Assembly (NCBI RefSeq): GCF_902713615.1
Contig: NW_024055444.1
Location: 62,001 to 126,000, forward strand
DNA: 64,000 nt
DNA from: Scyliorhinus canicula
Taxonomy: Eukaryota
Direction: 5' to 3'
The notes under the pieces were generated by a model that was not told the origin of the DNA, did no database searches, and worked only from the letters and a program-made list of their open reading frames with translations. Position numbers and translations under genes: made by a program. Every line of letters starts with the position of its first letter. Position 1 is the stretch's first letter. Positions 1 through 64,000 of the stretch are shown piece after piece.

Positions 1-12182: not shown

Positions 12183-12253
12183 GGAAATTGACCCGGTCTC
12201 TGTCACTGTGAATATTCCAACCCAGCACAGTATGGCAAGTCAATATAAAATCC
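12183..12253 (-). other. NAR-TCR D segment (coding 12211-12225, CTGGGTTGGAATATT) flanked by two 12-RSS
   Basis: V-facing RSS (plus strand): CACAGTA 12226-12232, 12 nt, ATAAAATCC. J-facing RSS (minus strand): CACAGTG 12204-12210, 12 nt, weak nonamer TCAATTTCC. Fits V-23 / 12-D-12 / 23-J. Confidence 0.8.
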
Positions 12254-12576
12254 CCGGCTATATGGTGAACGTGGGCACATAATTTCAACAGTGGGGACTG
12301 CGGTTCCCAGTTCCCTCTGTTGGAACAGGATCCGGCTGGTCTGAGGGTTCGTCACTGAGATCAGTTATTCCCAATCACTATTCACTGACACTAATTTCTG
12401 GGAAAGTATCAACATCCGCACAAACTCGGCGTTTATAAAACTCAAGATGTTAACGGGAATGATCCAGTCTCATTATAACCCAGAGCATGGGACAGACAGT
12501 GTGAGGCGGAACTGTGGGTGTTTCAGGGCAGATTAACTCCGCTTTTACATTTGTTTATGTGATAATCCGCACTGAG

Positions 12577-12614
12577 GGATTTTGTACCGCGGGAAGACGA
12601 GACCCATCACTGTG
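12577..12614 (-). other. RSS of NAR-TCR V (22-nt spacer)
   Basis: CACAGTG (12608-12614), 22 nt, ACAAAATCC (12577-12585). Confidence 0.85.
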
Positions 12615-13094
12615 TGCTCCTGTATCTGCACTGAGCTTTACAGAAATAGGTGGCGCTGTCTTCAACTCTCACATCCCGAATTTCCAGCGAAAATGTCTTT
12701 TCTGCTTTATTCACCGTCACAACAAATCTCCCTCCGCTGGAGATCCGCTCCCAATCTGCCCCGGGCTGGGTTTGTCTGAAGAAATCCCCGCTTTTCAATT
12801 CAACAGTATAGTATCCACTGTGTAAAACACAGGTGATAGTGAGAGACTGGCACTCCTCCTTGGTCACCGCTCCTGGGCTCTGTGTCACTGACTGACTGAA
12901 ATATCCTGGAAATTAAACAGAGACAGTTTAATGGACCATCACAGCCAGAAACACACATCAGGCTAAAACCCCAGACAGTCTGTAATTGGGATGGAATCGG
13001 GCAGCTTTGTGTTAAATCCACACAATGTGGGTTAGTCTGATCGGTACTCACCGGGTAAACAGACACACAGCGTGAAAACAAGGAGGATCCCCAT
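12615..13094 (-). CDS. IgNAR-like V of NAR-TCR cassette 1, intact; leader exon 13052-13094, V exon 12615-12905
   Basis: Leader MGILLVFTLCVCLP, GTGAGT donor, TTTCCAG acceptor. GYFSQSVTQSPGAVTKEECQSLTITC…FFRQTQPGADWERISSGGRFVVTVNKAEKTFSLEIRDVRVEDSATYFCKAQ shows the VNAR-type short CDR2 region and ISxGGR…TVN motif. Confidence 0.9.
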
Positions 13095-13381
13095 CATTCT
13101 GCTGCCTGGAGCTGATGGTTTAGATGTCGGGGATCGAGAGACTGCAAACCTGGACTGCTCTGGGAGACTGCGCCTCAGACCTGAACTGAAATTAAATTTC
13201 GCCCTTAAATCGGTAAATTAGGCCACGCCCCCAGGCTACCTCACAACAGAAATTGAGTTTTGAAGCGGTACAGCCGGTTGCAAACACTCAGTCGAACATC
13301 CACAGCTCTTGCTACCAGGGAGCCTCCAGTTGCCTGTCGCTTCATTGGATTTGTGAGCTGGGGTTCAAACGTAGCTCAAAC

Positions 13382-13640
13382 TGGGCGCCAAGGTAGCACA
13401 GTGGTGAGCACTGTTGCTTCACAGCGCCAGGGACCCAGGTTTGATTTCTGACTTGGGTCACTGTCTGTGTGCAGAGTCTGAACGTTCTCCCCGTGTTTGC
13501 GTGGGTTTCCTCCAGGTGCTGCGGGTTCCTCCCACAAGTCCCGAAAGACGTGCTGTTGGATGAATTGAACATTCTGAATTCTCCCTCTGTGAACCCGAAC
13601 AAGCGCCGGAATGTGGCAACTAGGGGGTTTTCACAGTAAA
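13382..13640 (+). mobile_element. tRNA-derived SINE, diverged or chimeric
   Basis: GGGCGCCAAGGTAGCACAGTGGTGAGC head; the 3' part GCGCCGGAATGTGGCAACTAGGGGG matches the second SINE family. Confidence 0.65.
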
Positions 13641-14689
13641 TGTCTAATCAGAATGCCGGAACCTCAGGACCAGCAACTTCCTTCAATCCAGAAACTGATG
13701 ATCAGGTTACAGTATGATACAGACCACTGATAATATCCAGGTAGATATTTACAATATACATGATGATTATTGCACCATCGCCGTCTATGTTTTATAATAC
13801 CAACAATGCTTCAATTTAGTAATGATTACTTTCCAGTTCTGTCATATTCAGAATGCTCATTTGCAGTGACAGAGAATGGACAAATATTCAGAAGGACAAC
13901 GTACACTGTGGGATCAGGTTAGGGGCTTGGAAGAATGAGGACAGACAATATAAAGTGAATGATGCAAGTTGGTAGGCACTGGGGAAAGAGCGAGAGAGGT
14001 GATGTGACCGGAGGGAAGGTTGAGACTTCTGTTAAATCCATTTTAAGTTATTGGCTTGATCAGCAGGAAGCGTGTACAGAGGTGAAACTGTTGAAGGTGA
14101 CTATGCATTTGTATACCGTTGATAATATCTCGGCTAGATTAATGTTCAAATCTGGACTGCACATCCGAGAATGATTTAAGGGTCTCAGAAAGGGTGCGGG
14201 TCAGAATCATTAATATTGAACTAATGAAGAAATGCTTCCGCTTTGTGCAAAGACTGGGGAATATGATCCTGCCCTCCGTAAAACAGAGAAGCCTGAGCGA
14301 ATATTTGGTTGACATTAGACCACAAGACTATAAGATATAGGAGCAGAATTAAGCCACACGGCCCATCGAGTCTGCTCTGCTCTCAACAATTCCAGTTGAA
14401 TAAATAAGGAAATATTGCCTCTAGTGGCAGAAGGTTCACTCACCAGAGGACTGTCATTTGAAGGATTGGTATCTGCTAAAGAACCGAAGACAAGTTGGCA
14501 GACATTTCCTTTGCAATGTGAGTGTTTGTGACGTGTTCACTGACTGAAAGACAAGCTGATTTAAAAGTCAAAAAAGGAATAGGATAACGTCCTTAAATTG
14601 ATCCTTTAGCAAGGCAGCGGGACGGAGCAGTGGAGTGAGAGTAAATTTGTAATTCTGCGCAGAGGTCATAGGCACCATGTGCTGACTGA

Positions 14690-15050
14690 ATGAAATAAAA
14701 TGAAAATCGCTTATTGTCACAAGATGAAAGATGAAAATCGCGTATTGTCACGAGTAGGCTTCAATGAAGTTACTGTGAAAAGCCCCTAGTCGCCACATTC
14801 CGGCGCCTGTTCGGGGAGGCTGGTACGGGAATCGAACCGTGCTTCTGGCCTGCTTGAAAAGCCAGCGAGTTAGCCCAGTGAGCTAAACCAGTCCCGCAAG
14901 TAGGCTTCAATTAAGTTACTGTGAAAAGCCCCTAGTCGCCACATTCCGGCGCCTGTTCGGGGAGACTGGTACGGGAATTGAACCGGGCTGCTGGCCTGCC
15001 TTCGTCTGCTTTCAAAGCCAGTGATTTAGCCCTGTGCTAAACCAGCCCCT
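14690..15050 (-). mobile_element. Two tandem copies of the second SINE family
   Basis: AAGTTACTGTGAAAAGCCCCTAGTCGCCACATTCCGGCGCCTGTTCGGGGAG occurs twice; duplicated (ATGAAA) tails. Confidence 0.75.
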
Positions 15051-15417
15051 GACCTCATTGTGGGAATGAATGATGAGGGAATGGAACAGGAAGTTCTTGA
15101 TGATTCCAGTATCCAAATATTTACCTATTTCTTGTGCAGTTACTTTTTGAAGTTCTGTACTAATCTAATGCAATTGAGTAACATATGGCGTGAGTAAAAT
15201 GTTTGGAGAAGGAAGGTATGGCTTTACCGAGTTCATACTCCAGAGACAACCACCAAGATCTGGCAACGTCCAAGGACGGAGGAGGCTGTGTTTTAGTCAG
15301 ATGAGTCCTAAAGGAGAAGCAGAGAAAGCAAATTTCTTTAACACACCGAGTATCTGGTCGTTTGACTGAAACATACGGAGAGTTGGCTGCACATTGCTTA
15401 AAGACCATAAGACCATA

Positions 15418-15595
15418 GGGGCTGGTTTACCACAGTGGGGCTAAACAGCTGACTTATAATACAGAACAAGGCCGGCAGCGCGGGTTCAATTACCGTACCA
15501 GCCTCCCCGAACAGGCGCCCGAATGTGGCAACTAGGGGCTTTCACAGTAACTTCATTGAAGCCTACTTGTGACAATAAGCGGTTATTATTATTAT
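15418..15595 (+). mobile_element. Second SINE family copy
   Basis: GGGGCTGGTTTACCAC…GGGTTCAAT…GAAGCCTACTTGTGACAATAAGCGG with (TTA)n tail. Confidence 0.75.
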
Positions 15596-16945
15596 CATAT
15601 AAGACATAGAAGCAGAATTAGGCCACTCGACCCATTGAGTCTGCTCCGCCATTCAATCATGGCTGATATTTTTCTCATCCCCATTCGCCTGCCTACTCCC
15701 CATAACCTCTGATCCCCTTTTCGATCAAGAACCTATCTATCTCTGTCTTAAAGACACGCAGTGATTTGGCCTCCACAGCCATCTGCGGCAAAGAGTTCTA
15801 CAGATTCATCACCCTCTGGCTGAAGAAATTCCTCCTCATCTCTGTTTTAAAGGATCGTCCCTTTAGTCTGAGATTGTGTCCTCTGGTTCTAGTTTTTCCT
15901 ACAACTGGAAACATCCTCTCCACGTCCACTCTATCCAAACCTCGTAGTATCCTGTAGGTTTCAATAAGATCCCCCACTCATCCTTCTAAACTCCTACGAG
16001 TACAGACCATGATTCTCAACCGTTTCTCATACGATAAGCTCTTCATTCCAGGGATCCTTCTTGTGAACCTCCTCTGGACCCTTTCCAAGGCCAGCACATC
16101 ATTCCTTAGGTACGGGGCCAAACTCTGCTCACAGTACTCCAATTTGAGTCTGACCAGAGCCTTATACAGCCTCCGAAGTACATCCCTGGTCTTCGATTCC
16201 AACCCTCTTGACATGAATGAAAACATTGCTGCCTAACTGCCGACTGATCCTGCACGTCAACCTTAAGAGAATCGCCAACAAGGACACCCAAGTCCATGAG
16301 TGCTTTTGATTTCCTAAGCATTTTCCCATTTAGAAAATATTCTATGTCTAAATTCCTTCTTCCAAACTGCATAAACTCACACTTTTCCACATTGCATTTC
16401 ATCTGCCACTTCATTGCCCACTCTCCTAGCCTGTCCAAATCCCTCTGCAGCCCCCTTGCTTCCTCAATACTATCTTGTATCGTCTGCAAACCTAGCCTTC
16501 AGTTCCTGTTTCCAGATCATTAATGCATATTCTGAAAAGTTGTGATTCCACACACTGAAGCACACCACTAGTCACCGGCTGCCTTCCTGAAAAAGACCCC
16601 TTTATCCCCACTCTCTGCCTTCTGCCAGTCAGCCAATTCTCTATCCATGCCAATGTCTTTACCTTAACACCATGGGCTCTTACCTTTTTGAACAATCTCC
16701 GATTTGGCAACTTGTGAAAGGCCTTCTGGAAATCTAAATAAATCACGCCCTCTGGTTCTCTTTTGCCGAACTTCCTCGTTACCTCTTCAAAGCACTCTAA
16801 CAGATTTGTCAGACATGACCTCCTTTGACAAAGCGGTGCTGACTCAGTCCTATTTTACCATGCACTTACAAGTACTCCGTAATCTCATCTTTAAAAAGAG
16901 ACTATAAAATCTTACCAACGACCAAAGTCAAGCTAACCGGCCTAT
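15596..16945 (-). mobile_element. CR1 LINE 3' fragment
   Basis: Frameshifted RT/C-terminal ORFs (IYLDFQKAFHKLP…; LYKALVRLKLEYC…ALERVQRRFTR); (TCTTATG)-type tail near 15596. Confidence 0.9.
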
Positions 16946-19900
16946 CCCGTCTCTGCTTCCCTCCCTTTTTTTTCTAAATTTAGAGTGCCCAATTCACTTC
17001 TTCCAACTAAGGGGCAATTTTAGCCTGTTCAGTCCACCTACCCTGCACATCTTTGTGTTGTGGGGATAAACTCACGCAAACACGGGGCGAATGTGCAAAC
17101 TCCACACGGACAGTGACCCAGAGCCTGCAGAAGAGAAGGTAGAATTGTTCCTGTACAGCACTTCAATCCACATTCCTCCCCCTATCCCCATGCCTATTTT
17201 CTTTCTCCCATTTCTGCTGCGTTTTAACCAGTGGCATCCTGACCTCTTTCAAAGGTCGTCCATATACTTCACCACATGCGCCTCCTCACAGCTTGACACG
17301 TTTTAGCATCCTGTCCAGTAGGGTGTGTCCGGGTACTTGGGGTCTCCTTGCAGAGAAAGACCCGCTGCTGCAGCTATCGAAGTTCGTTCCCTTTCGGGAG
17401 TTAGAACTTCTCCGAAATTTCCCCAATCTATCTTGTGTAAGTTATGAAATAGTAAGTTTGGAAAATAAAATTTTATTATCCTCAAGTCAAGTATAGAGTC
17501 TACTGCAATTTCCATCACTTCCAGATGTCATCACATACTCAAGCTATATATCAGAAACTTCCTGTGATGGTGAGATGAAGCCTTGCTAACAAAGCAGCGT
17601 ATGGTTGATTGCTGCTCATATTTTCCTGATTTATTTGTATTTCCACCTGGAAACCCAGGAAACTTTGTAATAGCATGACCACTGCGACGTTACGTTGTAA
17701 CGAAGAAAATGCAGGAGAATTGTTTGTCAATGCATGATACCGCTAGTAAACGAGTTATACCCAAATCATGTGCTTGAGTTCTCCCTAAAATCTTAATTGA
17801 GAAACATTCAATTAATATTACCCTTTCAGAATATTTTTTAAGATGTGAGGACTCTTGATATTAGACAGAGCTGTAATCTGAATATTATTTGGATGTTTTC
17901 CGGATTCTGCGTGTGTCTCCTCCGGGTGCTCCTGTTTTCCGCACAGTCCAGAAATGTGCAGATTAGCTGGATTAGCCATGATCAATGCGCGACGTTATGG
18001 TCATAAGGTGGGCGAGTGGACCGAGGTATCGAGTTATTTCGTAGGGTGGGTACGAACTCGATGGACTGAATGGTCTCCTTCTGCATTGTCTGGATTCGAT
18101 GGACAATTACAGCATCTTTGTGCTTGATCTGACATTGCTGACGATGACTTTAATGATCAGCATCATCGGCCTCTCTAGGAATACTACCTGCTGAAGTGAT
18201 TTTTGTTTACATTAACAGTGCTATACAGTACACGCGTGGTAGCTAAGAGGATAAACAGTTTCATGCTATTTGTTGTTCGGCCTGTCAGGTTAGCGAAATT
18301 GCATTCAAGAATAGCATTCAAAATCTGAAGAAAATTGGATAAACATTTAATATGTAAAGCTTGTGTATGAAGTAAAACATTGTATGTGTGTATTCGCTAT
18401 TCCCGGTGCACCAGATGAAATTTATGTCTTTGACTGGACATTCGGGTTCAGGGGCAACCCATACAGAGCTGCTGAGAGGTCGATTAAACCGTCCACCCAC
18501 TTTCTGTGGTGTATGACCAGTTCATGTCTGCGTGACTTACAGTTAACAAACTGGTGTGAAGTCCCCAAATCCTCAAGTTCGTTTTTAAAATTACCTTCTC
18601 TCCTTTCCATACCTCTTTACATTGTTGAGCAGGCCTAGTTCTATCTTTCCCGGATAGTGGCAATGCCATGGGCGTGTCTACTGCTATAACACGATCCTCA
18701 GGCGCTGGACTCAGGGAAGTTGTCGGGTCTAAGGCCTTTGGATCAAAGGTTGAATTGAAATCTCACCAGCCCATTTAGAGAGATGTTTAATCATTTCCGG
18801 CAAAGTCAGCTCTGAAAGGAGCCAGACAGACACGAAACGTTAACTCTATTTATTTGTTCGCAGATTCCTCCTGCCTTGCTGAGATTATCCAGCATTTTTT
18901 GTTGTAAATACAATTGCAAGGTGAGATTCTGCCATATCCCACTGTTTTTGAAAACTCACCACTATTCTTAGAATTCCACCTATACCAAAAAAGGGTCGAT
19001 ATTCTAAATGGTGAACAGGGATTCTCACTCCCTGACTCCGATACAGGCTTCGGTGGGTGCCATTCATGTCAAACTATATTTTCAAGTTATCCCCCGGTAT
19101 AACCCATACCTTCACCGAAGATTTTATCTACTTACCACTTAGTAGCATCGATGTCCTGGGTCCTGCATTGCTAAGTAAGTAACGTAGACTTTCAGGAATA
19201 ACCCATTTTTTCAGGTTAAGTTAAGTTATTTTATTATTATATTTTTTCTTTTAAAAGCTGCAAACACTTTCTTTACAGAAAGGTAAAAAGATCTTGCTTC
19301 TGGATCCTGCTGGTTGGTTGTAGGGACCTTCAGGCCCACCTTGACACTCAATCTTCTTTAAATTCTGGTCTTCTTGGGATGTATTCGCTGGTTAGCTCTG
19401 TTGCTGTCTTGTCGATCCATGTACTGAGCTATAAGAGCTAACTCTGCTAGCTCTCTCTAAGCTGACTCTGACTCCTGTTTAAATTCTAGTCTTCCTTAGA
19501 TGTATAACTGTTTAAACTCGGCTGCTTGCCTTGTCTTTCCCATGACCGAGCTCTCTCTCTCTCTCTCTCTCTCTCTGAGTTCTCCTCCCCTTCTCTCCTG
19601 CTGCTGTTTCTCTTTGCTCTGTAGTTGTTGCTGCTGCTCCCTGGGTTTATATTCTCTTTCTAACAATTACCAAGTTTTTAGAGCCTTATTGTAAATTAAC
19701 TTATTTCCCTTTGATTGTCAAAAAGTATCTTCGATGCAAACACTTGAATACAACTAATCATTCACCCTGGGCATAACGTCACCTCAGATCTGATTACATT
19801 ATCCTTTGTGATGTTCAAATTTCCTTTGGTTTCAATAGGTGTTACTTCCACTCTGTGCTTTCGAATTGCTTAATTTTCCAATTGTCCCCAGCTCATAACT

Positions 19901-21418
19901 TTGCCTTTGATTTTGACTTTAAATTGTGTCTCCCCTAGACAGGTCGTCTCCAATTTTCTTTTAATTGACTTGATGTTCGTAGAATTTTACACTTTAGAAT
20001 TGACACCAAATTCGACTGAGCATCTTCCACCCTTTCCAGCTGTTTACTAAGAGTTTATTTCAATTAAGGTGTGAGACTTTGCTTTTAGCCGTATGCTAAA
20101 ATTTAACTTGGCTATGACTTGAAAGACCTGCCTGTTTTAAACATTCGTCAATTGAAACTCTCATCCATGCCTTTCCAGATACTTCCTGAGATAGTTACAT
20201 TCCATGAAGGTGTTGTGGAAGTGGATTACATTTATTGTCTTGTTTTAACATTGCTGTCTGTACGTAATATTAAGGTTCTGAAATATATCTGTGATCATCA
20301 AGTAAAAGGATGTTAAAGGGTTGAGGGAATGGAATGAGAACAGATCTCTGTATCTGATAGTGCAGAGACAGCAAAGATGAGTGTGTAAAACGTTGTCAAC
20401 TGAGACAATGGGCATTGGAATGTGAAAGAGCTGACTCAGGAGCATGAGAAGGAAGGAGATAAGGAAGTTGGACCTGATGGACGGATAGGATAAGAAAACC
20501 GTTAGCAGCAGCAGTATTAGTGAACCGTGCTAATGATTATGTCATAGTAACCACCCTACCTCGAGGATAATAGTTCCATATAAGTACATGTTCTGGATCC
20601 TTGCCAAATCATTGGTGTATCTAGGAATTTAAGGGGACCACCTCTAAGCTGTGATTGTATAAAGGGACAGTCCGCACTTCTCGAAGGTGGTTCCCCGACT
20701 ACTTAGAGATTTGTCCCGGCCGTGAATAAACGAATATTCGTTACCAACGTGTTCGAGTGTTTTACTTCTGGACTGACGAACGGCTATGTGAAAGCGCAAT
20801 TCACAGTGTGAGCCATTGTTTTAGCTTACCACATGAAACCTGTGTGTTTGATAAGCCTGCTTGTGAGCAAGGATCTGCATTTTACAATCCTGCTCTTTGC
20901 AGCTGCTATTAACCTTTTGTGGGATCTTTCCCTGTACCCTCTCAGACCAGATATTGCCAGACTTCCATGTTTCAAATGACACATTTTTCTGTATTTTCAA
21001 GAACACCACCCTCAAAACATGCCGCTTACTAAACACATAAATGCGGCAGATTATTACTGTGGGGCAATGAGGGAGGCAGGCTTTATCAACAGAAACAACT
21101 GAAAATCCCTCACCAACCCGGTAGGCCACTGAGCAACACACAAATGAGCTGACTTCACGTCAGGCTTACAGACTCGGCGGAACAACACGAGACCGCAGGT
21201 TCCTTTACAAGCCTGTCACTTATTCACAGAACGCACACTCAGAGAGACACAGGTCACCTTGTGACCCATCGGGAATACGCGGCACACCGTCATTTGCAAA
21301 CCAGCACTGTCCCCTAAAGTATTTCAGTCCCGCTCTGAGGCCCACTCTCCCAGAGCAGTCCGAGTCTGCAATGTCCATCTCCCCGTCAAATAGAGCATCA
21401 GCTCCAAGCAGCAGAACG

Positions 21419-21911
21419 ATGGAAATCCTCCTTCTTTTCATCCTGTGTGGCGTATTACCCCGTCAGTACGATAAGACTATCCCATGTTCTGTGGATTTAA
21501 TATAAAGCTGCCCGAGTCCATCCCAATTACAGACACTGTTTCGGGATTCAGCCCCATTGTGGTTGGGCTCTGATGGTCCATTAAACTGTCTCTGTTTAAT
21601 TTCCAGTATGTTTGAATCAGTCAGTGACACAGAGCCCGGCAGCGGTTAACAGGGAGGACTGTCAGTCTCTCACCATAAACTGTATTTTCAGTGCTGGTTA
21701 TAGGGCTTTTTTCAAATATGAGAATTTCTTTCGACAATTTCTGACCGGGACAAGTTGGACGCCGATATAGAGTGGAGGGAGATTTGTTGTCAGGACTCAA
21801 GAAGCAAGGCAGTCATTTTCGCTGGAAATTCTGGATATGAGAGTTGAAGATAGCGCCACCTACTACTGTGAACCTCATCAGGGGTGCTACACACATGTTG
21901 GATGGAACAGT
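21419..21911 (+). pseudogene. IgNAR-like V of cassette 2 with a premature stop, abutting a D-like segment; leader 21419-21461, V exon from 21607
   Basis: Leader MEILLLFILCGVLP, GTCAGT donor. QSVTQSPAAVNREDCQSLTINC…NFFRQ…PI*(TAG 21768-21770)SGGRFVV…EDSATYYCEPHQGCYTHVGWNS. Clear paralogue of 12615-13094. Confidence 0.88.
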
Positions 21912-21939
21912 CACCGTGGAAAGGCCCTGAGCAATACCT
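21912..21939 (+). other. D-type 3' 12-RSS directly after the cassette-2 V(D)
   Basis: CACCGTG, 12 nt, GCAATACCT; similar to the J-facing RSS of the cassette-1 D. Confidence 0.65.
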
Positions 21940-22290
21940 CCACAATTGGAATATATTTTCAAGGGCACGGATAGTGAATTATGCGGTTGGTTTAATATCA
22001 TTTTATTCCAGGGTGATTTATTGTATTTTCGCCACTCAGTTGCTTTCTTTGACACTGGATGACAACAATTTTTTATAATGCCAGTTCTGCTTGTCCTCAG
22101 TTGATATGAAGATCACATCTCCGGGCAATGTTCTTCGGGCGATGTTATAAGGGCCCAAGGCCTCACAGAGAATCCTTTGAACCGACAGGTAGCTTGTAAT
22201 ATTGAATATTGTTTATTTATCTAAAACTCCTGAATAATTTTACAATTCAAACTGTCCGTTGATGATTTTCCGACAGGTTGATGTAAAGGC

Positions 22291-22388
22291 GGTTCTTGTA
22301 CTGGTGAGATTGAGAGCCGTGTCACTGTGATACATTTTGAAAGATTGTGATGCAGATGAATCCGGGACGGTTGTGACGGTCACTGCCG
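22291..22388 (+). other. NAR-TCR J of cassette 2 (coding 22330-22388) with 23-RSS
   Basis: GGTTCTTGT (22291-22299), 23 nt, CACTGTG (22323-22329); YILKDCDADESGTVVTVTA-G, then GTAAGT. Confidence 0.88.
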
Positions 22389-22814
22389 GTAAGTGACTCC
22401 AAACCGCACCGTATTACAGACTATACGGGTTGGATGTGGAGAACTAATGGTAATGTAACTGGATCATTAATCCAGAAACCATGCCAATACTCCGGTAACA
22501 TGGGTTCAGATTTCAGCACAACAACGTGTGGAATTTAAATTCCATAAATAAAACAACTGGAAGTAAAAGCTAGTCTTGGTATGGTGATCGTGCAACCATT
22601 GTTGAGGATTTTTAGAGGAATGAGAGTGGATCTCATTAGAAAATAAAACATGTTTATGCGGCTTAATGGGACAGATTCTGGGTTGCTTCTTCCTCAGGCT
22701 GTGAAGTACAACTCGGTGTCAGTTTGAGAATACAGGTTCAAATATTATAACTGAAAAGAGGAGAAATTTCTTCAGTCAAATTCATTGTTGTGAATTTCTG
22801 AATTCCATATCTCA

Positions 22815-23790
22815 GAGAGCGGTGAACCAGGATGTTTCCTTGTCTGGAGGGCGTTAGCTATGTGAAGAGGCTGAACAGACTCGGACTGTTTTCGTTAGAA
22901 ACACGTACGCCGAGGGGGGGGGGGGGGGAGGGGGTCCTGATAGAGGTCCACAAGATTATTAGGGGCATGGGCAGAGAAAGGGCAGATGGATTTTAGTCCG
23001 GACAACTGTGAGGTAATGCATTTTGCTGGGTTGAACACAGAGGGGAAATATACCGTAAATGGAAAGACTCTTGGGAATATAGAAAGTCAGAGAGATCTGG
23101 GCGTGCATGTCCACAGATCTTTGAAGGTGGCAACAAAAGTGGACAAGGTAGTCAAGAAAGTATACAGAATGCTTGCCTTCATTGGACGGGGCATCGGGTA
23201 TAAAACCTGGCAAGTCATGCTACAGCTATATAGAATCTTAGTAAGGCTGCACTTGGAATATTGCGCACAACTTTGTTCACCACAATACCAGAAGGAGGTG
23301 GAGGCTTTGGATTGGGTGCAGAGAAGATTAACCAGGATGTTGCCTGGTCTGGAGGGTGTTAGCTCTGTGGCGAGGCTGAATAGACTCGGACTGTATTCAT
23401 TAGAAAGACATGCCGAGGGGTGTCCTGATAAAGATCTACAAGATTATGAGGGGTATGGATAGACTGGATGGGCAGGCACTCTTTCCCAGGGTGGAGGGGT
23501 CAGTCACTAGGGGGCATAGGTTTAAGGTCTCTGGGGCAAAGTTTAGAGGATATGTGCGAGGCAGGTTTTTTACGCAGAGGGTGGTGAGTGCCTGGAAAGC
23601 GTTGCCAGGGGAGGTTGTGGAAGCAGATACATTAACGGCGTTCAAAAGGCATCTTGAGAAATACATGGATAGGATGGGTATAGAGGGACACGGCACAAGG
23701 AAGTGCTGAGGGTTCTGGCAAAGGATGGTATCGTGACCGGTACAGGCTTGGAGGGCCGAAGGGCCTGTTCCTGTTCTGTACTGTTCATTA
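22815..23790 (+). mobile_element. CR1 LINE 3' fragments in the cassette-2 intron
   Basis: ORFs 22986-23462 and 23410-23709 (MLQLYRILVRLHLEYCAQ…; GHRFKV…FFTQRVVSAWKALP). Confidence 0.9.
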
Positions 23791-23906
23791 TTCTTTGTTC
23801 TTTGCCTGAAGAATACTCACAACATAAACCAGTTGGAGTGAAAGGCCTCTCTCTGTTCTGCTGATTTCGCGTAATGTAAAAGTTAGGGGGAAAATGCCCA
23901 GGAGAG

Positions 23907-24272
23907 GGGCAGCAGGGTAGCATGGTGGTTAGCATAAATGCTTCACAGCTCTAGGGACCCAGGTTCGATTCCCGGATGGATCACTGTCTGTGTGGAGTCT
24001 GCACGTCCTCCCCCTGTGTGCGTGGGTTTCCTCCGGGTGCTCCGGTTTCCTCCCACAGTCCAAAGATGTGCGGGTTAGGTGGATTGGCCATGCTAAATTG
24101 CCCGTAGTGTCCTAATAAAAAAGTAAGGTTAAAGGGGGGGTTGTTGGGTTACGGGTATAGGGTGGATACGTGGGTTGAGTAGGGTGATCATGGCTCGGCA
24201 CAACATTGAGGGCCGAAGGACCTGTTCTGTGCTGTGCTGTACTGTTCTATGTTCTATGTTCTATGTTCTATG
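23907..24272 (+). mobile_element. HE1/V-SINE-like copy
   Basis: Near-identical to 811-1140, with (TGTTCTA)n tail. Confidence 0.85.
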
Positions 24273-25184
24273 AGAGAATCAGTTCATGGCAGAAAGATTT
24301 GAAATTGTCAGAGTTCTGGAAGTGGCAGCTGCCAGTGAGTAACGGTAAAAACAACTGCGGAAACTGAACAGACTGAACACAACCGACAACTGAGAAACTT
24401 TGGGACAAGTTTGCATGATCACGGAAAAAGGCAACAAGTACAAAGTAAATGTCGAAATAAAATTAAACTAACTGGAAATATTTCAGATTGAAGTGAAACA
24501 TAGAAAAATGATACTAATGGAAGAAAACAGACAGACCGACAAATAGATGGAAAAGCAGATCAAAACTTCTGAGAGATGTTGAACTGCAATAAATTTGTGG
24601 TCATCAAAGTTTAAATCAGGTTTGGCCCAATTGGTGCTGATGAATCGCATTAATTTCCTGCTGGATTTTGCTGTACGAATTGATGCAATACTTCCTATCA
24701 GACAACCGTTTTTGGAAACAGATTGCCTGTGAAAATAACATTTTCCCTCGGTTTGTCTCTATCCAAGGAAACTAAAAACTGAAATGTAATATGCATCATA
24801 GAATCGAGTGCGGCAGGATTACATTCGGCCCTTTGCGTAGATGCTTATCCTCTTTCAATCCAATCAAATTGTTCCAACCAATCCAAATTTTCAACGTTGC
24901 GCTGCATTTTTTACAGGTCCAGCACAGGTCGATTTTCAATTTTGAAAGTTACGACTAAATGTGATCCCAACACGCTGTCTGACATTGCATTCCAGATCGG
25001 AAGAAATTGTGTGTAAAATAAAATATGACTTATTAACCATTTGAACATATTTTATATTTCAAAAAAGTATAAACTGTTCGAACCGGCTGCAAATTCAGAC
25101 AAAGACACCAGTGGGGATGCACTTCACAAACACCCGGGAACCAGCGGATATATGAACAAATAATGTTCAATTTTTATCCGCCAG

Positions 25185-25484
25185 ATTCCAGTTCCTTGGT
25201 GTCCAAGAATCCGCCTTTCCAAACCTCTGCTGCCGGTGACACAGTTACATGAAACTGGGAATATTCAGGGTTCTGTCAGTACACAGTACACTGGGATCAT
25301 CAGTCCCCAGGACAGGCTCTGGAATACCTGCTTCAGAGTCACACTTCAGGAGACGAACATACCGCTGCCGGAGAAAGAATCTCTGCTTCCATCTACACTG
25401 CCAAGAAAATCAGCCGGTTAAAGATCTCTGAACTGCAACTGAGCGACTCCGCTGTGTATTACGCTGCACTGAGCCGGAACACAG
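25185..25484 (+). pseudogene. Supporting TCR-delta V of cassette 2, with a stop
   Basis: Acceptor TTTTTATCCGCCAG; DSSSLVSKNPP…VT*(TGA 25250-25252)NWEYSGFCQYTVHW…SDSAVYYAALSR; paralogue of 7754-8058. Confidence 0.88.
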
Positions 25485-25834
25485 CACAGCGATGCAGAGC
25501 ACGGAGAGAGCTGGGCAAAAACCTGAACATGGCGAGGGTTACACACACACAGTGATATAGAGCACGGAGAGAGCTGTACAGAAACCTGACCATGGTGAGG
25601 ATTACACACACACGCAGTGATACAGAGCACGGAGAGAGCTGTACAGAAACCTGAACATGGTGAGGATTACACACACAGTGATACAGAGCACGGATAGAGC
25701 TGTACAGAAACCTGACCATGGTGAGGATCACACACACAGTGATATAGAGCACGGAGAGAGCTGTACAGGCACCTGAACATGGTAAGGATTACACACACAA
25801 TGACATAGAGCACGGAGGGAGCCACGGAAAGCCC
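25485..25834 (+). repeat. Second tandem 23-RSS array (6 units, more degenerate)
   Basis: Heptamers at 25485 (CACAGCG), 25548, 25613 (CGCAGTG), 25674, 25735, 25796 (CACAATG). Nonamers GCAAAAACC, ACAGAAACC x3, ACAGGCACC, then degenerate. Spacers 23 nt. Confidence 0.93.
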
Positions 25835-25945
25835 GAATGTGAAAGGATTGCAGTAACGTCTTGATAAATGTGAGGTAATCAATTTTGGTGGGAAAAACAG
25901 CAAAAGGAATAATTATTTAAATGATAAAATATTAAAACATGCTGC

Positions 25946-28945
25946 TGTGCAGAGGGGCCTGGGTGGCCTCGTACCTGAGAAAGGACATACTGGCGCTGGA
26001 GGGTGTTCAGAGGATATTCACGAGGTTAATCCTAGATCTGAGGAATTGGATTAGGAGGAGAGGTTGAGTAGACTGTAACTGTTCTCGTTGGAATTTAGAA
26101 GGATGCGGGGGGGATCTTATAGAAACATATAAAATTAAGAAGGGAATAGATAGGATATATTCGGGGGCTGTTCCCTCTGGCGGACGAAAGCAGAGCGAGA
26201 GGGCATAGGCTCAAAATAAGGGAAAGTAGAACATAGAAGAACATAGAACATAAAACAGTACAGCACAGTGCAGGCACTTCGGCCCAAGATGTTATGCTGA
26301 CCATTTATCCTACTCTAAGATCAACCTATCCTACACCCCTTCAATTTACTGCTGCCCAAGTGCCTGATTAAGAGTCGCCTAAATGTCGCTAATGACTCTG
26401 ACTCCACCACCTCTGCTGGCAGTGCTTTCCACACACCCACCACTCTCTGTGTAAAGAACCTACCTCTGACATCTCCCCTATACCCTCCTCCAATCACCTT
26501 TAAATTATGTCCCCCTCATGACAGCCCCGGGGAAAAGTCTTTGGCTATCCACTCTATCCATGCCTCTCATCACCTTGTACACCTCTATCAAGTGACCTCT
26601 CTGCCTTCTTCACTCCAGCGAAAAAAGCCATAGCTCCCTCAACCTTTCTTCATAAGACTTGCCCTCCAGTCCAGGCAGCATCCTGCTAAATCTAACTAGA
26701 GTTTTATAAAGCTGCAGCAAAACATCGCGGCTCTTAAACTTAATCCCCCTGTTAATGAAATCCAACACACCATACGCCTTCTTAACAACCCTATCAACCT
26801 GGGTGGCAACTTTGAAGGATCTGTGTACGAGGACCCCAATATCCCTCTGTTCCTCCACACTTCCAAGAATCCTGCCTTTAACCGATTATTCAGCATTCAA
26901 ATTCGACCTTCCAAAATGAATCACTTCACATTTATCAAGGTTGAACTCCATCTGCCACTTCTCAGCCCAGCTCTGCAACCTGTCAATGTCCTTTTGTAAC
27001 CTGAAACAACCCTCAACACTATCTCCAACTCCACTAACCTCGTGTCATCGGCAAACTTATAACCCACCCTTCCACTTCCTCATCCAAGTCATTTATAAAA
27101 AACACAAAGAGCAGAGGTCCCAGAACAGATTCTTGCGGGACACTGGTCACCGACCTCCAGGCAGAATAATTTCCATCCACTACCACTCGCTATCTTCTTT
27201 CGGCCAGTGAATTATGTATCCAGACAGCCAAATTTCCCTGTACCCATGTCCCCTAACTTTCTGAATGAGCCTGCCATGGGGAACCTTATCCAGTGCCTTA
27301 CTGAAATCCATATACACCACATCCACTGCCCGAGCTTCATGAATGTGTCTCGCCACATCCTCAAAGAATTCAATGAGGCTTGTGAGGCATGACCTGCCCC
27401 TCAAAAAGCCATGCTGACTATCTTTAATCAAACTATGTTTTTAAAAATAATCATAAATCCCATATCTCAGAATCCTTTCCAATAGTTTGCTCACCACAGA
27501 TGTAAGACTGATGTGTCTGTAATTCCCAGGGATTTCCCTATTTCCTTTCTTGAATAGGGGAACAGCATTCGCCTCTGCCCAATCATCCGGTACTGCTCCA
27601 GTGGAGAGTTAGGACGCAAAGATCATCGCCAACGGCGGAGCAATCTGCTCCCCCACTACCGGTAGTAACCTTGCGTATATCCCATCAGCCCCAAGGGACT
27701 TATCTATCCTAATGCTTTTCAAAATTTCCAGCACATCCTCCTTCTTAAAATCAACCTGTTCTAGTCTATTAATCTGGTTCACACTGTTCTCATGGGCAAC
27801 AAGGTCCTTTTCTCAAATGAATACTGAAGCAAAGTATTCATTTAGGGCCTCCCCCATCTCGTCATTCTCTAGGCACAAGTTCCCTCCACTATCCCTAATC
27901 GGCCCTCCTCTCACTCTGATCATCCTCTTATTTCTCATATAAGTGTAGAACGCCTTGGGGTTTTCCCTAATCCTTCCCACCCAGGGCTTTTTCATGCCCC
28001 CTTCTAGCTCTCCTCGGTCCATTTTTGAGTTCCTTCCTGGCGACCTTGTAACACTCTAGAGCCGAGTCAGATCCTTGCTTCCTCAAACTTACGTAAGCTT
28101 CCTCCTTCCTCTTGACTAGAAGCTCCACTGCTCTTGTCATCCAAGGCTCCTTTACCTTACCATTCCTTCCTCGTCTTAGTGGGACAAAACTATTCAGCAC
28201 TCTCAGCAAGTGCTTCTTAAACAATCCCCACATTATTGTTTTGCATGTCCCCAAGAAAAAATGTTCCCACTTTATGCTCCTCAGCTCCTGCCTAATAGCA
28301 GTATAATTTCCTCTCCCCCAATTAAATACCTTCCCATACTGTGTGTTCCTATCCCTCTCCTTGACGATGGTAAAGGGCAAGGAGTTGTGGTAACTGTCAC
28401 CGAAATCCTTTCCCACCGAGACATCTGGCACCTGGCCTGGTTCGTTGCCGAGCACCAAGTCCAATATTGCCTCCCCCCTAGTCGGCCTATGTAAATATTG
28501 AGTCAGGAATCCTTCCTGTACACACCTGACAAAATCTGCTCAATCGAAACGATTTGCACTAAGGAGGTTCCAGTCAATATTAGAGAAGTTGAAGTCACCC
28601 ATGACAACAGCTCTGTTACTTCTGCACCTTTCCAAGATCCGCCGCCCAATCTGTTCCTCTATCTCTCTGCTGCTATTGGGTAAAAGTAGATTTAGGACTG
28701 AAGTTAGGAGGAACCTCTTCACCCAACGGGTCGTGAATCGATGGAATGCCCTGCCCAGTCAATAGGTTGAGGCTCCTTCATTAAATGTTTTCAAGATAAA
28801 GATAGTTTTTGAAGCATAAAGGAATAAAGGGTTATGGTGTTCGGGCGGGAAAGTGGAGCTGAATTCACAAAAGATCAGCCACACTCTCATTGAATGGCGG
28901 AGCAGACTCGAAAGGTCAGATGGCCTACTCTTGCTCCATGTTCTA
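25946..28945. mobile_element. Nested CR1: plus-strand CR1 3' fragment (25946-26230 and 28683-28945) split by a minus-strand CR1 (26231-28682)
   Basis: The host reads through CATAGGCTCAAAATAAGGGAAAGTAGA…TTTAGGACTGAAG; AAAGTAGA is duplicated at 26223-26230 and 28683-28690. The insert carries endonuclease and RT motifs (VVMGDFNF, MDLVLGNEPGQV, QHGFLRGRSCLT). Confidence 0.88.
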
Positions 28946-29084
28946 ATGTGTAACAGTGATACAGAGCACGAGGAGAGTCCAAGGTCTTCACCATTTCGGG
29001 GATTGGAGATCGGTGAAAGGAACAGGCAAGCACTCCCACACATAGACACAAAGAAAATGCATTGAATCTCGACGAATGTATTTA

Positions 29085-29427
29085 TAGAACATAGAACATA
29101 GAACAGTACATAGAACAGTACAGCACAGAACAGGCCCTTCGGCCCTCGATGTTGTGCCGAGCAATGATCACCCCGCTTAAACCCACGTAACCCGTATCCC
29201 AACAATCCCCCCATTAACCTTACACTACGGGCAATTTTAGCATGGCCAATCCACCTAACCCGCACATCTTTGGACTGTGGGAGGAAACCGGAGCACCCGG
29301 AGGAAACCCACGCACACGCGGGGAGGACGTGCAGACTCCACACAGACAGTGACCCAGCCGGGAATCGAACCTGGGACCCTGGAGCTGTGAAGCATTGATG
29401 CTAACCACCATGCTACCGTGAGGCCCC
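29085..29427 (-). mobile_element. HE1/V-SINE-like copy
   Basis: Reverse complement of the 811-1140 family. Confidence 0.85.
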
Positions 29428-29775
29428 CGTTTAGTGGAAGGGTCTTAGATCTTCTGCCTCGCCATAGCCTTCACCATGGTGGGGGCGGAAGAGATCCCCT
29501 CCCCTGCGCATGCGCCAGTCTAACGTCAGCAGCCGCTAATGCACCGGCGCATGCGCGGACTTCCACCGGCCGGCGAAGGCCTTTTGGTCCCGGCTGGCGG
29601 GACGCCAAAGGCTGTTCGCGCCGGCCGGCGGAGCGGGAGCCACTTCGGCGAGGGCCTAGCTCCTAAAGGTGCAGAGAATTCCGCACCTTTGGGGAGGCCC
29701 GACGCCGGAGTGGTTCATGCCACTCCGTCCCGCCGTGACACCCCGCCCCGCGGGGCAGGGCAGAATCCCGGCCCA

Positions 29776-30200
29776 GGTCTTTTTGCATGTTCCCCTCTCC
29801 TAATTTATGTCCAACCTGATAATAGTCTGCTTTCTTTTTTTTCTACCAAAGTGGATAACTTCGCATTTATTCATATTATACTGTCATTCATTTGCCCACT
29901 CACTCAACTTGTCGAAATCACACTGAAAGATCTCTGCATCTTCCTCACAGCTCACCCTCCCACCCAACTTGTGTCATCTGCAAATTTGGAAATTTTACAT
30001 TTTGTTCCCTCATCTAAATCGTCAAATATATTGTGAATAGCTGGGGTCGTAGCACCGATCCCAGGTACCACACTGGTCACTGCCTGTCAATTTGAAACCA
30101 CCCGTTAATTCCTTCTGTTTGTTTCCTGTCTGCCAACCAGTTTTCTATCCACCTCACTGCCCACAATTCCATGCTGTTTAATTTTACAAGTATTCAATCA
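29776..30200 (-). mobile_element. CR1 LINE fragment
   Basis: Similar to the RT-region sequence at 16400-16650 (…CATCTGCAAATTTGGAAATT…GCCAACCAGTTTTCTATCC). Confidence 0.7.
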
Positions 30201-30744
30201 ATCATCTTCTTACCCATTTGGATGGCAGATGTCGGAGCTCACAAAATCACAGAAACATGGCGCACTATAGGTCATAGAAATACGTCTGCCATTTTCCTTC
30301 AAGTAAGAAGTCTTACAACACCAGGTTAAAGTCCAACAGGTTTGTTTCAAACACGAGCTTTCGGAGCGCAGCTCCTTCTTCAGGTGATGGTTTCCTTCAA
30401 TGTTAGATATCAATGTCCTGGCAGCGTGTGAGGATCACGGTAACTGCCTGTGTCGCCCATATATTCGGGGTCAGGAGATCACAGCGTATCTACAGACTGC
30501 GCTCGGCGTTAGAACATCCAGTTTTGAAACCCTGTTAATCTCAGGGCATTTGAAGAGGCCTGCATCACTCGAGCTGTTTATCCATTTAGAATTTGAGGGG
30601 AGCTAAGGTTGTTTGGAATACGATTGAGAAGAAAACGATATTGTAAATATATTTATTCGGGGAGCTGACTAAATATCAAATGTTTATTTTCGCTAAATAT
30701 AAATGATTTCATGCAAATTATTTCATTTAAAGCGGAAAGCGGAA

Positions 30745-30937
30745 GGGGCTGGTTTAGCTCACTGAGCTAAATCGCTGGCTTTTAAAGCAGACCAAGCAGG
30801 CCAGCAGCACGGTTCGATTCCCGTACCAGCCTCCCCGGACAAGCGCCGGAATGTGGCGACTAGGGGCTTTTCACAGTAACTTCATTGAAGCCTACTTGTG
30901 ACAATAAGTGATTTTCATTTCATTTTCATTTCATTTC
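30745..30937 (+). mobile_element. Second tRNA-derived SINE family, full copy
   Basis: GGGGCTGGTTTAGCTCACTGAGCTAAATCG…GGTTCGATTCCCG… with (CATTT)n tail. Confidence 0.8.
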
Positions 30938-31514
30938 AGTGTCTTTCAAGGATTACATGTCATTATGTGATGTTAATGTACAACAACACAGATAATCTCG
31001 ATTTTGTTCTTAAATGTATGGATACAGACCAAAGCGCAAGGTTTAGGATGCAATTATAATCAGTACATGGAGGAGAAATAATATAGACAGAACCTATTGT
31101 ATTAACATAGGACACAGGGTGCAAAAATCAATACTTAGCGCATTCAAACCTACAGAGATACAGTGTAATGCATCAATGTTGATCCGGAGAGATACAGTGC
31201 AATGCAATAATGTTGATCAGCTATGCATTAACAGTGAAACAGCCAATTATAATAATCAAGCGGCCTAGGATAGATACAAAAATATCCTTATATTTCCTTA
31301 AGTGATTTCGTCTCAATTTTCTTCACATCTCTCACGTGATACACTTCGTGCTGTTTCATGGCGTCAAACGCATGACGTTTCATGGTGTAAATTCAATTTC
31401 TGAGAAGACTTTGTATGGTCAGTATAGTCGTTAGGGCGTGCCGGATAATTTATATTCTGTGGGTTTAATATGGATTACTTGGAATCCGATATCTTGCATG
31501 TGAATCTAACTTCT

Positions 31515-31826
31515 GGGGCCTCACGGTAGCATGGTGGTTAGCATCAATGCTTTACAGCTCCAGGGTCCCAGGTTCGATTCCCGGCTGGGTCACTGTCTGT
31601 GTGGAGTCTGCACGTCCTCCCTGTGTGTGCGTGGGTTTCCTCCGGGTGCTCCGGTTTCCTCCCACAGTCCAAAGATGTGCGGGTTAGGTGGATTGGCCAT
31701 TCTATATTGCCCGTAGTGTAAGGTTAATGGGGGGGATTGTTGGGATGTGGGTTTAAGTAGGGTGATCATTGCTCGGCACAACATCAAGGGCCTGTTCTGT
31801 GCTGTACTATTCTATTCTATTCTGTT
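31515..31826 (+). mobile_element. HE1/V-SINE-like copy
   Basis: GGGGCCTCACGGTAGCATGGTGG… same family as 811-1140. Confidence 0.85.
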
Positions 31827-32221
31827 ATGTGAGCATTCGACAGCAGGTGACTGTTACTGTCATTCTGATTGTTTCCTGCTCTAATGTCATTGAGCTAAGC
31901 TGGCTTCTGTCTCGTGGTTATAATATTTCTTTGTTGTCTGACCATAATGACCATTCCACATGTGTAAGCGGTCCTTATATTTGCCCAATTATCATTCAGG
32001 AATATCCTGGGCTGCACAACACACACAGACTGGTTGTCATCTTCCTGGGGTCTCCCAAAATTCTAACTCCTCCAAATATGAACATGAAAATAACTGCTGA
32101 AACTGTTTGTTCACGCAACTGTAAATAATTTTAGATACTAATTGCCTCCCCCTAGATTTCGAATTGTATAAATGCGGGTTTTTTGACCTTGTCATAAATA
32201 ATCTCTGTGACTGACTGCAGA

Positions 32222-35200
32222 ATGCACGGCCAGATAACTGGTGTACTTTATGCCATTTACTACCCAATTCTTGCTGCCATTGGAGTTCCGGGTAAGTTGC
32301 TGCACTAACTCATTGACTTGAAGAATCACTGTTTTATGAAGTTACTTCAACCCATTGCAACTAACAACATGATATAATCATCCCCGCGAGTTTTTAAACC
32401 TTATTTGAGCAAGGGAAGCTTAGATCATCCTCATTTAAATATGTCTTAATTTTAAAAAGCTCGGGCCATAATCATTAGTTTCTGACACATCAGTTGATCT
32501 GGGGCTATTCCTTGCCATATCGAGGCTCGGCTGCCAATGTCAGTTGCCTGGATAAAATTAATAATATTTTGGTCACCTTTTCGAAATCAATAGTACCTGA
32601 TCTACAGGTAGATAACTTAAGAATGCAACCTTTAGGTAGATTTTGAATTCGTATGTAAGTCTAAATCGATCAGTAGCGAATTATTACCATGTAATACAAT
32701 TGACTTGAATTACGATAGAATTGCTTTGAGGTGAATTACACTTCGGGGGGATCCGGAATGAGCTGCAGATTCACCGTCAGCTATTTCATTTTTTCGCTTA
32801 ACATGAAGATTCAGCTGCTTAAAATGATGTGGGATTGAAATTGCTATTGCGTTGTAATCCTAACTGGCGTCCAGTTTTGCACTTGATCTGCTTTTCTGTC
32901 GCGTTGATATTACAGGAGAAGAAAACCGGGCCGAGCGTAAAACAAACGAATTTAATCGCTGAAACATTCGTCCAGCGACTGCATTACTCGACCAGTGACA
33001 CAGCCACTTCATTCATCTTCCCTGTACGGTTGCGAGTATTCTGACTGTGCTCTTCAATAACTATTTTACAGAGCCATTGTTGAGGTTGGGCAAAAGATCT
33101 TACAGACGAATCGCAGATATTTGGTGGGAATCATGTAATGTTCAGTGAAGGGGAGATTGCGGTTATGTTCCTGGATTCATGATCAAGAGACACGAGTTCA
33201 AAACGCAGAATTTAATTTAAATTCAGATAACAAATAAATATGGAATTAACTGATATTATCATTAATGATGATTATGAAACTACCAGTGACAGCAGAAAGT
33301 TCACCAGGTTCCACAACGTCCTTTATTGAAGAATATCAACACTAGCGGATATATAATTCCAGATTCACAGCGATATAATTGAACATTAACAGTTCTCTGA
33401 AATGACTCATGAAACCACTCAGTCGGTAAGTCGTGGCTCACAATAACCTTTCAATGGTTAGAATCGACGGACAATAAATGTAATAAATTGTGGTGCTTCT
33501 AAGACGCCAAATCAATTGAATGAATAACTTAAAATTATCTGACGTTTTTTAAAAAGTCATTTTTAAAGGATGCGGCCGTCGCTGGCGAGGCCAGCAATTG
33601 TTTCCCGTGCTTAATTGCTCTTCAGAGGTGGTGGTGGTGATCTGCCTTCTTGAGCACTGCAGTCCATGTAGAGTAGACACACCTACTGTGCTGTTAGGGA
33701 GGGTGCTCCACGATTTTTACCCAGCGACAGTGAAGGGACGGGAATATATGTCCAGGTCAGGATGGTGAGTGACATGTCGGAGAACCTCCCGGTGGTAGTA
33801 TCTGCTGTTTTTCTCCTTCTAGGTGGTAGCAGTCGTGGGTTTCGAAGGTGTTGATGAGGGAATGTTACTGAGTTCCTGCAATGAATCTTGTAAATTGTAT
33901 ACACCGATGCTACAGTGCTTCGGTAGTGGAGGGAATTAATGTTTGTGGAAAGGGTGTCAATCAAATAGGCTGATTTGTGCTGGATGGTTTTGAGCTTATT
34001 GAGCATTATTGGAGCTGCACTCATCTAAGCAGGTATTCCATTCCGTTCCTGGCTTGTACATTGTAGATGGTGGACAGGCTTTGGGGGCGGGGCGAAGGGT
34101 GGGGGGGGGGGGGGGGGGGTTGCACAGGGACGTTACGATCAAAGGGTAAGTTAATCGCGGTAGGATTCCGAGCCTTTAACCTGCGTACATCAATATAAGT
34201 GGTTGAGGCAGAGGACAGCATGCACCAGGTCGCGCCTGTTCTGCATTCAATAAACTCCTGACTGTTATTCGGATTAAAATCCATTTTGCCGCACCATATG
34301 TGACTTGGTTCTCTCAGCCAGCAAATGCTGTCCATCTAAGCCTTGAATATTGAATATATATTTAACAATAAAGAGACCCAGAGCCATCTTGGCAGAGAAT
34401 TCTAAAACAACACATCTATTTTTTGTGAATAAATTCGTGCTCCTCTCAGTCCGAAATAACCTTTCCTTTTTTCTGAAGTGATTCGCCATGAATCCAGAAT
34501 CTTCGGGCACGACCTCTCTCCATAGATTCTGTCACGCCCTTTGAGAATGTTGTTTGTTTCAAGCAGATGGCCTCTTCGACATTTCAGACAATATAAACCT
34601 TATTTGTTTCGCCTCCGTCAGAGAACAAAGAACATAATTTCTCATCAGAATGGAAACTGGCTTCCAAGCCAGCGGTTTCTGAGTCGCACATCATTCGATG
34701 TTTCTTCAGTTGTATTAAACTGACACATCCGATTTGTTTAGAATATTCCCTTATATACTTTTTCAAAACAGAATTTGCAGTGCATTTACAGCTTTTTGGC
34801 CCATCGAGTCTGCACCGGCTCTTGGCAAGAGCAGCCTACTTCAGCCTACGCCTTTACCCGATCCCAAAAACACAATAGCCCCACCTAACCTTTTTAGACA
34901 AGATGTGGAGATGGCGGCGTTGGAGTGGGGTGGGCACAGTAAGAAGTCTTACAACACCAGGTTAAAGTCCAACAGGTTTGTTTCAAACACCATCTTTCCG
35001 AAAGCTCGTGTTTGAAACAAACCTGTTGGACTTTAACCTGGTGTTGTAAGGCTTCTTACTGCCCTTTGTAGACAGTAAAGGACAATTTAGGTAACAAGAC
35101 CAATCCACCTAACCTGCGCATCTTTGGACTGTGGGAGGAAACCGGAGCACCCGAAGGAAACTCACGCAGACACGGGTAGAACGTGTAAACTCCACAAAGG

Positions 35201-36727
35201 GAATCACCCGAGGCCGTAATTGAACCTGGGACCCTGGAGCTGTGATGCAGCAGTGCTAAACATTGTGCAACCGTGCCTCCCTTGTGTCACCGTGTCGCCC
35301 TCGTCTCATTATATACTTCAAAAATACAAATGTAACTAATATGTCACCTATGTTGACAGGCTTTTCCCGTTTACCTGATACATGATCCAAAATTCGAATG
35401 CCAAATATTGAACGTGACCTTCAGATCTTTAACCGTTTCGTCCTTCGCTATGAAATGGCCGCCTTCAATCGCATTTACTTTCGTCCTCAATCTGCTTCTT
35501 GAATGCTTTCCTTAAACTTACCTGCTTGTCCAATTATTCGACATCTGGCATAATACCTTCTCATGTGGCGAGGTGTCAAATTTGGATGTATCAATCTTCT
35601 CTGAAGCAACTTGAGACACCTTTTGCTTTAAAGGTGCTGCATAAATTTAGGATGGCCTTGCAGCTATTTTTAAAACAGAATTGACATTAAAAATCCCAGA
35701 ATAACTGTGTTAGGTGTCCTCTATAACGAAGATGAACTGGAAAATGTCACAATTATGCCGTGTGCATGGTTGGAATATGTTTAGTAACTTTATAATTTTA
35801 ATCTTCTTGTATCTCTCAGTTAACTTGGTGGCGATTGTGGTCCTCTCCAGGGGAAGATGTGGTCTCTCCAAATGCATCACTCGGTATCTGGTGTCTATGG
35901 CAGTGACTGATCTCCTAGTCGTTGTCACCGCTGTCATATTCAATCGGATTATTGGCATCTATTTTCCAGTTAGCTTTATGTCATTGACTCCGGCATGCAC
36001 TCTGAGCACCGTGATAATCTATGCGGCCACCGAGAGTTCTGTCTGGTTAACCGTCGCTTTCACCTTTGATCGTTATATCGCCATTTGCTCCCAGAAACTG
36101 AAGACAAACTATTGCACCGAGAAAACAGCAGCTGTGGTGATAGGAACCGTTTGTTTGTTGAGCTGTTTCAAAAGCATTCCCTGGTACTTTATGTATGAAC
36201 CACTCTATATAATGAACAATGTACCGTGGTTTTGTAACATAAAATCAAGCTTCTCCACCTCACTTGCATGGATAGCCTATGACTGGTTTGCACATGTATT
36301 AAATCCAGGTCTGCCCTTCCTCCTGATTTTGCTATTCAATGCTTTGACCGTCAGGCACATTCTGGCGGCCAGTAGATCCCGCCGGAGACTCCGGGATAAC
36401 AGCAGTGGTGAGAATCAGAGTGATCCAGAGATGCTGAAGAGGAGGAAGTCTATTGTCTTACTCTTCGCCATCTCCGGAAGCTTTGTTCTGTTGTGGATGA
36501 CGTATTTTGTCGATTTCCTGTACGTGAAAATTACAAATGAACCTTATTTGGTAGGATCCAATTTCAATGACCCCAGATTTATTCGCCAAGAAAGTGGAAA
36601 CATGCTTCAGCTGCTGAGCAGTTGCACCAACACGTGCATTTATGCAGTGACACAGAGAAAATTCAGAGAAGAGTTGAGGAATGCGGCAAAATATCTTGGA
36701 AATCTCATAGTGAACTTAGTCAAGTAG
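32222..36727 (+). CDS. Class A GPCR, GPR139/142-like; join(32222..32291,35820..36727), 325 aa, intact
   Basis: Exon 1 MHGQITGVLYAIYYPILAAIGVP-G with GTAAG donor; CTCTCAG acceptor. Exon 2 VNLVAIVVLSRGRCGLS…MAVTDLL…FTFDRYIAIC…SSCTNTCIY. Total 978 nt with seven hydrophobic segments. Confidence 0.9.
33570..34075 (-). mobile_element. Degraded LINE (CR1/L2-type) 3' fragment in the GPCR intron
   Basis: ORF 33683-34024 (SAAPIMLNKLKTIQHKSAYLI…LHYRSTVASVYTIYKIHC) resembles a LINE ORF2 C-terminus. Confidence 0.6.
34938..35060. repeat. Long palindrome (53-bp arms) from a Penelope-like repeat end
   Basis: Arms 34938-34990 and 35008-35060 are reverse complements with one mismatch; the same arm occurs unpaired at ~30303-30390. 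Confidence 0.8.
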
Positions 36728-49818: not shown

Positions 49819-50151
49819 CCTCACGGCGCAGAGATAGGTGGCAGCGTCTGTAACATGCGCCTCTCTCACAGTTAGGATACTGAGCTTGTTGTCTCCACCG
49901 ATTGAAGCTGTAATCCTCCCGTGTTGATCGGTTTCTCTTGTGGCCATCACCAGATGCTGGGGTGACTGATTCGGGTACTGTCTGTACCAGAGTACGATGC
50001 TAAATGCAATGCTGATGGAGCAATTCTTGGACACATTACCCGTTTCACTAACAACCATCCATCCAGGGAGCTGCTGCACCTCATCTTCTCCGCTCACCTC
50101 CGTGCAGATCAAAGTGAAACACAGCAAAATGCCTGTGTGAACCCGAAGCAT
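49819..50151 (-). CDS. TRAV-like V segment with leader and V in one exon
   Basis: Single frame MLRVHTGILLCFTLICTEVSGEDEVQQ…SKNC…VLWYRQYPNQSPQ…VTDAATYLCAVR ending at the heptamer. Confidence 0.9.
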
Positions 50152-51404
50152 TATCAGTTCTCACGCAATACCGAGCTCGGCTCAGAACCGGGAGATGAAA
50201 ACTATATTCTGAAAAATTAACGGGGAACCAAACACTAACTTCGGGTTCACCTAGTGACGTGTTTCTGTTGAACTAACTAAATAGGCTTATGGTTTAACCA
50301 CCCATTTCCCACGTTTCACACTGACACCAGCTCGCACTGTGAGCACACTCCTGACCTGCTACCTTAAATACTTTTCATGTATCGCACTGCCCTCTGGCGG
50401 TGTGAACTGGCAAGTGCACGGTGCAATTATTTACTTAAACTGCCGACAAGTTGCAGTTCACGATATAGTAACGAATGAGAACAGGAATTCCCTCCTGCCT
50501 GTTATAGCTATTTTATTGTGGGAGAGGCTAAATCTCACTTTCCTGTCTGCTGTCCAACGATTGCAGTGCCTTTTGCTCACTATCTCTTCCTGCAAAGCTG
50601 ACCAGTCGGTTTGACAAGACGAAGATCCTGATGAAGGTCCTTATATCATTTTCCAATTTGAACCCGTCAAATGCGAACTCGTCTCTCTATCGGACATTTG
50701 TAACATCCCAACAGTAATAGCAACAGTGAAAACACATGATAATAAATAACTTTTTTTAAAATTCAAGTTTCATATCAGTGTTAAAATAATGTTTCTGTTT
50801 CCGCATTCGCTCCCTCCATCACATTTTCTTCACTAAAGATACTCACCCAGTCTCTCACCGCCCTCTGGTGGCAGCTACAATCACTACAACGTGCGCTTAA
50901 AAATACCTGTCCCGTTTCTGGAACCTAAGGCCATAAGACATAGGAGCAGAGTAAGGCCATTTGGCCCATCACGTTTGCTCCGCCGGTCAAACACAGCTGA
51001 TGTACGTCTCATACCCAATCCCCTGCCTTCTCCGTATAACCCTGGTTCCCTTATTAATCAAGAAGCTGACTATCTCTGTCCGGCGTGGGGCAGCTGAGGC
51101 TCAGCAAGGTAAGAAGCCCTCATTTTTGCGGCACCAGCTGCCGGAAGGGAAGTGTTTAAAGGGACAATTAAAAAGACATGTGGGACAGACAAGGCGGGGT
51201 ATCGGACGGGGGTGGGGGGGGGGGGGGTGTGGGCGGATACAATGGTGCGTTGGTCGAACAGCAAGGGAGGGGGTCTGCTCAGACCGGACTTGTGTCGGGT
51301 CAGACCAGAGGGCCTCTGCTGGAACAGAGAAACCGGGGGGTGGGGGGGGGGGGGCGATCGAATGGGAGTCGCAGGAGTCGAGTGGGATCGGAGGGAGGAG
51401 GGTC

Positions 51405-53202
51405 AGGCTAGACTGGAGTTGGGGGGTCAGGCTGGTCTGGAGTGGGAGGGTCAGGCTGGACTGGAGTGGGAGGGTCAGGCTGGATTGGAGTGGGAGGGTC
51501 CGGCTGGACTGGAGCGGGAGGGTCAGGCTGGACTGGAGTGGGAGGGTCAGGCTGGACAGGAGTGGGAGGGTCAGGATGGGCTGGAGTGGGAGGGTCAGGC
51601 TGGACTGGAGCGGGAGGGTCAGGCTGGACTGGTGTGGGAGGGTCAGGCTGGACTGGAGTGGGAGAGTCAGGCTGGACTGGTGTGGGAGGGTCAGGCTGGA
51701 CTGGAGTGGGAGGGTCAGGCTGGACTGGTGTGGGAGGTTCAGGCTGGACTGGAGTGGGAGAGTCAGGCTGGACTGGTGTGGGAGGGTCAGGCCGGACTGG
51801 AGTTGGGGGGTCAGGCTGGTCTGGAGTGGGAGGGTCAGGCTGGACTGGAGTGGGAGGGTCAGGCTGGATTGGAGTGGGAGGGTCCGGCTGGACTGGAGCG
51901 GGAGGGTCAGGCTGGACTGGAGTGGGAGGGTCAGGCTGGACAGGAGTGGGAAGGTCAGGATGGGCTGGAGTGGGAGGGTCAGGCTGGACTGGAGCGGGAG
52001 GGTCAGGCTGGACTGGAGTGGGAGGGTCAGGCTGGACTGGAGTGGGAGAGTCAGGCTGACTGGTGTGGGAGGGTCCAGGCTGGACTGGTGTGGGAGGGTC
52101 AGGCTGGACTGGAGTGGGAGAGTCAGGCTGGACTGGTGTGGGAGGGTCAGGCTGGACTGGAGTGGGGGGGTCAGGCTGGAGTGGTGTGGAGGTTCAGGCT
52201 GGACTGGAGTGGGAGAGTCAGGCTGGACTGGTGTGGGAGGGTCAGGCTGGACTGGAGAGGGAGGGTCAGGCTGGACTGGAGTCGGGAGTCAGGCTGGACT
52301 GGAGGGTCAGGCTGGACTGGTGTGGGAGGGTCTGGCTGGACTGGAGTGGGAGTGTCAGGCTGGACTGGAGTGGGAGGGTCAGGCTGGATGGAGAGGGAGG
52401 GTCAGCCTGGACTGGAGGGTCAGGCTGAACTGGAGTGGGGGGTCAGGCTTGACTGGGGTGGGAGGGTCAGGCTGGACTGGAGTGGGGGTCAGGCTGGACT
52501 GGAGTTGGGGGTCAGGCTGGACTGGAGTGGGAGGGTCAGGCTGGACTGGAGTGGGGTGTCAGGCTGTTCTGAAGTGGGAGTGTCAAGCTGGACTGGAGAG
52601 GGAGGGTCAGGCTGGACTGGAGGGTCAGGCTGGACTGGAGTGGGAGGGTCAGGCTGGACTGGAGTGGCAGGGTCAGGCTGGACTAGAGAGGGAGGATCAG
52701 GCTGGACTGGAGTGGGGGGCCAGGCTGGACTGGAGTGGGAGGGGCAGGCTGGACTGGAGTGGGAGGGGCAGGCTGGACTGGAGTGGGACGGTCAGGCTGG
52801 ACTGGATTGGGAGGGTCAGGCTGGATTGGAGTGGGAGGGTCAGGCTGGAGTGGGAGGGTCAGTCTGGACTGGAGGGTCAGGCTGGACTGGAGTGGGGAGT
52901 TATGGCTGGACTGGAGTGGGAGGGTCAGGCTGGACTGGAGTGGGAGGGTCAGGCTGGACTGGAGTGGGAGGGTCAGGCTGGACTGGAGTGGGAGGGTCAG
53001 GCTGGATTGGAGTGGGGGGTCAGGCTGGACTGGAGTGGGAGGGTCAGGCTGGACTGGAGTGGGAGGGTCAGGCTGTACTGGAGTGGGAGGGTCAGGCTGG
53101 ATTGGAGTGGGGGGCCAGGCTGGACTGGAGTGGGATGGGCAGGCTGGACTGGAGTGGGAGGGTCAGGCTCGACTGGAGTGGGAGGGTCAGGCTGGACTGG
53201 AG
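51405..53202 (+). repeat. 24-bp G-rich minisatellite (GGAGGGTCAGGCTGGACTGGAGTG)n running into an assembly gap
   Basis: Roughly 70-75 variant units; translations give the 8-aa repeat SGRVRLDW; 100 N at 53203-53302. Confidence 0.95.
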
Positions 53203-53302
53203 NNNNNNNNNNNNNNNNNNNNNNNNNNNNNNNNNNNNNNNNNNNNNNNNNNNNNNNNNNNNNNNNNNNNNNNNNNNNNNNNNNNNNNNNNNNNNNNNNN
53301 NN

Positions 53303-56300
53303 GGGCAGATACCTGATGGTACGGGGCAGACTGGAGGGGAGAAGAGTGGTGCTGGTAAATATATATGCCCCGAACTGGGATGACGTGGACTTCATTAAAA
53401 AAGTGCTGGGGAAGATCCCGGGCCTGGATTCTCGCAGGTTAATAATGGGAGGGGACTTTAACATGGTCCTTGACCCGACTTTGGATCGGTCGTGTCCCAG
53501 AACGGGTAGACTCTCAGCAATGGCAAGGGAGCTGAAAGGGTTTATGGAGCAAATGGGGGCAGTGGATTCCCTGGAGAGATAGATAGCCAACAGGAAGGGG
53601 CTACTCGTTTCACTCGCACGTCCATAAAGTATATTCCAGGATAGATTTATTTGTACTAAGCAGGGACTGTATGGGGCAGGTAAAGAACACGGAATACTCA
53701 GCAATTACCATTTCAGACCATGCCCCGCATTGGGTGGACCTGCAGTTCGGGGGAGCGAGTTATCAACGCCCGCAATGGAGGCTAGATGTGGGACTGCTTT
53801 CGGAGGAGGGGATCTGCGAGAGGCTTCGGAAATGTATAAAAAATTACCTGTAGGTGAATGACACAGGGGAAGTCTCAGCGGCGACCTTGTGCGAGGCGCT
53901 AAAGGCAGTAGTGCGGGGGGAGCTGATTTCAATTGGGGCCCACAGAGCCAAGGCAGACCGGGCAGAGATGGATAGATTGGTCAGGGAAATGGGTCGGATA
54001 GATGAAGAGCATGCGGAGTCCCTGGAGGAGGTTTTACTCAGGGAGAGGCAGAGGCTACAGGCGGAACTGGGGGCACTATCCACGAGCAGGGCCGTAGAAC
54101 AGCTTAGGAAGGCGAGGGGAGTGGTGTACGAGCATGGGGAAAAGGCTAGCAGGCTGTTAGCGCAGCAACTCAGGAGGAGGGAGGCGGCCACGGAAATAGG
54201 TAGAGTGAGGGACGAGGGGGGGGGTGGCGCAAAGTGGAGGACCCGGCAGAATTGAATAGGGTATTCCGGGACTTCTATCATAAGCTGTACACTTCGGAGC
54301 CGCTGGAAGAACCGGAGGGGATGAAAAGGTTTCTGGACGGGTTAACATTCCCAACAGTTGGTGGGGGGCGAGTGGAAGAGCTGGGGGCCCCGATTAGAGT
54401 AGAGGAGGTATTGGGGGGCCTTAAGGCTATGCAGTCGGGGAAGTCCCCGGGGCCGGATGGATACCCAGTAGAGTTTTATAGGAGGTTCTCTGAGCTGGTG
54501 GGCCCGGTCTTGGCGAGGGTTTTCAATGAGGCAAGGGACAGAGGGACCCTGCCGCCGACAATGTCACAAGCCACCATATCTCTGATATTGAAGCGGGGTA
54601 AAGACCCGGAGGCGTGCGGGTCCTACAGGCCAAACTCCCTGATTAATGTAGACACCAAGCTCCTGGCAAAGGTACTGGTGGGTAGAATGGAGGACTGTGT
54701 ACCGGAGGTGATTGGGGAGGATCAATCGGGGTTCGTGAAAGGTAGGCAGCTGGCGACCAATCTGAGGAGATTACTCAATGTGATAATGATGCCCCCGGCG
54801 GGTAGAGAGGTGGAGGTAGTGGTGGCAATGGACGCCGAGAAGGCCTTTGACCGGGTGGAGTGGGACTATCTATGGGAGGTGCTCAGACGGTTTGGGTTCG
54901 GGGAGGGATTGGTGGATTAGATCAAATTATTATATCAGGCCCCGAGGGCCAGCGTCAGGACCAACAGAGAAGTGTCGGAGTACTGTAGGTTGTACCGAGG
55001 GACCAGACAGGGCTGCCCGCTCTCCCCACTGCTGTTTGCTCTGGCCATAGAGCCGCTGGAGATTGCGCTGAGAGCCGCAGAGGGTTGGAAGGGGATGGTG
55101 AGGGGCAGGGTTGAACACAGGGTTTCTCTTTATGCAGACGACCTGCTCCTGTACGTGTCAGACCAGTGGCCGGGATGGAAACTATACTGGGAATGCTGAG
55201 GAAGTTCGGCCAGTTCTCAGGATACAAATTAAATACGGTCAAGAGTGAAATGTTTGTGGTCCAGGCAAGGGGCCAGGAGAACAGATTGAGAGGGCTACCG
55301 TTTAGGCTGGTTGAGGAAAATTTCCGGTATTTGGGAATCCAGGTGGCACGAGACTGGGGCAGGCTGCATAAGTTAAATTTGGCCAGGGTGGTGGAGCAAA
55401 TGAAGGGAGAGTTTCGGAGATGGGATGCACTCCCGCTGTCGCTGGCAGGGAGGGTGCAGACTGTAAAGATGACAATCCTCCCTCGATTTTTGTTTATTTT
55501 TCAGTGCCTCCCGATCTTTATCCCACAGTCCTTCTTCAAAAGAGTTAACGGGCTGATCATGAGCTTTGTCTGGGCGGGAAAATCCCCGCGGGTAAAGAAG
55601 GTGATGTTGGAGAGGAACCGCAGCGAGGGAGGGCTGGCTTTGCCGAGTCTGGTCAATTATTACTGGGCGGCCAACATCGCTATGATAAGGAAGTGGATGG
55701 TGGGTACGGGGTTTATTTGGCAGCGGGTGGAGGCGGCTTCGTGCAGGGGCTCCAGCTTGGAAGCCCTGGTTACGGCTCCTCTACCGCTGCCGCCGGCCAA
55801 GTACACCACCAGCCCGGTAGTGGTGGCGACCCTGCGGATATGGGGCCAGTGGAGGAGGCATGTGGGAGAGATGGGGGCGTCTGTCTGGGCGCAAATCTGC
55901 GACAACCATCGGTTTGCCCCCGGCAGTATGGATGGGGGGTTCCGAGTATGGCGGCGAGCAGGGGCGGGAAGGGTGGGTGATATGTTCCTGGAAGGGAGCT
56001 TCACGAGTTTGAGGAGCATGGAGGAGAAATTTGGGTTGGTAAGGGGAAATGATTTTCGATACCTACAGTTGCGGGACTTTGTTCGTAGACAGGTCCCATC
56101 TTTCCCACGCCTCCCGCCAATGGGGATCCTCGACAGAATAGTCTCTAGGAGGGAAGAAGGGGAGGGCAGAGTCGCGGGTATATATAAGGTGCTCATGAGG
56201 GAGGAAGGGTCCCAGACAGAGGAACTGAAACTTAAATGGGAGGAGGAGCTAGGCGGGGAAATGGAGGATGGGCTGTGGGCAGAGGCCCTGAGTAGGGTAA

Positions 56301-57056
56301 ACTCGACCGCGACATGTGCTAGGCTCGGGCTGATCCAATTTAAGGTCATTCACCAGGCCCATATGACGGTGGCTCGGATGAGCAAATTTTTCGGGATAGA
56401 GGACAAATGCGCTAGGTGCGCGGGAGGACCAGCGAACCACGTTCACATGTTTTGGGCATGCCCTAAGCTGAGGGAGTACTGGGAGGGATTTGCGGGGTCA
56501 TGTCCCAGGTGCTAAAAACAAGGGTGGTGATGAGTCCAGGGGTGACAATTTTTGGGGTTTCGGAAGACCCGGGCGTCCAGGGGGAGAAAGAGGCCGATGT
56601 GTTGGCCTTTGCTTCCCTGATAGCCCGGCGATGAATATTATTGGCGTGGAGGGACTCAAAGCCCCCGAAGACTGAGTGGTGGCTTGCGGACATGTCGAGT
56701 TTCCTGGGGATGGAGAAAATTAAGTTCGCCTTGAGGGGATCTGTGCAGGGGTTCACCCGGAGGTGGCAACCATTTATTGACTTCTTTGCGGGAGAGTGAG
56801 TGTCAGCACGTGGGTGGGGGGGGGGGGGGGGGGGAGGGGGGGGGGGAGGGGGGGGGGGTAGAGTTGAGAAGGAGGGAAAATATGGCGGGTAGTACCAGTG
56901 GGAGGGGAGCGGGCTTGTGCAATATGTTACGATGGAAGTATTGAAAGTACGTGGATGTTTGCACATTTGTGCCTTTTTTGCTTTCTTTCTGATGATGTCT
57001 GTAACTGTTTATAAAGCCAAAAACTACCTCAATAAAATTGTTTATTAAAAAAAAAC
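53303..57056 (+). mobile_element. L1-clade LINE ORF2 and 3' end, disrupted
   Basis: NIYAPNWDD, MGGDFNMVLD, MDAEKAFDRV, YADDLL, C-terminal CARC…NHVHMFWAC knuckle; G-rich 3' UTR, AATAAA and A-tail at ~57031-57056. Confidence 0.93.
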
Positions 57057-57059
57057 AAG

Positions 57060-57660
57060 ACAAGCAGACTCACACAAGGACATAAAACACAGTTGGAACC
57101 ATCATCATATGCAGCAGCACATAGTGAGAAGACAGTAACACAGACATGAGGGTATACACTGCCGCCCACATTAGCACACATATATGGGCACACGGAGAAG
57201 CACGTTAACAGCTTACACACGGATAAAGAAAGACATACATGAAATACAGCAGAGCATTCGGATGCACACAGTTAAATGCAAACATTAGCGTGCTCATACA
57301 CGAGAGGACACGAAAACACACATTAGTACACAGGGGACGTATATATTTCAAAACATAGTCATATAAATCTATCAATGCATACATACACGTATTAACACAT
57401 CAACACAGACGTATATACGCGCGCATAAACATTCGTATATTGATAGATATGTGGTGCAGAAGGAAACATATCACTACATATATACCAGGCCAGAACACAT
57501 AAGCGCGCATTAACACAACTCTGAATAAATAAACATAGACTTCAATACAAAATATCTCATTCATACAGAAACATAGACAGAAGCACGAAATGCACAAACA
57601 ATCACACAGGTTAAAACTCATGGCACATGAACAATGAAATGAACGCTCATAAACACATTT
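57060..57660. repeat. Degenerate (CA)/(TA)-rich low-complexity tract
   Basis: Dense ACAC/ATAC content with no stable period. Confidence 0.55.
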
Positions 57661-58061
57661 GGACAGACAAACCGTTCAAGGCAAATCACGAGTTAGTTCA
57701 GCATTAAAGACAAACGACAAGATGAGAGTATATTTCTAATATAACATTTAATGGGCATATTCACCAAAATCTATCCCCATTTAATAATGTTCCCACTAAC
57801 GCATAAGTGTTCCATTACCATAAACAACTAAGACAGGAACTGACGTCCGAATTCTTAGCAGAAATATTACAGTTTTCAAATAAGAAGCTCAGTGAACTTC
57901 CCTCAATATCAATCGTCATAATCTCACATTGTAACAAATTGTTCAAAAATAAACTGAAACTAAATAAAAGCTGCCATGTTTTCGACCCGGACTGTTTGAG
58001 GAACGTAAAGGAAGAAGAGCTGTGTAGACAGTGACAGAGATCGGTTTCTGAGTGGCACGAA

Positions 58062-59236
58062 CTCAGCAGAGTGGGGATAAAGGGATCTTTTTCATGATGG
58101 CAGGCGGTGACTAGTGGTGTGCCTCAGGGGCCCGTGCTTGGACCACAACTTTTCACAATATACATTAATGATTTGGAAGGAGGAATTGAAGGCACTGTTG
58201 CTAAGTTTGCAGATGATACAAAGATCTGTAGAGGGGCAGATAGTATTGAGGAAGCGGGGGGGGGGGGGGGTGGTGCAGAAGAACTTGGACAGGCTAGGAG
58301 TGGGCAAAGAAGTGGCAGATGGAATACAATGTGGGAAAGTGTGAGATTATGCTCTTCGGAAGCAGAAATTGAGGCATAGACTATTTTCTAAATGGGAAGA
58401 TGCTTAAGAAATCAGAAGCACAAAGGGACTTGGGACTCCTTGTTCACGATTCTCTTCAGGTTAACGTGTAGGTTCAGTCGGCAGTAGGAAGGCAAATGCA
58501 ATGTTAGCATTCATGTCGGAAGGGCTAGAATACAAACCACGGATGGACTTCTGAAGCTATATTCCCGTACCAGCCTCCCCAAACAGGCGCCGGAATGTGG
58601 CGACGAGGGGCTTTTCACATTAACTTCATTTTGAAGCCTACTTGTGACAATAAGCGATTTTCATTTCTTAAGGCTCTGGTCAGATCCCATTTGGAGTATT
58701 GTGAGCAGTTTTGGGCACCGTATCTAAGAAAGGATGTGGTGGCCTTGAAAAGGGTCCAGAGGAGGTTCACAAAAATGATCCCTGGAATGAAGAACTTGTA
58801 TGAGGAACGGTTCAGGACTCTGGGTCTGTACCCGTTGGAGTTTAGAAGGATGAGGGGTGATCTTATTGAAACTTACGGGATACTGCGAGGCCTGGATAGT
58901 GTCGACGTGGAGAGGATATTTCCACTTGGAGAAAAACTAGAAGCAGAGAACACTCTCAGACTAAAGAAACGATTCTTTAAACCAGAGATCAGGAGGAATT
59001 TCTTCAGGCAGAGGGTGCTGAATCTGTGGAACTATTTGCCGCAGAAGGCTGTGGAGGCAAAATCACTGAGTGTCTTTAAGACAGAGATGGACAGGTTTTT
59101 GATCAACAGGTGGATCAGGGGTTATGTGGAGAAGGCAGGAGAATGGGGATGCGAACAATATCGGTCATGATTGAATGGCGGAGCAGACTCGATGGGACGA
59201 GTGGCCTAATTCTGCTCCTATGTCTTATGGTCTTAT
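58062..59236 (+). mobile_element. CR1 3' fragment with a SINE insertion (~58556-58665)
   Basis: TSGVPQGPVLGPQLFTIYINDL…KFADDTK; LEYCEQFWAPYLRKDV…; (TCTTATG) tail. Confidence 0.9.
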
Positions 59237-59372
59237 AGAAGATGTACAATGATTATTAAATTCGAGAATATATTACTCACTTAAGAAAGATAAAAGGTAA
59301 TATGTATAATAACACAAGATATCCTGGAGGGAAACACAATTTAACTACATTTCCTCGGCTCCATCCTCGTAG

Positions 59373-59651
59373 AAAACACAGACCACACCTGGACGGAAGA
59401 CTATGAGGATGATAACGGCAACATCTGGACAACCGCTTCCACATTCATCACCCTGTTCTTCCTGAGCATGTAGTACAGCACAGCCGTTACTCTGGTGAAG
59501 GTGAGAAGATTCAATCCACTCACACTTCAAACTGACAGCAGCAGCAGTTTGAAAACTCATTGAACTTTTCATTGATTAAAAAATCTAACACTAATGCCCG
59601 AGATCACAAACATCTGCTTCGTTATTTAATCTTCTTTTACAGATTAAGTGA
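59373..59651 (+). pseudogene. Orphan immunoglobulin heavy-chain transmembrane exons: TM1 59373-59500 (in-frame TAG) and TM2 59643-59651
   Basis: CTCGTAG acceptor; NTDHTWTEDYEDDNGNIWTTASTFITLFFLSM*YSTAVTLVK; phase-0 GTGAGA donor; 142-nt intron; CTTCTTTTACAG then ATT AAG TGA (IK*). Matches the IgH CART motif and the M1/M2 exon split. Confidence 0.88.
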
Positions 59652-59864
59652 CCGGTTGATTCTGCGTAATTATGCATCATTAATTGATGCGTAATTCTGA
59701 ATGCTGGAATACAAGATTTGTGTTCAAACAGTTTAATGTTTCTGTATCTATTATAAAGTTTATTTTGTTCAGGACAGTGAATTATTGTGGCTTTATCATC
59801 TTACTGTGCAAGTGTGATTTCATACTTTATCTACTTTGAAACATATTAATAGTCCTTAACTTGA

Positions 59865-62438
59865 TCATGAAGCATCGGTTAATCTAAAGCAACTGCTGAA
59901 AATGACGAAGGGAAAAATGAGCAACTTCTTCAGCTCATTTCGGAACTTGGTCTGGGCTTCTGCATAGATGAAGGTGTTGTTGCAGGAACTGAGTAACTGA
60001 AGCATGTTGGACGTTTCTTGAAATATGAAGTGTGGGACATTGAAATTCAGACCGGTGAAGTAGGCCTCACCTGTAACACGAACATATAGGAAATGTCCAA
60101 CATATGTGACCCAGAGGAGGAGGAAGCTGAGCGAGATGGAGAAGAGCAGGACAATCGACTTCTTGCGGTTGGCTATCTCTGGATCTCCGTCACTCTCTGA
60201 GCCCTTCAGTCTCCTGCGGGCTCTGCTGGCCTCTACAATGTGCCTTACAGTCAGGGCGTTGAGCATCAGAATAAAGAAGAACGGAAGAAAAGGGGTTAAT
60301 ATGTGGTCGAGCCAGTCTAAAGCTTGCCACGATGGAATCGTGTAATAGCTGGACCTAATTTCACAGAACCAGGGAATCTCGTCCAATATGTACAAGGGCT
60401 GGTAGGTGAAGTACAAAGGGATGTTCTTGGCGTAGCTCAAGGTAATGACCATTCCTATGACCAGCAGTGCCGTTTTCTCGGTGCAGTATCGGCTCTTCAG
60501 TCTCTGACAGCAGATGGATACAAAACGGTCGAAGGTGAAGGCCACGGTCAGCCATACTGAACCATCACGGGTCGCATAAACAAGCACGGTGCTGACAGCG
60601 CATCCGGGGGTGATCGATAGGATGCTGTATCTAAAGTAAATGCCACCAATCCGGTTGAGGATAACAGCGGTGACCATGACAAGGAAATCAGTCACTGCTA
60701 TCGCTACCAGGTAGTAGGTGATACACCGAGAGAGTCCGCACCGTCCTCGGGATAGGATGATGATCGCCATCAAGTTGGCTGTAATAGAGAAAAGAGAGAG
60801 CCGTCACTGAGCGGACTCCAAAAACCAGCGACTCCCTGATCCATTCTGCTGCTGAATCCCTCCTGACCTGTCCATTTCGCACCTCCACATTTCAATTATT
60901 CCAAAACCATTACTACTTGATGCAAATCCAATGCTGGATTAAACGTTTGTCAATTCATCAAATATCACAATCAGTCCCTGCAACAAACTCCGCTCTCTGG
61001 CCACTGGGTCCATTCCCGTGGCTGGCCATCCTCTAAAGTTAGAGACCATTTACAATATTCAAGTTTTGTTTGACGGTGGGATGAACTTCCAAACGCCCAC
61101 ATTCCCAAACCCGTCGGTCATAAGCACCGACACTGCATAATTCGACATTTCTCCACAGCCTATGGTATCGCCGGTCTGAAAGTCTGCCTTAGCTTAAGAG
61201 CTACTCAAACCCTTATTTACCACTTTCATATGTCTACCCTTCCAATTTGCATCGCCAGTGAACTCAACTGAAAGGGGCGGTACGGTAGCATAGTGGTTAG
61301 CACAGTTGCTTCACAGCTCCAGGGTCTGAGGTTCCATTCCCGGCTTGGGTCACTGTCTGTGCAGCGTCTTCACATCTCCCCGTGTCTGCCCGGGTCTCCT
61401 CCGGGTGCTCCGGTTTCCTCCTACATTCCAAAGATGTGCAGGTTAAGTGGATTGGCCATGCGAAATTGCCCTTACGTGTCCAGGAAGGTTGGGTGGTGTT
61501 ACTGGGTTATGGGGATACGGTGGAGGTGTGGGCTTGGGTGGGGTGCTCTTTCCAAGGGCCGGTGCAGACTCGATGGGCCGAGTGGCCTCCTTGTGCACTG
61601 TAAATGCTATGATTCAATGATCCAAAACTGTTGTTCCTAATGAATAACTCATACCACATCCCGTTCAGCCATTGTAAATGTACTGCCTTCGATCACAGCG
61701 CCAGGGCCCTGGGTTCAATTCTGACCTTGGGTTACTGTCTGTGGAGTTTTTACTTTCTCACTGTGTCTGTGTGGTTTCCTCTGGGTGCCTCTCACAGCCC
61801 AACGATGTGCAGTTTAGCTGGATTGGCTATTCTAAATTGCCCCTCAGTGTCTAAAGCAGATGTGTAGGTTAGGTGAGGCTAAGGGGTTATTGGGAAAGCG
61901 GAGGGGACTGAGCCTGTGCGCAGTACTCTTTTCAAAGTTTGGTACATGTTCGAATCGCCTCCATTTGAACTGATTCTCTGATTGCCTAACAAAGCCTCTA
62001 TTTCAGAATTCTCTTGATTGTTTCACTTACCTCATGCGGCTTATTAGACTAGTCCGTCCCCATTCCTGTGCCATCCTGCAGCCCAATGACGATTTGTAGC
62101 AAATGTGTTGCACTGTTTAACAATATAACGTCCGCACAATGCTAAACATTATAACTCATATTTCTGCAGTCTAATAAACAATTGTTCTATAAGTGTGAAG
62201 GGTAATTTATTGACCATTTATTGTCCTGCTCTGTAATACAAAATTAAGTGATGCACTCTAATATATCGTAATGCGGTAAACTTTTCAGCACGATCCTTAA
62301 AGGGAAGAGATAAGAATTCTGGAGATTCAGAAGAAAAATAAATATTTCAGTTGAGATTCCGCTCTTACCTGGGACACCAATAATAGTGAGTGCCGGGTAA
62401 TAAATGGCAGAAAATGGTCCATTCGCTGGTCCATGCAT
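59865..62438 (-). CDS. Class A GPCR, GPR139/142-like; complement(join(59865..60778,62369..62438)), 327 aa, intact
   Basis: Exon 1 MHGPANGPFSAIYYPALTIIGVP-G with GTAAG donor; exon 2 ANLMAIIILSRGRCGLS…FTFDRFVSIC…SSCNNTFIY. Same 70-nt first exon and intron phase as 32222-36727. Confidence 0.9.
61275..61615 (+). mobile_element. HE1-like SINE in the GPCR intron
   Basis: GGGGCGGTACGGTAGCATAGTGGTTAG… family body. Confidence 0.8.
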
Positions 62439-62562
62439 CGTCTTTCAGGAACTAATTGAATTCTGCAAGGTGCACATACTAGGTCTGCAAGACTTCCAAA
62501 GGGTCCCTCATTTATACCAGTGAGAGTCTCCAGAGGGGCAATTAAATTCCAACATGCCCTTT

Positions 62563-62893
62563 AGGGGCCTCACGGTAGCATGGTGGTTAGCATCAATGCT
62601 TCACAGCTCCAGGGTCCCAGGTTCGATTCCCGGCTGGGTCACTGTCTGTGTGGAGTCTGCACGTCCTCCCCGTGTGTGCGTGGGTTTCCTCCGGGTGCTC
62701 CGGTTTCCTCCCACAGTCCAAAGATGTGCGTGTTAGGTGGATTGGCCATGCTAAATTGCCCATAATGTAAGGTTAATGGGGGGATTGTTGGGTTACGGGT
62801 ATCCGGGTTACGTGGGTTTAAGTAGGGTGATCATTGCTCAGCAAAACATCGAGGGCCGAAGGGCCTGTTCTGTGCTGTACTGTTCTATGTTTA
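62563..62893 (+). mobile_element. HE1/V-SINE-like copy
   Basis: Near-identical to 31515-31826. Confidence 0.85.
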
Positions 62894-63856
62894 GTTACAG
62901 ATCGGTGAATAAACAAATTAAGAGACGAGTCCATGCCTTTCATTTGTTCCCTGGGGTGAACTGCTGAGTGCAACTTTTGCGGTCCCTCCCAGCCCCAAGA
63001 TAATTCTCTGCGCCTCCATCAATCAAAACACCTCTTGTTAACTCTGAGCTGAAGTCTGATCTATGATAAAAATCTGTCTCTTTCAATATCTGACATATTG
63101 TGCTTTTAGTTGACGGATACGTTGACGTGGTTTGCGTATTTGTAAGTGTTCTGGTGTTTAGTGCTGTATTGATACACAAATATTGAAATATATTTGCGAG
63201 GAAAGAACTTGAAATAACTAATCGCAAACATGGAAGGACGTATGAGATCGAGCCGATCGCAGGCAAATGCTGCACCGTGTGCACACAGCAGACCCCCTTG
63301 TTTATCCTCGGAAACCATCCATTCTGAAAGTGCCTTCAGATGTTCCAGTATGAGTTTAAAGTTTCTAGTGAATAAACAATTGATAGGTGGCTGGTGGAAT
63401 ATCAATTCCGATAACATTGGGCAAGTAATTACCGAGACATGACTCAGAAGCAATAACAAGAAGTGCAGTGAAAATGGAGGCACGATCCATAAAATCTAAA
63501 AATGAACATTTTTCGGACAGTGGGCCGTGCAGGCAATATTACTGAATATATTTAAGAAGGAAATAGAACACTAAATGTGTCAAAGTGTGTGGAAAATGTA
63601 TTGGGGTATAGTTTTGATAGAGAACCCATTGTGATCACGTTGGATGGAGGAACCTCCATCTACTCCTACTTCTCCTTCTCCTACTACTATCTAAAATGTT
63701 TTTATATTTCGATGATGCATGGTGCTGTGTGGTATTACCTGAGATTGCACCTCGTAAACTACAGAGGCACTGTCTAGCTTAGTGTATCATTTCATTATAA
63801 TATGAAGGCAAATTACTGCGGATGCTGCAATCTGAAACACAAGAGATAATGCTGGA

Positions 63857-64000
63857 AAATCTCAGCAGGTCTGGCAGCATCTATCGGGAGAGAAAAGAGC
63901 TAACGTTTCGAGTCGAATGACTCTTTGTCAAAGCAGTCGTTGGACTCGAAACGTTAGCTTTTTTCTCTCCCTACAGATGATGTCAGACCTGCTGAGATTT
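63857..64000. repeat. Imperfect palindrome of a Penelope-like repeat end, cut by the window edge
   Basis: AAATCTCAGCAGGTCTG…TAACGTTTCGAGTC (63857-63914) pairs with GACTCGAAACGTTAGC…CTGCTGAGATTT (63943-64000). Confidence 0.7.

What the first reader, a model, noticed from the sequence alone, without database searches (positions are those of the whole stretch)
21867..21939. Candidate germline-joined V-D in cassette 2
Seen: in cassette 1, V and D are ~390 bp apart with a V-RSS and a D 5' RSS between them. In cassette 2 the V end runs through 5 nt (CACAT) into GTTGGATGGAACAGT, which matches the cassette-1 D at 10/15 nt and reads VGWNS versus LGWNI in frame, and then into the D 3' 12-RSS. No V nonamer or D 5' RSS is visible, while D-J spacing is similar (~405 vs ~366 bp). 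Established: germline-joined segments occur in shark Ig clusters and are attributed to RAG activity in germ cells. Inference: a fossil RAG-type join in a TCR-associated cassette. Caveat: CACAT(GT) could be a heptamer remnant of an ordinary deletion.
Basis: partly seen in the sequence, partly recalled or inferred. Interest (0 to 1): 0.72.

Follow-up and report, generated by a model that had tools for sequence, protein, structure and literature searches.

The report
Inherited V-D join in shark NAR-TCR pseudogene
In a dead copy of a catshark T-cell-receptor gene cassette, two pieces that immune cells normally cut and paste (V and D) are already fused in inherited DNA, at the points where the V(D)J recombinase cuts; this kind of fusion is well known in shark antibody genes, but I found no report of it for a shark T-cell receptor.

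Summary
Cassette 2 (plus strand) runs from an IgNAR-like V straight into a D-like stretch of 16-18 nt. Next come a 12-spacer recombination signal (RSS, the DNA signal the recombinase cuts) at 21912-21939, a 418-bp D-J interval and a J with a 23-RSS.

The roughly 370-390 bp block that four unjoined cassettes carry (V 23-RSS, spacer DNA, D 5' 12-RSS) is missing without trace.

- **V side:** the nearest unjoined relative, bamboo shark L004, ends its V at ...TACTACACA|CACAGTG. Cassette 2 keeps ...TACACA to the last base.
- **D side:** the D-like stretch shares CAT and TGGAACA with L004's D.
- **Junction:** at most 0-3 nt are unassigned, and they sit in a CATG/ACATGT palindrome.

That is the signature of a RAG coding joint, not of a random deletion.

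Contigs from two samples in two studies span the junction at the same depth as the flanks, and one carries a nearby SNP. The join is therefore inherited, not somatic and not an assembly error.

The cassette is dead: TAG in the NAR V, TGA in the supporting V, and a decayed RSS.

An intact cassette with the same architecture exists in another shark (L003). The scan's first-stage notes flag more V-D join candidates in this genome. Whether the joins share one origin is unresolved.

This is a new member of a known kind, of moderate interest.

The parts
21419..21461 (+). Cassette 2 leader exon (ATG 21419; splice donor GT at 21462)
   Evidence: It aligns with the cassette 1 and L003 leaders. The leader intron is kept, so this is not a retrocopy.
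21607..21893 (+). Cassette 2 IgNAR-like (NAR-TcR) V exon. It carries an in-frame TAG at 21768-21770. The coding end ...TACACA is intact to its last base.
   Evidence: The stop is also present in contigs of two samples.
21894..21895 (+). Junctional CA. It could be the first bases of the D (L004's D starts TCAT), a 2-nt P addition palindromic with the TG that follows, or the last trace of the V heptamer.
   Evidence: Direct reading against L004, L001 and L002. The three readings cannot be told apart.
21896..21911 (+). D-like coding stretch TGTTGGATGGAACAGT (16 nt; 18 nt if CA belongs to it). It contains a TGGA tandem duplication.
   Evidence: 10/15 match to the cassette 1 D. It shares the TGGAACA core with L004's D, TCATTTTGGAACAAAC. 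D segments are 15-16 nt in four unjoined cassettes, and two of them start with TG.
21912..21939 (+). D 3' 12-RSS, slightly decayed: heptamer CACCGTG, spacer of 11 or 12 nt, nonamer AGCAATACC or GCAATACCT
   Evidence: It is homologous in position and sequence to the D 3' RSS of C1, L001, L003 and L004.
21940..22290 (+). D-J intervening DNA. It aligns over its whole length with that of unjoined cassettes and carries one 35-bp insertion.
22291..22329 (+). J 23-RSS (nonamer GGTTCTTGT, 23-nt spacer, heptamer CACTGTG)
22330..22388 (+). J segment, open reading frame (YILKDCDADESGTVVTVTA), followed by the GTAAGT donor
25184..25489 (+). Leaderless supporting TCR-delta V of cassette 2. It has an in-frame TGA at 25250-25252 and WYRQ changed to WDHQ.
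11774..13097 (-). Cassette 1 NAR part (leader, V, 23-RSS, 12-RSS-D-12-RSS, 23-RSS-J), used as the unjoined comparator. Its V-D block of 389 bp (12614-12226) has no counterpart in cassette 2.

Best explanation
Cassette 2 is a dead NAR-TcR cassette of the small-spotted catshark TCR alpha/delta V region. The species comes from earlier scan notes. It fits the closest named protein hits, which are S. canicula models.

In an ancestor's germ line, the V and D segments were fused by a RAG-type coding joint. The V 23-RSS and the D 5' 12-RSS were cleaved, the roughly 380-bp signal-ended block was lost, and the two coding ends were ligated with essentially no trimming and at most 2-3 added or ambiguous bases.

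What remained is a VD exon that ends in the D 3' 12-RSS. That RSS faces the J 23-RSS about 350 bp away, so a single 12/23-legal VD-to-J rearrangement would have completed the NAR V domain.

The copy has since decayed: one stop in the NAR V, one stop in the supporting V, and a weakened RSS. It now does nothing.

Shown: the anatomy, the exact position of the left breakpoint, presence in inherited DNA, and the disabling mutations.
Inferred: that RAG made the join, that it happened in germ cells, and the order of joining and decay.
For: 1. The missing segment is the whole RSS-to-RSS block.
- That block is 389, 380, 381 and 368 bp in the four unjoined cassettes C1, L001, L002 and L004.
- No trace of it is left in cassette 2.
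- Everything from the D 3' RSS to the J aligns with the unjoined cassettes.

2. The left breakpoint is at the coding end.
- L004, which groups with cassette 2 at 96/98 support together with P0050, ends its V at TACTACACA followed by CACAGTG.
- Cassette 2 reads ...TGCTACACA, then CA, then TG....

3. The right side keeps a D of normal length (16-18 nt against 15-16 nt). It shares CAT and TGGAACA with L004's D. The bamboo-shark D segments of L001 and L002 start with TG.

4. The junction lies in a CATG/ACATGT palindrome, as expected if a hairpin was opened at an untrimmed end (direct reading).

5. The leader intron and the D-J interval are retained, so the structure is not derived from a cDNA.

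6. The join is inherited.
- Contig X1 record 2 covers 21720-22129 with 0 differences at depth 5.7; its flanks are at 5.5-6.1.
- Contig X3 record 10 covers 21840-22129 at depth 6.9 and carries G>A at 21886; its flanks are at 5.6-6.6.
- The two contigs come from two samples in two studies.

7. The same architecture occurs in an intact cassette, L003...TACTACACA|CATGGGACAC|CACAATG-12-ACAAATACC, then about 350 bp, then 23-RSS-J. A Mustelus asterias model, P0037, carries the same tail, WYYAHGTPQ.

8. Background: germline joins in cartilaginous-fish Ig clusters are attributed to RAG expression in germ cells (PMC4279169).
Against: - The D-side coding end cannot be fixed to the base, because no unjoined orthologue of this particular cassette was available.
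- CA could be the first two bases of the V heptamer, and TG the last two of the D 5' heptamer. That would not be a clean RAG cut.
- The tissues of the two read sets are unknown.
- The link to L004 rests on an 85-column protein tree in which cassette 2 has a very long branch.
- Nothing shows RAG activity directly.
Confidence: 0.8

Rival explanations
1. An ordinary deletion, not made by RAG (replication slippage or repair of a break), removed about 380 bp between V and D in a cassette that was already decaying. It happened to end near the two heptamer borders, leaving CA from the V heptamer and TG from the D 5' heptamer.
For: CA|TG can be read as the outer two bases of CACAGTG and of CACTGTG. 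The cassette is a pseudogene, so any deletion would be tolerated.
Against: - Both breakpoints would have to fall within 0-2 nt of the two RAG cleavage sites.
- Take only deletions that remove both RSSs, spare the Cys codon and leave a recognisable D. My rough count is then about (2/25)x(2/7), or roughly 2% (my estimate, not a tool result).
- A second cassette, L003, shows the same exactness, with the full V end TACTACACA.
- There is no microhomology at the junction that would explain slippage.
Confidence: 0.1
2. The join did not happen at this locus. Cassette 2 descends from, or was converted by, an older VD-joined NAR-TcR lineage that is shared with L003 and the Mustelus gene. On this reading there was one ancient RAG event rather than several.
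For: - Cassette 2, L003 and P0037 share the motif (T/G)CA-CA-TG at the junction. Cassette 2 and L003 also share GAA after the Cys codon.
- AU tests do not clearly reject cassette 2 plus L003 as one clade (p = 0.053), nor L003 plus P0037/P0035 (p = 0.24).
Against: - The free tree puts the three in three different V clades, with cassette 2 beside unjoined L004/P0050.
- D-J interval identity between cassette 2 and L003 (55%) is no higher than with unjoined cassettes, which range from 51 to 61%.
- The D parts differ in length (16-18 nt against 8-10 nt).
Confidence: 0.3
3. The join is a somatic V-to-D rearrangement from lymphocyte DNA, or an assembly error, and is not inherited.
For: None found. 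I considered it only because the tissue of origin is unknown.
Against: - The junction-spanning contigs have the same depth as single-copy flanks in two samples from two studies, and they differ by a nearby SNP.
- A clonal somatic joint would be a tiny fraction of reads and would not recur in two animals.
- The V also carries a stop codon in both samples.
Confidence: 0.02

Closest known systems
Partly germline-joined (VD-J) IgM heavy-chain clusters of sharks and skates
   Same: V and D are fused in inherited DNA with both intervening RSSs lost. The D 3' RSS and J RSS are left for one further rearrangement. Unjoined sister clusters exist in the same genome. The joins are attributed to RAG activity in germ cells (PMC4279169, and references to Lee et al. 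2000 cited in PMC7615758).
   Different: This case lies in a NAR-TcR cassette inside the TCR alpha/delta V region, not in an Ig cluster. The cassette feeds a TCR delta chain through a supporting V. This copy is a pseudogene.
Marsupial TCR-mu V-mu-j (germline-joined V of a three-domain TCR)
   Same: Both are germline-joined V elements in a TCR with two V domains. NAR-TcR is regarded as the shark analogue of TCR-mu (PMC7615758).
   Different: - V-mu-j is fully joined, intronless and thought to be a retrocopy, and it encodes the membrane-proximal supporting V.
- Here the distal NAR V is only V-D joined, keeps its leader intron and still carries RSSs.
[quoted passage not shown]
Opossum partially germline-joined VH (Wang and Miller 2012, as cited in PMC7615758 and PMC5931798)
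   Same: It is a V already joined to D in the germ line that still recombines with J.
   Different: It is a mammalian IgH locus, and it is functional and transcribed. No expression was seen here.
IgNAR type III clusters with germline-fused D segments
   Same: It is a germline fusion inside the gene family that supplies the NAR V domain.
   Different: There the fusion is D-D in an Ig cluster. Here it is V-D in the TCR-associated NAR V.

Membership tests
NAR-TcR cassette (doubly rearranging TCR delta V unit of cartilaginous fish) | An IgNAR-like V with its own leader, followed by a J with a splice donor, followed by a leaderless supporting TCR-delta V with a splice acceptor | tested here: met
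   The V is 56% identical in protein to the cassette 1 V. The J with GTAAGT lies at 22330-22394. The supporting V lies at 25184-25489 and is 78% identical to the supporting V of S. canicula model P0032.
NAR-TcR cassette (doubly rearranging TCR delta V unit of cartilaginous fish) | Separate V, D and J segments, each with its own RSS (V-23, 12-D-12, 23-J) | tested here: not met
   The V 23-RSS and the D 5' 12-RSS are absent. Cassette 1, L001, L002 and L004 have the full set.
NAR-TcR cassette (doubly rearranging TCR delta V unit of cartilaginous fish) | Open reading frames, so that the cassette is potentially functional | tested here: not met
   TAG at 21768-21770 in the NAR V and TGA at 25250-25252 in the supporting V. 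No RNA run holds the V exon.
Germline-joined antigen-receptor gene segments (RAG-type joins inherited through the germ line) | The join is present in inherited DNA, that is, in all cells and in different individuals | tested here: inconclusive
   Two samples from two studies carry the junction at flank depth, with a SNP nearby. That argues strongly for inheritance. The tissues are unknown, and only two samples span the junction.
Germline-joined antigen-receptor gene segments (RAG-type joins inherited through the germ line) | Both RSSs and the DNA between them are lost, with breakpoints at the coding ends give or take a few bases | tested here: met
   The V end is identical to the coding end of unjoined L004. 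The D is of full length. Only 0-3 nt are ambiguous. The D-side border could not be fixed to the base.
Germline-joined antigen-receptor gene segments (RAG-type joins inherited through the germ line) | Unjoined homologues exist, so the joined state is derived | tested here: met
   C1, L001, L002 and L004 are unjoined. Cassette 2 sits next to unjoined L004/P0050 in the tree.
Germline-joined antigen-receptor gene segments (RAG-type joins inherited through the germ line) | Made by RAG in germ cells | not testable with these tools
   Inferred from the junction anatomy and from the accepted explanation for shark Ig joins (PMC4279169).
Retrotransposed pre-joined V (marsupial V-mu-j type) | Intronless and fully V(D)J joined | tested here: not met
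   The leader intron (21462-21606) and the D-J interval are retained.

The most novel reading that the evidence does not exclude
VD-joined NAR-TcR cassettes may be a recurrent, and in some species still intact and used, class of shark TCR-delta V gene.
- Examples: L003 with open frames and good 12- and 23-RSSs; the Mustelus asterias gene behind P0037; further candidates flagged in this genome by other first-stage notes.
- If so, RAG has acted in the germ line on a TCR locus. Sharks would then hold the first germline-joined TCR V genes outside marsupial TCR-mu, with a half hard-wired CDR3 on the free-standing NAR domain.
- Cassette 2 would be a decayed member of that class.
Probability: 0.4. 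Interest if true: 0.65.

Novelty: new member of a known kind. Interest (0 to 1): 0.5.

Why it matters
Germline joining is a hallmark of cartilaginous-fish antibody genes, and it is taken as evidence that RAG can act in germ cells. A 2023 paper states that marsupial TCR-mu is the only TCR known to have germline-joined V genes (PMC7615758).

A V-D join in a NAR-TcR cassette extends the phenomenon to a shark TCR locus, and to the receptor regarded as the shark analogue of TCR-mu.

This particular copy is a dead fossil, so it has no physiological weight of its own. Its value is as a clean, datable scar. It is also a pointer to intact VD-joined cassettes, such as L003. Their use in the thymus could be tested directly with TCR-delta repertoire data.

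Tried and rejected
- **Gnomon double-V protein models as evidence for joins:** rejected.
  - I fetched part of the 75 hits. In those, the CDR3 regions are read-through of RSS DNA.
  - THSD... is the V heptamer, and LRTASLC or AVSLWW is the J-RSS spacer plus heptamer. The predicted 'introns' run from the GT of CACA|GTG to an AG in the J-RSS spacer.
  - These models therefore do not show germline joins. That includes the four basking-shark models I read (P0009, P0010, P0011, P0013).
  - Only P0037 is informative, because its tail matches L003's contiguous DNA.
- **DNA for large assemblies (Cetorhinus, Mustelus):** I could not read other catshark, S. torazame or Mustelus cassettes.
- **Scan of metagenome contigs for more V relatives:** nothing found.
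- **Species of L003, L005 and L006:** not determined. L005's V is 91% identical to a basking-shark model over 86 aa.
- **Single versus multiple origin of the joins:** the AU tests are inconclusive.
- **Expression:**
  - An oligo-dT RNA run laid no reads on 21200-22750.
  - No run on record as RNA holds the V exon.
  - The one holder, X9, is only guessed to be RNA. Its contigs span the leader intron, so they are DNA or unspliced.
  - This is no proof of silence.
- **RAG-transposon insertion as the reverse explanation (joined ancestral, V-D block inserted later):** rejected. There are no target-site duplications between V ends and D starts in C1 or L004 (direct reading). The joined cassettes also sit among unjoined ones in the tree.
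- **A 12-RSS-like hit at 37089:** chance match with no cassette around it.
- **Criscitiello et al. 2006 and Ott et al. 2021:** not held in the library. What they say about germline NAR-TcR organisation could not be checked.

Full report
**What is in the window.** A tblastn search with the finding's V domain found two IgNAR-like V exons in opposite orientation.
- Cassette 1 is on the minus strand (V exon 12905-12615).
- Cassette 2 is on the plus strand (V exon from 21607).
- Each is followed by a J with a splice donor. A few kilobases further on lies a leaderless TCR-delta-type supporting V, at 8059-7754 and 25184-25489.
- These are NAR-TcR cassettes. Earlier notes of the scan and the closest named protein hits (S. 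canicula models such as P0032) point to the small-spotted catshark.

**Cassette 1 is the textbook unjoined form.**
- The V ends at 12615.
- CACAGTG-22/23-ACAAAATCC follows at 12614-12577.
- 389 bp after the V end comes a D 5' 12-RSS ending TACTGTG (12253-12226).
- Then come the D CTGGGTTGGAATATT (12225-12211), a D 3' 12-RSS (12210-12183), a J 23-RSS (11870-11832) and an open J (11831-11774).
- The pattern V-23 / 12-D-12 / 23-J is repeated in three bamboo-shark cassettes fetched through protein hits: L001, L002 and L004.

**Cassette 2.**
- After the Cys codon (21867-21869) the V tail GAACCTCATCAGGGGTGCTACACA ends at 21893.
- Next come CA (21894-21895) and TGTTGGATGGAACAGT (21896-21911).
- Then CACCGTG (21912-21918), a spacer, and GCAATACCT (to 21939).
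- The next recognisable element is the J 23-RSS (22291-22329), followed by an open J (22330-22388, then GTAAGT).
- There is no V nonamer, no 23-nt spacer and no D 5' RSS.
- A sensitive search with cassette 1's 389-bp V-D block found only chance words in the cassette 2 locus.
- By contrast, the stretch from the 12-RSS heptamer to the J heptamer aligns end to end with the D-J intervals of C1, L001, L003 and L004. Those are 377-385 bp. Cassette 2 is 418 bp because of one 35-bp insertion.
- The RSS at 21912 is therefore the D 3' RSS by position as well as by sequence. It is the only site in the window that pairs a CACNGTG heptamer with a 7/9 or better match to the family nonamer ACAAATACC; shuffles give 0.12.
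The 10/15 D match is weak on its own, but positional homology carries the argument.

- In a tree of 48 NAR-type V domains, cassette 2 groups with the unjoined bamboo-shark cassette L004 and an H. ocellatum model whose tail reads through a V heptamer (THSD). Support is 96/98, but cassette 2 has a very long branch.
- Cassette 2 and L004 also share a 263-nt V exon; most others have 266 nt.
- Both have a 24-nt tail after the Cys codon.
- L004's V ends TACTGGTACTACACA and is followed at once by CACAGTG.
- Cassette 2 reads ...GGGTGCTACACA, so the V coding end is intact to its last base.
- On the other side, D segments are 15-16 nt in the four unjoined cassettes.
- L004's D is TCATTTTGGAACAAAC. The D segments of L001 and L002 start with TG: TGGCTGG....
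- Cassette 2's CATGTTGGATGGAACAGT shares CAT and the TGGAACA core with L004's D and contains a TGGA duplication.

The junction can therefore be read in three ways:
- V untrimmed plus a D lacking one base.
- V untrimmed plus a 2-nt P addition (CA, palindromic with TG) plus an untrimmed 16-nt D.
- Least likely, two bases retained from each heptamer.

In every reading, the two breakpoints lie within about 2 nt of the two sites where RAG cuts. I estimate that a random deletion, among those that would look like a V-D fusion at all, does this about 2% of the time. That is my arithmetic, not a tool result.

The leader intron and the D-J interval are retained, which excludes a cDNA-derived copy.

**Inherited or somatic?** Logan contigs of four runs were laid on 21200-25400.

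| Sample (study, year) | Junction contig | Differences | Depth | Flank depth |
|---|---|---|---|---|
| S1 (P1, 2019) | 410 nt, 21720-22129 | none | 5.7 | 5.5 and 6.1 |
| S2 (P2, 2024) | 290 nt, 21840-22129 | G>A at 21886 | 6.9 | 5.6 and 6.6 |

- The SNP in S2 changes TGC to TAC. The tail then reads TACTACACA, as in L004 and L003.
- A junction at full single-copy depth in two samples that differ by a nearby SNP is inherited DNA. It is not a lymphocyte clone and not an assembly error.
- S1 may be the assembly's own animal.
- The tissues are coded and unknown to me, so the strict non-lymphoid test remains open.
- The third sample (X9) does not reach the junction.

**State of the cassette.**
- The NAR V has an in-frame TAG at 21768-21770, where relatives have ...ERISSGGRF. 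It is present in both samples.
- The supporting V has a TGA at 25250-25252, and WYRQ has changed to WDHQ.
- The 12-RSS has a fourth-position heptamer change, and either an 11-nt spacer or a poor nonamer.
- The J is open.
- An oligo-dT RNA run laid no reads on the V-J part, and no run on record as RNA holds the V exon.
- The V exon is only 63-73% identical in DNA to the other V exons. Four of those others (C1, L003, L005, L006) are 84-89% identical to each other. This fits long decay.
- Cassette 2 is a pseudogene, and the join is a fossil.

**A second, intact example.**
- L003 is a 2.3-kb host contig in an ENA metagenome assembly. The shark species is undetermined.
- It has an open leader and V exon, with V end TACTACACA at 548-556.
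- Then come CATGGGACAC (557-566) and CACAATG-12-ACAAATACC (567-594).
- The D-J interval is 385 bp, heptamer to heptamer. A 23-RSS and an open J follow (952-1004, then GTAAGT).
- L003 has no V 23-RSS and no D 5' RSS. It is therefore a VD-J cassette that looks functional.
- A Mustelus asterias RefSeq model (P0037) has the tail WYYAHGTPQ, which matches L003's WYYTHGTPQ. This suggests the same contiguous structure, but I could not read its DNA.
- Two other first-stage notes in this genome report candidate V-D-joined NAR-TcR V segments; I did not check them.
- Whether all these go back to one old join or to several is open. The free tree separates them, and D-J interval identities give no special link between cassette 2 and L003. 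AU tests do not clearly reject a common clade (p = 0.053 and 0.24).

**A caution about annotation.**
- RefSeq double-V models of about 230 aa exist in many sharks, rays and skates.
- They are not evidence for germline joins.
- Their CDR3 regions are translated RSS DNA, and their 'introns' start at the GT inside the V heptamer.

**Comparison with what is known.**
- Partly (VD-J) and fully joined Ig clusters are a classic feature of cartilaginous fish and are attributed to RAG expression in germ cells (PMC4279169).
- NAR-TcR is described as doubly rearranging (PMC5931798, PMC12227049).
- In the literature available to me, I found no report of a germline-joined NAR-TcR segment. The primary NAR-TcR papers were not held.
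- The mechanism is therefore known, and its occurrence in this receptor appears to be unreported.

**Verdict.**
- Observation: confirmed.
- Interpretation: supported at about 0.8.
- Novelty: a new member of a known kind.
- Interest: moderate. This copy is dead, but it points to an intact class of VD-joined TCR-associated V genes that can be tested.

Noticed in passing
L003:1-1010 (ENA ERZ27276711 k141_49059): An apparently intact VD-joined NAR-TcR cassette in a shark host contig from a metagenome assembly. It has an open leader and V, a D-like CATGGGACAC, a good 12-RSS (CACAATG-12-ACAAATACC), a 23-RSS and an open J. The species is not determined.
   Followed up: partly
window 21886: Sample S2 carries G>A here, which changes TGC (Cys) to TAC (Tyr) in the V tail. 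The tail then reads TACTACACA, as in L004 and L003. This shows that the junction sits on at least two haplotypes.
   Followed up: partly
window 7296-8086 versus 25155-25822, and 12632-13192 versus 21321-21877: The two cassettes are inverted copies, head to head, with leaders about 8.3 kb apart. Their supporting V plus RSS array are 88-90% identical, but their NAR V parts are only 78% identical and the J region 72%. The cause could be uneven homogenisation or uneven decay.
   Followed up: no
window 22750-24300: The intron between the J and the supporting V of cassette 2 holds very high-copy repeats. Contig word depth reaches the millions in the DNA runs, and there are many reads in an RNA run.
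   Followed up: no
Proteins P0009-P0083 (RefSeq models of Cetorhinus, Carcharodon, Mustelus, Scyliorhinus, Hemiscyllium, Pristis, Amblyraja and others): Automatic double-V gene models of NAR-TcR cassettes use the GT inside the V heptamer as a splice donor. They translate the J-RSS spacer and heptamer (LRTASLC, AVSLWW) or the V-RSS (THSD...) as CDR3. Their names (DSCAM-like, Ig gamma-1-like, lachesin-like) are misleading.
   Followed up: partly
window 25250-25252 and about 25292-25303: The supporting V of cassette 2 has an in-frame TGA, and the conserved WYRQ has changed to WDHQ. The whole cassette is dead, not only the NAR V.
   Followed up: yes

What the first reader, a model, noticed from the sequence alone, without database searches (positions are those of the whole stretch)
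59373..59651. Orphan IgH membrane exons (TM1 and TM2) stranded in the TCR V region
Seen: a TM1 exon with acidic spacer and IWTTASTFITLFFLS…YSTAVTLVK, correct splice sites, and a TM2 exon (IK*) 142 nt later. One TAG disrupts TM1. I found no CH exon in the window; upstream are CR1, low-complexity DNA and L1, and the GPCR stop lies 214 bp downstream on the other strand. The supplied ORF track misses it. Established: this is the IgH CART motif and exon split; shark IgH genes are clusters, and Ig-type V segments occur at the shark TCR-delta locus. Inference: the 3' relic of a whole IgH cluster (isotype undetermined) once inserted here, possible physical evidence for the route by which NAR/IgH V-D-J units entered TRD. 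Intact splice sites suggest recent inactivation.
Basis: partly seen in the sequence, partly recalled or inferred. Interest (0 to 1): 0.8.

Follow-up and report, generated by a model that had tools for sequence, protein, structure and literature searches.

The report
Orphan shark IgM membrane-exon relic
This is a real leftover of the membrane-anchor exons of a catshark IgM antibody gene. It has no constant-region exons upstream and sits among T-cell-receptor V genes, which is an ordinary gene fragment in a region where antibody and TCR genes are already known to be interleaved.

Summary
Window 59373-59500 (+) is an IgH TM1 exon with an acidic spacer, the motif WTTASTFITLFFLS and one in-frame TAG. 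Window 59643-59651 is a TM2 exon reading 'IK*'. Splice sites and phase match real shark IgM genes. The isotype is IgM: the best hits among 1.84 billion proteins are bamboo-shark IgM membrane chains (87% identity), and 38 of 44 residues match a cloudy-catshark IgM.

BLAST and a profile of 12 shark IgM C regions find no Cmu exon anywhere in the 64 kb. Upstream lie a CR1, low-complexity DNA, a decayed L1, a 100-N gap and a G-rich minisatellite.

The genome is Scyliorhinus canicula, and the window lies on a 138-kb contig. NAR-type, VH-like and TCR-alpha-type V exons lie to the left. A two-V-set gene model lies to the right, beyond an intact GPR139-like gene.

No public contig carries the TAG. The one contig that matches the locus-specific letters reads TAC, at low depth. 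Locus-specific contigs in a run that holds spliced IgM cDNA are unspliced.

Best reading: a dead 3' fragment of an IgM minicluster. IgH clusters interleaved with TCR alpha/delta-type V exons were published in 2025. The NAR/IgH-into-TRD inference is not supported. Earlier scan notes list similar orphan Cmu4-TM fragments elsewhere in this genome.

The parts
59236..59372 (+). Residual intron upstream of TM1 (137 bp), ending in a polypyrimidine tract and the AG acceptor. The last ~37 bp align with the bamboo-shark Cmu4-TM1 intron.
   Evidence: (blastn 59336-59513 vs L001 11811-11988, 80% identity)
59373..59500 (+). IgM TM1 exon: phase-1 start (AA + codons), acidic spacer, CART-type TM helix; ends on a complete AAG codon before the GTGAGA donor.
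59471..59473 (+). In-frame TAG inside TM1, at the position that is F or S in functional shark IgM. Not seen in any Logan contig laid. One low-depth contig that matches the locus reads TAC.
59501..59642 (+). TM1-TM2 intron, 142 nt (about 131 nt in bamboo-shark IgM).
59643..59651 (+). TM2 exon coding part: ATT AAG TGA = Ile-Lys-stop, as in spliced catshark IgM mRNA (ATC AAG TGA).
   Evidence: (loose end at 59500 in X8)
58048..59235 (+). 5'-truncated CR1-like LINE (RT C-terminal part and 3' tail), carrying a ~105-bp SINE-like insert at 58561-58667. It separates TM1 from whatever lay upstream.
53303..57048 (+). Decayed L1-like LINE (ORF2 in several frames, poly-A end at ~57040). Its 5' part runs into the gap.
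53203..53302 (.). 100-N assembly gap of unknown true size. It is the only place where Cmu exons could still be hidden.
59865..62438 (-). Neighbouring intact two-exon GPR139-like receptor gene (exon 1 62438-62370, exon 2 60776-59865), tail-to-tail with the relic. It is 100% identical to an annotated S. canicula protein.

Best explanation
The stretch is a non-functional 3' fragment of a catshark (Scyliorhinus canicula) IgM heavy-chain minicluster. Only the two membrane exons (TM1, TM2), their short intron and 137 bp of the upstream intron survive. The Cmu1-4 exons that would supply the splice donor are absent from the assembled sequence, so the exons cannot make a membrane IgM. In the assembly TM1 also carries a stop codon. 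Shown: exon identity, IgM isotype, intact splice signals, absence of C exons in the 64 kb, LINE insertions upstream, V exons on both sides, and no spliced RNA from this copy. Inferred: the fragment arose from an IgM cluster lying among TCR alpha/delta-type V exons. That cluster either lost its 5' part here, by deletion and rearrangement with later CR1 and L1 insertions, or was copied as a partial cluster by segmental duplication. The fragment now drifts as a pseudogene.
For: Exon anatomy matches real IgM: the acceptor, phase, donor and the two-codon TM2 are all the same as in bamboo-shark IgM. Best matches are IgM membrane chains: P0001 at 87% over 30 aa, E 6.7e-9, and S. torazame P0011 at 38/44 residues. 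P0001's Cmu4 is 96% identical to nurse-shark mu chains. The only IgM hit in the window is TM1, by tblastn at E up to 50 on both strands and by an HMM of 12 shark IgM chains against all six-frame pieces. No C1-set signature was found. A CR1 ends 137 bp before TM1, and further upstream lie low-complexity DNA, an L1 and the gap. No VH or JH of IgM type lies upstream. In run X8, which holds spliced TM1-TM2 junctions from paralogues, the near-identical locus contigs 59240-59431 and 59489-59857 run unspliced across both splice sites. The published map places IgM, IgW and IgNAR clusters next to TCR alpha/delta, with TCR-type V exons between IgH clusters (PMC12227049).
Against: The 100-N gap at 53203-53302 has unknown true size and could hide Cmu exons; catshark IgM C genes span 19-24 kb. 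No contig in four runs shows the TAG, and one locus-matching contig of depth 4.9 reads TAC = Tyr. The exon pair may therefore be intact in some individuals. All splice signals are intact and there are no indels. pN/pS against bamboo-shark TM1 is 0.32, so most of its history was under constraint. The strand of the unspliced RNA is unknown.
Confidence: 0.8

Rival explanations
1. The orphan state is an assembly artefact. The Cmu exons lie in the unsequenced gap at 53203-53302, so this is the end of a more complete IgM gene or pseudogene.
For: A 100-N run is a placeholder of unknown size. The L1's 5' end runs into it. A G-rich minisatellite abuts it on the same strand, and earlier scan notes place G-rich arrays just upstream of Cmu1 in catshark IgM clusters. 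S. torazame IgM C genes span 19-24 kb.
Against: No VH, D or JH of IgM type lies upstream of the minisatellite; the nearest V is a TCR-alpha-type exon on the opposite strand. The minisatellite is AGCT-poor, at 2.2 per kb against 3.8 per kb in the window as a whole. The arrays in the earlier notes are described as AGCT-rich. NCBI's annotation calls no gene between the GPCR and 10 kb beyond it.
Confidence: 0.12
2. The exon pair is still in use. It is intact in at least some haplotypes (TAC, not TAG) and serves as terminal membrane exons for a transcript starting at another exon of the V region. Ig/TCR leader exons end in phase 1, which would be in frame with TM1.
For: All three splice signals are intact and there are no indels. 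A locus-matching contig in X1 reads TAC. Low-level RNA-type coverage of the locus appears in X8. An earlier first-reader note proposes a similar leader-to-Cmu4 splice elsewhere in this genome; it is unchecked.
Against: The locus-specific contigs in X8 are unspliced at both the TM1 acceptor and the TM1-TM2 intron, while paralogous IgM in the same run is spliced. No joint into 59373 was reported. The assembly has a stop codon. No upstream partner exon was identified.
Confidence: 0.04
3. Chance resemblance, or a TM exon of some non-Ig gene.
For: The piece is short (43 codons plus 2).
Against: tblastn gives E 6e-16 and the HMM E 1e-12 within the window. The three best of 1.84 billion proteins are IgM chains, aligned at their C-terminal TM. 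Exon boundaries coincide base for base with bamboo-shark IgM.
Confidence: 0.01

Closest known systems
Membrane exons (mu-m TM1/TM2) of elasmobranch IgM heavy-chain miniclusters, e.g. Chiloscyllium punctatum GCC19654.1 (P0001), Scyliorhinus torazame P0010/P0011/P0015, and the Heterodontus francisci 'Ig heavy chain C region, membrane-bound form' (P0013)
   Same: Acidic spacer followed by WTTASTFITLFFLS..YS.AVTLVK. TM1 ends on a full codon. TM2 has two codons plus a stop. The TM1-TM2 intron is short (~130-140 nt). The acceptor is phase 1 and fits the internal Cmu4 donor. Identity is 77-87% in amino acids and 80% in DNA to bamboo shark.
   Different: There are no Cmu1-4, V, D or J upstream. The assembly has one in-frame TAG. 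A CR1 lies 137 bp upstream. This copy is not spliced in the RNA contigs seen.
[quoted passage not shown] 2025, PMC12227049)
   Same: An IgM-derived element lies amid NAR-type, VH-like and TCR-alpha-type V exons in catshark.
   Different: The section read from that paper describes gene clusters and V exons, and the words 'pseudogene' and 'orphan' do not occur in its main text. This window is on a 138-kb contig, not a chromosome-scale one.
Human/mouse membrane IgM TM segment in the B-cell receptor structures (8e4c, 7xq8, 7xt6)
   Same: The conserved TM core: window IWTTASTFITLFFLSM vs human NLWTTASTFIVLFLLSL, then YSTAVTLVK vs YSTTVTLFK. The split into M1 and M2 exons is the same, with M2 coding two residues.
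   Different: This is similarity of a homologous exon only. Here it is not attached to any constant domain.
Orphan Cmu4-tailpiece-TM1-TM2 fragments noted elsewhere in this genome by the scan (s1-278436, s1-278478), unchecked
   Same: IgM 3' ends without Cmu1-3 or VDJ, next to TCR alpha/delta V arrays.
   Different: Those notes report that Cmu4 is retained; here even Cmu4 is missing. I could not fetch those loci to test whether they share flanks with this one.

Membership tests
IgH membrane exons (TM1/TM2) | Conserved antigen-receptor TM core (…TTASTF…L..L…YS…VTL.K) preceded by an acidic extracellular spacer | tested here: met
   window reads EDYEDDNGNIWTTASTFITLFFLSM*YSTAVTLVK. It aligns in register with human, mouse and shark mu-m.
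IgH membrane exons (TM1/TM2) | Exon split: TM1 ends after …VK on a full codon; TM2 has two codons plus a stop; consensus splice sites | tested here: met
   AAG|gtgaga, then ttttacag|ATTAAGTGA. Bamboo-shark L001 has the same boundaries (GAAG|gtgaga … ccag|GTTAAGTGA).
IgH membrane exons (TM1/TM2) | Phase-1 acceptor that completes a codon begun by the internal donor of the last CH exon | tested here: met
   the exon starts with AA (G+AA = Glu), where bamboo shark has AT (G+AT = Asp, the D of …KSS|DSIDRTW in P0001).
Functional IgM heavy-chain gene | Cmu1-Cmu4 (C1-set) exons upstream on the same strand | tested here: not met
   there is no C-domain match anywhere in the 64 kb on either strand. Only the 100-N gap is untested.
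Functional IgM heavy-chain gene | Open reading frame through TM1 | tested here: inconclusive
   The assembly has TAG at 59471-59473. No laid contig from 4 runs has G at 59473, and one locus-matching contig (depth 4.9) reads TAC.
Functional IgM heavy-chain gene | Spliced TM1-TM2 in RNA | tested here: not met
   X8 holds spliced junctions from paralogues, but the near-identical locus contigs (59240-59431, 59489-59857) are unspliced. Contigs cannot prove absence.
IgM isotype (versus IgW, IgNAR) | Closest relatives are mu chains | tested here: met
   the three Ig hits are all IgM-type chains whose Cmu4 is 82-96% identical to named nurse-shark and Triakis IgM. IgW and IgNAR TM sequences were not obtained, so the comparison is indirect.
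Location inside the TCR alpha/delta V region | TCR-type V exons on both sides on one contiguous sequence; linkage to TRAC/TRDC | tested here: inconclusive
   To the left of the gap lie NAR-type V, TCR-alpha-type V and VH-like supporting V. A two-V-set gene model lies ~8 kb to the right, beyond the GPCR. The contig is only 138 kb, so linkage to the C genes is not shown.

The most novel reading that the evidence does not exclude
The exon pair is intact in natural haplotypes (TAC = Tyr rather than TAG). It is kept because transcripts from the surrounding TCR/NAR V array, for example phase-1 leader exons, can splice onto it. That would give small membrane-anchored products carrying the CD79-binding IgM TM. 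Alternatively, it marks a recurrent duplication unit (V array + IgM 3' end + GPR139-like gene) that shuffles Ig and TCR parts in the catshark antigen-receptor complex.
Probability: 0.04. Interest if true: 0.7.

Novelty: new member of a known kind. Interest (0 to 1): 0.25.

Why it matters
It adds one more small, concrete sign that IgM miniclusters and TCR alpha/delta-type V arrays have been physically interleaved and reshuffled in sharks. That arrangement was already published in 2025. On its own the relic says nothing about how NAR or VH segments reached TCR delta. Its practical value is for annotation: it is an IgM pseudogene fragment to be masked in repertoire and gene-model work. It could also serve as a marker for tracing segmental duplications in the catshark antigen-receptor complex, together with the other orphan Cmu4-TM fragments the scan has noted.

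Tried and rejected
1. Bamboo-shark P0002 (half of Cmu4 plus TM, 95 aa) first looked like a second 'orphan'. Locus L001 showed that the missing part is simply N gaps (4984-9997), so it is not evidence for orphans.

2. I tried to test synteny through the GPR139-like neighbour. Its closest relatives were found: S. canicula paralogue P0040 (91%), S. torazame P0039 (90%) and Mustelus P0041 (83%). The tool held no DNA for those assemblies and listed no neighbouring gene within 10 kb. The S. torazame IgM loci also came without DNA.

3. I tested whether the G-rich 24-bp minisatellite at 51397-53202 is the 'switch-like' J-Cmu array noted in other catshark IgM clusters. It is AGCT-poor, has no VH or JH upstream and has no other copy in the window. 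A sequence look-up in the scan's notes was blank. It was left unexplained.

4. I considered CR1 3' transduction as the way the TM exons were carried here. I rejected it as unsupported: the CR1 ends with its own normal 3' tail at 59235, as other copies do, and the TM1-TM2 intron is retained.

5. Checking the TAG in reads: the single read-laying run, at 85% likeness, was dominated by tens of paralogous TM1 copies. Locus-specific contigs break at 59425-59431 and resume at 59489-59509, so the TAG is neither confirmed nor refuted. My decomposition of X1's summed depths into four contigs is an inference.

6. The Pfam scan of the TM piece gave only a sub-threshold chance hit (Imm27).

7. The paper's supplementary table of catshark coordinates is not held.

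Full report
**What is there.** On the + strand a polypyrimidine tract and AG end at 59372. From 59373 the sequence reads, in phase 1, (E)NTDHTWTEDYEDDNGNIWTTASTFITLFFLSM*YSTAVTLVK, up to a consensus donor AAG|gtgaga at 59500/59501. After 142 nt a strong acceptor (ttttacag) precedes ATT AAG TGA (59643-59651). The in-frame stop is TAG at 59471-59473. The stop codon of the receptor gene on the other strand begins at 59865, 214 bp further on.

**It is not chance, and it is IgM.**
- The first 32 residues were searched against PDB chains. The top hits are the TM helix of human and mouse membrane IgM (NLWTTASTFIVLFLLSL).
- Against 1.84 billion representative proteins the best hits are three bamboo-shark Ig chains, aligned at their C-terminal ends (P0001 E 6.7e-9, 87% identity).
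- P0001 has four constant domains, and its Cmu4 is 96% identical to named nurse-shark mu chains.
- The window's 44 readable residues match the cloudy-catshark IgM membrane form P0011 at 38 positions. The window also shares 'LSM' and the terminal 'KI' with P0010 and P0015.
- tblastn of P0001 against the window gives E 6e-16 at this spot.
- In bamboo-shark genomic DNA (L001) the TM1 acceptor, the phase (G+AT = Asp there, G+AA = Glu here), the donor and the two-codon TM2 fall at the same places, with a ~131-nt intron.
- DNA identity across TM1 and its immediate intron flanks is 80%.
- IgW and IgNAR TM sequences were not retrieved. The isotype call rests on IgM being the only Ig class to reach significance and on the high identity.

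**Orphan status.**
- tblastn with word size 2 and E up to 50 on both strands found no Cmu1-4 match; the next best hit has E above 1.
- A profile HMM built from 12 shark IgM C regions was searched with all filters off against every stop-free six-frame piece of at least 15 aa. It hit only TM1, at E 1e-12; the next hit has E 0.2.
- A C1-set signature scan found nothing beyond a V exon.
- Upstream of TM1, in order, lie: 137 bp of intron; a 5'-truncated CR1 (58048-59235) that ends in its own 3' tail and carries a ~105-bp repeat insert; unique and ACA-rich DNA (57050-58047); a frame-shifted L1 (53303-57048); a 100-N gap (53203-53302); and a 24-bp G-rich minisatellite (51397-53202).
- No IgM-type VH or JH is present. 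The V-like matches are only 25-33% identical to a bamboo-shark VH.
- The gap is the one untested place. Catshark IgM C genes span 19-24 kb, so hidden C exons cannot be excluded. I give this about 12%.

**Surroundings.**
- The receptor ORF next door is 100% identical to the annotated 'probable G-protein coupled receptor 139' of Scyliorhinus canicula, on a contig of 138,148 bp. Its first exon is at 62438-62370, so the gene is intact.
- A 62%-identical paralogue lies at 32222-36727.
- To the left of the gap are a NAR-type V (12631-12897, best PDB hits VNAR, E 6e-20), a VH-like supporting V (7745-8020) and a TCR-alpha-type V (49813-50088, TRAV12-like). There are also further V exons at about 4948-5235, 21849, 25148-25471 and 48071-48484.
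- To the right, beyond the window, the assembly's annotation has a two-V-set gene model about 8 kb past the receptor gene.
- The relic therefore has V exons on both sides, independently of the gap. Linkage of this small contig to the TRA/TRD constant genes is not shown.

**Reads (one call allowed).**
- At 85% likeness the TM1 core collects summed depths 40-60 times those of the flanks in two DNA runs. This fits tens of IgM TM1 copies in the genome.
- Run X8 carries contigs in which TM1 is followed directly by ATCAAGTGATCGG…, that is, spliced TM1-TM2 of paralogous IgM. X8 therefore holds cDNA.
- In the same run the near-identical locus contigs (59240-59431 with 3 differences; 59489-59857 with 1 difference) cross the TM1 acceptor and the whole TM1-TM2 intron unspliced.
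- X16's two contigs are 90% paralogues.
- No contig in any run has G at 59473. Solving X1's depths and contig counts at six diagnostic positions gives four contigs. One of them (depth 4.9) keeps the window's letters at 59470, 59472, 59480, 59482 and 59488 but reads C at 59473, which makes the codon TAC (Tyr). This is weak evidence: the depth is low and the decomposition is my own. It does mean the TAG is unverified and may be an allele or a consensus error.

**How old.** TM1 differs from an expressed paralogue at 14 of 146 positions. Against bamboo shark, pN/pS is 0.32 over 41 codons. Constraint has therefore dominated the shared history, and the data cannot date the loss. Frame-shifted L1 ORFs and a CR1 carrying a nested insertion argue against a very recent event. 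'Recent inactivation' is not supported either way.

**Interpretation.** This is a dead 3' fragment of an IgM minicluster. Flajnik et al. [quoted passage not shown] They also showed that TCR-type V exons lie between IgH clusters. An IgM fragment among such V exons is an expected by-product of birth-and-death evolution in that complex. It carries no V, D or J and is of IgM type, so it does not bear on how NAR V or VH segments came to serve TCR delta. Whether the fragment decayed in place or was copied as an already partial cluster is open. Unchecked scan notes of orphan Cmu4-TM fragments beside TCR V arrays elsewhere in this genome make the second option plausible.

**Verdict.** The finding is a new member of a known kind and of low to moderate interest.

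Noticed in passing
window 51397-53202 (runs into the gap at 53203): A minisatellite of ~77 copies of the 24-bp unit GGAGGGTCAGGCTGGACTGGAGTG, with GC 66% and GC skew +0.6, on the same strand as the TM exons. It is AGCT-poor (2.2 per kb) and has no other copy in the window. It is unlike the AGCT-rich 'switch-like' arrays noted upstream of Cmu1 in other catshark IgM clusters. Its origin is unexplained.
   Followed up: partly
window 62438-62370 + 60776-59865 (-) and 32222-32290 + 35822-36727 (+): Two two-exon GPR139-like receptor genes, 62% identical to each other, are interspersed with the V exons. The first is identical to an annotated S. canicula protein. The family is very large in elasmobranchs: 1717 database proteins at E below 1e-20, many per species.
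   Followed up: partly
window 12631-12897 (-) with 7745-8053 (-); ~21600-21870 (+) with 25148-25471 (+): Two NAR-type V exons, each followed a few kb downstream on its own strand by a VH-like 'supporting' V. This is the NAR-TCR doublet arrangement. The second supporting V has an in-frame stop.
   Followed up: partly
window 58561-58667 and at least 7 other places (3143-3246, 14731-14832, 14897-14978, 15489-15590, 30817-30921, 38663-38765, 47322-47426): A ~105-bp interspersed repeat, 87-93% identical between copies. Here it is nested inside the CR1 upstream of TM1.
   Followed up: no
L001 (Chiloscyllium punctatum BEZZ01002637.1) 4984-9997 and P0004: Two bamboo-shark gene models look like unusual IgM forms: half of Cmu4 plus TM (95 aa), and VH-Cmu1-TM (276 aa). 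The first is a product of N gaps in the draft assembly. The second was not examined and may be the same.
   Followed up: partly
window 59352-59519, runs X1 and X3: Summed contig depth over the TM1 core is 40-60 times that of the flanks in two DNA runs. This suggests tens of IgM TM1 copies in the S. canicula genome. The common paralogue reads ATT TCC (Ile-Ser) where this copy has ATG TAG.
   Followed up: partly
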